DNA of 64,000 nt from Deltaproteobacteria bacterium (GCA_040218735.1 JAVJQW010000062.1:288001-352000); one strand, 5' to 3'. Shown: positions 1-64,000, counted from the stretch's first letter. Translations and numbers: made by a program. Notes: generated by a model not told the origin, from the letters alone.

Positions 1-252
1 GGTGGAGTGTTTGTCGACCTTCTTGCCGGGGATGTCGGCGAGGTCCATCACCCGGCCGGACTCGAGCATCGCGCGGACGAGCGCCGCGAGCTCGGCGCCG
101 CTCATCCCGCGGAAGAAGACGGCCATCGTGAACGCGGCCATCTGGTCGTCGCCCACGTCGCCCTTGGTGTAGGCGTCGATCAGCCACTCGATGGCGGCCT
201 CTTCCAGGCTGCCGCCGTCGCGTTTGGTGCGGATCAGATCCACGGCGCGCAT
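1..252 (-). CDS. pdp: Thymidine/pyrimidine-nucleoside phosphorylase, N-terminal part (runs off window edge)
   Basis: Hand translation from ATG at 252 (not in the ORF track): MRAVDLIRTKRDGGSLEEAAIEWLIDAYTKGDVGDDQMAAFTMAVFFRGM...KKVDKHST. This is the typical DeoA/Pdp N-terminus with the DKHST motif. Confidence 0.93.
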   Translation of the reverse strand, partial: MRAVDLIRTKRDGGSLEEAAIEWLIDAYTKGDVGDDQMAAFTMAVFFRGMSGAELAALVRAMLESGRVMDLADIPGKKVDKHST

Positions 253-304
253 CGTCCGCGTAATGGATCAGGTTCGCAGGGCGAGCGCAACCAGAACGCC
301 GCTA

Positions 305-1270
305 TCAGAAGCCCAGGTCGTCGTCTCCGCGCGCGACGCCGCGCTCCTGCCGGTACAGGATCCCCGCCAGATCGATCCCCACGATCGGCAAGCCCTCCGC
401 GAGGTCGATCGCGAGGAACAACGCGGGGCTCACGGGGCCGAAGTGGCCGCGAGCGCCGATGGTGAGCTGGACGGGCTGCGTGAGGTCGACCCCGGCGGCC
501 TCCCCCGTCACCGCGATCGTGTTCCCGAGCTGGAGGTAGGGCTCGATCGCCGACACCGGCTGCACCGCGAGATGCACGAGCCAGTGGAACATCATCAAGA
601 ACTCGGCGTCGCGCTGCGCCGTGAAGGCCGGCGCGAGGGAGAGCTCGACGAGGCCGGTGAACACGTTGACCGAGACCCCGGCCTGGAAGCGGGGGCGGAA
701 CGTCATCAGGCGCGTCACGTACAGCTCGGGATCGTAGCTGCGGATGCTGGCGATCGCGTGCATCGGATCCGTCGGCGCCTCGAGCGCGAAGCCGATCGCG
801 CGCGGCACTTCCGGGGCGGTCGGCGCGTAGACGTCGAACCCGAAGCCGAACGTGAGGTGCGGCCGGTTGCGGCTTCGTGGGTCGCCGGGGAGCGCCACGT
901 CGAAGCCGCCCGCCAACCCGAGCTTGAAGTTGCCGATGAAGAACTCGTTGACCCCGGGCTTCGGCGCGTAGGCCCCGAAGGGGAGCGCGGCGACGATCGC
1001 GAGGCCGTCGGTGAGCCGCAGCGCGGTGGACAGCTCGAACGCCCACCGCACCGTCTCGCGCTGGACGTCGACCGGATCCGAGAACGCCCCGCGCGTCGTG
1101 AGGTGGAAGCGTGAGTAGCCGTGCGGGTCGAGGGTGTCGACGCTGACGAACGGGGGACGCAGGCTCACCAGATCGTTCGCGCTACCGAACTCGAAATCCT
1201 GATCGGTTTGCGCGTAGGCCGAAGCCGACGCGCCGAGGAGGACTACCGCGAGGAGCGACGCGCGATGCAT
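305..1270 (-). CDS. Exported hypothetical protein, possible outer-membrane beta-barrel
   Basis: Signal peptide MHRASLLAVVLLGASASAYA, alternating hydrophobic beta-strand-like segments and a C-terminal Phe. Start trimmed from the 1381 ORF start, which overlaps deoC. Confidence 0.7.
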   Translation of the reverse strand: MHRASLLAVVLLGASASAYAQTDQDFEFGSANDLVSLRPPFVSVDTLDPHGYSRFHLTTRGAFSDPVDVQRETVRWAFELSTALRLTDGLAIVAALPFGAYAPKPGVNEFFIGNFKLGLAGGFDVALPGDPRSRNRPHLTFGFGFDVYAPTAPEVPRAIGFALEAPTDPMHAIASIRSYDPELYVTRLMTFRPRFQAGVSVNVFTGLVELSLAPAFTAQRDAEFLMMFHWLVHLAVQPVSAIEPYLQLGNTIAVTGEAAGVDLTQPVQLTIGARGHFGPVSPALFLAIDLAEGLPIVGIDLAGILYRQERGVARGDDDLGF

Positions 1271-1310
1271 CACGGACGGAGCATAACGCACCGCCTCGCG
1301 GAGCCAAGAA

Positions 1311-2186
1311 TCAGTACCCCTTGCCCCCGGTCTTGCACTGCACGATCGCGACAGAGCTGGAAGCCCCGATGCGGTTCGCACCCGCGGCGATCACCTTGTT
1401 GGCGTCTTCGATCGTCCGCACGCCGCCGCTCGCCTTGACCCCCAGCGCGTCGCCGACGACGTCGCGCATCAAGGCCACGTCCTCGGCCGTCGCGCCGCCG
1501 CCCGAGAACCCGGTCGACGTCTTCACGAACGCCGCGCCCGCCGCCGCGCTCAGCGTGCAGGCCATGATCTTCTCGGGGTCGGTCAGTTTGGACGTCTCGA
1601 TGATGACCTTCACCGGCGTACGTCCGGCGGCGTCGACTACGGCGCGGATGTCGTCGAGCACGTACTTGTGATCGCGCGACTTGAGGGCGCCGATGTTGAT
1701 CACCATGTCGATCTCACCCGCGCCGGCGCGGATCGCCTCGCGGGTCTCGAAGGCCTTCGCGCCCGGGGTCCCCGCGCCGAGCGGGAACCCGACGACCGCG
1801 ATCGCCTTTACGTTGGAGCCGGCGAGCAGCCCCGCGCAGTAGCGGACGTTGGCGCTGTTCACACAGACCGTCGCGAAGCCGAAGCGTTTGGCTTCGTCGC
1901 ACAGCACCTTCAGCTCGTCCTTCGTCGCCTCGGGCTTGAGCAGCGTGTGGTCGATCAGCGGCGCGACGTGGCCACACGGCGTCGCCTCGATCGGCCCGCT
2001 CGTCCCCACGCGCTTCGCGCCGAGGTTCACCGCGCCGATGACGGTGCGGGTGTCGCACTTGTCCGCGACCGCACACGACGCACACGGCGCCACGGGGCCG
2101 GCCATCGACGGGGACTGCTGCGCGATCTCCGCGCGCACGCGCTGGGTGATGATTTCGACGAGCCTGTCGACGTCGGTGTCCTTCAA
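1311..2186 (-). CDS. deoC: Deoxyribose-phosphate aldolase with N-terminal encapsulation-peptide-like extension
   Basis: [32 protein letters not shown] and VKASGGVR motifs, plus about 75 extra N-terminal residues. Confidence 0.96.
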
Positions 2187-2944
2187 GACTTCTCTCCTGC
2201 TAACGCCCGGCGGACCTCTTGCTCCACCACCGCACGCACGGCGTCCACGCCGGACGCGGCCGTGCTCACGGAAGCGGCCGTGCTCGCGGGCGCCGGCGAG
2301 CCGCGATGCAGGCCCGCCTTCTTCCTCAGTTCGGTCAGGTACGCGCGCTCGTCGTCCGCGAGCGGCGGCGGTGCTCCCACGCCTCCGCGCGCGATCGACA
2401 CGATGCGCGCGAAGTGCTCGACGAGCTCCACCCGAAGGTACGCGGTCTCCAGATCCGGGCCCACCGCGATGACGCCGTTGCCCGCCAAGAGCAACACGTC
2501 GGCGTGCGCGAACGCCGCACCGACCGCGCCGGCGGCCGCCGGATCCTTGGGGAGGAACCGCGGCACGAGCGGGATGTGCTCGCCGATCGAGACGAACACC
2601 TCGGGCATCGTCACCGGCCCCAGCGGGACCTCCGCGAGCGCAAACGCCGAAGCGTGCGGCGGGTGCGCGTGGATGATGGCCTTCGCGTCCTCGCGCGCCG
2701 CGTAGGCGCCGACGTGCAGCGCGACTTCACTCGGCGGACGACCGCGCGAGGTCGGCTTTCCGGCGGCGTTGCACGCGACGATCGTGTCCGGCGTGCAGAC
2801 CCGCTTGCTGACGGCGGTCGGCGTGATCAGGAAGCCGTCGCGCGACCGCAGTGACACGTTGCCGTCGTGGTTCGCCACGAACCCCTGCGCGTGCAGGAGC
2901 AGGCTGTACTCGGACACCTCGCGGCGCTGCTTGAGATCGTTCAC
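2183..2944 (-). CDS. Class II aldolase/adducin family (FucA-like) with C-terminal encapsulation-peptide-like helix
   Basis: GNVS, ITPT, PSEVALH and IIHAHPP motifs. An Ala/Ser linker precedes [16 protein letters not shown]. Confidence 0.92.
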
Positions 2945-3231
2945 CGGGTCACCCCCGGGACATCGACGGTGTCGACGATGCCGACGATCGTCTCCAGGAT
3001 CGGGAGCGTCGCCGTCAGGTCCCCCACGAGGATCTGCCGCACGCCGTTGCCCTCCTTGAGGACGAGCACCGTGTCGCCGATACCGGCCTGCGCGTTGTCG
3101 ACCGCGATGATCTCGTCACCGCGATCCTTGCCGCGCTCGTCGATCGGCTGCACGAGCATCAGCTTGTAACCGACGTAACCCGGGTGTTTGGCCGAGGCGA
3201 CGACCGTGCCGACGACGCGACCGAGGATCAT
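2941..3231 (-). CDS. BMC vertex (pentamer) protein, EutN/CcmL family
   Basis: MILGRVVGTVVAS..K, KLMLVQP, AVDNAQAGIGD and IVGIVD motifs; 96 aa. Confidence 0.96.
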   Translation of the reverse strand: MILGRVVGTVVASAKHPGYVGYKLMLVQPIDERGKDRGDEIIAVDNAQAGIGDTVLVLKEGNGVRQILVGDLTATLPILETIVGIVDTVDVPGVTR

Positions 3232-3506
3232 CGCCCCGCCTCGCGATCGACCTGGTCGACGATGCCCACGATCGCGGCGTCGACGGGCACGAACCGCACC
3301 GGCGTCGCGTGGGAGGCCTCGCGCGCGCTCACGCAGTAGACGTGGTCCCCGACCCCGGCCTGCGCGGCGTCACACGCGACGATCGGCGGCGCGTCCTTCG
3401 CGTTGCCCTGGCTGTCGAGCGCCTCGACGAGGAGGAGCTTCACCCCCTCCAGGCCTTCGTACTTCACGGACGCGACGACCGTGCCGATGACCCGCGCCAG
3501 GAACAC
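3228..3506 (-). CDS. BMC vertex (pentamer) protein, EutN/CcmL family
   Basis: MFLARVIGTVVASVK, KLLLV, ACDAAQAGVGD and PVDAAIVGIVD motifs; 92 aa. Confidence 0.96.
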   Translation of the reverse strand: MFLARVIGTVVASVKYEGLEGVKLLLVEALDSQGNAKDAPPIVACDAAQAGVGDHVYCVSAREASHATPVRFVPVDAAIVGIVDQVDREAGR

Positions 3507-3541
3507 GCCCGCGTCCTAACGCGAAAACGGCGGCCGGTCAT

Positions 3542-6274
3542 CTACAGACCGAGGCCCATGGCGGTCCACACCGCCAGGAGGCGCTCCGAGAGGGCGTAAC
3601 GCGTCAACGCGAGGCCCCGCGCCGTCCTCGGGCCGACCTCCGCGAGGGCCAGCGCCGGGTCCTGGACGGCAATGAGCCCCGCGCGGTCCAACGCCATGAC
3701 CGCGGCCGGTGGCGCCTCGTCCTCCTCCGGCGCAAAGCTCAGCCCCGCGAGCAGGCGCGGATCGGTGAGGGCCGCGAAGCTGCGCGCGAGGTCGAACCGC
3801 AGACGACGGGGGTACGCGAGCAGCGCCGACGGCACCGCAGCCCACCGTGGGGGCGTGCTCCGGACCCGGACGTCGTCGGCGATACGAATGTCGATGTCCC
3901 GCCCTTCGAACGCGGTCCGCACCGCGTCGACCGCCTCGAGCGCACCCGCCGACAGCTCGGCGAGCGGCGGGGCCTCGTCGGCCTCCGTGGGGAGCGCCGG
4001 CGCTTCGAGGCGGTCCTCGAGATCGTCGATCCACCCCGGCGGCACCGGCGCCCGCGGGGTCGGCTCGAGCTCGTGCCGATGCGCTTCGTAGGTCATGCGG
4101 TCCGCGGCGTCGTCCACGCTCCGGGCGACGAGCACCGCAGAAGCGAGGAACGCACCGATCCGATCCTGCCGCTCCACACACGCCATCCGCACGCACCGCA
4201 GCGCCTCGTCGACGAGCACGTGGTCCGCGAAGCGCGTCGACAGCTCGAACGCCGTCTTCGCCGCTTCGATGTCGCCGGGGTCCACCGACAACGCGGCGCG
4301 GAGGAGCCGCACCCCCGTGCCTCCGTCCCCGCGATCCACGGCCCGCCGCGCGAGCGCGATGCGCAGGACGTTCGTCGAGGGCTCTTCGAAGCGCTCCGCG
4401 AGCGCCTGCGCGCGGTCCTCGTCGACCACGTCGACCAGCGCCGCCGCGACCTCGGCGTCGTCGGGGTCCTCGGCGCACACCCCTTCGAGGAACCGCGCGG
4501 CGACCTCGGTCCGGCCGACCGCGTACGCCGCGAGCCCGACGTCGCGCCGCACCTCGAGCTCGGCTTCGGCGGTCACGTCGAGCAACCCGTCGCACCATGG
4601 TCCACCCACGCGCGCGAGCGCGGCCGCCTCACACGTGAGCGCGGCGCGTAGCGCATCGTCGTTGGCGACCTCCCAGGCGCTGATCAGCGCGCGCTCCGCG
4701 GCGGTGAAGTCACCACCGACCCGCGCCAGGCGCGCCAGCGGCAACCCGACGTCCGCACGAAGCTCCACACCGACGCCATCGAGCCCTGCGCTCGCCTCCA
4801 CGAACCGGCCCTGGCGCACGAGGCCCAGCACGGCCTCCGCGCCCAGGCTCCCGGAGGCGTCCAGCAGGGTCGGGGCGCCGAACGCGTCCTCTTCGGTCGA
4901 CGGTGCGAAGGCCGCATCATGGAGCGTCGGCGCGTCGAACGGGCTCGCCTTCGGATCGAGCAGGGTCGGCGCATCGAAGCCCGACTCGGGCTCCGTCGGG
5001 ACGTCGGCCAACGGCGACCGCGAATCGGGTTGGGTGTCGGGGCCACGCGCGAGCATCGCCTTCGCCTCGCGCTCCACGACGCGCGCGCCCTCCGAGTCCC
5101 CCACGTCCTCGCGGAGCACCCGTGCCAGGCGCATCAGGATCGCGCCGCGGTCCGGCCCGGGCAGCCAGGTGTGCGAAGCGCCGGCCGCCAGCACGCGCGC
5201 GAGGAGGCGCGGCGCGTCGAGGGTCTTCGCGAGCCGCTCCGAAGCCGCGAGCGTCTCTTCGAGTGAGTCCTTGTAGATCGCGTTGCGGACCAGCTCGACG
5301 AGGACGCGAATGCGACGCGGTCCGTCCGTCACGTGCTCGGACAACGCGAGCAAACCGTCGGGCCCCGCCGCCGCGGCGCGACGCTCCAGCGCACGCGCGA
5401 GCCCCTCTTCGTCACCGCTGGCACGCACCACACGGACCATCGCTTCGAAGTACGTGATCTGCTGCGGCGCATCCGCGAACGCCGCAGCGCGCACGCGATC
5501 CGCGGCCGTGGGATCCTGCGCACCGTCCGCACCGCTCGCGATCTCGTCGAGCAGCGCGACGCGCCGGGGGATCGACATCCACGGCAGCACCCGCGCCGCG
5601 ACGTCGTACAGCCCCTTCGAGAGGCCGAGCTCGATCGCCTTCTCGACCAGGCTCTGGTCCAGGGGCGCCCGCGCACCGATCGCGTGACGCAGCTGCTCGA
5701 GGGCTTCGTCCGGATCGTCGTCGGTGGACGTCTCCTCGAACCGCAGCGGGCCGGTCTCGACCGCGCTCAGCTCGACCCGGCTCTTGCGCCCTTCCCGCTC
5801 CGCCGCGAGCCGATCGTCGATGCGATCCGCCGCCCGTTCCGCGTCGGCCGACAGCGGCGTGTGTGGCGAGAGTCGCGCCGCCTCCCGGTACAGACCGCGC
5901 GCCTCTGCGATGCGGCCGAGGTTCGTCGCGAGCACGTCCGCGCGCCGCACCACGAGGCGCGCGCGCGTCGCTTGTTTCTCGGTGGCGCGTGCGGCGAGCG
6001 CGAGGAGATCGGCGAGATCCTCGTGGGCCTCCATCCGCTGCGCGAGCGACAGCGCGCGTCCGATCGCGAGACGAGCGCCCGGCGCGTCCTTCAGGACTCG
6101 CCGCAGCAGCACCATCGCGGCGCGCGGGTCGTTCAGCTCGCTGTCGCGGATGTCCGCGGCGCGCACCAGCATCTCGACGCCGACATCACCGGCGAGCGCG
6201 ATGCCCGTCGCTTCCAGCTCTTCCGCGAGTCGACGCGACGCTTCGCGGTCGCGAGCGCCCTCCCCGTCCGCCAC
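3542..6274 (-). CDS. Large TPR-like alpha-helical repeat protein
   Basis: 910-aa Ala/Leu/Arg-rich helical protein with TPR-like units (e.g. EARGLYREAARLSP) and plausible coding composition. Confidence 0.7.
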   Translation of the reverse strand: MADGEGARDREASRRLAEELEATGIALAGDVGVEMLVRAADIRDSELNDPRAAMVLLRRVLKDAPGARLAIGRALSLAQRMEAHEDLADLLALAARATEKQATRARLVVRRADVLATNLGRIAEARGLYREAARLSPHTPLSADAERAADRIDDRLAAEREGRKSRVELSAVETGPLRFEETSTDDDPDEALEQLRHAIGARAPLDQSLVEKAIELGLSKGLYDVAARVLPWMSIPRRVALLDEIASGADGAQDPTAADRVRAAAFADAPQQITYFEAMVRVVRASGDEEGLARALERRAAAAGPDGLLALSEHVTDGPRRIRVLVELVRNAIYKDSLEETLAASERLAKTLDAPRLLARVLAAGASHTWLPGPDRGAILMRLARVLREDVGDSEGARVVEREAKAMLARGPDTQPDSRSPLADVPTEPESGFDAPTLLDPKASPFDAPTLHDAAFAPSTEEDAFGAPTLLDASGSLGAEAVLGLVRQGRFVEASAGLDGVGVELRADVGLPLARLARVGGDFTAAERALISAWEVANDDALRAALTCEAAALARVGGPWCDGLLDVTAEAELEVRRDVGLAAYAVGRTEVAARFLEGVCAEDPDDAEVAAALVDVVDEDRAQALAERFEEPSTNVLRIALARRAVDRGDGGTGVRLLRAALSVDPGDIEAAKTAFELSTRFADHVLVDEALRCVRMACVERQDRIGAFLASAVLVARSVDDAADRMTYEAHRHELEPTPRAPVPPGWIDDLEDRLEAPALPTEADEAPPLAELSAGALEAVDAVRTAFEGRDIDIRIADDVRVRSTPPRWAAVPSALLAYPRRLRFDLARSFAALTDPRLLAGLSFAPEEDEAPPAAVMALDRAGLIAVQDPALALAEVGPRTARGLALTRYALSERLLAVWTAMGLGL

Positions 6275-6301
6275 GGGCGGGAGGTTAACGAAGGTTGCGA
6301 C

Positions 6302-8056
6302 CTAATACGACTGCCGCTGCAGGATGAACGGCACGACGATCTGCTGCGCCGGCCCCTCGAACGTCGGGAAACGCCAGCCCTTGATCTTCTTCGCGATGCA
6401 GCTGCCCAGGCGACTCCCGGAGAATGCGGTCGTCGCGACGTCGACCTTCGAGACCTTGCCGCTCGACTCGACCGTCACTTCGAACTCGATCTTGCCGCCG
6501 AGGTTCTCCTGCGCGCGCAGCGACACCTCGAAGCACGTCGACACTGCGCCCTTGCGCGCCGCGATGACGCGGTTGATGTCGCTCTCGGTCAGCGCGCCCG
6601 CGCGATCCGGCGGCGCGACGTCCTCGATACCCGACCCCGGGAGCTGCGCGTCCTTCACGCCCGCGACACCCGCGGCGCCGCCCGTCCGCAGCGGGTCGTC
6701 GATCGCGATGCCTTCGGCTTCGCCGGCGCCGCGCGTCCCGCGGTCGAGGCCCGCGACGGCACCGTCTTCGATGTAGCCGCCCTCGGTCGTCTTCTTCTTC
6801 GTGGCCGTCGACTTCTTCTTCTTCACCACGCGCTTTTTGGGCTTCTTCCCCTCGAGGAGGTGCGCGTAGTTGCCGTCGTCCTCGTCGTCGACGAGCTCGT
6901 CCGAGTCCTCGCCATCCGCGTCCGCGCGCGCGAACGGGTTGCCGATCCCCGGGATGCTGATCTGGATGATCCCGTTGGCCCAGGCCCCGACGAACGCCGC
7001 GATGAGCAGCACCGCGACCCCGCCGATCATGAACCCGACCCGGTTGCGCTTGCGCTTCTCGTTGACGCCGGCCGCGGCCACGAAGAACCGCGTCGACTCG
7101 CGCACGACGTCCGGCTCGTCCTCGGCGCGCGGGACGTTCGCGAAGATGTCGTCTTCCTTCGCCTCGAACGCGAGGAGGTCTTCGATCGAAGGTGTGTGGT
7201 CATCGCCCGCGACCTTCGCGGACGCCACCGCCTGCGAGGCCCGCTCGGCGGCCTCGGGCTCGGCGCGGGTCGTCTGCCCCTCGCCCTCGATCCCGAGCGC
7301 CTCGTTCAGCACGACGTCGAGCTGCTCGGCGCGGTCGGTCTTGGTCGCCTCTTCCTCGACGGGCCCCAGCACGCCGGCCTGTTCGACCGCGGTCTGATCG
7401 TCGTCGGCGACGTCGTCGTCGATCGGAGTGGCGCCGAGCTGCCCGCGCGCGGCGCGCGCCGACGCCATGTCCACGACGTTGTCGGGATCCGAACGCGGCG
7501 CGGGTGCTTCGATGGAGACGGGCGGCGGGGGCGGCGGCTTCTTCTTCGGCGCCGTGATGTATTCGGCGAGATCCGCGACGTCGCGGACGCGCTGCCAGTT
7601 GTCCATCCCGTCGTGCCACACGTAGTGGCGGCCGATGACCTCGCGGTTCTTCAGCTTGCCGACGAGCTCGGCGAAGGCATACGGCCCGTGTTGCGCCCCG
7701 TCGATCGCGACGTACCATTCGACGCCGGCGATCTCGAGGTTGGCCGGCACCGGCGCGATGCTAGTGGGCATGTCGTCTGCTTCCGCGGAGCCTCGGTCCA
7801 TGGCGACGTCGTAGGCCGAGGCGAGCGCGGCCGAGCCGCCCACGCGGGCGACCTTACCGCTACGCTGGACCTCTCCTACCTTTTCCTCTTCGGCCACCGG
7901 GGCGACGGCTGTACCCCCTCCGGCGTCGCGGGCGAGCGATTCGCGGACCAGGATCTTCGAACCGCACTTCTTACAGCGGATGGTCAGGATCTTCCCTCGG
8001 ACCTTTTCGTCCGAGATCTGGTACTTCGTCCGGCAGCTCCCGCAGAGAAACTTCAT
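6302..8056 (-). CDS. GltJ/AgmX-like protein: zinc ribbon + GYF_2 + TM + AgmX/PglI (TonB_C-like) C-terminal domain
   Basis: MKFLCGSC...IRCKKC zinc ribbon, WYVAIDGAQHGPY...VWHDGMDNW GYF_2 domain, one TM segment, and C-terminal CFE...GKIEFEVTVESSGKV...CIAKKIKGWRFP. Confidence 0.88.
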   Translation of the reverse strand: MKFLCGSCRTKYQISDEKVRGKILTIRCKKCGSKILVRESLARDAGGGTAVAPVAEEEKVGEVQRSGKVARVGGSAALASAYDVAMDRGSAEADDMPTSIAPVPANLEIAGVEWYVAIDGAQHGPYAFAELVGKLKNREVIGRHYVWHDGMDNWQRVRDVADLAEYITAPKKKPPPPPPVSIEAPAPRSDPDNVVDMASARAARGQLGATPIDDDVADDDQTAVEQAGVLGPVEEEATKTDRAEQLDVVLNEALGIEGEGQTTRAEPEAAERASQAVASAKVAGDDHTPSIEDLLAFEAKEDDIFANVPRAEDEPDVVRESTRFFVAAAGVNEKRKRNRVGFMIGGVAVLLIAAFVGAWANGIIQISIPGIGNPFARADADGEDSDELVDDEDDGNYAHLLEGKKPKKRVVKKKKSTATKKKTTEGGYIEDGAVAGLDRGTRGAGEAEGIAIDDPLRTGGAAGVAGVKDAQLPGSGIEDVAPPDRAGALTESDINRVIAARKGAVSTCFEVSLRAQENLGGKIEFEVTVESSGKVSKVDVATTAFSGSRLGSCIAKKIKGWRFPTFEGPAQQIVVPFILQRQSY

Positions 8057-8156
8057 GCCCAATTCCCGGGGTGACCCCCCGCGCCTAGATGCGAAGGGGA
8101 GTGTACCAGATACGAACGGTCGGCGACGGTCACAATAGGCCGATCAGAGTCATCGA

Positions 8157-9548
8157 TCAGAGCAGACCGATGAGGTGCGCCTTGATGGTCTTGCGAACCG
8201 CGGTGCTCGGGCTGGCTTCCAGCGCACGCATCCACAGCTCCACCGCCTTGGACTTGAAGCCCTGGCGCTCGTAGAGCACGGCGAGGTTCTTGAGTGCGGA
8301 GAATTGTCCCGGTGCCAGCTCGACGACGCGCTCGTACTGCGAGATCGCCTCGTACATCTTGCCGGCGCGGTGTAGGGCAGTCCCGAGCACGAAGTGTGCG
8401 CGCGGGTCGAACGGGTCCGCGCGGACGGCGGTCTGGGCGTGCTCGATCATGCGCTCGAGGTCGCCGGCCTTCGCCGCCTGGGCCGCCTTCGCGACCTCCT
8501 CGGCGGCGCGACGGTTCGCCTCGGCGCGATCCGCGGGCGGCGGGCCGCCCTGCACCTTGCTGAGCACCTCTTCGACCTTGTGGACGAGCTCCATCACGCG
8601 GAACGGCTTCGTGATGTACTCGTCCGCGCCGTAGATGCGCTTCACGTCCTGGATGAAGTTCCAGCCGGTGTAGATCGCCGAGATGATGATCACCGGGACG
8701 TGCGCGTACTGCTGCGACTTCTTGATCTGGCTGCAGATCTCGAACCCGTGGATCTCGGGGAGCATCGCGTCGAGCAGGACGATGTCCGGGTCGTGGGCGC
8801 GGAGCTGATCGAGCGCCTCGCGCCCGCGCGCCGCCGTGACGACCTCCAAGCCGCGGTGTGACAGCGCCTTTTGGATGATGTCGAGGATCTCGGGCTCGTC
8901 GTCGACGGCCAGGACCAGCGGCTTTTCGCGCGCGGGGCGCGGGGCCTTCTCGACGGGGAGCGCCGGGAACGCGTCGAGCGCCGTGCTGGACAGCTCCGGC
9001 TGCATGTCGGCGTCCTGCGCCTGCTCGAGCGGCGCGGTGACGACTTCGAGGTGCGCCTCGTCGTGCTCGGCGGCGGCGCCCTTGCAGACGGCGTCGCCGT
9101 TGTCGCGCGCCATGTACGCGGCGGCGATCATCTCGTCGAGGCGGACCCGCGGGGCGACGTGGGGCAACACGGCCCGGCCCGAGGCAAACGCGATCTCGTC
9201 GAGGAGCGCCTGGTGCTTCGGGTTGGTGATGGCGAGCGCGAGCGCTCCACCGACCTCCCCCACCGGAAGGACGCCGTGGGACGCCGCGACCTCCCGCGGG
9301 AGGACGGCGAGGAGCTTGGTCGGGATGGTGCACTTCGAGAGGACCACGCCGGGGACGCCGAACTGCTCGGCGAGCGCCGTCGTAACCTCGGCTTCGTCCG
9401 CGAATCCGAGGCGGATCAGGGTCGAGCCGAGCGGGAGGAGCGAGACACCCTGGGCCTCGGCGGCCTTTTCGAGCGCGCCCTTCTCCACGGAGCCCCGCCG
9501 CAGGAGGATCTGGCCGATCGTTGGCGTATCGCTTTGGGCCGTCGCCAT
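8157..9548 (-). CDS. Response regulator: GspE-N/MshEN-like domain + REC + TPR
   Basis: IGQILLRRG...LGSTLIRLG...ALAEQFGVP N-terminus, REC motifs VLAVDDE/LLDAMLP/YITKPF, and C-terminal TPRs. Confidence 0.88.
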   Translation of the reverse strand: MATAQSDTPTIGQILLRRGSVEKGALEKAAEAQGVSLLPLGSTLIRLGFADEAEVTTALAEQFGVPGVVLSKCTIPTKLLAVLPREVAASHGVLPVGEVGGALALAITNPKHQALLDEIAFASGRAVLPHVAPRVRLDEMIAAAYMARDNGDAVCKGAAAEHDEAHLEVVTAPLEQAQDADMQPELSSTALDAFPALPVEKAPRPAREKPLVLAVDDEPEILDIIQKALSHRGLEVVTAARGREALDQLRAHDPDIVLLDAMLPEIHGFEICSQIKKSQQYAHVPVIIISAIYTGWNFIQDVKRIYGADEYITKPFRVMELVHKVEEVLSKVQGGPPPADRAEANRRAAEEVAKAAQAAKAGDLERMIEHAQTAVRADPFDPRAHFVLGTALHRAGKMYEAISQYERVVELAPGQFSALKNLAVLYERQGFKSKAVELWMRALEASPSTAVRKTIKAHLIGLL

Positions 9549-9700
9549 GGGGGGCAGGCGGGAAGGTAACGCGCCTTCGGCGAAGTCGGAAGTGTGTACC
9601 ATGTCGATACCGTCAGATCGGACGATCGCCCCGGATCAGAAGGTGCGAGCACACGCACGTGACGAAATTCGAGACGTTCGCGCAGAGCGCCCGCCGGCGG

Positions 9701-10714
9701 TCAGCGGCGGCGACCGACGGTGATCGGGTAGTCCACGTTGCGGACTTCACCCTTGTATTCGCGCCATCGGACCTTCGCGAGCTGCTGGGTCATGCACGCG
9801 TTGAGCTCCGAGCGGCGCAGGAAGCGGTCCTTCAGGCTGACGTTCTGGGCGCGCCCCGCGTTGTTCACCGAGAAGCGCAGCACGATCTGCTCGCCGACGC
9901 TCTCCGGGTCGCGCTGCATCTGACCCACGATGCAACGCTTGAATCCGCTGAACGCCCGGGCGACCCCCGCCATGATCTCCTCGCGCGTGAGCTCGCCCGT
10001 CTGGGCCTTGCCCCCGGAGAAACTCGCGACCCGGCGACGGCGGCGGCGCTTCTTCGACTTCTTGCCCGTCGGCGCGGGCTCGTCGACCAGCGCGAGGAGC
10101 GGCGGCTCGATGGTGACGCTCGCGAGGAGGTCGTCCATCTCCTTGCGGAGGGCGTCCTCCTGCGCGGCCTTGTCGGCCTCCGCCGCCTGCTCGCGCGACG
10201 TGATGATGTACCAAGGTATGGCGACCGCGGCCGCGACGACGACGGCGACGGTGCCGCCGATCAGGGTCGCGCGTTTCTTGAAGCGCTCCTTGGCGACGCG
10301 GCGTGCCTGCTCCTCGGCTTCGCGGACCTCTTCGAGGTGCGCTTGGACCTTCGGCAGGTGCGCGCGGAAGACGCCGATGCGGCGCAGCGGGGAGAACTCA
10401 CCGTCCTCGACGGCCACGAGCGTCTCCGCGTCGACCTCGGCTTTGTAGAGCATCTCGAGGAGCTCTTTGCTCTTCACCGGCCCGAAGACCTGACCTTGCT
10501 GCTGGTACAGCCAGTTCGTGTCGAGGCTGCGGGCTTTGTCGGTGCCCTCCTCGAGCATGTCCGCGAACAGATCCGCGTCGCTCGCGATGCCCGACCCCGC
10601 GCGCGGCGGCGCCTTCGGACGGGGCGGCGGCCGCGGCGGGCCGTCCTGATCGTCCATCAGATCCGCATAGGCGTCCGCGTCGTCCGCGATCCCGTCGTCC
10701 CGCCCTGCCGACAT
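9701..10714 (-). CDS. GYF_2 + TM + AgmX/PglI C-terminal domain protein
   Basis: WLYQQQGQVFGPV GYF-like domain, coiled coil, TM segment, and C-terminal FKRCI...LRFSVNNAG...NACMTQQLAKVRW...VDYPI. Confidence 0.8.
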   Translation of the reverse strand: MSAGRDDGIADDADAYADLMDDQDGPPRPPPRPKAPPRAGSGIASDADLFADMLEEGTDKARSLDTNWLYQQQGQVFGPVKSKELLEMLYKAEVDAETLVAVEDGEFSPLRRIGVFRAHLPKVQAHLEEVREAEEQARRVAKERFKKRATLIGGTVAVVVAAAVAIPWYIITSREQAAEADKAAQEDALRKEMDDLLASVTIEPPLLALVDEPAPTGKKSKKRRRRRRVASFSGGKAQTGELTREEIMAGVARAFSGFKRCIVGQMQRDPESVGEQIVLRFSVNNAGRAQNVSLKDRFLRRSELNACMTQQLAKVRWREYKGEVRNVDYPITVGRRR

Positions 10715-10771
10715 GCCGGCGCATGGTATGCCACGAATTCGGGCTGCGTCGAGAGCCCCTCGTGAATCCAT

Positions 10772-11476
10772 TCAGTAGACGACGCGCGTGAGGTAGAGCC
10801 CGTCCGGAGCCAGCGGTGTGGCTGTCCGCGTGCGGTCCCGAGTATGGGAGAGCGCGACGAGGTAGTCGTCCGGGGCACCGGCTTGGACCGCGGCGATCGC
10901 GGTCGCGGTCAACACGCGTACCTGCCGTCGCAGGAACCCGTCGGCGGCGAGCTCGACGCGGAGTCGTGACCCGTCGCGTCGTGCCCGCGCCGTGTGCAGG
11001 TGACGAACGGTGCTCTTGCCCCTCGGGGTGTCGCGCGCGAAGGCGGAGAAGTCACGGCGCCCGAGCAGCTGGACCAGTAGTCGGTCGACGCGCGTCGCGT
11101 CGACGTCGCTGTCGACGAAGTAGACGTAGGCGCGACCCCGCGCGGAGAAGGCCGCGTGGAAGTGACGCGGGACCTCTTCGACGTTGAGCGCGGCGAGCGC
11201 TTCGGGTGCAGCGCGATCGATGACGTCGCGGACCGCTTCCGTCGTCACGGGTGTGCGCGTGTGAAACGAGATGACCTGCCCGGTGGCGGAGACACCGCGG
11301 TCGGTGCGCCCGGCGACGGCGAGGCCGGTCGCTTCGATCGGCTCGAGCGCGGCGCGCAGGGCACCTTCGACCGTCACGCGGTCGGGCTGTCGCGCGAATC
11401 CGAAGAACGCCGCGCCGTCGTAGGCGAGCGTCACCTTGAACGTCCGGCGCGGACGCTTCGGCGGGGTCGCGGTCAA
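10772..11476 (-). CDS. truA: tRNA pseudouridine(38-40) synthase
   Basis: LAYDGAAFFGF, AGRTDRGVSATGQV, DFSAF, GFLRRQVR and PDGLYL motifs. Confidence 0.95.
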   Translation of the reverse strand: MTATPPKRPRRTFKVTLAYDGAAFFGFARQPDRVTVEGALRAALEPIEATGLAVAGRTDRGVSATGQVISFHTRTPVTTEAVRDVIDRAAPEALAALNVEEVPRHFHAAFSARGRAYVYFVDSDVDATRVDRLLVQLLGRRDFSAFARDTPRGKSTVRHLHTARARRDGSRLRVELAADGFLRRQVRVLTATAIAAVQAGAPDDYLVALSHTRDRTRTATPLAPDGLYLTRVVY

Positions 11477-13335
11477 CGCACCCGGCGGCGGAGCTGCTCG
11501 ATGACGGAGTCGATCTCGGGCGCCATCGGGTGGCTCGGGCCGAGCTCACGCGCGCGTTCGTAGGCGCGCATCGCGGAGTCGTAGCGCCCCGAGAACTGAT
11601 CCGCGGAGCCCTTCAACACCCACGCACGATACGAGCGCGGATCGATCGCGAGCGCGCGGTCCGCCATCGCGCGGGCCTCGCCGAGCCGACCCGTGTCGAC
11701 GTAGACCTGCCCGCTCAGCACGAACACCGCAGCGTCGTCGGGACGCGAGCCGCGCAGCTGATCGAGGAGGCGCCCCGCCTCGCGATACCTTCCGGCGTCG
11801 AGGAGGCGCTCGGCGCGTTTGACGTCCTCGGGTGCGTCCGGCGCCGCGATCGTGGCGCGGTTGGCGTCGGAGGAGTCCGGCGTCACGGTCGCCGTGGCGA
11901 CCGTCGCGGTCGTCGTCGTCGACACGATCAGCGGGGGCGGCGGAGGCGGCGGAGGCGGAGGCGGAGGGTCCTCGCCGCGCATGCTCCAGAGCACCGCGCC
12001 GATCACCAACACCGCGACGAGCGCGACGATCCAGCCGGTGGATCCCGAGCCCCCGCTGACACCCGCTTCGCGCAACACCGCGTCGTCGTCGTCCGCGGGG
12101 CCGGGGCGCCGCGTGCTGATCGGGACCTGCGCCCGCACCCGCGCGGCGGAGTCGGAGCGCATCGGCGGCGCCGATGCCGCGCCGGAGGACGCCGCGCCCG
12201 GCGACGCTCCCACGGCCGCCGCGCCCGAGGACGCCGCGCCCGAGGACGCCGCGCCCGAGGACGCCGCATCGTAGGACGCCGCGCCCGAGGACGCCGCATC
12301 GTAGGACGCGCCCGGCGAAGCGCTAGAGGACGGCGCATCGTAGGACACGCCCGGCGAAGCGCCAGAGGACGCCGCATCGTAGGACACGCCCGGCGAAGCG
12401 CCGGAGGACGCCGCGCCCTGTGACGCCGCGCCCGACGCTGACCCCCGCGCGGCGGATGACGCCGGCGCGCCCGGTGACTGCGCGCCGGACGACTGCGATG
12501 GTGACGCACCCGGCGACGGTGCGGACGACGGCGCGCCCACGCCGCCCACCGGCGGGAGCGGCGCGGCGGCGACGGGCGGCGGCGTCGGGGCCTCCGAGGC
12601 GTCGGACGGAAGCTCGCGCGTCTGCTCGATCGGCTGACGCCCCGGCGCGACGAAGGCGTTCGAGAACGCGTCATCGGAAGCGAGCGCCGAGGGTGCCCCC
12701 TCGCCCCAGTCGTCGCCGACCGCGGTCGGCGTCGGTGCGAGCTCGGAGGCCGGCGCGGCCGGCTGACTCGGCGCGGGGAGCAACGGGTCGTGGCGTTCGA
12801 CGACGCCGAGATCGAAGAGGCGGCGAAGGATGCGCGCGGTCAGCGCGCACGGGTGCCCGGCGGCGCGCGTCACCGACGCGACGGTGTGCTCGCCGTCGAT
12901 GAGCTTCAGGATGGCGGTCGCGGCGTCCGGAATCTGCGCGCTCACCTCGGCGATCCGATCGGATCGTGTGGCGAGCACGGCGGCGATGCCTCCGAGCGGC
13001 GCGACGAGATCGAGGTACGCGAGCGCCGCGACCTCGGCCTCGGCGAAGGCCTCCTCGAACGGGACGGGATCCCCGGGCGCCGCCTTCGGCACCGGGTCGA
13101 CCTCGACGTGACCTTCGCGCGCGATCGCCGCCCACAAGAGCGCGTCGGTGCCGCTCCACACCGCGGTGCGCACCATCGTGATCGCGCCGTCCTGCATGAA
13201 CAGATCGATCGCGGGCGCCGCGTCGCCGGCCGCGTCCGAGGGGACGACGCGAACGAGCTGCGTACGTTCGAGCTGTCCGAGACGTTCGAAGAGCGCAGCC
13301 TTGGATTCGGCGTCGAAGGGGACGGGACGCGACAT
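11473..13335 (-). CDS. Membrane-anchored protein: DUF4388-like N-terminus, low-complexity repeat linker, TM, C-terminal TPR
   Basis: LKLIDGEHTVASV...ILRRLFDLGVV winged-helix-like end of a DUF4388-type region, then AASSG repeats, a TM, poly-Pro and TPRs. RBS GGAG lies before ATG 13335. Confidence 0.7.
   Translation of the reverse strand: MSRPVPFDAESKAALFERLGQLERTQLVRVVPSDAAGDAAPAIDLFMQDGAITMVRTAVWSGTDALLWAAIAREGHVEVDPVPKAAPGDPVPFEEAFAEAEVAALAYLDLVAPLGGIAAVLATRSDRIAEVSAQIPDAATAILKLIDGEHTVASVTRAAGHPCALTARILRRLFDLGVVERHDPLLPAPSQPAAPASELAPTPTAVGDDWGEGAPSALASDDAFSNAFVAPGRQPIEQTRELPSDASEAPTPPPVAAAPLPPVGGVGAPSSAPSPGASPSQSSGAQSPGAPASSAARGSASGAASQGAASSGASPGVSYDAASSGASPGVSYDAPSSSASPGASYDAASSGAASYDAASSGAASSGAASSGAAAVGASPGAASSGAASAPPMRSDSAARVRAQVPISTRRPGPADDDDAVLREAGVSGGSGSTGWIVALVAVLVIGAVLWSMRGEDPPPPPPPPPPPPLIVSTTTTATVATATVTPDSSDANRATIAAPDAPEDVKRAERLLDAGRYREAGRLLDQLRGSRPDDAAVFVLSGQVYVDTGRLGEARAMADRALAIDPRSYRAWVLKGSADQFSGRYDSAMRAYERARELGPSHPMAPEIDSVIEQLRRRVR
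12180..12420. repeat. In-frame 15-bp and 39-bp tandem repeats
   Basis: Several GAGGACGCCGCGCCC units, and three 39-bp units starting at 12301, 12340 and 12379. Confidence 0.9.
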
Positions 13336-13438
13336 CGGCCGCTCCTGGATAACGTGCCGAACGAGAGCGGTCCAGCTTACGAACGGGCGAGTCGACCTTG
13401 GCGTCGGCGCCGAAGATGAGGCAGCCTTCGCCACCGTG

Positions 13439-14098
13439 ATGCGCGTTACATCGTTCGGGCTCGCGGCCCTCCTCCTCCTCGCCGGCTGTCCCGCGAAGGA
13501 GTCCGCGCCGGCGGCCGCACCGACGAAAGAAGCCGCCGCGCCCCCGCCGGCGATCCGCGTCGCGGCCGACCGCGAGGACCTCGTCTTCAGCTACCCGGTC
13601 GAGGGCGGGCGCCGCTTCGAGACCGCGACCTCGGTGGGTGCGATCCCCGAGGACGGTAAGAAAGGCGTCGTCGTGATGGACCTGTCGATGAGCCCGGAGG
13701 AGCGCCAGGCCGGGCGCTACATCTACGTCGCCGACCTCAGCAGCGAAAATCCCGACGGCACCTTCCCCGTCGCGGTAGCGAGCCGCTACGGGTTCGAAGC
13801 CAAGCTCACCGGCACGAGCACGGGCGGCGCAGCGTCCGGGGACGGCGTGGTGGTGTACTCCACCTCGTGGTGCGGCGCCTGCAAGAAGGCGAAGCGCCTG
13901 CTGAAGCAGTGGAAGGTCCCGTTCGAGGACAAGGACGTCGAGGCGTCGGCGTCGGCGCAACGTGAGTTGTCCGCGAAGGCGGCGGCGCAGGGCGTGCGAC
14001 CGAGCGGCGTGCCGGTCATCGACGTCGCGGGGACGCTGTTGATGGGCCTCGACGAAGCGACGCTGAAGCGGACGCTCCAGGCGAAGAAGCTCCTATGA
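13439..14098 (+). CDS. Glutaredoxin (NrdH-like) domain lipoprotein
   Basis: Lipobox LLLAGC; C-terminal VVVYSTSWCGAC...VPVIDV thioredoxin fold. Confidence 0.88.
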   Translation: MRVTSFGLAALLLLAGCPAKESAPAAAPTKEAAAPPPAIRVAADREDLVFSYPVEGGRRFETATSVGAIPEDGKKGVVVMDLSMSPEERQAGRYIYVADLSSENPDGTFPVAVASRYGFEAKLTGTSTGGAASGDGVVVYSTSWCGACKKAKRLLKQWKVPFEDKDVEASASAQRELSAKAAAQGVRPSGVPVIDVAGTLLMGLDEATLKRTLQAKKLL

Positions 14099-15229
14099 CG
14101 GGCGCCGCGCGGGGAGCCGCGACGCCGACGGAATGCCACCTTCGTCGAGGTCGGCGAGCTCGTCCTGCACCTTCGTGCGCGTGAGGCTCTCGATCTCCTC
14201 GCTGACCTCCTGCAACAGCAGTCGGCGGTCGCGCAGCGGGAGGAAGGCGCTCTTGAAACCCATCATGATGACCTGACCGAGCTCCTCGAGCGTAAACTGC
14301 ATTCGCTCGTGCGCGAGCCACAGCTCCTTGGTGACGCTGGTGTCGGTCATCAAGCGGTTGTCGGTGTTGATGGTCACGCGGATGCCGTAGTCGAAGTAGA
14401 AACGCATCGGGTGGTCCTCGAGCGAGGACACTGCGCGGGTCTGCACGTTCGAGGACGGACACACCTCGAGCGCGATGCGGTGGTCGTTGACGTAGTTCAG
14501 CAGATCGCCGTCCTCGGCGAGGCGGCAGCCGTGGCCGATGCGGTGCGCGCCGCAGTAGTGAATCGCTTGGTGGATCGACTCAGGGCCGTACGCTTCGCCC
14601 GCGTGCAGCGTGCAGTTGACGTTGTTGTTGAGGATGAGTCGAAACGCCTCGACGTGGTCCTTCGCCGGGTGGTCGACCTCCGCGCCCGCGAGGTCGAAGC
14701 CCACCACACCGCGGTGTTTGAACGCGATCGCGAGCTCCGCCATGCGCAGCGAAGTCAGCGGATCCATGTTGCGGATGCCGCACAGGATGATGCCGCTCTG
14801 GATGCCGTGGATGCGTTCCGCTTCGCGTAGGCCCTGGACGACGGCCTCGACGATGTTCGGGAGCGGCAGCCCCATCTGGGTATGGAGCACCGGCGCGTAG
14901 CGCACCTCCATGTAGCGGACGTTCTCCTTGGCCGCGTCCTCGGCGAGCTCGAACGCGGTGCGGTAGAGCGCTTCCTCGTTCTGCATCACGGACAGCGTGA
15001 TGGCGAAGGCTTCGAGGTAGTCGGCGAGCGACTCGCAGTTCTCCCCGGCGTGAAGCGCCCGACGCAGGCCCTCGACGTCGTGCGCGGGGAGGCGCACGCC
15101 GTCCTGTTCGGCGAGCTCGAGGATGGTTTCGACGCGGAGCGAGCCATCGAGGTGGCAGTGCAGATCGGTCTTCGGGAGGCGCTCGAGCAGCGCGTACGTG
15201 AGCTCGACGGTCTCGGGGCTCGTCGTCAT
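14093..15229 (-). CDS. add: Adenosine deaminase
   Basis: LPKTDLHCHLDGS, GFDLAGAE, TLHAGE, RIGHG, CPSSN and INTDNR motifs. Confidence 0.96.
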   Translation of the reverse strand: MTTSPETVELTYALLERLPKTDLHCHLDGSLRVETILELAEQDGVRLPAHDVEGLRRALHAGENCESLADYLEAFAITLSVMQNEEALYRTAFELAEDAAKENVRYMEVRYAPVLHTQMGLPLPNIVEAVVQGLREAERIHGIQSGIILCGIRNMDPLTSLRMAELAIAFKHRGVVGFDLAGAEVDHPAKDHVEAFRLILNNNVNCTLHAGEAYGPESIHQAIHYCGAHRIGHGCRLAEDGDLLNYVNDHRIALEVCPSSNVQTRAVSSLEDHPMRFYFDYGIRVTINTDNRLMTDTSVTKELWLAHERMQFTLEELGQVIMMGFKSAFLPLRDRRLLLQEVSEEIESLTRTKVQDELADLDEGGIPSASRLPARRPS

Positions 15230-15359
15230 CGAGCGCGAGCATAAACAGGGCGCGTACGCGTAACCAACTTCTCGCCGGTGCGTCGGGGCGTGCGCGGCGA
15301 GCGGCGTGGGCGCGCACGCGCCCGTGTGGCACGGAACCTGCGGAAGGCGTGGGTCCATC

Positions 15360-18300
15360 ATGACGACGCTCTCTTCGCCGGGGCCCTGCCCCGAAGACCG
15401 GACTCGTTCGCCCGAGAGGCGCGACCGGTCGTCCCGGCCGACGCCGTCCCTCCCGGACGACGCGCTCGACCTCCTGGACGATCCGATCGACGACGGCCCC
15501 GCGGCGGTGTCGTCGCTGCTGTCCCGCGCGCGGCTGCCGATCACCGCGGAGGGCATCCTGTGGTTCATCGGCGTGGTCCTCGTGCTCGCCGGGTCGCTCT
15601 ACTTCACCGAGAGCAACTGGGACCGTTGGTCCCCCCCGGTGCGAGCCTCGGTCGTGACGATCGGCTTGGTCCTGTACCAGGCGTTGTTCGTCGGCCTCGC
15701 CGCGTTCCTGGCGGCGAGGCGCGCGCCCGCACTCCCCGTCCGGGTGCTCGCGGGGCTCGGCGCCGCGTTGGTCGTGATGATCGGTTGGTCGGCGGCGGCC
15801 CTCGCGGGCCACGTGCTCGTGCTCGCCATCGCCGCGGTCATCGCGGCGGCGGCGCTCGCGACGGTCGCGATGCGCGTCGGCGACGTGCGCGCCGAGGCCC
15901 GCGGCGTCGCACGCTGGATGGGCGCAGCGGCGGGCGCGGTGATGATCGCGATGACGTGCTCGCGGCAGCCGGCGCTCCTCGCAACCTCGGTTGCAGCGGT
16001 GGCGACTTTGCTCTTGGCGCGCGCGACGTGGGCCGCGGCGACGGCATCACGCGGAGTGTTCGGCTTCGCGGCGACGTACGCGGCGTACCTCGGCGTCGCG
16101 ACGACGGTCGGGGCAGCCACGCACCCCGACGTCGTCCCCGCCTGGATCTTCGCCCCCGCGATCGCGGCGGTCGCCGTCGTCGTCGATGGGGCAGCGCTTC
16201 GGCGCGTGGCGGGCGGGGCCGCGACGCGGATCGTGGTGATGGTCGCGTCCGTCACCGCGCTCGGGTTCGCGTTGACTTCGAACATCGCGCCGGTCGCCGG
16301 CCGCGTCGCGGTGCTGGTGACGGCGGCGCTGGCGACCTGGGCGCTCTTCGTTCGCGCGCGTCGCGATGGGCGCCGTCTCCCGATGGCGCTCGCCGTCGTG
16401 TCCGGTCTGTTCGTGTACTTCTTCCTGCCGGCGCCGTTCACCGCGGTGATCGAGCTGGTGCTCTCGAGCGCGAAGTCGGCGCTCGGCTACGACGACCGCC
16501 CCCTGCCCGTCGCGTACTACGGGGTCACGTTCGTGCCGTACCTCGCCGCGTGGTGGATCGCGGAGCGCCGCGGCATCTTCGGCGGCCTCGCCTCGGCGGT
16601 GCGCCTCGTGCTGTTCGGCGTGGCGGCGACGCTCATTACGTTGGCGTTCACGCAGTGGTCGGACCCTCGGCCCGTGCTGTTCACGGTCCCGATCTACATC
16701 CTCGCGTTGGCGATCGACGCGCGCATCGGGCGCACGAACCGCGTCGCCCGCTTCGCCACCGTGCCGCTGCACGCGGCGTGTGTCTTGGTGGTCCTCTACG
16801 CGCTGCGCGGGACACACGCGTGGTTGGGCGCGGACGTCTGGTTCTTCGGACTCGCGGCCGCGGCCGCGGCGTTGGCGCCGTGGGCGCGAGGTGTCTTGGC
16901 GGCGCCGGCCGAGCAGACCGCAACCGCGCGACGCACCATCGTTCGAAGCTACGCGACCGCCGCCGCCTTGGCGGCGCTGGCGGGGCCGTTGGTCATCTTC
17001 GGCGTTGGCCTCCCGATCGATCCGGGGCTCTTGATCGCGACGCTTGCGCTGACGTCGGCCGCGCTCCTCACATTTGCGTCGCCCCGCGTGGAGCTCAACG
17101 CGATCGCGCTGCTCGGCGCGCTCGCGGTGGGCATCGCGTCGCGTCCCGAGTTGGCGGCGCCCATCACGGTGTGCGTAGCGGCGGCGTGGGGGGTGCTCGG
17201 GATCGTCCCGGGCGGCGCAACCTCCCTTGCGGCGCGTAGGCTCGCACCGCTCGGCGCACTCGCTAGCGCCCTCCTCGCGCTGCTCGGCGGCGGCGCGTGG
17301 TGGCCTGCCGCCGTCGCGATCCTCGTCCTCACCGCGAGCGCGATTCGAAGCCCGTGGTGGATCGTCGCGGCCGGCCTCGTGTCCGCGGCGCTGTCGGCGC
17401 GCCTCGCGCCGGAGCTCGGGCTCCCCGGCCCGCTCACCGTGGGCGCGGTCGCCTGCATCCTGTCATGGCTCGCCCACGTCCTCGGCGCGCGCTGTCGCGC
17501 GGCGGCTTCATCATCGGCCGGAGCGGCGGTCACGAACGAACCGCGCCCCGCGGCGCAGAGCGCCTCGCCCGCCAGCGAGCTCGCGTCGAGCGAGGCCGGG
17601 GGAACCGAAGCGTACGCGATGAACCACGGCGCGGACCGAGCCAAGCCCGGCGCGCACGCCGACGAGCGGAGCGAATCCCATCCAGCGTACCGTCGCGCAG
17701 GTCGAGCCGAGCTCGCGTCGAGCGCAGCGCTCAGCTCGAACGCCGACGAGCGAAGCGAAGCGACCGCAGCGCACCCGCGACGCGCGGGCGCAGCCGAGCC
17801 CGGCTCGAACGCCGACGAGCGAAACGAGTCGACTGCAGCCCACCCGCGACGCGCCGGCGAAGCGGAGCCCGGCTCGAACGCCGACGAACGATTCGAATCG
17901 ACCGCAGCCCCCCCGCGGCGCGCAGGCGCAGCCGAGCCCGGCTCGAACGCCGACGAACGATTCGAGTCGACCGCAGCGCACCCGCGGCGCGCCGGAGCAG
18001 CCGAGCCCGGCTCGAAGGTCGAGGAGCGAAACGAGTCGACCGCAGCCCACCCGCGACGCGCCGGCGAAGCGGAGCCCGGCTCGAACGCCGACGAACGATT
18101 CGAATCGACCGCAGCCCCCCCGCGGCGCGCAGGCGCAGCCGAGCCCGGCTCGAAGGTCGAGGAGCGAAACGAAGCGAATCCGGTGCACCGGCGCGCAGGC
18201 CGAGCCGAGCTCGGCGCCGGCGACGCCCCGCCTACTCCCGCGCCACAGGGCGTCGCGAAGATCGTATCCGCGGCCCTCGCGCGGTTCGCGGCGCCCCTCG

Positions 18301-21300
18301 ACGTGGCTGCGCTCGCGTCCGGAACGGTCGCCGCCGTCGCCCTGGTGCGCGTCGACCCGAGCGCAGCGCTTGCGTTGTGGCTCCTCGTCGTCGCGTCGGT
18401 CGTGCTCCGCTGGGTACGGGCGACGCCCCGGCTCGGCACTTTGACGCTCGTCGCTGGCACGGCGGCCACGCTCGGGTGGTTCGAACCACGGCTCCTGTTG
18501 GCGCCCGCCGCGTTCACGATCGCACTGGCGCTCCTACGCTCGGCTTCGTCGCGCCGGATGAGGATCGCGGCGTTGCTGGCCGCCGTGCTCGCAACGATCG
18601 CCACCGCCGACACAATCGAAGCGATCCCCTTCGCGCTGGGACTCCTCGGCGCGGCGACGATCGCGATCCACGCGCTAACGAACGGCGCCCGCCGAATCGG
18701 CGCCGCGCTCGCCGCAACCACCGCGTTCGCCGCCGCCGTCGAGCTCGCCCCTGAAGCGCTCCTCGTCGCGCTCGCCTTCCTCGTCCCGCTCGTCTACACC
18801 CGCTGGCGCCACCGCCCCGCAGGCGCACGCGCGACGCGCGGCCATCACGGCGCTGCGGAGCTCGAGGGCCTCACCTCGGCGACCGAAGTCGGCATCAAGG
18901 ACGACAACCGCGTACGCACGGCGAACGACGACGCATCGCCCGAGGTCGCCATCGCCCAGGCTCCACACGTCTTCGAAGGCGCTCCTCATCAGACCGCCAG
19001 CGGCGAGGCTCCGCACATCATCGAGAACGCACCCCATGGCGTGACCCTCGGCGAGCCCCCGCTCATCTTCGGCGACGCCCCCCCCGAGGCCACCACCGCC
19101 GAGGCTCCACGCTTCGTGGACGACGCACCGCCCAAGGCCAACACCGCCGAGGCTCCACGCGTCGTCGGCGACGCAGCGCCCGACGGCATCCGCGGCGAAC
19201 ACTCCATTCACCGCGCCCTCGGCGACGCGGCGACGTCGCACGATTCCAGCGCACGGCACGGCGTCGGCACGCCATCGCCCGACGACGAAGTTCACGGCGC
19301 CGCCTCCCACTCGCATGCCACCCCGCAGGCCGAAGCGGCACCCGAGGCGTTCCTCGCGTTCGACTTCGAGGCGCTGGTCGACGTCGCCAACACTCGCGCC
19401 CGCCGAGCGACCTCGCCGTGGTGCCTCCTCCTCCTGGTGGCCCCGCTCCTCGCGCTGATCGGGACCGCCTCCGTCACGGCGGGGACGCCGTTCGCCTCGG
19501 CGCTCCCGTCCGCGTTTGCGCTCGTGCTCGGGATGACGATCGTCGGCCGCCCGTGGCGGTCGCTCGCACCGCTCCTCGCGGCGTGGGGTGGATTCGTCCT
19601 CGCCCTCCTCGCGGAGCGCGCGCTCGACCTCCCGCTCGCGATCGGCACCAGCGTCGTCGCCTTCGTCGGTACCATGGCCTGCCGACTCCACGCGTCACGC
19701 CGCCAACCACCGCCCCTGCTCCCGCGTCTCGCGACGGCCCTCGCCATCGTGGCGGCGATCCTCACCGTCTCCATCGATGCGCCCTTCGTGATCCTCCGCA
19801 GCCCGTACACGTTCGCCGGCTGGTTCGCCTGGCTCGCGGCGCTCGGCACGCTCCTGTACGCCGTCACCGGTCTCCGCTGGGTACACGCGCTCGTCTTGAT
19901 CACCGCGACCCTCGGAGGCCTCGCCCCCCTCTTCGATCTCATCGAAGGCATCACGAACCTCCCGAACGGGACGAGCTACCTGTGGGCGCACGTCCTCGCC
20001 ACGGGGCTCCTCGCGACCCTCCCCTCGCTCCACCAGACCGACCGCGGCGCGGGTTTCTTCAAACGCCCGTTCACCCCCGGCGTCCCGGCGTTCGTCGTCG
20101 TGTTGATGCTCGCCGTCGGCGCGATCGTCGCGGTCGCGCTCCAGGTGAGCGGCGGCCACGTGGTGTCGCTCCCGATCCTCGGCCTCACGCTCGCCGCTGT
20201 CTTCGTCGCTCACACCCACCGCGCACGTTTCACCGGCCACGCCGCCGTGCTGACCGTCCTCTCGCTCGGCCTCCACGTCGGCGCGGATCTGTACGCGCTC
20301 CCGGGCGCCGCCGTCGGTACCGCGGCCGCCGCGCTCGGCATCCTCGCGTGGGGCCGAGGTCGCCCCTCCGCGAACGTCGTCGCGTTCACGGCGATCGGCG
20401 TCGCGGTCTGCATGACCCGACTCGCGACGCACGGCTTCTCCACCAGCCTCGTCCTCGCGATCCTCACCGCGGGCCTCGCGCTGCTCTACACCCGCACTCC
20501 GCGCCGCGAAGTGTTGATGCTCGGCGCGCTCGCGGCCGCCGGCTCTACGACGTGGGGTTGGTTCGGCGTCGGGCGGATCCTCTCCACGGGGCAGGGGCCG
20601 GTTCACATCGTCCCGTTCGTCGCGTCCGGCTTCCTCGCGGTCGCCGCCCTCCTCTACGTGCTGAGGCTCGTCTACGCGCCGCCGCTCCCGCGCGGCGACG
20701 AAGAGCGCCACTTCGATCGACCGCTCGCGGGCGCACGCCGCATCCTCGTCGCCGCCGCGGTGCTGGCCACCGCGGGCCACGTCGCCATCGTCACCGAACC
20801 GCGCACGCTCGCGCTCCTGTTGAACCTCGCCGTGGTGTCCGTCGGCCTCGCGACGTTCGCCCGCGCAGCGCAGCGCCGAGGCCGAGGGGTCGACGCCCTC
20901 CTGGTCCAGGCGACGCTCTTCGTCGCGTGGTGTCTGCTACGACGCCAATTCGCGTTCCTCGCAGGCGTGGCTCACGCCGACGCCTACGCGATGCTCGCCG
21001 CGGCCTTCGCGTACACCGGCGTGCACGCGCTCGTGCAGCGCGGCGCGCTCGCGCCGGCCTACGCCCGCTCCGCCCGCCTGTTCTCGATGTTGCTGCCGGT
21101 GGGCGCAGCGCTCTTCTTCGAGCCCGACGTCTCCTGGCGCACGTGCGCGATGATGACCGGCGCCTCCCTCGCCTACGCGTTCGCCGCGCGGATCGGTGTC
21201 GCCCGCATCGCTGCGCCGCTCGCGACGATCCTCCTCAACGCCGCAACCGTCGTCGCCTGGGTGAAGGCCGGCGTTCAGGATCCGCAGCTGTACGCGCTCC

Positions 21301-21722
21301 CGATCGGCGCGAGTTGCCTCTTCCTCGCGCACCTGTACCGCGAAGAGCTCTCCGACAGCGCCGTCGCGACGATCCGCGTCATCGCGCTGTTCGGCGTCTA
21401 TCTGTCGAGCTTCGTCTCGGTCCTCACCTTCGACGCCCCCTCGCACAGCCTCGTCATGGCCGTCCTCGCGGTGCTCGGAGCCCTCGCGGGGGTCACACTG
21501 CGCGTCCGGAGCTACCTGCTCCTCGGCGCCGGGTTCCTCGTCGTAGATCTTGGAACCTCGGTCGTGCGTTTTGGTCTGTCAGGACAGACCGCGGCGACCC
21601 TGGTGCTCACGTGCCTGGGTCTTTCGCTGCTCGGCGGGTTGGTCGTCTGGTCTTTGAACCGGCGCCGGATCGTCGACTGGTGCACCGCGTTCGGAATCGA
21701 GGTGCGGCAGTGGGAGGTGTAA
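15360..21722 (+). CDS. Giant polytopic membrane protein of unknown function (DUF2157/DUF2339-like)
   Basis: About 2120 aa with dozens of hydrophobic segments. N-terminus LWFIGVVLVLAGSLYF; C-terminus QLYALPIG...LRVRSYLLLG...WEV. Confidence 0.8.
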   Translation: MTTLSSPGPCPEDRTRSPERRDRSSRPTPSLPDDALDLLDDPIDDGPAAVSSLLSRARLPITAEGILWFIGVVLVLAGSLYFTESNWDRWSPPVRASVVTIGLVLYQALFVGLAAFLAARRAPALPVRVLAGLGAALVVMIGWSAAALAGHVLVLAIAAVIAAAALATVAMRVGDVRAEARGVARWMGAAAGAVMIAMTCSRQPALLATSVAAVATLLLARATWAAATASRGVFGFAATYAAYLGVATTVGAATHPDVVPAWIFAPAIAAVAVVVDGAALRRVAGGAATRIVVMVASVTALGFALTSNIAPVAGRVAVLVTAALATWALFVRARRDGRRLPMALAVVSGLFVYFFLPAPFTAVIELVLSSAKSALGYDDRPLPVAYYGVTFVPYLAAWWIAERRGIFGGLASAVRLVLFGVAATLITLAFTQWSDPRPVLFTVPIYILALAIDARIGRTNRVARFATVPLHAACVLVVLYALRGTHAWLGADVWFFGLAAAAAALAPWARGVLAAPAEQTATARRTIVRSYATAAALAALAGPLVIFGVGLPIDPGLLIATLALTSAALLTFASPRVELNAIALLGALAVGIASRPELAAPITVCVAAAWGVLGIVPGGATSLAARRLAPLGALASALLALLGGGAWWPAAVAILVLTASAIRSPWWIVAAGLVSAALSARLAPELGLPGPLTVGAVACILSWLAHVLGARCRAAASSSAGAAVTNEPRPAAQSASPASELASSEAGGTEAYAMNHGADRAKPGAHADERSESHPAYRRAGRAELASSAALSSNADERSEATAAHPRRAGAAEPGSNADERNESTAAHPRRAGEAEPGSNADERFESTAAPPRRAGAAEPGSNADERFESTAAHPRRAGAAEPGSKVEERNESTAAHPRRAGEAEPGSNADERFESTAAPPRRAGAAEPGSKVEERNEANPVHRRAGRAELGAGDAPPTPAPQGVAKIVSAALARFAAPLDVAALASGTVAAVALVRVDPSAALALWLLVVASVVLRWVRATPRLGTLTLVAGTAATLGWFEPRLLLAPAAFTIALALLRSASSRRMRIAALLAAVLATIATADTIEAIPFALGLLGAATIAIHALTNGARRIGAALAATTAFAAAVELAPEALLVALAFLVPLVYTRWRHRPAGARATRGHHGAAELEGLTSATEVGIKDDNRVRTANDDASPEVAIAQAPHVFEGAPHQTASGEAPHIIENAPHGVTLGEPPLIFGDAPPEATTAEAPRFVDDAPPKANTAEAPRVVGDAAPDGIRGEHSIHRALGDAATSHDSSARHGVGTPSPDDEVHGAASHSHATPQAEAAPEAFLAFDFEALVDVANTRARRATSPWCLLLLVAPLLALIGTASVTAGTPFASALPSAFALVLGMTIVGRPWRSLAPLLAAWGGFVLALLAERALDLPLAIGTSVVAFVGTMACRLHASRRQPPPLLPRLATALAIVAAILTVSIDAPFVILRSPYTFAGWFAWLAALGTLLYAVTGLRWVHALVLITATLGGLAPLFDLIEGITNLPNGTSYLWAHVLATGLLATLPSLHQTDRGAGFFKRPFTPGVPAFVVVLMLAVGAIVAVALQVSGGHVVSLPILGLTLAAVFVAHTHRARFTGHAAVLTVLSLGLHVGADLYALPGAAVGTAAAALGILAWGRGRPSANVVAFTAIGVAVCMTRLATHGFSTSLVLAILTAGLALLYTRTPRREVLMLGALAAAGSTTWGWFGVGRILSTGQGPVHIVPFVASGFLAVAALLYVLRLVYAPPLPRGDEERHFDRPLAGARRILVAAAVLATAGHVAIVTEPRTLALLLNLAVVSVGLATFARAAQRRGRGVDALLVQATLFVAWCLLRRQFAFLAGVAHADAYAMLAAAFAYTGVHALVQRGALAPAYARSARLFSMLLPVGAALFFEPDVSWRTCAMMTGASLAYAFAARIGVARIAAPLATILLNAATVVAWVKAGVQDPQLYALPIGASCLFLAHLYREELSDSAVATIRVIALFGVYLSSFVSVLTFDAPSHSLVMAVLAVLGALAGVTLRVRSYLLLGAGFLVVDLGTSVVRFGLSGQTAATLVLTCLGLSLLGGLVVWSLNRRRIVDWCTAFGIEVRQWEV
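17734..18216 (+). repeat. In-frame 69-bp (23-aa) tandem repeat, about 7 copies
   Basis: GCTCGAA recurs at 17734, 17803, 17872, 17941, 18010, 18079 and 18148; unit SNADERxESTAAxPRRAGxAEPG. Confidence 0.95.
18950..19200 (+). repeat. In-frame degenerate 48-bp (16-aa) repeat, about 5 copies
   Basis: AQAPHVFEGAPHQTAS / GEAPHIIENAPHGVTL / GEPPLIFGDAPPEATT / AEAPRFVDDAPPKANT / AEAPRVVGDAAPDGIR. Confidence 0.8.
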
Positions 21723-21838
21723 AGCACGTGGTCAGTCGCGCAACCATCGACCGTGGTCGACGGCACCACGCCTCCGGTTTCTCCAATCATTTTCAACACA
21801 AAGTCAGGAGCACACCCCTTGCGTAAGCCAACCGCACG

Positions 21839-22336
21839 ATGTCGACCCACACCGAGACCCGATCGATCTACAGCCACGTGAAGACCCAAGAGCGCACCAC
21901 GACCCGCAAGGCGCGCCAGGCGCGCCGGCACCGCGCCCGTCAGCGCATCACCGCCGACGCCGAGGCCCCCGGGCTCCGCGTCGAACGCATCCGCCCGATC
22001 CGCGAGATGCTGCGCGTGTACGCCGACGCCGATCACGTCCGCGCGTGCCCCCTCACCGGCTACCTGTCGGTGCTCGAAGCCGAAGTGACGATGCTCGAGC
22101 GCTGGGCCAACGGCCGCACGCAGGACGAGCAGCGCGCGGGCCCGACGATCCGCCGCGCGCTGGAGCTCCTCCGCGCCTTCAGCCGAATCTCGGTGCTCGA
22201 CTTCTCCGACGTCCCCGACGAGGACCGCCCGAAGCTCGTCGCGCTGCTCGCCCTCGAGCATCGCTGGTGCTACGCGGCGGCCGGGACGTCCCGAGAGCAC
22301 TTCAAGGTCGCGACGGGGCGCACCGGAGCGCGCTGA
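21839..22336 (+). CDS. Hypothetical protein
   Basis: 165-aa ORF with GC3-rich codons filling the gap; no family recognised. Confidence 0.7.
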   Translation: MSTHTETRSIYSHVKTQERTTTRKARQARRHRARQRITADAEAPGLRVERIRPIREMLRVYADADHVRACPLTGYLSVLEAEVTMLERWANGRTQDEQRAGPTIRRALELLRAFSRISVLDFSDVPDEDRPKLVALLALEHRWCYAAAGTSREHFKVATGRTGAR

Positions 22337-22355
22337 CGCCGCGCGCTTCGGAGAC

Positions 22356-23111
22356 CTAACCGATCTCGACCATCACACACGTGATGTTGTCCTTGCCGCC
22401 CCGCGAGTTGGCGAGGTCGATGAAGGACTGGCAGCTCTGCTCGAGCGTCGCGTTCACGACGATCGGCGCGATCTCCGGCGTCTCGAGGTAGCCGTGCAGC
22501 CCGTCCGAGCACAGCAGGTACCTATCACCCGGTTGGATCGGCACGACGAAGGTGTCGACCTGCACGTAGTCGCGCGGACCGACGGCTCGCGTGATGACGT
22601 TCCCGCGCGGTGAGCTCTTGGCCTGCTCGGCGGTAATGAGCCCCGCCTTCATCTGGAGCTGAACCAGCGTGTGGTCCTCGGTCACCTGCCAGGTCCGCTG
22701 TCCGCGCACGAGGTACGCGCGTGAGTCACCGACGGAGCCGATGACGGCGATGTTGTGGACGACCGCCATGACGGTGATCGTGGTGCCCATCCCCTTGTTG
22801 TTCGGGTCTTGCTCGGCGATCCCGAAGACCATGTAGGTCGCAGCCTGGATTGCGCTCTCGATGAGGCGGCGAAGGGAGGCGACCGTCTCCTCCGACGGGC
22901 CGTCGACGTAAGCCTGGAGGGTCTCGGAGCCACGCCGCACCATCCCGTGCACGGCTTCGACGGCCTCCCAGGAAGCCACCTCGCCGGCGGCGTGTCCGCC
23001 CATACCGTCCGCCACGACGTACAGGCCGATCTCGTCCGTCGCGAGGTAGGCGTCCTCGTTGTGGTCGCGCTTCATCCCCACATGGGTCAGCGCCGAAGAG
23101 GTACACCGCAT
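22356..23111 (-). CDS. PP2C-family Ser/Thr protein phosphatase (Stp1/PrpC-like)
   Basis: NEDA, VADGMGGHAAGEVAS, MGTT, VGDSRAY, LLCSDGL and GGKDNIT motifs. Confidence 0.96.
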   Translation of the reverse strand: MRCTSSALTHVGMKRDHNEDAYLATDEIGLYVVADGMGGHAAGEVASWEAVEAVHGMVRRGSETLQAYVDGPSEETVASLRRLIESAIQAATYMVFGIAEQDPNNKGMGTTITVMAVVHNIAVIGSVGDSRAYLVRGQRTWQVTEDHTLVQLQMKAGLITAEQAKSSPRGNVITRAVGPRDYVQVDTFVVPIQPGDRYLLCSDGLHGYLETPEIAPIVVNATLEQSCQSFIDLANSRGGKDNITCVMVEIG

Positions 23112-23284
23112 GGGCGGCCGCGAGCATAGTGCCCGACCCTTGAGGGCTCAAGCCCAACGGTGCCCGTTCGTCGCTCCCCAAGAGGTCGTTGCGATCCCAC
23201 GAAGAGAACCGATTCGAGGCCCGCGCCGCGTACGCGCGTGTCGCCCTTTGAAAACGGCCCCGAAGGCGGCATTCTCGCGCCGAT

Positions 23285-24067
23285 TTGGCTCATCGCTTGG
23301 TCCCAACGCTCTTGGCCGCCGCCGTGTTCGGCGGCGTGTTCCTCTCGCCGCTCGCGGGCCGAGCCGATCCGCAGGACGGTGCGGACGCAAACGAGAGCGC
23401 CAGCGAGGAGGCGCCCCCGCCGGCCAAGACCGATCCCCTCGCCGGCGCCGACGCGCCCGCGCCGGATCCGGGCGCCTCGACCACGACGTTGGTTCGGGGC
23501 CTCTCCTGGGACATGCGCGGCGGCCAGGTCCCCAAGTCCGGCGCGCTGGCCGAGGTTCAGCTCGGCTTCCCGGGCCTGCTGACCGCGGCGTACCACTACG
23601 CGCTGCAGCCGGGGTTCTCGGTCGGCGGCCTCGTCTCGCTCGACTACGCCTACTACGTGCCGTCGGCGGCCTGGACCACGAGCCTGATCCTCGCCGCGCC
23701 GGTCCGCTACGCCCTGCTGACGTCGGACACGATGAACGCAGCGATCCGCGCCGATCCGGGGATTCGGCTGGTGCTGGACGAGCCCTTCACGTTCGGGATC
23801 CTCGCGAACGTCGAGGGCGTGATCGGTTGGACGATCTACAACCGCTTCGTCGTCGGCCTCGGCGTCGACGTCCCGCTCGCCCTCATGATCCCCACCCGCG
23901 GCACCGTGAATCTGTCGGTCCCCGTGCTCTTCGGGCCCGTGGCCGAGATGCACCTCTCCCCGCCCCTCGCGGTCACCCTCGATGCGAAGATCGGCCCGTC
24001 GTTCAACACGTCCGGCGGGACGCAGCTCGGACTGCAGCTCCTGGTCGGCGCCGCCTACCGGCTGTAG
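23285..24067 (+). CDS. Exported hypothetical protein, probable small outer-membrane beta-barrel
   Basis: Signal peptide, acidic/Pro linker, amphipathic strands and C-terminal GAAYRL. Confidence 0.65.
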   Translation: MAHRLVPTLLAAAVFGGVFLSPLAGRADPQDGADANESASEEAPPPAKTDPLAGADAPAPDPGASTTTLVRGLSWDMRGGQVPKSGALAEVQLGFPGLLTAAYHYALQPGFSVGGLVSLDYAYYVPSAAWTTSLILAAPVRYALLTSDTMNAAIRADPGIRLVLDEPFTFGILANVEGVIGWTIYNRFVVGLGVDVPLALMIPTRGTVNLSVPVLFGPVAEMHLSPPLAVTLDAKIGPSFNTSGGTQLGLQLLVGAAYRL

Positions 24068-24094
24068 TCCCGGACGGACCGCCGGCTTGAAGGC

Positions 24095-24682
24095 TCAGTC
24101 GAAGTAGTAGTGGAACCCGACGAGCGCGCCGCCCGTGGTGGCGGCCGAGAAAACGAAGGGATCGAACTCGAACTGCAGGGGCAGGAACAGCGCCGCGTCG
24201 AACGCGAGCTGGGGCAGTGACGGGACGCGATACTCGACCGCGAACATCGGCCCGAACGTCAACGCGATCGCCGTCGACTCCTGCTTTGCGATCCCGAACA
24301 GCAGACCCCCGCCGAGCATCGGCCTCAGCGGGCCATCGGCGAGGCTGAACCCCACCAGCGCTCCAGCGTTGAGCCGGAACGTCACCGGGTCACCGGAGCG
24401 AAAGCCGATCCCGACGAGCGGTTCGACCATCAGCTTGCCGGTCCACAGCCGGAGCGAGACCCCCGGGCTCAGCGTCACCGCCGATCCCGCGCCGGGGATC
24501 GTGCCGATCGCCGGGAGGAGCGTCGTGTTGACGCCGACCCCGAACGCCGCCGACGCGCTCGGGTCGGCCGCGGGCGCTTCAATGTCGTCGAGACCGAGGT
24601 CTCCGACGTCGTAGCTCTTGGATTCTCCGTTGTCCTGCGCGCTCGCGACGACGAGCGCGGCTACCAGCAGCGCCGCGTTCAT
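24095..24682 (-). CDS. Exported hypothetical protein, probable small outer-membrane beta-barrel
   Basis: Signal peptide MNAALLVAALVVASA, Gly-rich strands and C-terminal GFHYYFD. Confidence 0.65.
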   Translation of the reverse strand: MNAALLVAALVVASAQDNGESKSYDVGDLGLDDIEAPAADPSASAAFGVGVNTTLLPAIGTIPGAGSAVTLSPGVSLRLWTGKLMVEPLVGIGFRSGDPVTFRLNAGALVGFSLADGPLRPMLGGGLLFGIAKQESTAIALTFGPMFAVEYRVPSLPQLAFDAALFLPLQFEFDPFVFSAATTGGALVGFHYYFD

Positions 24683-24720
24683 ACCCGAGGGGTATCACGA
24701 CGCCGGGTTCACCTCGAAAT

Positions 24721-25974
24721 TTAGAACTTCTTCATCACCAGCGAAGCGTTGGTCCCGCCGAACCCGAAGGAGTTCGACAGCGCGGCGCGGATGGGCCGCT
24801 CCTGCTTCGTGTGCGCGCAGAGGTCGAGGTCACAACCCGGCGACGGGTTGTCGAGGTTGATGGTCGGCGGCACGACGTCGTGGAACAGCGCCTTCGCCGT
24901 GATGACCGCTTCGACCGCGCCGGCCGCACCGAGCATGTGCCCGTGCATCGACTTCGTCGAAGAGACCACCAGGTTCTTCGCGTGATCCCCGAACACCGCC
25001 TTGAGCGCCTCGATCTCCTGGACGTCGCCGACCGGCGTCGAGGTGCCGTGCGCGTTGATGTAGTCCAACGCGTCCGGTTCGAGGTTCGCGTCCGCGAGCG
25101 CCATTCGCATGCAGCGACGGGCGCCTTCGCCGTCGGGCTGCGTGATGTGGAACGCGTCCGCGGTCGATCCGTAGCCGACGATCTCCGCGTAGATGCGCGC
25201 GTCCCGCGCGAGCGCGTGCTCGAGGGTCTCGATCACGACGATCGCCGCGCCCTCGCCCATCACGAAGCCGTCCCGATCCTGATCCCACGGACGCGACGCC
25301 TTCTCGGGCTCGTCGTTCCGCTTGGACAGCGCCTTCATCGCGTTGAAGCCGCCGACACCGAGCTCGGTGATCGTCGCTTCGGCACCGCCGGTGATCACGA
25401 CGTCACAGACGCCGCGCCGGATGTGCTCGACCGCCTCGCCGATCGCGTGCGCGCTCGTCGCGCACGCCGACACCGGCGACCAGTTCGGCCCCTTCGCGCC
25501 CGTACGGATCGAGATCTGCCCGGGGGCGAGGTTCACGATCAACGCGGGGATGAAGAACGGGGAGATCTTGCCCGGGCCGCGCTCGGCGAGCACCTTCGCG
25601 GTGCTCTCGATCGTCGCGAGACCACCGAGGCCCGCGCCGACGATCACGCCGACACGCTCGGCCTCGTCCGGCGCCACCTGATACTTCGCGTCCTCCATCG
25701 CCATGTCGCACGAGGCGATGGCGAACTGGATGAAGCGATCGTTCCGGCGGACGTCCTTCGGGCCCATCCACTTCGCGGGGTCGAAGTCGGAGACCTCGCC
25801 GGCGAAGTGGGTGTCGAAGCGGGTCGAGTCGAACTGGGTGATCGGCCCGATCCCACTCTTGCCTGCGAGCAGGGACTCCCACGTCAGATCGAGGCCTGTC
25901 CCGCAGGGGGTCACGGCGCCCATTCCGGTGAGGACGACGCGCGGTCGCCCCTTGTGGTCGGTCATGCTCGTCAT
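24721..25974 (-). CDS. fabF: Beta-ketoacyl-ACP synthase II
   Basis: [28 protein letters not shown] and [10 protein letters not shown] motifs. Confidence 0.97.
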
Positions 25975-25982
25975 GGCAGGAC

Positions 25983-26225
25983 TCAGGCGGAGGGCTTGTT
26001 CTGGTTGATGTACTTGATGGCGTCCCCGACCGTCTTGATGTTCTCGGCCTCTTCGTCGGGGATCTCGATTTCGAACTCCTCTTCCATCGCCATTACGAGC
26101 TCGACGATGTCCAGGGAGTCCGCGCCGAGGTCATCGATGAACGATGCTTCCGGCTTCACCTCGTCTTCCGAGATGCCGAGCTGCTCGACGATGATCGACT
26201 TCACCTTGTCTTCGATGGACGCCAT
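25983..26225 (-). CDS. acpP: Acyl carrier protein
   Basis: [17 protein letters not shown]...[20 protein letters not shown]; ATG at 26225. Confidence 0.97.
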
Positions 26226-26376
26226 TTCAAATTGCCTCTTGGGGTCTCGTTTGCGGTTGGGTTGGGGACCGAAATTCGAGGCCCCCCCGCAAAATCTGGG
26301 CGCGTGGTACATCAGGTTCGCCGCCAGAATCAAGTGCGGAAAACAGCCGTGATCGCGACGCTTTGTGAACGACGCC

Positions 26377-27117
26377 TCAGTTGGATGCCGTCGACGTGCT
26401 CGTCGCGGTCAGCGCCTGGATGGGGTCGAGCGTCCGCGGCGGAGGCGCCGCGGGCGGGGCCGCGGCCGGCGTCGGCGGCGTGCCCGTCTTCAGAAGCTGC
26501 AGCGCCTTGTCGAGCGCGATGGCGCGCGCTTCGCCGTCCTTGAACCGCCCGCCGCCGCCGCGCGACGAAGTGCGAAACAGTTGCGCGGCACGCGCGAGAT
26601 CTTTTTCGACGCGGTCGAGCACCCCGCGCGCTTCGACGTAGCTCGCGTCGCGCTCGAGCTCGGTGAGCGCCTTCTGTTGTTCGAGGTTGAGCCCCGGCAA
26701 CGTGCGCATCTGTTCGAGGTACTGCGCGGTGAGCTCGGGCGTCCGTTCGTTGTCGAGCGTGAGGCTGTAGTCCGCCGCGTCCTTCAGGATCCGGTACAGC
26801 GCCTGGTCGAGCTGGCGCCACTCATCGTACGTGCTCGTCCCGCGCGGCAGCTTCATACCGCCGGGGAGCTTGAAGGTCTGGTAGGCCTTGCGCAGCGAGC
26901 GATCCTTGGGGAGGAACGGATCGTGTCCGTACGGGAGCATCTTGCCCTTTCGGACCTGCACCTCGGTGGCGTCGACGATGATGAAGTAACGTCGAGCGTT
27001 GAACCACGAGGCGCCGTACAGCCCCGCGCCGACGATCCCGAGGAAGAGGAGCGTCCCGAAGATGCGCCCCAACTTCAGTCGGCGCTTGGGCTTTTTGGGG
27101 GTCTCGGTTTCGCTCAT
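26377..27117 (-). CDS. Membrane-anchored hypothetical protein (resembles a conserved myxobacterial family)
   Basis: Basic N-terminus, one TM, NARRY...KGKMLPYG motif, helical body and Pro-rich tail. Confidence 0.75.
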
Positions 27118-27175
27118 GTTCTGCTTCAGGCCAACGTGCGAGCCGATCCCAATACTCCGCTCTTCGCGGCGCGCG

Positions 27176-27700
27176 TCAATCGAGCGCCCCGATATACGGT
27201 AGATTTCGGTACAGCCCGTCGTAGTCGAGCCCGTACCCGACGACGAACCGGTCCTCGATCGTGAAGCCCAGATAGTGCGCGTCGATGTCGATCTGCCGAC
27301 GCGCGGGTTTGGACAGCAGCGAGGCGATCCGCACGCTCGCCGGCTTCCGCGTGGCGAGGTTTTCGAGGAGGTACTGCATGGTCAGTCCCGTATCGATGAT
27401 GTCCTCGACGACCAGGACGTGGCGCCCCTCGATCGCATCCCCGAGATCCTTCGTGATCGCGACGACGCCCGACGTTTCGGTCGCCGACCCGTAGGACGAC
27501 AACCCGAGGAAGTCGCACGACAGCGGTCGGTCGATGGCGCGCACCAGGTCCGCCATGAACACGAAGCTGCCCTTGAGCACGCCGACGACGGTGAGGTCAC
27601 CATCCGGGTACGCTTCGGTGATCTCGCGGCCCATCTTGTCGACGGCGCCCTGGATCTGTTCGGCGGTCAGGATCACTTCGGGGGTGGTTCGCAGCGGCAT
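27176..27700 (-). CDS. hpt: Hypoxanthine phosphoribosyltransferase
   Basis: VGVLKGSFVFMADL, LSSYG, VLVVEDIIDTGLT and FVVGYGLD motifs. Confidence 0.97.
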   Translation of the reverse strand: MPLRTTPEVILTAEQIQGAVDKMGREITEAYPDGDLTVVGVLKGSFVFMADLVRAIDRPLSCDFLGLSSYGSATETSGVVAITKDLGDAIEGRHVLVVEDIIDTGLTMQYLLENLATRKPASVRIASLLSKPARRQIDIDAHYLGFTIEDRFVVGYGLDYDGLYRNLPYIGALD

Positions 27701-27712
27701 GCTCGGGGCTCC

Positions 27713-42120: not shown

Positions 42121-42321
42121 GCGGCAGGAGCGCGGGCGAGGCAGGCGAAGTGCGGTCCGGTCCGAAACAGAGTCGGGCCGGCGAAGCGGGACCAGAGGGC
42201 CTGAGCCGAACCAACCGGACGGCCGCAGGAACGCGCGGGCGAAGCGGAACCCGACGGAGCCAAGCGGGTCCCAGCGGACGACGCAGAGCGGGACCGATGA
42301 AGCGGTACCCGCGCAACGAGG

Positions 42322-43755
42322 TCAGGAGCGCGCGGTCACGGAGACCAGCTGCTGATCCGTAAGCTTGTGGATCGTGCGGAAGACCTCGAACGTGGGGCGC
42401 GCCACGGAACGCAGCAGATCACCGACGGTGCGGCGCCCGTCGACGTGCTCGAGGACCAGGCGATCCTCCGGGCGCAGCGCCTGCAGCACTTCGTCGTTCG
42501 ACTCGACGCGGCCCAGGACGGTCTGCAGATCCCCGACGCGCGCGGCGATCCGCTGCCACTCGTCGAGCCGGCGCATCCCCTCCAGGAGGAGGTGATGCAC
42601 GGGGAGCGCGACGCGGGCGTTCTTCGCCTCCTCGGGGAGCGGCTCCTGCGCGAACACCGAGAACCGGCCCGTCGTCCAGCGCACGACCTCGAAGAACAGC
42701 TCCTCGGTCTGCTTCTGCAGCGCGTCCTCGAGGTGCGACTCGTCGATGTGCCCGAGCGTTAGCAGGCGCTGACCGATCCACCCCGACAGACCCGCGCGCG
42801 GATCCAGCGTGCGATCGATGTCGCGATCCGTGACGTGCCCCGCCGCGACCAACATCCGCCCGAGCGTGAAGCCCACCGGCATGTTGTCCTGGCGCGCGAA
42901 CACGATGCTGCTCCCGTCGTAGAAGACCTCGATCGCCGATCCCTCGCGCTCCAACCGGCAGCGGGCCGGCGCTTCGACGGTCGTGGCGAGCTGAAGGATC
43001 TGATCCACGGCCATGTGGCCGATGAACCCCGCGACGACGAGCTTCCGATCCCCGACCGGATCCGCCTCCGCGACCTGACCGCGGAGCGACTCGCGATCGA
43101 GCACCATCTCACACGCACGCACGCACGCTTGGTGCCGTGCGGGATCGAGCTGGAGCCCCTCGTGGGCGAGGACCGAGCGCAGCTCGGCGTCGAGGCGCGC
43201 GGTGCGGGTCAGGATGCCCGGGTTCGTGGCGTCGTCGTACGCGGAGGCGACTTCCTCCTGCAGCAGGCCGGCGAACGGGAAGATGTCGGTCTTGGCGTGC
43301 GGCCCCAGCTCCTCGAGCGCCTCGCGGGCCACGCTCGCGACCTCGCTCGGGAGAATCGGCTCGGTGCGCTCCGCCCAACCGTCCGTCGCGCGCTCCACGG
43401 CGGCGAGGAGGCGATCCGGCGCGAAGGGCTTCTCGAGGACGTCGGTGATCTCGACGTCGATGCCGATGAACTGGCCCTGCAGATCCTCCAGACGCGGCGG
43501 GTGCCCCTTTTGCGCGGTCATGATCAGCATCAGACCGCCCGACGGGCGGGTCGACGCGAGGCCGGCGAGGAGCGCGTTGTCCGCTTGGCGGTGGTCGACG
43601 AGGACGAGGTCCACGCGGCGCTGACGAGCGAGCTGAAGGGCGTGACGGACGTTCGACACGGCCAAGACCGCGAAGCCGGCCTTCACCAGGACGTTACGAG
43701 CGACGATCAGGATGCCCGGGTTGGGCTCCACCATCAGGATCGTCTGCGCGCTCAT
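42322..43755 (-). CDS. Response regulator with DUF4388 (PATAN-like) domain
   Basis: N-terminal REC (VLVD, MTA, EKPF), DUF4388 region (WTTGRFSV, LLLEGMRRLDEW) and winged-helix end. Confidence 0.88.
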   Translation of the reverse strand: MSAQTILMVEPNPGILIVARNVLVKAGFAVLAVSNVRHALQLARQRRVDLVLVDHRQADNALLAGLASTRPSGGLMLIMTAQKGHPPRLEDLQGQFIGIDVEITDVLEKPFAPDRLLAAVERATDGWAERTEPILPSEVASVAREALEELGPHAKTDIFPFAGLLQEEVASAYDDATNPGILTRTARLDAELRSVLAHEGLQLDPARHQACVRACEMVLDRESLRGQVAEADPVGDRKLVVAGFIGHMAVDQILQLATTVEAPARCRLEREGSAIEVFYDGSSIVFARQDNMPVGFTLGRMLVAAGHVTDRDIDRTLDPRAGLSGWIGQRLLTLGHIDESHLEDALQKQTEELFFEVVRWTTGRFSVFAQEPLPEEAKNARVALPVHHLLLEGMRRLDEWQRIAARVGDLQTVLGRVESNDEVLQALRPEDRLVLEHVDGRRTVGDLLRSVARPTFEVFRTIHKLTDQQLVSVTARS

Positions 43756-43854
43756 GCCCCCGTCCGCGACGCGCCGCCGAAGTGGACGACCGTCGCCTCG
43801 ATCAGGTGACAGTTAGGCCCCAAATGTGACGCGGGGCAAGAGGGCGGGCGGGGG

Positions 43855-44673
43855 TCACCCCCCATAGGTGGAGACTTCGAGTGTACGGTCCACGAAGACC
43901 GTTCGACCGGGCTCGATGCGCGTCCATCCGGGGCGCCCCTCGGGGACGTGGGCGGCGATCACGACGGCGCGGAAGCGCTTCAGCGCAGCGACGACGCGCT
44001 TGAAGTCGGTCATGGCGGGATCGGGTGCGCCCTCGGGCAGGCGCTCGAGGCCCTCGACGACGCGATAGGAGACCGGGACGCCCGAAGTCACGACCATCAC
44101 GCCGCGGCCGTTGGTTGCGACGTAGGCCGCGTCGACGGTGTCGCCGCTCTCGGTGGCGAGGCTCTCGATGGTCTTGGCGGTGGTCTCCAGTCCCCGCGCG
44201 AGGTCTTCGTTGGTGACCAGGGGATCGTCCAGCTTCCCGGAGCGGAAGAGCTCCGCGAGGAACATCGCGAACGCGAGGTCACCTGTTCCGTCGCGAGACA
44301 GATCCGAGCGGACGAAGTCCGGGAGTCGGTCCACGATCCGCTGGCGCATCGCACCGAGCGCGCTGAGGTCGCCGGAGGTCCCGAACAGCCAGCGCCGGAA
44401 GCGATACGGCGGGACGGCGTCCCGGTTGCCGTTCTCCTGAGCGCAGGCCACGACGACGCGGCTCTTCACCTGCGACGCGAGCTCGTAGGCGCTACGCTGG
44501 GCGAGCAGCTCGCCGGGCTTCTTGATGACGAGCGCGCGGTCGTCGGCGAAGTAGCCGAGCCCCCACTGCTCGCGCTCCGCCGTCTCGGACGCGACGAGCT
44601 CGCCCTCCAGGGCGAACAGGTGCGCCGGCATGTAGTCGGCATCATTGGCTAGAGTCGCGAGCAAGTAGCTCAT
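43855..44673 (-). CDS. Class II glutamine amidotransferase-like (Ntn fold), catalytic residues degenerate
   Basis: WGLGYF, PPYRFRRWLF and ATNGR motifs. Starts MSYLL instead of MC. RBS GAGG. Confidence 0.75.
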   Translation of the reverse strand: MSYLLATLANDADYMPAHLFALEGELVASETAEREQWGLGYFADDRALVIKKPGELLAQRSAYELASQVKSRVVVACAQENGNRDAVPPYRFRRWLFGTSGDLSALGAMRQRIVDRLPDFVRSDLSRDGTGDLAFAMFLAELFRSGKLDDPLVTNEDLARGLETTAKTIESLATESGDTVDAAYVATNGRGVMVVTSGVPVSYRVVEGLERLPEGAPDPAMTDFKRVVAALKRFRAVVIAAHVPEGRPGWTRIEPGRTVFVDRTLEVSTYGG

Positions 44674-44820
44674 AGTCGTTTCCTCACGGACGTCCGAGTC
44701 GACGCGCTTCTTCAAACGAGAAGCACGCGAACGGCGTTCAACATTCCACGGAGCCGAGCGACGAATCGCCGGGGCCCCTCCAGTGTAGGGGCCCCGATCC
44801 CCGCTCGCAAGGTAGGCGAA

Positions 44821-45098
44821 AAGCGCGCAGCACGCCGAACGCGAGCAAAGGGGCCGCGGGACCGGCTTGCCGGACCGCGGCAAGCGAAGCGCGCAGCACG
44901 CCGAAGGCGAGCGAAGGGGCCGCGGGACCGGCTTGCCGGACCGCGGCAAGCGAAGCGCGCAGCGAGCCGAAGGCGAGCGAAGGGGCCGCGGGACCGGCTT
45001 GCCGGACCGCGAACGGCCCGGACCGGCAAGCGAAGCGCGCAGCGAGCCGAAGGCGAGCGAAGGGGCCGCGGGACCGGCTTGCCGGACCGCGAACGGCC
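44821..45098. repeat. Intergenic REP-like palindromic repeat, 4 units of about 66 bp
   Basis: AAGCGCGCAGC at 44821, 44887, 44953 and 45033. Each unit carries a GCGGGACCGGCTTGCCGGACCGC hairpin. Confidence 0.92.
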
Positions 45099-45180
45099 CT
45101 GTACGGCCCCGACTGGCGCGGTGGAAAGGTGTGCTATACGCTCGCGCGGTCTACATGAGGGAGCAGACGGGGGTGGTCGC

Positions 45181-46755
45181 GTGACCGAGCGTGCGATGGG
45201 CATCGACCTAGGCACCAGCTACAGCTGTGTCGCCATCATCGAGGATGGGGTACCGACGGTCGTCCCCAATGAATGGGGTGAACGCACCCACGCCTCGGTG
45301 GTGTCGTTCATGGAGGACGGTCGCGTCCTCGTCGGTAACGACGCCAAGAAACAGATCATCACGAATCCGGAGAACACCGTGTACTCCGCGAAACGCCTCG
45401 TCGGGCGCTTCTTCTTCTCCGAAGAGGTGCGCAAAGCGCGGAGCGTCGTGCCCTACAACATCGTCGAAGGGCCCAACAATTCCGTGCGCATCCGCATCCG
45501 CGACACGATGTACTCGCCACCGGAGGTGTCCGCGATCGTCCTCAAGGAGATGCGGCAGATCGTCGAGAACCACACCGGCGACACCATCACCAAAGCGGTC
45601 ATCACCGTCCCGGCGTACTTCAACGACAACCAGCGCCAGGCCACCAAGGACGCCGGCAAGATCGCCGGCCTCGAGGTCCTCCGCATCATCAACGAGCCGA
45701 CGGCGGCTGCCCTCACGTACGGGTTCGGCCAGGGCTACCACCAGCGCGTCGCGCTCTACGACCTCGGCGGCGGCACGTTCGACATCTCGATCCTCGACAT
45801 CGGCGACGACGTCTTCGAGGTCATCTCCACCGCCGGCGACACCTACCTGGGCGGCGACGACTTCGACGATCGGATCATGCACTGGCTCGCGGACTCGTTC
45901 CAACAGCAGCAGGGCGTGGACCTCCGTCAGGACAAGTACGCGCTACAGAAGCTCAAGGAGGCGGCCGAGAAGGCGAAGATCGGCCTGTCGGAGCACGAGG
46001 TCGTCCAGATCCACATCCCGCTGATCTACACGGACGAAAACGGCTACTCGCTCGACTTCTCCACCACCCTCTCCCGCGCCGAGTTCAACCAGATGGTGAT
46101 GGACCTCGTGCAGCGCACCTTCAAGGTGTGCGACGAGGCCCTGCAGTCGGCGCGCATCACCGCGTCGGACATCGACTGTGTGATCCTCGTCGGCGGCCCG
46201 ACGCGCCTACCGATCATCCGCAGCTCGGTGCGCCACTACTTCCAGAAGCAGCCGCTCACGGACGTCGATCCGGACGAGGTCGTCGCGATGGGCGCCGCCA
46301 TCCAGGCGCACGCGCTGCTCGACAACCAGCAGTCCACGTTCCTCCTCGACGTCACCCCCCTCACGCTGCGTCTCGCGACCGTCGGCGGGTACACCGAGAA
46401 GGTCATCGACAAGAACACGCCGATCCCGATCGACCGCACACGCTCCTTCACGACGGCGGCCGACCACCAGGAGCGGGTGAAGATCCGCATCTATCAAGGT
46501 GAGTCGAACCTCGCCGATGAGAACGTCATGCTCGGGGAGTTCGAATTCTCGGGCTTCCGCGTGGCGCCACGCGGTGAGGTGACCATCGAAGTGACGTTCG
46601 AAATCGACACCGACGGCATCGTGAACGTGTCCGCGCGCGACCTCGAGACGGGCGCGCAGGCGAGCACGACGATCAACCTGAGCTCCGGCCTCTCCAACGA
46701 CGAGGTCGACCAGGCGATCGCGCGCAACGAAGAGCTCATGGTGTCGAACCGCTGA
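45181..46755 (+). CDS. Hsp70 (DnaK-like) family protein, short form lacking the lid
   Basis: GIDLGTSYS, TVPAYFNDNQRQATKDAG, INEPTAAAL, DLGGGTFDIS and FEIDTDGIVNVSA motifs; about 524 aa. Confidence 0.95.
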   Translation: MTERAMGIDLGTSYSCVAIIEDGVPTVVPNEWGERTHASVVSFMEDGRVLVGNDAKKQIITNPENTVYSAKRLVGRFFFSEEVRKARSVVPYNIVEGPNNSVRIRIRDTMYSPPEVSAIVLKEMRQIVENHTGDTITKAVITVPAYFNDNQRQATKDAGKIAGLEVLRIINEPTAAALTYGFGQGYHQRVALYDLGGGTFDISILDIGDDVFEVISTAGDTYLGGDDFDDRIMHWLADSFQQQQGVDLRQDKYALQKLKEAAEKAKIGLSEHEVVQIHIPLIYTDENGYSLDFSTTLSRAEFNQMVMDLVQRTFKVCDEALQSARITASDIDCVILVGGPTRLPIIRSSVRHYFQKQPLTDVDPDEVVAMGAAIQAHALLDNQQSTFLLDVTPLTLRLATVGGYTEKVIDKNTPIPIDRTRSFTTAADHQERVKIRIYQGESNLADENVMLGEFEFSGFRVAPRGEVTIEVTFEIDTDGIVNVSARDLETGAQASTTINLSSGLSNDEVDQAIARNEELMVSNR

Positions 46756-46784
46756 GCCGGTTCTCGCGCTGAGGAGACGAGGAC

Positions 46785-47318
46785 GTGCCGGACGATCCCA
46801 ACGTGCACCCGCACTGGGCCGCAGAGACGAAGCAGATCGCGCGGAGCCTCAACCAGCTCGACTACTTTCAGGTCCTCGGCGCCACGCCCCAGGCGACGCT
46901 CGAGGAGCTGAAGGCCAAGTACCACCAGCTCCAGCGCAACTATCACCCCGACTCGTTCTTCTCCTCGCCCGACGACGACCTCAAACGCGCCGTCACCGCG
47001 ATCGCCAAACGCGTCGCCGAGGCCTACGTCATCCTGCGCGACCCGGAGAAACGCGCGAAGTACACCCGCGACATCGGCGGCCCCGACCGCGCCGAGAAGC
47101 TCCGCTACACCGAGAACACGCAGCGCGAGCAACGCATCGAGAAAGAGCAGGAGACCGGCATGACGCCGCAGGGTCGCAAGCTCTGGAAGAAGGCGATGGA
47201 GTCCGAGAAGAAGGGCGACATCGCGGGCGCGATCCGGGACCTGAAGACCGCCCTGCTCTTCGAGCGCGACAACGAGCTGTTCAAGGCGAAGATCGAAGAG
47301 CTCTCCGCGGCCGACTAA
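46785..47318 (+). CDS. J-domain protein with C-terminal TPR-like helices
   Basis: DYFQVLG...YHPD...EAYVILRDPEKRAKY. Confidence 0.92.
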   Translation: MPDDPNVHPHWAAETKQIARSLNQLDYFQVLGATPQATLEELKAKYHQLQRNYHPDSFFSSPDDDLKRAVTAIAKRVAEAYVILRDPEKRAKYTRDIGGPDRAEKLRYTENTQREQRIEKEQETGMTPQGRKLWKKAMESEKKGDIAGAIRDLKTALLFERDNELFKAKIEELSAAD

Positions 47319-47740
47319 GAACGCTCGCGCAGCGCGGTCGCGAACACCTCCGGAGCCAGCCCCCGCGTCCGCGCGAACGCGTCGCGTGAACGCCGCTCCC
47401 AGAGCGGCAAGAGCGTCACCCGCGTGACGGCCCACGTCAGGCCGACCAACCCGCCGCAGCAGACCACGCTCAACGCAGCGGTGCCGTTGACGTGATAGAA
47501 ACCGCGAAGCACCGCCTGCACCTCGACCAGCACGAAGTAGCCGGGGACGAGCAGGACGACGAACGCGACCAGCGCGGCCACCTTGTGGAGGTTCACCCGA
47601 CGCTCACGAGCCAACGTGTAGCGATACACCAGCTCGTCGAAGTCCGTGCCGGCCACTTCGCCGTCGATCGCCGCGTTTGGCGGCGCGTAGGGGTCGCCGG
47701 TCACATCCGCCAGGGTGCGCGCGAATATCTCGTTTGCCAA
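47315..47740 (-). CDS. Hypothetical membrane protein
   Basis: DPYAPP motif and two TM segments; 141 aa. Confidence 0.6.
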   Translation of the reverse strand: MANEIFARTLADVTGDPYAPPNAAIDGEVAGTDFDELVYRYTLARERRVNLHKVAALVAFVVLLVPGYFVLVEVQAVLRGFYHVNGTAALSVVCCGGLVGLTWAVTRVTLLPLWERRSRDAFARTRGLAPEVFATALRERS

Positions 47741-47769
47741 AACGAATCGGTCTTCGCGACGCTCTCGCC

Positions 47770-48582
47770 ATGGAGAGCCGCTCCATTCACGCCCGGATCG
47801 CCGCAGCCGAAGACTCGGGCGAGGCCGCCGCGCTGGTGACCGTCGTCGGCGCGACCGGCTCCACGCCGCGCTCGCCGGGCGCGCGGATGCTCGTGTTCGC
47901 GGACGGCTCGATCGCGGGAACGATCGGCGGCGGCACCGTCGAGGAGCAAGCGATCGGCGCCGCGAAGAAGACGCTCGAAGACGGTCGCCCGCAGGTCCTC
48001 GAGTACCAGCTCACGAAGCAGCTCGGCATGTGCTGCGGCGGGAGCGTCACGCTGTTCGTCGAGCGCATCGGCGGGCAGCCCCGCCTGATCGTCTTCGGCG
48101 CCGGGCACGTCGGCACCGCGCTCACGCGCATGGCGACCCTGTCCGGCTTCGCGGTGCACGTCGCCGACGAACGCGAAGAGCTCCTCAACGCGGAGCGCCT
48201 CCCGGACGCGCGCGCGCTGTACGACGACCTCGACGACCCCGCCCTCCCCTACGGCGACAACACGTTCGTCCTGGTCGTCACCCACGACCACGCGCTCGAC
48301 CAGCGACTCGTCGAGAAGATCCTGAAGAAGCCGCGCCGCTGGCTGGGGATGATCGGGAGCCGCCGCAAGGCGAAGCTGATGCGCGAACGACTCGAGACGA
48401 AGGGCTTCGACGCCGACGCGATCACCTCGGTGCGCGCGCCGGTCGGGCTCGCCATCGCAGCGGAGACCGCGGAGGAGATCGCGGTGTCGATCCTCGCCGA
48501 GCTGATCACCGTGCGCCGTGAAGGCACGCAGTTCCGGAGCGCGGAAGGCGCCGCCGTCGCGCCGCTGGAGACGAAGGCGTAG
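47770..48582 (+). CDS. xdhC: Xanthine dehydrogenase accessory protein XdhC/CoxI
   Basis: GSTPRSPGARM, GTIGGG, LGMCCGG, FGAGHVG, THDHALD and GMIGSRRK motifs. Confidence 0.94.
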   Translation: MESRSIHARIAAAEDSGEAAALVTVVGATGSTPRSPGARMLVFADGSIAGTIGGGTVEEQAIGAAKKTLEDGRPQVLEYQLTKQLGMCCGGSVTLFVERIGGQPRLIVFGAGHVGTALTRMATLSGFAVHVADEREELLNAERLPDARALYDDLDDPALPYGDNTFVLVVTHDHALDQRLVEKILKKPRRWLGMIGSRRKAKLMRERLETKGFDADAITSVRAPVGLAIAAETAEEIAVSILAELITVRREGTQFRSAEGAAVAPLETKA

Positions 48583-49130
48583 TGCCGATCGCTTCGGTGA
48601 TCCTCGCGGCGGGCCGCTCGCGGAGGCTGGGCGAGCCCAAAGCGCTCGTCGAGCTCGACGGCGAACGTGTCCTCGACCGCCTCGTCCGCGTCTACGCGGC
48701 CGCGAACCTCGATCCCGTACGGGTGGTCGTCTCCGACGCGATCGCCAACGAGGTCCCGGCGCCCGCCGTCGCCGTGCTCTCCGATCCGGACCGTGAGATG
48801 ATCGACTCGTTGATCGTGGGGCTCACCAACCTCGGCGACGTCGCCGGCGCGGTGGTGCAGCCGGTCGACGCCCCCTTCACGAGCGGCGCGATGCTCGACG
48901 CGCTCGTCGCCGAACCCGGCGACCGCTTCCGCGTGCTCACGCACGACGGGCGCCCCGGGCACCCCGTCTTCGTCCCCGCGGCGCGGTTCGCGGACGTCCT
49001 CAACCGCCCCGAAGGTGGCTTGCGCCGCCTCCTCGAACACGACCTGGAGTCCATCGAATGGAACGACGACCTGATCCTCGCCGACCTCGATCGTCCCGAA
49101 GACCTTCGGTACTGGCGCTCGCGCTCCTGA
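48582..49130 (+). CDS. MocA-like molybdenum cofactor cytidylyltransferase (NTP_transf_3)
   Basis: VILAAGRSRRLGEPKAL, PVDAP, GHPV and DLDRPED motifs; adjacent to xdhC. Confidence 0.85.
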   Translation: MPIASVILAAGRSRRLGEPKALVELDGERVLDRLVRVYAAANLDPVRVVVSDAIANEVPAPAVAVLSDPDREMIDSLIVGLTNLGDVAGAVVQPVDAPFTSGAMLDALVAEPGDRFRVLTHDGRPGHPVFVPAARFADVLNRPEGGLRRLLEHDLESIEWNDDLILADLDRPEDLRYWRSRS

Positions 49131-51043
49131 CCACGGCGTGCGGCGCGTCGCTGCCGACGCCCGAGTTCGAGCGCTTCGACTACGCGGTGATCCCGACGGC
49201 GTCGGACTTCCCGGACGTGCCGGCCGTCGTGCTCCTCGACCGCGGCGAGCTCGTCCTCACCGTGGACCCGAAGCGGCTCATCCCGATCGGGCGCCTGCGT
49301 CGCTACCGCCGGATCGAGATCCTCCGCGAGAGCGGGCTGAGCCGCGCGCGGATCGAGGTCCCGTACGATCCGGAGACCGGCGTGCACGGGCTGATCGCCC
49401 GCACCGTGCTCCCCGACGGCACGATCCTCGACGCCGACCCCGACAACATCACCGACACCCCCTACCCCGACGGCCGCCGCGCCAAAGCGATCGTCGCGCC
49501 CGGCGTCGTGCCCGGCGCGGTCGTCGAGTACACGTACGATCTCTACCGCGACGACCTGCGCTTCATCGCCCCGTGGGTCTTCCAGGCCGACATCCCCACG
49601 GTGCGCTCCGAGTACGCCGTCGCCGTTCCGCACGGCTACCAGGTCGACCTGCGCTACTCCGAAAAGGGCGACTTCGTGGACCGGCCTCCCGAGCGCTTCG
49701 ACATCGACGACGGCACACGCTTTTCGTGGTCGCTCTCGAACCTGCCGGCGCTCTTCGTCGAGGAGGGCATGCCGTCGAAGGAGCTCCTCGCGCCGCGCGC
49801 GCACGTGGTGTTCGTCTCCGGGAAGATCCGCGCGCGGACGTTCGAAGGCTTCGGGTCGTGGGACCAGGTCGGCAAGTGGTTCCTCTCGCGGATGCCGAAC
49901 TACCTCGAGATCTCCGACGACACGAAGGCCGAGGCGCGACGGGTCGCCGGGGACGCCTCCGACGAGGAGAAGGCGCTCAAGATCATGGAGGTGCTCGCGC
50001 GCGATCTGCCGGACCAGCCGGGCGCGATAGCGCCGCTGTACCGGACGCCGCTCGTGCACCCCGACGCGGTGCTCCGGCAGAAACGCGCGAACCCGACCAC
50101 GCGCGGGTTGTTGTTCGTCGCGCTGCTGCGCGCGTCGGGCGTGAACGCAATGCCGGCGCTGTTCGCACACCGCGACCAGGACGTGCTGCTCCCCGACCTC
50201 CCCACGGTGCGCGCGCTCGACGGCGTCGCGGCGGTGATCCCGCGCGAGCAGGGTCCGCTGATCCTCGATCCGTCGCAGCGCACGTTGTCGGCCGACGTCC
50301 CCTCGCCACGCCTGCAGGGCACGCGTGTCATCCAGCTCGTCAACGACGTCGCGGAGGTGCTGCGCGTACCGACGTCGGCGCCGAAGGACAGCCGCACGAC
50401 GATGAGCTTCGATCTCACGATCGACAAACGCGGTGATCTGTTCGGCAACGTCGAAGCGCGCCTCACCGGCGCCGAGGCGGGCGCGCTACGCGAGCAGCTC
50501 GCCGACGCCAAGCCGGAGGACTACGCCGAGATCGTGAGCAGCTTCCTGCGCGTGCGCGGCGCGGGACTCGGCGTGGAGTCGGTGAACATCGCCGACCGCA
50601 CGGCGCTCCGTCGGCCGCTCGTGCTCGAAGGCACCGTCGCGCTCCCGAAGCTCATCACCGGCGAAGCGACGGACATCGATCTGCGCCTCGGCCGCTTCAT
50701 CGGCTCCTCTGTCCAAGAGCTGCGCGAGGTTCGGCGCACGCCGATCACGTTGTCCGCGCCGAGCGAAGTCGAGGTCCGCGTCACGCTGACGATGCCGGAG
50801 GAGTGGTCCCACGCCGAGCTCCCGCCGGTCGCGACCGAGTCGTGGGACGGCGGACAGGTCGAGCTGTCGGTGCGCAGCGAGACGAGCCGACGTATCGGGA
50901 TGTTCCGAAAGTCCACGGTCGAAGCGCGCCGCATCGACCCGAAGAGCTACAGCCGCTTCCGGCGCTTCCACGAACGCGTGCGGATCGCGGAGGACGCGCG
51001 CGTGCTGGTGACGCGTCCGCCGCCTCGGCAGCTGGAGTACTGA
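49058..51043 (+). CDS. DUF3857 / transglutaminase-like lipoprotein
   Basis: Lipobox LLTTAC, AVVLLD, ARTVLPDG, PGAVVEYTY and WVFQ motifs. Start uncertain because it overlaps the upstream gene. Confidence 0.82.
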   Translation: MERRPDPRRPRSSRRPSVLALALLTTACGASLPTPEFERFDYAVIPTASDFPDVPAVVLLDRGELVLTVDPKRLIPIGRLRRYRRIEILRESGLSRARIEVPYDPETGVHGLIARTVLPDGTILDADPDNITDTPYPDGRRAKAIVAPGVVPGAVVEYTYDLYRDDLRFIAPWVFQADIPTVRSEYAVAVPHGYQVDLRYSEKGDFVDRPPERFDIDDGTRFSWSLSNLPALFVEEGMPSKELLAPRAHVVFVSGKIRARTFEGFGSWDQVGKWFLSRMPNYLEISDDTKAEARRVAGDASDEEKALKIMEVLARDLPDQPGAIAPLYRTPLVHPDAVLRQKRANPTTRGLLFVALLRASGVNAMPALFAHRDQDVLLPDLPTVRALDGVAAVIPREQGPLILDPSQRTLSADVPSPRLQGTRVIQLVNDVAEVLRVPTSAPKDSRTTMSFDLTIDKRGDLFGNVEARLTGAEAGALREQLADAKPEDYAEIVSSFLRVRGAGLGVESVNIADRTALRRPLVLEGTVALPKLITGEATDIDLRLGRFIGSSVQELREVRRTPITLSAPSEVEVRVTLTMPEEWSHAELPPVATESWDGGQVELSVRSETSRRIGMFRKSTVEARRIDPKSYSRFRRFHERVRIAEDARVLVTRPPPRQLEY

Positions 51044-51045
51044 GG

Positions 51046-51966
51046 TCAGCCCGGCGGGAGCGGGCGCGTGCGGAAGCGTTTGTGCGTCCAGAACCACTGC
51101 TCGGGGTGCTCGCGGATCGCCGCTTCGATCCATTCGGTATAACGCTGCGTCATGTGTTCGACGGTCTCGGCGCGAGTCTGCATTCGCTCGAAGGGGATCG
51201 GCGCGGAGATCTCCGCGACGTGTCCGTCGCGCTCCCGGTACGGCTTCACGCCGACGACCGTCGCGCCCGTGCGTTCGGCGAGCACCGCGAGGCCGGTCAT
51301 CGTGCAAGCTGACTTGCCGAAGAAGTCCACGAACACGCCGATGCTCCGCGTGGCGTTCTGATCGAGGACGAACACCACCGTCTCGTTGTTCTTCAACGCC
51401 TTGAGCACCGGCCTCACCGCGCCGGCCGCGGGGATGATCTTCAGACCGGCGGAGCGGCGGGTGTCGTTCACGAACGCGTCGACGCCCGGCGTGAACGGCT
51501 TCACGACCAGAGACACCGGCGCGAACTCCTCCGCGGAGCCCGCGACGACCAGCTCGAAGGAGCCGAGGTGCCCGGAGAGGATCAGCGTACCCTTCCCGCG
51601 CGCCTTCGCCTCCGCGAGGTGCTCGACGCCGCGGCGGTCGATCCGCGGGAAGCCGCGCCGCACGTAGGCGCGGATGCGGATGAACTCGAGGAGCGTCTGC
51701 ACGAGGTGCACGTACGCCGCGCGCGCGATGCGGCGCCGTTCGCGTGGGGGCGCCTCCGGGAACGCCTGCGCGAGGTTCGCGTTCACGACGCCGTGCCGGT
51801 ACGGCACGAGGAACGCCCACGCCGCGCCGGCGATGCGCGCGACGAGTCGGACGAGCGACTCCGGCCACCACCCGACGAACGCTGCGAGCAGGCTGAGGAC
51901 GAACCTCACGACGCCACCACGCCCGAAGAGACCTGCGCGCGCGGCGAGCCGGTCGCCGCTACGCAT
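51046..51966 (-). CDS. Lipid A lauroyl/acyltransferase (LpxL/HtrB family)
   Basis: SGHLGSFE, VLDQN, FVDFFG and PEQWFWTHKRF motifs. Start uncertain. Confidence 0.92.
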   Translation of the reverse strand: MRSGDRLAARAGLFGRGGVVRFVLSLLAAFVGWWPESLVRLVARIAGAAWAFLVPYRHGVVNANLAQAFPEAPPRERRRIARAAYVHLVQTLLEFIRIRAYVRRGFPRIDRRGVEHLAEAKARGKGTLILSGHLGSFELVVAGSAEEFAPVSLVVKPFTPGVDAFVNDTRRSAGLKIIPAAGAVRPVLKALKNNETVVFVLDQNATRSIGVFVDFFGKSACTMTGLAVLAERTGATVVGVKPYRERDGHVAEISAPIPFERMQTRAETVEHMTQRYTEWIEAAIREHPEQWFWTHKRFRTRPLPPG

Positions 51967-52027
51967 CGACGAACGAGGACCCCCTCCTCGTTCGGGGAGC
52001 CAGGCGCTCGTCGCCGCGCCGCAAGCG

Positions 52028-53023
52028 TCACGCGAGCGCCTCCGCGACGAGCCGATCCAGCACGTCCTCCCCGCGCAGGATCCTGTGCTCCAAACGCACC
52101 ACCGCGAACCGCGCCGCCACCTCGGGCGGCATCCGGACCGCGTCCTTCTCGGTGGTCAGGAGAACCTCCGCGTCGCGCGCGTCCGCGAAGAAACCTTCGA
52201 GGGTCGCGGCGTCGAACCACGCGTGGTCGCGCGCCGCGAACGTGTGCACGACCTCCCCGCCCAGCCGACGCACCGTGTTCACGAAGCGCGACGGCCGCGC
52301 GATGCCGCTGAGCAGCGCGACGCGGCGGCCTTCGATCTCGGCCGTCACCTCGGCGTGTTCGATCACCTCGACGGTGGGTTTGTCGATCGGGACGTCGATC
52401 GCGGAACACTCGACCGCGCCGTGGTTCAGGACGAGCCCCGTAGCGCGCTCCAGCGCGGCGACCGGCTCCCGCAACGGCCCGCGCGGCAACAAACAACCGT
52501 TGCCGAAGGGGACGTGCGCGTCGAGCAGCACCAGATCCACGTCGCGTTTCAGGCGGCGGTGCTGAAAGCCGTCGTCGAGCAGAACGACCTCGGCTCCGAG
52601 CGCCTCGATCGCATGCCGCGCCCCGCGCGCGCGCTCCGCACACACCACGACGCAAGCGTTCGTCCGCTGCGCGAGCAGGAACGGCTCGTCCCCCGCCGCC
52701 GCGACGTCGACGATCGGGCCCTCGCCCTTCGACACTACGACCAGCGCATCCGAGGTGTCGCGCCGCCCGTACCCGCGACTCACGATCGCGACCTTGGCGT
52801 CGATGCGCCCCGCGAGGAGCGCGGTGAACGGCGTCTTGCCGGTGCCCCCCACCGCGAGGTTGCCGACGCTGATCACCGGGCGGTCGACCTTCGCCGCGTT
52901 CAGCCAGCCGAGATCGAACATCCGTCCGCGCGCGCGTGTCACCGCGGAGAAGAGCGCCGCGCCCACGGACGCCGCGGGGCGCAAGAGCACCGGCGGATCG
53001 GCCTCGGCGGGGTCCCAGATCAC
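52028..53023 (-). CDS. lpxK: Tetraacyldisaccharide 4'-kinase
   Basis: SVGNLAVGGTGKTP, SRGYG, GDEP, LDDGFQH, LPRGPLRE and TTEKDAV motifs. Confidence 0.96.
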   Translation of the reverse strand: MIWDPAEADPPVLLRPAASVGAALFSAVTRARGRMFDLGWLNAAKVDRPVISVGNLAVGGTGKTPFTALLAGRIDAKVAIVSRGYGRRDTSDALVVVSKGEGPIVDVAAAGDEPFLLAQRTNACVVVCAERARGARHAIEALGAEVVLLDDGFQHRRLKRDVDLVLLDAHVPFGNGCLLPRGPLREPVAALERATGLVLNHGAVECSAIDVPIDKPTVEVIEHAEVTAEIEGRRVALLSGIARPSRFVNTVRRLGGEVVHTFAARDHAWFDAATLEGFFADARDAEVLLTTEKDAVRMPPEVAARFAVVRLEHRILRGEDVLDRLVAEALA

Positions 53024-54000
53024 GCGTGTCTCCGCACCGCGCGCAGCACGGTCTCGACGTCCAGCGTCTGCATGCACGCGTGGTCGCGCCCGCGCACGGG
53101 ACAGGACTCCCCGCCCGTGTTGCTGCACGGCGCGCAGTCGAGATCCAACGTGACGACGCGGTGGGCGTCGCCGATCGGCCCCCACCGCACCGGCGAGGTC
53201 GGCCCGAAGATCACCGTGGTCGGCACGCCCAGCGCCGCGGCGATGTGCGCGGGGCCGGTGTCGACGGTGACCAGCGCATCGAGTGTCGCGAGGATCTCGA
53301 CGAGGCCGACGACGTCCATCCCGTCGACGGCGATGTCCGCAACGCGATCGCCGAGCGCCGACCGAAGCTTCTCGAGGAGCGGCCGATCGGCGGGGCCCCC
53401 CACGAGGACTATCTCCTCGGCGTCCATTCGTGAGGCGAGCTCGGCGAAGCGCTCCACCGGCCAGCGCTTCGTCGCGTGCGTCGCGCCCGGCGACAGGCCC
53501 ACGCGCCCCGGCTTCGTGTTGCGCTCGAACCCCGACAACCGAGGCCGCCGATCGATCTCGGTCGCCACCCCCGCCGCGGCGAGCACCGACAGGTACAGGT
53601 CGACCGAGTGCCGATCGTCGATCGGCGGATCGTGACCAACCAGGGACAAGAGCGCTTGTCCGACGGTGCGTTTCTCCAGCGTCGCACGACGTGCGCCCGC
53701 GAAGCGTCGTGATAGCGAGCGCGTCCGCAACTTGCCTTGCAGATCGATGACGAGGTCGTAGCGATCGTCGAGGCGCTCCCGCACCCGGTCGACGCCGCGC
53801 ATCCCGCGGTCCTCACCGCGCCGGTCGTAGCCGACGACGCGATCCACGCCGAGGCCGCGCTCCACGAACGCGGCGTAGCGTTGGTCGGTGACGTAGTGAA
53901 TGGTGACGTCGGGATCGTGGGCGCGCAGCGCGCGGATCACTGGCTCGGTCAGGACAACGTCCCCCAGCGCGGTGAGGCGCATGACGAGAATCTGCGCCAC
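53020..54000 (-). CDS. Glycosyltransferase family 9 (heptosyltransferase-like)
   Basis: ILVMRLTALGDVV, ATKRWP, VDTGPAHIAAALGVPT.IFGPT and CAPC motifs. Confidence 0.92.
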   Translation of the reverse strand: MAQILVMRLTALGDVVLTEPVIRALRAHDPDVTIHYVTDQRYAAFVERGLGVDRVVGYDRRGEDRGMRGVDRVRERLDDRYDLVIDLQGKLRTRSLSRRFAGARRATLEKRTVGQALLSLVGHDPPIDDRHSVDLYLSVLAAAGVATEIDRRPRLSGFERNTKPGRVGLSPGATHATKRWPVERFAELASRMDAEEIVLVGGPADRPLLEKLRSALGDRVADIAVDGMDVVGLVEILATLDALVTVDTGPAHIAAALGVPTTVIFGPTSPVRWGPIGDAHRVVTLDLDCAPCSNTGGESCPVRGRDHACMQTLDVETVLRAVRRHA

Positions 54001-54024
54001 GGCGGGCGCACGATACCCCAATCT

Positions 54025-55017
54025 TCAGGCGTGCTGCCGCGCCTTCCTCGAGGCGCCGCGGCCGTCGAGCCGATCGCGATCCTCGTGATACCCGAGCGCG
54101 CGGGTGCGGGCGTGCACCCGAGCCCCCGCGCCCAGGGCGCCGACGCCGTCGAGCATCGACAGCCCCAGCACGACCGCCGGGACGAGCGCTCCGCCGACGC
54201 CGGGCACCTCGGCCATGTCCTGCTTGCCGATGGACGCGAGGCTGCACGCGGCGCGTCCGGCCCACACGATGGGCGCGGCGAAGGCGCCCCCGAGGGGGGT
54301 GTGCGCTTCGACGATCGGCTTCGCGATCTGCGTGAGATCCCGACCGCGGAGGAACCGCAGCTGCACGAGCTCGCGCAGCCGATCCGGGAACCGGTGGACA
54401 GTCCGCGCCTCGGGCACGAACTGGATGCGCACCCCTGCTTCGGCGAGCTGCATTCCGAGGAGCTGACAGTGGCCGCGGTAGAGGTCGTGGCCGACGGGGA
54501 ACGGGTTGGCTTCGAACACGTCGCGGCGGAACGCGACGTTGTTCGCGTAGAAGTTCTTCGTCCACCGCGTTCCCTCGGTGAAGTACATGAAGTCGATCGT
54601 CGTCGCGGCGGCGCCGAGGACGCCTTCGCGGTAGGTCGTGCGCCCCGCGGTGACCTTCGCGCCGTCCGCGAAGGGGGCGACGAGGTTCGACAGCCAGGCC
54701 TCGTCCGGCCAGCAGTCGGCGTCGGCGAAGACGACCACGTCGGCGGTCGTCGCCTCGAAGCCGAGGTTCTTGCCGGCGTAGTAGTCGTCGTCGGGTGCGA
54801 TCGCGACGAGCGCGACGGACCGATCTGCGGCCGCTTCGATGCGCGGGGCGTAGGCCGCGAGTGGACCGTCGTGTGTCACGACGAGCTCGGTGAGCGGCTT
54901 GAGCTGCGGTCGAAGGTGTTCGAGCAGCCGAGTGAGCGAGCGCGTGACTCGCTCGGGGTCGGCGCCCGCGCCCTTCAGGTTGTGGGTCTCGAGGACCAGT
55001 GCAGTGCTCGTAGGCAT
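54025..55017 (-). CDS. Glycosyltransferase family 2-like protein
   Basis: GKNLG, VVVFADADC (DxD) and ANNVAFRR motifs. Confidence 0.82.
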   Translation of the reverse strand: MPTSTALVLETHNLKGAGADPERVTRSLTRLLEHLRPQLKPLTELVVTHDGPLAAYAPRIEAAADRSVALVAIAPDDDYYAGKNLGFEATTADVVVFADADCWPDEAWLSNLVAPFADGAKVTAGRTTYREGVLGAAATTIDFMYFTEGTRWTKNFYANNVAFRRDVFEANPFPVGHDLYRGHCQLLGMQLAEAGVRIQFVPEARTVHRFPDRLRELVQLRFLRGRDLTQIAKPIVEAHTPLGGAFAAPIVWAGRAACSLASIGKQDMAEVPGVGGALVPAVVLGLSMLDGVGALGAGARVHARTRALGYHEDRDRLDGRGASRKARQHA

Positions 55018-56273
55018 CGGTGATTCCTTTCGTCGATCAGGAGGTGGAGGGTCCGGCGCCAGTCGCCGGCGATCGTGGCGACCGCTTCGCCCGGGGGCGC
55101 CCGACGCGCGCGTTCGATCGCGGCGGGGAGCGCATCGGGCGTGGCGACGTCGACGACCTCGAAGTCGCGGCCCAGCCGTGTGAGGTTCTCGCGTTGCTCC
55201 GGCTGGCGGGACCGCAGCGCGACGTAGGCGACGCCCGACGCCTTCACGGCGGTCAGCGTCGCAACGCCGGGCGCGGAGACTACGACATCGGCGGCCGCGA
55301 GTTTGTCCGCGAGGTCCGCATCGTAGGCGACCCACCCGGGACGCCCCGCGAAGCCCTCGCCCACCGCGTAGAGGCGGCCGGGCGTAGACTCCAGCGCCGC
55401 CGCGAGGCGGGGGTCCGCGAAGTGCGGGTTCAGGTAGGCGACGACGAGCCGCTCGTCGGAGCCGACGCCGAGCGCACGGCGCACCGCCTCGCGCGAGCGA
55501 CGCGGCGGCTCCACGAGCGGGCGGAGGCGGGTGCCTTCCGGGTCGGCGTCGACCGCGTACTCGATGCGCGCGAAGGCGCGACGCAGGGCCCGCGCGAGGA
55601 GCCGGGCGAACAGGCCCGAGGGGACCTCGGCGCCGGAGCGTCGGGGCCCGTGCTGCGAACGCGAAAGGACCTGGTGAGCGTGCGAAGGAATCGGCGCGTC
55701 GATTCGGCCGACGTCGGCGCCCGGCGCTCCGGACGACCCGGGCACCGCGGTGGCCACGGAACCGACGCGGGCGTTCGGGACACGGGACGACGCCGCGCGC
55801 GCTTCGGTCTTCCTCCCCGGCGAGCGGAGGGACTCGCGGCGACCGCCGCCGATCTCCACCACCGCCTCCAAGAGCGTCGTCCCGAAGACGTGGACGATCG
55901 GTACGACGAGAGGGTCGAAGAGGAGCGATGCGATCAGGGTCGCCGGGTGGAGCGCGTCGTCGACGATCAGGTCGTAGTCCTCGGCCGAGCGGCGTAGGCG
56001 GCGCACATCGCCGAACGCGTCGCGGGCCAGGTACCGCAGGAGTCGTCCTTGCGTGCGCCCGCGCTCGAGGTGCTGCTGCGCGTCGAACGCCAACGCGTAG
56101 CCGCGACCGAGCACGTGCGCCGGGGTTCCGAGGGCGGCGAGGAAGGCGACGCCCGCGTCGCTCGTGGTCACCACGTCGACCTCGACCGAAGGCGCGAGCA
56201 TCCGGCGCGCGCGGCGTGCGCGCATCAGGTGCCCCCGCGCGTCGGCGACGGCGATCCAGAGGATCCGGCTCAC
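54975..56273 (-). CDS. GT-B fold glycosyltransferase-like protein (GT28/MurG C-terminal-like)
   Basis: RILWIAVADARGHLMRA, YDLIVDD, ADVVVSAPG and QPEQREN motifs. GTG start overlaps the upstream stop. Confidence 0.7.
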   Translation of the reverse strand: MSRILWIAVADARGHLMRARRARRMLAPSVEVDVVTTSDAGVAFLAALGTPAHVLGRGYALAFDAQQHLERGRTQGRLLRYLARDAFGDVRRLRRSAEDYDLIVDDALHPATLIASLLFDPLVVPIVHVFGTTLLEAVVEIGGGRRESLRSPGRKTEARAASSRVPNARVGSVATAVPGSSGAPGADVGRIDAPIPSHAHQVLSRSQHGPRRSGAEVPSGLFARLLARALRRAFARIEYAVDADPEGTRLRPLVEPPRRSREAVRRALGVGSDERLVVAYLNPHFADPRLAAALESTPGRLYAVGEGFAGRPGWVAYDADLADKLAAADVVVSAPGVATLTAVKASGVAYVALRSRQPEQRENLTRLGRDFEVVDVATPDALPAAIERARRAPPGEAVATIAGDWRRTLHLLIDERNHRCLRALHWSSRPTT

Positions 56274-57070
56274 GCGTTCGCCCTCGGTACGAGGTCGAAC
56301 AGCGCGAGCTCGGGTGCGGTGCCGCGCCCGTAGCGCAGGCCGCGCCGCGTGTGGCCGAGCCCCGCGTTCACGTACAGCAGCGCGTCGTCGACGGCGGTGG
56401 ATCCCGAGAGGAACGGCATCCCGCGGCGCCGCGCGACGGCGGCGGTCAGCACCGGTACGCGGACCTGGCCGCCGTGGGTGTGTCCGCTGAGGATCAGGCG
56501 CGCCCCGCCCTGCTCGACGATCGGCACCGCGATCCCCGGCGAGTGGGAGAGCACGAGGTGGTCGGCGTCGGGCGCACCGGCGAAGGCGGCTTCGACGTCG
56601 TGGTGGTGCGTCACCGAGTCGTCGATCCCGACCACCGAGACCCCCGCCGCTTCCGCGCGACCGTTCACGAGGACCTTCGCGCCCGCGCGGGTGAGGAGCT
56701 CGGCGATCGCCTTCGCGTCCGTCCAGTGATCGTGATTGCCGAGCGTCGCGAGCTTGGGCCCCGGGAGCGCGCGCACGAACGCCTCCAACCGCGAGGCGTG
56801 CGTGAGGGAGTGGTTCACGTAGTCGCCCGTGAGCACCACGAGATCCGGGCGCGCTTCGATCGTCGCCTCCACCGCCGCCGCGAGCATCGCGGGCGGCGTC
56901 GACCAACCCACGTGCACGTCCGTCAGGTGCGCGACGCGGACCCTACGCCGCGTCCGCCACGGCACCTCGTGCCGCGTAACGCGGAGCCGATGATGGGAGG
57001 CGAGGAACACACCACCCGCCGATACGATCGCGGCGCCGCCGCCGATGAGGAGCTTCCGTCGAGTCATCAC
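56270..57070 (-). CDS. Tat-exported metallophosphoesterase (YkuE-like)
   Basis: TRRKLL twin-Arg signal; TDVH, TGDYV, GNHD, LSH and SGHTHGGQ motifs. Confidence 0.92.
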   Translation of the reverse strand: MMTRRKLLIGGGAAIVSAGGVFLASHHRLRVTRHEVPWRTRRRVRVAHLTDVHVGWSTPPAMLAAAVEATIEARPDLVVLTGDYVNHSLTHASRLEAFVRALPGPKLATLGNHDHWTDAKAIAELLTRAGAKVLVNGRAEAAGVSVVGIDDSVTHHHDVEAAFAGAPDADHLVLSHSPGIAVPIVEQGGARLILSGHTHGGQVRVPVLTAAVARRRGMPFLSGSTAVDDALLYVNAGLGHTRRGLRYGRGTAPELALFDLVPRANA

Positions 57071-57157
57071 GCCGTCGACGGTGCCTGGTCACGCGGCGCC
57101 GAGGGTGGACGGCCCAGGGAACTTTCGTGGCAGTTGCGTGGCGGTATCGGATGGCTT

Positions 57158-58069
57158 CTAGAAGATCGAGGTGCCGGTCTTGGTCGTCAGCAGCTCGAGC
57201 GCCATCGTGCCTGCGAGGGAGTTGCCCTTCTTGCCGAGGCCCGGGGACCACGTCGTGGCGACGAACTGGCCAGGGAGCACCGCGACGATGCCGCCGCCGA
57301 CGCCGCTCTTGGCCGGGAGGCCGACGCGGTAGGCGAAGTCGCCCGCCTCGTCGTAGACGCCGCAGGTCAGCATGACGGCGTTGAGGCGTTTGGCCTGGCG
57401 GGCGGTGACGACGGTCTCGCCCGACGGCGCGCGGCCGCCGGTCGCGAGGAACGTGAACGCGCGGCACAGCCCGCGGCAGCTCATGGAGACCGAACACAGC
57501 TTGCAGTACGCCTCCATCACGGCCTCGGGATCCTCGCGCAGCACGCCGAACGAGTTGAGGAAGTGCACGACGGCGCGGTTGCGGTCGCCGGTCGCCAGCT
57601 CCGCTTCGGCGACCTCCAGGTCGTAGTCGATCGTCGGGTCGCCGGCCGCCTGACGGATGAACTGCAGGACGGGATCGACGCTGCCGCGGCTGGCGTGGAG
57701 GATCGTGTCCATCACCACGAGCGCGCCCGCGTTGATCATCGGGTTGCGCGGGACGCCCTCCTCGACTTCGAGCTGGATCAGCGAGTTGAACCGCGTGCCG
57801 GAGGGCTCGCGGCCGACACGCTCCCAGACGTCGTCGCCGACGAGCTTCATCGCCAGCGCGAGGCTCAGCACCTTCGCGATGCTCTGGATGGAGAACGGCG
57901 TGTCCGCATCACCCACGTGGTACTCGGCGCCGTCGACCTTGCGCAGCGCCATGCCGAACTGCTGCGACTCGACGTTGGCGAGCGACGGGATGTAATCGGC
58001 GACCTCCCCGCCGCTCAGCAGCTCGGCGCACTCGGACTCGATCTCGCGCAGGATGTTCGCGTAGTCCAC
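57158..58069 (-). CDS. glsA: Glutaminase
   Basis: VADYIPSLA, SIQSIAK, EPSGTRFNS, NPMINAGAL and PAKSGVGGG motifs. Confidence 0.96.
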   Translation of the reverse strand: MDYANILREIESECAELLSGGEVADYIPSLANVESQQFGMALRKVDGAEYHVGDADTPFSIQSIAKVLSLALAMKLVGDDVWERVGREPSGTRFNSLIQLEVEEGVPRNPMINAGALVVMDTILHASRGSVDPVLQFIRQAAGDPTIDYDLEVAEAELATGDRNRAVVHFLNSFGVLREDPEAVMEAYCKLCSVSMSCRGLCRAFTFLATGGRAPSGETVVTARQAKRLNAVMLTCGVYDEAGDFAYRVGLPAKSGVGGGIVAVLPGQFVATTWSPGLGKKGNSLAGTMALELLTTKTGTSIF

Positions 58070-58094
58070 GGTCTCGGACCGTAACATCCCCGCG

Positions 58095-59342
58095 TCAGCG
58101 CGCTTCGGTCGGCCAGTCGCCCACCGCGCGTGTGAGCCGCAGCGCGGCAGCGCTCGCCTCGAAGCGCTCCTGCGCGAGCGCCTGCGCGGCGTCGTACTCG
58201 GCGACGGCGGCGTCGGCCTGCTCGAGCGCGCTCGCGAGCCCCTGCGTGAAACGCGCGCGGACCTCCTCCGCGTTCTCGCGCGCGACCTCGAGCCGCGCCT
58301 CGGCCTGCGCGACGGCGGCCTGCGCCGTGTTCAGATCCGTGCGCGCCTGGGAAAGCTCCAGCTTCACCTGCCGCAGCTGCTTCGACAGCGCGAGCTCCGA
58401 TTCGCGTGTGTCGGCCGCCCGCTGGCGCGCGATCGCGTAGCGCGCTCCGCCGTCCCACAGCAGCCATTCGGCCGTCGCCGAGAGGCTCCAGTTCGCGACG
58501 CGCTGCTGAAAGCCCGTCTCGTTCGTGAGGCTCGCCTCGGCCGCGACCCCCACGGTCGGGAGCAGCCCGTACCACGGCTCGCGCGCGGCGATGCGGTTCG
58601 CTTCGAGCTCACGGCGCAGGGTCTCGAGGTCCGGGCGCGCTTCGGTGGCGGTCGCGAGCAGCTCCGCTTCCCCGCCCGTCGGCGCGGTCTGGTCGGGCTC
58701 TTCGAGCTGTCCGTCCACGGCCCGCCCGACGACGAAGCCGAGCGACAACCGCAGCTGCCGCGCGGCGTTGTCGGCGCGCGTGGCTTCCAGCTTCGCCGTC
58801 GCGACCTCCAGCTTCGCGCGGTTCAACACGTTCTTCGCGGTGAGCCCGGCCTCGAAGCGGGCGTTCACGTTGTCGAAGGTCTCCTGCGCCAGCTCGAGCC
58901 GACGCTCCGCGGCCGCCCGCGCGCGCTCGCCCGCGAGGACCGCGACGTACAGATCCGCGACCTCGAACGCGAGCGTTCGCCGCAGCTCGACGTTCTTCGC
59001 CTCCGCCGCGCCGACGTCCGCGCCGGACTTCGACAGGCGCGCGAGCGCCGGGGCGTCGAACACGGTGAGCTCGGCGCGCGCCTGCGCAGACAGCGCGTTC
59101 AGCCGGTTGATGAACCGCTCCTCGCCGTCTTCGCCCGGGAAGCTCACCTGAAACGCACGGCGCCGGTACGTCCCGGAAACCGAGACCGCGCCGAACAGAT
59201 CCGCCCACGCCTCCCGCCGCTGCGCCTCGGCGCGCTCGATCACGAGCTTCGCGCTCTCGGCGCCTTCGTTCTTCGCGAGCGCCTCCGTCACCAACGCGTC
59301 CATCGAAACGGTCTGCGCCGCCAGCAAGAGCCCGAGGATCAC
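58095..59342 (-). CDS. TolC-family outer membrane efflux protein
   Basis: Two OEP repeats (ARFEAGL / ARFTQGL, EWLLWDGG); coupled to the RND gene. Confidence 0.92.
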   Translation of the reverse strand: MILGLLLAAQTVSMDALVTEALAKNEGAESAKLVIERAEAQRREAWADLFGAVSVSGTYRRRAFQVSFPGEDGEERFINRLNALSAQARAELTVFDAPALARLSKSGADVGAAEAKNVELRRTLAFEVADLYVAVLAGERARAAAERRLELAQETFDNVNARFEAGLTAKNVLNRAKLEVATAKLEATRADNAARQLRLSLGFVVGRAVDGQLEEPDQTAPTGGEAELLATATEARPDLETLRRELEANRIAAREPWYGLLPTVGVAAEASLTNETGFQQRVANWSLSATAEWLLWDGGARYAIARQRAADTRESELALSKQLRQVKLELSQARTDLNTAQAAVAQAEARLEVARENAEEVRARFTQGLASALEQADAAVAEYDAAQALAQERFEASAAALRLTRAVGDWPTEAR

Positions 59343-62300
59343 GCCTTCACCCCCCGCAACCGCCACAACACCACGAACGCCGCCGGGACCACGAACAGCG
59401 TGAGCACCGTCGACAGCGCCAACCCGCCCAGGACGATCGCGCCGACGCCGCGGTACAGCTCCGAGCCGCTCCCCGGGAACAACACGAGCGGCGACAGCCC
59501 CGCGATCGACGTGAGCGCCGACATGAAGATCGGCCGGATGCGCCGCGACACCGCGCGCTCCAGCGCGACGTCCAGCGGCTCACCCGCGCGCAGGTTCGTT
59601 ATCGCGCCATCCACCACGAGGATCGCGTTGTTCACCACGACGCCGATCAGGATGACGAAGCCGATCGCCGTCAGCATGTCGAACGTCTGGGCGCCGAGGA
59701 ACCGATCCACCAACAACAGCGCCACCACCCCGCCCGCCGCGGCGAGCGGCACCGTCACCATCACCGCGATCGGCGCGAGGAAGTCTTCGAACAGCGCGGC
59801 CATGAGGAGGAAGCTGATCACCACCGCGAGCAACAAGACCTGGAACAGGCGCACCTTCGCGAGCTCGAGCTGCCCGGCGGTCCCCGAGAGCGACACGTCG
59901 ATCTCACTCGGGATGACCCCCTCGCTTCGCAGCCGCTGCACCACCTGCGTGCGGATCGTGTTCATCGCGTCCTCGAGCGCGACGTCGTCCGGAGGGGACA
60001 CCGCGATGGTGATCGAACGGCTCCGCTCGATGCGGCGGATGACCGTCGGCCCGAGCGCCTCGTCCACCGTCGCGACCGCGCGCAGCGGCACGACCCCGCC
60101 CGTCGGCGTCGCGACCGGCGCCGCCGACAGCGCGCTCACGTCCACGAGCCCTCGCTGATCCTTCGAGCCCTTCGCGGTGAGCACGACGTCGATCTTCGGC
60201 TCACCCTCGCGCCCGTACTCGCCGATGATCGCGCCGTCGATCAGCGCGTCGACGGCGAGCCCGATGTCCGCGCCCGACAACCCGACCTCCGCGGCGCGCG
60301 CGCGGTCGGGGCGTACGCGGTACTCGGGGGCGCCGTGATCCAGGGAGGGGATCGGCCGCACCTGCGCGCCCGGGATCGCCTCCCGCACCGCGCCGAGGAT
60401 CGCGCCACCGGTGTCGACGAGCTGTCCCAGGTCCTGGCCGCCGATGTCGATCTCCACGCCGCGGCCGCCGCCGATGCTGCGCCCGAACAGGCTCGCCTGC
60501 GTGGCGATCGGGAACATGCCCGGCACGGTCGCGAGGAGCTCTCGGTACCAAGCGACGAACTCCTGCGTGCGGTTCTCGTCGACCACGCCGGCGCCCATCA
60601 GCCCGTTCTCCGGTCGCCCCACGTAGAACGAACGCGACACCGCCGGCACCCCGTCGACCTCCTGCTCGATGTGTTTCGCAACCTCGGTCTGGATGCGCTC
60701 GCCGATGACGCGCATCTCCTCGACCGAGTACCCGGGCGGCGGCACGAGGATGCCAAACGCAAAGGCGCGGTTGCCGGTCGGGAGGTACTCCATCGAGGGC
60801 AGCAGCATCACCGTCGCGCCGCCCGCGACGACCAGCGCCGCCCCCATCACCGCGAACGAGCGCCACCACGAGCGCGCGAGCTTCGCGACCACGCCGCCCG
60901 TCGCGTCGCGGAACCGCACGCCGACGTCCTCCAGCTTGCCGAGGTTGAACGACTTGCCCTCGCGCCCTTCGAGCAGCACGCGTGCGAAGCTCGGGATCAC
61001 GAGCACCGAGACGACCAGCGACACGATGACCGCCGTGGAGATCGCGACCGCGATGTCGCGGAGGATCTCGCCGACCTCGTCCTGCCAGGTGATGATCGGG
61101 ATGAACACCACCGCGGTGGTGAGCGTGCTCGCGACGATTGCACCCCACACCTCGCGGGTCGCGATGATCGCGGCGTCGCGGATCGTCCCGCGCTCCTTCT
61201 GCACCGTGTCGATGTTCTCGAGCACGACGATCGCGTTGTCCACGACCATACCCACCGCGAACGCCATCCCCGCGAGCGACACCACGTTGATCGTGCGCCC
61301 GAGCAGCGACATGCCGAGCGCCGTCCCGAGCGTACACACCGGGATCGCGACGGCGACCACCGCCGACGAACGCACGCTCCGCAGGAAGATCAGCAACACC
61401 AGCACCGCGAGCAACCCGCCGACGAAGAGGTTCTGGCGCACGAGGTCGAGCGCCGCCTCGATGTACCCGGTCTGATCCGACACCACCGTCAGCTTCAGAC
61501 CGCGCGGCGCCATCGTCGTCGCCTCGAGCTCCGCGGTGAGGTCCTTCACCTGCCGCGTGACCTCCAGGACGTTCGTCCCCGCCTCCCGGAACAGGAGGAA
61601 CACCATCGACGGCGAGTCGTCCGAGAACACGTGCGCCTGCGGCTTGCGCAAGCCGAGTTGCACGGTCGCCACGTCCTGCAGTCGCACCGGCGCACCATCG
61701 ACTACCGCGAGCACCGCGTCCGCCAGCTCCTCGGGCTGCTCCGGCGCGAGGGGGGTCCGCACCAACAGACGGCGCTTGCCGACGGTGACGTCACCACCCG
61801 ACACGTCGACCAGCTCGGAGCGGAGCTTCGAGACGACCGCGCCGATCGTGAGCCCACGGGCCGCGAGCGCCGTCTCGTCGAACGCCACCTCCAGCTCGCG
61901 GTCGCGCCCGCCGATCAGCAAGACACGCGCGACCCCGGGGATGCGTTCGTAGAGCGGCTGCAGGCGCTGCTCGACCCACGTTCGGTACTGCGTGACGTCG
62001 CCCGCCGCCTTCGAGGTGATCGTGATGACCGCGAGCGGCGGCCCCGAGGTGTTCGACGCGGAGATGACCGGCTGGCGTGCGTTCTGCGGGTACTGCGGGA
62101 CCTGTGAGAGCAGGTTCGTCACGCGGACAAGCGCCTCCTCGATCGGCGTGCCGACCTCCAGCTCCAACGTGATGGTGCCGACCTCCAGGCGCGCCTCGGA
62201 CTCCATCCGCACCAGACCGGAGAGGCTCTTGAGCGCCTCCTCCTGCTCTTCGAGGATCTCCGACTCCACCTCGGTCGGCGCCGCGCCCGGCCACACCGTG

Positions 62301-62455
62301 GTCACCGTCAGCGTCGGCACCGCGATGTCCGGCGTGAGCTGAATCGGCAGGCGCATGATCGCCAGGACGCCGAACATCACCGTGAGCACGACGCCCACGA
62401 GCACCGTCACCGGCCGCGCGACTGCGGTCGCGACCGGCCCCGAACCGGGGCTCAC
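59339..62455 (-). CDS. RND efflux transporter permease (AcrB/AcrD/AcrF family)
   Basis: GMVVDNAIVVLENI, GVVVNNAILVVD and RIRPIFMS motifs; 1038 aa. Confidence 0.96.
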   Translation of the reverse strand: MSPGSGPVATAVARPVTVLVGVVLTVMFGVLAIMRLPIQLTPDIAVPTLTVTTVWPGAAPTEVESEILEEQEEALKSLSGLVRMESEARLEVGTITLELEVGTPIEEALVRVTNLLSQVPQYPQNARQPVISASNTSGPPLAVITITSKAAGDVTQYRTWVEQRLQPLYERIPGVARVLLIGGRDRELEVAFDETALAARGLTIGAVVSKLRSELVDVSGGDVTVGKRRLLVRTPLAPEQPEELADAVLAVVDGAPVRLQDVATVQLGLRKPQAHVFSDDSPSMVFLLFREAGTNVLEVTRQVKDLTAELEATTMAPRGLKLTVVSDQTGYIEAALDLVRQNLFVGGLLAVLVLLIFLRSVRSSAVVAVAIPVCTLGTALGMSLLGRTINVVSLAGMAFAVGMVVDNAIVVLENIDTVQKERGTIRDAAIIATREVWGAIVASTLTTAVVFIPIITWQDEVGEILRDIAVAISTAVIVSLVVSVLVIPSFARVLLEGREGKSFNLGKLEDVGVRFRDATGGVVAKLARSWWRSFAVMGAALVVAGGATVMLLPSMEYLPTGNRAFAFGILVPPPGYSVEEMRVIGERIQTEVAKHIEQEVDGVPAVSRSFYVGRPENGLMGAGVVDENRTQEFVAWYRELLATVPGMFPIATQASLFGRSIGGGRGVEIDIGGQDLGQLVDTGGAILGAVREAIPGAQVRPIPSLDHGAPEYRVRPDRARAAEVGLSGADIGLAVDALIDGAIIGEYGREGEPKIDVVLTAKGSKDQRGLVDVSALSAAPVATPTGGVVPLRAVATVDEALGPTVIRRIERSRSITIAVSPPDDVALEDAMNTIRTQVVQRLRSEGVIPSEIDVSLSGTAGQLELAKVRLFQVLLLAVVISFLLMAALFEDFLAPIAVMVTVPLAAAGGVVALLLVDRFLGAQTFDMLTAIGFVILIGVVVNNAILVVDGAITNLRAGEPLDVALERAVSRRIRPIFMSALTSIAGLSPLVLFPGSGSELYRGVGAIVLGGLALSTVLTLFVVPAAFVVLWRLRGVKA

Positions 62456-63507
62456 GGCTGGACCGCCTGGCCCGGACGCAGACGCTCGTTGCCGCGCACG
62501 ACGACCACGTCACCGGCCGCGAGACCTTCACCGCGCACCAGCGCCTTGCCTTCCGCCTTCGCGATGACGTCCACGATCATCGGCGAGGCCTTCCCATCGA
62601 CGACGCGCACGATCCGCGTGTTGGTCGGCGACGGGAGGAGCGCGTCCTCCGGTACCACGACCCCGTCTCCCTGCAGCGACACGGGGAACTCGACCTCGAC
62701 CGCGCCGCCCGGGAGCAGCGACGTCGAGCCCTTCGCGCCGACCCGCACGCGCAGCGTCCGCGACTGCGGCGACAGCGCGGGCACCACGCCGAGTACCTCA
62801 CCGTCCACCGGCGGCTTCGCGAGGATCCGCACCGCGTCGCCCGCCGACACGCGCCCGTACAGCTCACGCGCCGCGTCCACGAGGATCTCCACGTCCGCGG
62901 TGGAGACCAGCTCCATCACCGCGTCGCCGGGGCGCACCCAATCACCAACGTCCGCGACTCGGCGCGCGACCACGCCGTCGAACGGCGCGTACACGCGATG
63001 CAAGTTGAGTTGCGCGCGGGCCTCGGCGTGCTGAGCCTCCAGCCCCTTTTGCCGCGACGACAGCTCCCGCACCTTCGACTTGGCGCGCTCCAGCTCGATC
63101 GCCGCGACGACGTTCGCCTTCAGCGACTCCAACCGTTGCAGCTCGCGCTCCGCCTGTTCGAGCGCCTCCTGCCCGGCCTGCACCGACGCCGACGCCACCC
63201 CCACGCGCGCTGCGGCGAGCGCCGGGTCGACCTCCACGAGGAGGTGACCCTTCTTCACGACGTCACCCTCGCGGGCGCGCACCTTCGTCACCGCGCCGCT
63301 CGCGCCCGAGGCGAGGCTCGCGCGCGCCGACGAGCGGACGTCACCGAGGAACCGCCACCGATCCTGAATTGCGCCCGTCTCGACCGAAGCGGTCTCGACC
63401 CGTGCGGGCGGCGGCGCCGATTTTGTCTCCGGCTTCTTGGCTTCGGCTTCACACGCGACGGTCGCGAGGAGCAGCAGGGGGGCGATGCGCTGTGGATCGT
63501 GGGGCAC
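62452..63507 (-). CDS. RND periplasmic adaptor (MFP), lipoprotein
   Basis: Lipobox ATVAC; EGDVVKKG, APFDGVV, VPEDA and GLAAGDVVV motifs. Confidence 0.94.
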   Translation of the reverse strand: MPHDPQRIAPLLLLATVACEAEAKKPETKSAPPPARVETASVETGAIQDRWRFLGDVRSSARASLASGASGAVTKVRAREGDVVKKGHLLVEVDPALAAARVGVASASVQAGQEALEQAERELQRLESLKANVVAAIELERAKSKVRELSSRQKGLEAQHAEARAQLNLHRVYAPFDGVVARRVADVGDWVRPGDAVMELVSTADVEILVDAARELYGRVSAGDAVRILAKPPVDGEVLGVVPALSPQSRTLRVRVGAKGSTSLLPGGAVEVEFPVSLQGDGVVVPEDALLPSPTNTRIVRVVDGKASPMIVDVIAKAEGKALVRGEGLAAGDVVVVRGNERLRPGQAVQP

Positions 63508-63597
63508 GGGTTCCTCGATGGTGCCGTCGACGTCCCCCCCGCGACGACGTCGCGGCGCCCCTCGGGAAACGTCTCAGCCGACCGGAAACAGGTTTCA

Positions 63598-64000
63598 TCA
63601 CGACTTCATTCCGGCGTCGAGGTGGACCCGGAACGCGGCGCCCCCCAACGGGTGGTCGTCGAGCAGGGTGACGGCCCCGCCGTGCGCGCGCGCGACAGCG
63701 TCGACGATCGCGAGCCCGAGCCCGCTCCCACGCGGGCGCTCCGGCGGCCGCGCGGCGAAGAACCGGAGGAACACCTTGTCGCGGTTGCCCTCCGGGACGC
63801 CCGGCCCGTCGTCCGCCACCACGACCTCGGCGCCCCCGTTGGACGCCGTCAACCTGACCTGCACGTTGGATCGTGCGAACTCCGCTGCGTTGTCGACGAG
63901 GTTGTCGACCAGATCGCGGAGGCGCTCGGCGTTCCCGAAGATCACCAGTTCCACGGGCGCCTCGACGGTGAGGGTCACGCCGTCCCGGTGGACGTCGGCG
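63598..64000 (-). CDS. Sensor histidine kinase, C-terminal HATPase domain (5' part outside window)
   Basis: N box NLVDNA, G1 DDGPGV, F box VFLRF and G2 GSGLGLAIV. Confidence 0.93.
   Translation of the reverse strand, partial: ADVHRDGVTLTVEAPVELVIFGNAERLRDLVDNLVDNAAEFARSNVQVRLTASNGGAEVVVADDGPGVPEGNRDKVFLRFFAARPPERPRGSGLGLAIVDAVARAHGGAVTLLDDHPLGGAAFRVHLDAGMKS

Follow-up and report, generated by a model that had tools for sequence, protein, structure and literature searches.

Why should two genes for microcompartment vertex proteins (BMC-P) run directly into a gene for deoxyribose-phosphate aldolase? The window we analysed, a 64,000-nucleotide stretch of contig C18 from a deltaproteobacterial genome, carries on its minus strand, in order, BMC-P, BMC-P, a class II aldolase, DeoC, a beta-barrel gene and the 5' part of pdp (Table 1). 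The original prediction had described the first four as a chain joined by 4-bp overlaps, and every gene it named is in its place: the junctions between the two BMC-P genes (a and b), between BMC-P b and the aldolase, and between the aldolase and DeoC are ATGA, GTGA and TTGA, respectively, each a start/stop overlap of 4 bp. It had also remarked that BMC-H, BMC-T and aldehyde dehydrogenase genes are missing from the window; indeed, neither PF00936 nor PF00171 has a match on contig C18. The whole pdp gene (L008:14942-16252) encodes 436 residues with PF00591, PF02885 and PF07831. Judging from comparative sequence analysis, the locus is probably the satellite of a type I HO (Haliangium-type) microcompartment, translationally coupled to the lineage's ordinary deoC-pdp-punA operon and catabolising deoxyribose.

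Table 1. Features of the locus, with their positions in the window and the evidence for each.
Feature	Position	Strand	Evidence
BMC-P a (EutN/CcmL vertex protein), 92 aa	3228..3506	-	PF03319, E 3.7e-25
BMC-P b, 96 aa, start overlapping BMC-P a stop (ATGA)	2941..3231	-	PF03319, E 1.2e-22
Class II aldolase, FucA-like fold, 253 aa, GTGA overlap with BMC-P b	2183..2944	-	PF00596, E 1.9e-38
Aldolase C-terminal encapsulation-peptide-like helix, residues ~232-249	2198..2251	-	hydrophobic moment, conserved motif
DeoC/DERA (deoxyribose-phosphate aldolase), 291 aa, TTG start	1311..2186	-	TIGR00126, 274 bits
DeoC N-terminal extension, residues 1-72	1971..2186	-	AlphaFold2, invariant columns
Outer-membrane 12-stranded beta-barrel, 321 aa	305..1270	-	AlphaFold2, Foldseek; without Pfam match
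5' part of pdp (thymidine/pyrimidine-nucleoside phosphorylase), first 84 codons	1..252	-	PF02885, E 2.1e-21; NF004490/NF004747 ~1e-29
TPR-rich protein, 910 aa	3542-6274	-	Pfam; upstream synteny anchor
Zn-ribbon/GYF-domain protein, 586 aa	6302-8062	-	Pfam; upstream synteny anchor

The BMC-H, BMC-T and acylating aldehyde dehydrogenase genes that the original prediction proposed to seek outside the window are all present on contig C61, in the HO arrangement. This main locus (L009) comprises BMC-T, BMC-H, BMC-P, aldehyde dehydrogenase (AldDh), a lipoprotein and BMC-T, an order identical in 7/7 relatives fetched, and its AldDh is of the EutE/PduP acylating type (PRK15398, 639 bits). The whole genome has exactly three PF03319 genes: the two of the window and a single one in the main locus. 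The genome therefore has the BMC-P triplet, a main locus with BMC-H, BMC-T and AldDh, and a satellite on a separate contig (C18 versus C61). That a Haliangium satellite consists of two BMC-P genes and an aldolase, as the original prediction had it, is stated for the type I HO locus in the relevant passages of Sutter et al. 2021 (PMC8217296). The likeness to the HO system as outlined there extends to the 1 + 2 split of the BMC-P triplet, the single BMC-H, the tandem-domain BMC-T genes, the acylating AldDh in the main locus, the class II aldolase beside the two satellite BMC-P genes, and a pfam01791 enzyme with an encapsulation peptide (EP)-like N-terminal extension that is encoded elsewhere in HO genomes, outside the main locus. 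It differs in that the same account places DeoC "in a different genomic location", whereas here translational coupling ties the gene to the satellite aldolase, with pdp and punA coming next, and in that the search of this genome (96.5% complete) turned up just two BMC-T genes, some relatives having extra PF00936 matches on other contigs.

We compared 20 genomes of the order, nine with shell genes (PF00936) and 11 without. Orthologs of BMC-P a (60-94% identity) occur in 8/8 shell-bearing relatives, and an aldolase ortholog (at least 53% identity) occurs in the same nine shell-bearing genomes and in 0/11 shell-less ones. All 20 genomes have a single TIGR00126 deoC, and in the same nine BMC-P, BMC-P and the aldolase are chained upstream of this only copy. 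The DeoC extension of ~72 residues follows this pattern, being present in 9/9 shell-bearing and 0/10 shell-less genomes with a visible DeoC N-terminus, a split among kin that does not amount to 19 independent events. The linkage on which the original prediction was staked is thus conserved in 8/8 shell-bearing relatives, with Pdp adjoining in 7/8.

The nucleoside phosphorylases have a different history. A purine nucleoside phosphorylase of the PunA type is encoded immediately left of the window (TIGR01700, 326 bits; cut-off 293), and the genomes without a microcompartment keep deoC-pdp-punA at the same place, with Pdp beside deoC in 9/11 loci and PunA in 10/11. The presence of pdp and punA in these relatives, and the lack of either beside DERA in the other-family loci fetched, indicate a normal deo operon context rather than microcompartment-specific wiring. 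The classical E. coli deo operon is deoC-deoA-deoB-deoD; the locus resembles it in grouping DeoC with pyrimidine- and purine-nucleoside phosphorylases, which is just what the shell-less relatives show. Unlike the E. coli operon, the neighbourhood has a barrel and a HAD hydrolase, no DeoB-type phosphopentomutase occurs in any of the 20 genomes of the order (0/20), and the shell-bearing genomes have an extended DERA behind BMC genes. A DeoC-Pdp fusion ORF in one genome (G018) points to a functional tie between these two enzymes. The deoxyribose-catabolising organelle of the original prediction is hence well supported by the comparison, although the idea had already been published and its pdp/punA linkage is ordinary.

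DeoC itself combines a DERA core with an extended N-terminus. It is the sole TIGR00126 match in the genome, far above the cut-off of 117 bits; the start codon, TTG here, is GTG or ATG in relatives. Solved DERAs align with residues 73-288 (E 5e-75), and the lysine motifs VKTSTGF and VKASGG (GVKASGG) are kept; these presumably correspond to E. coli K167 and K201 (compare Dwyer et al. 2024, Fig. 2). The extension comprises an amphipathic helix (residues 3-23, helical in the AlphaFold2 model), a low-complexity linker, and invariant C35, C38, C44, C71 and H73; pLDDT of the full-length model is below 50 over most of residues 20-77, the cysteine region included. At least four cysteines are present in 35/35 full-length extensions examined, their spacing varying among lineages. 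Searching a profile of the extension against 1.84 billion representatives returned nine matches at E <= 0.001, eight of which are DeoC N-termini; the ninth, a repeat protein, we took as spurious, so the module was found on no other enzyme family in that set.

The original prediction assigned amphipathic terminal helices to both aldolases, and the hydrophobic moments bear this out: 0.64 for DeoC and 0.51 for the class II aldolase, against 95th percentiles of 0.54 and 0.44 for the respective proteins. The AldDh N-terminus is likewise amphipathic (0.76), and the same helix pattern is common to all three termini. Each would qualify as an encapsulation peptide, with a terminal amphipathic helix and a poorly conserved linker that are missing from non-BMC homologs. 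Pdp, PunA and the HAD hydrolase have no terminal amphipathic helices. In the class II aldolase a Pro/Ala/Ser-rich linker precedes the helix, whose motif xVRxVVxEEVRRAL is kept in the order's orthologs and many metagenomic homologs; the homologs of ~220 aa in other families lack it. Aligned with E. coli FucA structures, for which we take the site residues to be E73, H92, H94 and H155, the aldolase keeps the Glu and the HxH motif, and FucA LLQHHG aligns with LLAGNG. The third zinc-ligand His position is Asn in 9/9 orthologs and, among the 120 best homologs, in 114; the FucA-type site of three histidines and catalytic Glu is therefore incomplete in a protein that belongs to the Pfam family. Querying the genome contigs with the aldolase gave four loci, one of them on a same-genus contig. 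A predicted complex of BMC-P b and the aldolase scored 0.00 in a run without controls.

How might these proteins work together? The neighbouring beta-barrel may first let nucleosides through the outer membrane, and Pdp and PunA would cleave them in the cytoplasm to base and (deoxy)ribose-1-phosphate. A mutase not of the DeoB type would make deoxyribose-5-phosphate, which would enter the shell, where DERA would cleave it; the encapsulated aldehyde dehydrogenase would trap the acetaldehyde as acetyl-CoA, and a cytoplasmic AckA-PduL fusion could then give acetate and ATP. The route offered by the original prediction, from Pdp through phosphopentomutase and DeoC, with glyceraldehyde-3-phosphate plus acetaldehyde as products, has its Pdp and DeoC genes here and lacks a DeoB-type gene for its middle step, which leaves the link from phosphorylase to DERA without an assigned enzyme. 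RpiB, which was to be sought along with deoB, has no match (PF02502) in the 96.5%-complete genome either. PduL, also on that list, is present, albeit only as an acetate kinase fusion at an unrelated site. Neither a phosphotransacylase nor an alcohol dehydrogenase bearing an EP turned up, which leaves cofactor recycling without an explanation. A dihydroxyacetone phosphate (DHAP) shunt, pairing an MTA/5'-deoxyadenosine phosphorylase with the class II aldolase, was considered and is not supported for the phosphorylase, which is PunA-type (TIGR01700 326 bits, MTAP 69). One PF01008 (MtnA/IF-2B) gene lies on contig C8.

Besides HO, the locus shares features with SPU microcompartments. According to Dwyer et al. 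2024 (PMC11585597), every SPU DERA has an N-terminal extension of ~70 residues that is missing in non-BMC DERAs and makes the protein aggregate; the main text holds that among microcompartments DERA occurs only in SPU loci, and in that main text the words nucleoside, phosphopentomutase, zinc and iron-sulfur do not occur. As in the SPU systems so described, the signature enzyme here is a DERA whose ~70-residue extension pairs an amphipathic helix with a stretch that models poorly, AldDh has a putative N-terminal EP, and there is a BMC-P triplet. The passages of Sutter et al. 2021 (PMC8217296) on AldDh place that of HO closest to the SPU5 and SPU7 enzymes. SPU5 in particular is reported by Dwyer et al. 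2024 to combine a class II aldolase bearing a C-terminal EP with a lack of RpiB; the RpiB-family pfam02502 is absent only in SPU5 in the SPU surveys (Axen 2014; Dwyer 2024), and the present genome is without it as well. One difference is gene placement: the DERA and aldolase genes lie apart from the shell locus (C18 versus C61). For all its extended DERA, the genome has neither RpiB nor a DERA in the main locus with AldDh, and PduS, TPI and PTAC genes were not seen in the locus.

Beyond the order, the gene neighbourhoods suggest another account, in which the real substrate is a ketose-1-phosphate of the class II aldolase (fuculose-, rhamnulose-, ribulose- or 5-deoxyribulose-1-phosphate) and DeoC is a cytoplasmic, merely syntenic neighbour, both blocks happening to adjoin the same GYF-domain gene. 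Two EutN genes and the aldolase lie together in 10/10 loci from other families, flanked by the GYF gene in 7/10, so that this block is the phylum-wide unit; deoC is adjacent in only one of the ten and nearby in one more, the block not being within ~8 kb of deoC in 8/10. The GYF gene also flanks the extension-less deoC of shell-less relatives. We nevertheless regard this account as unlikely, since within the order the DERA extension tracks the shell exactly, and the helix and cysteine cluster are found in 6/6 shell-bearing genomes of other families, unlinked deoC included. Moreover, the overlap between aldolase stop and DeoC start measures 4 bp here and 8 bp in G046, a genome of another family with DERA directly after the aldolase, and a comparable extension is described as the hallmark of SPU DERAs (Dwyer et al. 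2024). A DERA tree groups the 15 BMC-associated sequences without exception in a single supported clade (95/96), which also takes in one shell-less row, G008, the remaining shell-less DERAs lying outside on long branches.

Could the extension instead be a metal- or redox-sensing regulatory domain, or an oligomerisation domain, the shell enclosing only the aldolase and AldDh? The conserved cysteines, unlike anything in plain EPs, and the lack of a confident AlphaFold2 fold for residues 24-77 speak for it; yet an amphipathic helix takes up the first ~20 residues, patterned like the AldDh N-terminus and the aldolase C-terminus, and the extension is lost along with the shell genes, which makes this quite improbable. 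That both BMC-P proteins assemble with the aldolase independently of the shell, tied to the BMC-H/BMC-T locus by history only, we judge highly improbable. In every locus examined the triad stands apart from the main locus, and the aldolases of other families have no recognisable C-terminal EP; however, in the order the triad occurs only with PF00936 genes (9/9 versus 0/11), and without both BMC-P genes of the window the genome would not reach the three that HO and SPU loci typically have in the published descriptions. Aldolase homologs and PF00936 also run parallel per family across the phylum sample, with counts of 63 versus 67 among 172 in family f9, 10 versus 11 among 11 in f17, and 4 versus 4 among 4 in f19.

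The satellite reading itself is not new. The satellite, an EP-bearing DeoC and nucleic-acid catabolism as the proposed role of the HO microcompartment, whose native function is called enigmatic, all appear in the HO passages of Sutter et al. 2021 (PMC8217296), and the same kind of DERA extension is already characterised in SPU microcompartments in Dwyer et al. 2024 (PMC11585597). The modest additions made here are the direct operon link, a presence/absence correlation, a cluster of four cysteines, the His-to-Asn change at an aldolase metal ligand, and the absence of DeoB and RpiB. Structural and engineering work on microcompartments uses the HO shell as its main model, and this locus and its relatives provide a clean comparative argument for DERA as its signature enzyme, because shell genes, extra vertex genes, aldolase and extension co-vary at one chromosomal site. 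The known picture is unchanged, and the concrete questions raised are the identity of the mutase, the substrate of the Asn-variant aldolase and the role of the cysteine cluster. A bolder version, to which we give little credence, would make the HO organelle a two-aldolase compartment for nucleoside sugars with a metal-binding four-cysteine cluster in the DERA extension. DERA may handle deoxyribose-5-phosphate and the Asn-variant aldolase a second nucleoside-derived ketose-1-phosphate, such as ribulose-1-phosphate or 5-deoxyribulose-1-phosphate, so as to supply that one aldehyde dehydrogenase with glycolaldehyde or acetaldehyde. The cluster may bind zinc or an iron-sulfur cluster and let redox or metal state gate the cargo's condensation or activity; if true, such gating would be a feature not described for encapsulation peptides.

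Between punA and the HAD hydrolase gene lie GH57, GalT-like and GH3-family genes, without terminal helices or an evident pathway link. The exported protein that the original prediction placed with pdp on the deoC strand is the barrel; it has a signal peptide, a C-terminal Phe and its best start at 1270. Its AlphaFold2 model (pLDDT 77.6) has a FapF/COG4313-channel fold, Foldseek against the PDB matching FapF (5o65, E 8.5e-9, TMq 0.56-0.59) and also the COG4313 channel 4rl8, and its Atlas matches are PF13557-like clusters. Of the order's 19 other genomes, 11 have the gene beside deoC, in most cases on the opposite strand; the shared strand holds here and is peculiar to this genus (G000, G011), the gene being on the opposite strand or absent in other relatives. 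Both the barrel and the HAD hydrolase are members of the conserved neighbourhood.

At the left end of the window lies a real locus whose interpretation as part of a bacterial microcompartment (BMC) with deoxynucleoside catabolism is well supported by comparative sequence evidence, as is the link that the original prediction drew between a Haliangium ochraceum-type (HO) BMC, deoC and a nucleoside phosphorylase. All six open reading frames predicted in positions 1-3506 were confirmed on the minus strand. The sequences read at the gene junctions, ATGA, GTGA and TTGA, give a 4-bp overlap at each and bear out the claimed chaining of BMC-P, BMC-P, aldolase and deoC. The statement that the window has no BMC-H, BMC-T or aldehyde dehydrogenase (AldDh) gene also holds, since its whole contig, C18, is without PF00936 and PF00171 matches.

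Genes of the satellite locus and the adjoining operon within the window
Gene product	Position	Strand	Match
BMC-P (EutN/CcmL family)	3228-3506	minus	PF03319, E 3.7e-25
BMC-P (EutN/CcmL family)	2941-3231	minus	PF03319, E 1.2e-22
Class II aldolase	2183-2944	minus	PF00596, E 1.9e-38
DeoC	1311-2186	minus	TIGR00126, 274 bits vs cut-off 117
Signal-peptide protein (beta-barrel)	305-1270	minus	no Pfam match
Pyrimidine-nucleoside/thymidine phosphorylase, first 84 codons	1-252	minus	

Reading left of position 1 completes pdp (436 aa, three Pfam domains); downstream of it, the same strand carries punA, GH57, GalT-like, GH3-family and HAD-IA hydrolase genes, and the purine nucleoside phosphorylase is PunA-type (TIGR01700, 326 bits, cut-off 293). 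We then searched the whole genome (11.6 Mb, 70 contigs, 96.5% complete) for the shell and pathway genes expected elsewhere, and recovered part of them. All PF00936 matches fall on contig C61, in a main locus ordered BMC-T, BMC-H, BMC-P, acylating AldDh, a 231-aa lipoprotein and BMC-T. The AldDh is EutE/PduP-type (PRK15398, 639 bits), the BMC-P gene forms a triplet with the two in the window, and the two BMC-T genes are the only ones found in the genome. A DeoB-type phosphopentomutase and RpiB, also anticipated, were not found in genome-wide searches. PduL is present, but its only domain lies in a 616-aa fusion of acetate kinase (PF00871) with a C-terminal-half PduL (PF06130), encoded beside the gene for a Na+/H+ antiporter, a long way from all BMC genes (L049:8257-10107, a stretch of contig C58). 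The window's DeoC is the sole TIGR00126-class deoxyribose-phosphate aldolase (DERA) of the genome, the second PF01791 match being a distinct DeoC/LacD-family aldolase.

The synteny on which the prediction depended is retained in the shell-bearing relatives within the order Kuafuiibacteriales, sampled as 20 genomes with this one counted. PF00936 is present in nine of them, and a genome search for aldolase orthologs (at least 53% identity) returned the identical nine. The order BMC-P, BMC-P, aldolase, DeoC is conserved in all eight shell-bearing relatives, Pdp adjoins this chain in seven, and PunA was found in all five whose contigs reach that far. Exactly one TIGR00126 deoC occurs in each of the 20 genomes. 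In the 11 shell-less genomes it occupies the same syntenic site, where it is preceded by a GYF/Zn-ribbon gene and followed by the barrel gene, pdp, punA and HAD (Pdp in 9/11, PunA in 10/11); neither the BMC-P genes nor the aldolase gene is found there. The DeoC of the nine shell-bearing genomes has 68-93 extra N-terminal residues; in the ten readable shell-less genomes no more than about 23 residues of DeoC precede the conserved motif, and neither the helix nor the four-cysteine cluster is present. This pattern of shell and extension is clean, but nine against ten are not 19 independent events because the genomes are kin.

Consistent placement was seen in the DERA tree, where all 15 BMC-associated DERAs (nine from the order, six from other families) form one clade with short branches (support 95/96), together with that of G008, a shell-less genome whose genus includes a shell-bearing one. 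The other shell-less DERAs lie outside this clade on long branches. The tree, which is unrooted and has several unresolved forks, fits a loss of the module.

Two side observations concern the same loci. In the shell-less genome G018, one 657-aa open frame on the minus strand (L079, contig C76, from 10248 downward) holds both DeoC and Pdp, an apparent fusion. Between punA and HAD, all six shell-bearing loci that are long enough (L008:9155-13824 in this genome; L039, L040, L041, L042 and L044 in others) contain a GH3-family (PF03321) gene, in some of them beside GH57 and GalT-like genes. For this gene tblastn gave no hit to the 11 shell-less loci; its distribution could reflect lineage history rather than function.

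Both aldolases carry the amphipathic terminal helices claimed for them: DeoC at its N-terminus (hydrophobic moment 0.64; residues 3-23 helical in the AlphaFold2 model) and the class II aldolase at its C-terminus (0.51). The AldDh N-terminus, KIAEIVGRVMQRVL, also forms an amphipathic helix (0.76), and the pattern is similar across the three termini; no comparable extension is present on Pdp, PunA, HAD or the remaining proteins encoded downstream. In DeoC the helix and a variable linker are followed by invariant C35, C38, C44, C71 and H73 (residues 35-71, window 1974-2084). We searched 1.84 billion proteins with a profile to gather distant DeoC extensions, and all 35 full-length extensions examined, including metagenomic and distant relatives, have at least four cysteines, spaced C-x2-C-x5-C-x26-C in this lineage and in forms such as C-x6-8-C-x2-C-x2-C elsewhere. 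Because four ligands are kept while their positions shift, the cluster suggests a metal site, which we infer only, because the AlphaFold2 fold of the cysteine region is not confident.

The core of the class II aldolase aligns full length to E. coli L-fuculose-phosphate aldolase (FucA) structures (E ~1e-17 to 1e-19) and retains the catalytic-site Glu and the HxH motif. Its residue 156 (window 2476-2478) is Asn opposite the last His of FucA LLQHHG, here LLAGNG; we take that His to be the third zinc ligand, H155. Asn stands at this site in 9/9 orthologs and in 114 of the best 120 database homologs, the six His-bearing ones being among the most distant. Homologs of about 220 aa that have no C-terminal helix also have Asn, which therefore marks the aldolase subfamily and not the helix-bearing form.

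For the wider phylum, we examined a sample of 401 genomes. Of these, 119 have an aldolase homolog (E <= 1e-40) and 159 a PF00936 match, both tallies counting the unpublished genome G195, and the per-family counts run parallel. Two EutN genes lie immediately upstream of the aldolase in all ten loci fetched from other families, preceded by a GYF gene in seven; the aldolase in these loci is about 220 aa long and without the C-terminal helix. The deoC gene is directly 3' of the aldolase in G046 and one gene away in G204, and was not within the fetched ~8 kb of it in the remaining eight. The N-terminal helix and cysteine cluster are found in the DERA of 6/6 other-family genomes examined; no Pdp or PunA match was seen around these six DERAs, for four of which the flank is just ~1.5 kb.

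The locus represents a system that is already catalogued and whose proposed function is in print. Sutter et al. 2021 (PMC8217296) report the HO BMC in 40 further genomes, call its function enigmatic, and note that all HO loci encode a BMC-P triplet, that the type I satellite consists of two BMC-P genes and an aldolase gene apart from the main locus, that the HO AldDh is closest to those of sugar-phosphate-utilising (SPU) types SPU5 and SPU7, that some HO genomes encode a pfam01791 enzyme elsewhere, some with an N-terminal extension like an encapsulation peptide (EP), and that nucleic-acid catabolism, as proposed for SPU, would suit myxobacteria. According to Dwyer, Sutter and Kerfeld 2024 (PMC11585597), all SPU DERAs have a ~70-residue N-terminal extension that non-BMC DERAs lack and that renders the protein insoluble; truncated SPU DERA is active on deoxyribose-5-phosphate, and SPU5, which lacks RpiB, encodes a class II aldolase bearing a C-terminal EP. 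The main text of that paper confines DERA among BMCs to SPU loci, nowhere uses the terms nucleoside, phosphopentomutase, zinc or iron-sulfur, and does not mention DERA cysteines. A full-text search of main texts (Haliangium microcompartment/deoxyribose; HO BMC native cargo/aldolase) found no experimental test of HO function. Our analysis adds comparative evidence, namely that DERA shares an operon with the satellite, that its extension is gained or lost together with the shell, and that the BMC-associated DERAs of the phylum group in one clade. It also adds several details: the cluster of four cysteines, Asn at a ligand position of the class II aldolase, the DeoB-type mutase missing from our searches, and a putative exported lipoprotein encoded within the shell operon.

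The exported protein beside deoC is a confident AlphaFold2 beta-barrel (pLDDT 77.6). In the PDB it most resembles the 12-stranded FapF transporter (E 8.5e-9, TMq 0.56-0.59) and a COG4313 outer-membrane channel, and PF13557 clusters are among its Atlas neighbours; that it serves nucleoside uptake is our guess. The barrel gene adjoins deoC in 12/20 genomes of the order. Its predicted position on the deoC strand holds only within this genus.

The 231-aa protein of the main locus (L009:12707-13402), encoded between AldDh and the second BMC-T, has a lipoprotein-type signal with a lipobox Cys and no Pfam match. Its gene overlaps its neighbours at both ends, and a homolog with the same N-terminal Cys, followed by a motif resembling xxRYVGS, occupies the same position in 7/7 relatives fetched. 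An exbB-exbD-tonB cluster (L009:7526-9366) lies divergently beside the main locus, as in six of eight genomes compared (L009, L081, L082, L084, L085, L086), with no match in the fetched stretches of G004 and G007. Extra weak PF00936 matches on other contigs of G013, G002 and G019 may represent a third, detached BMC-T.
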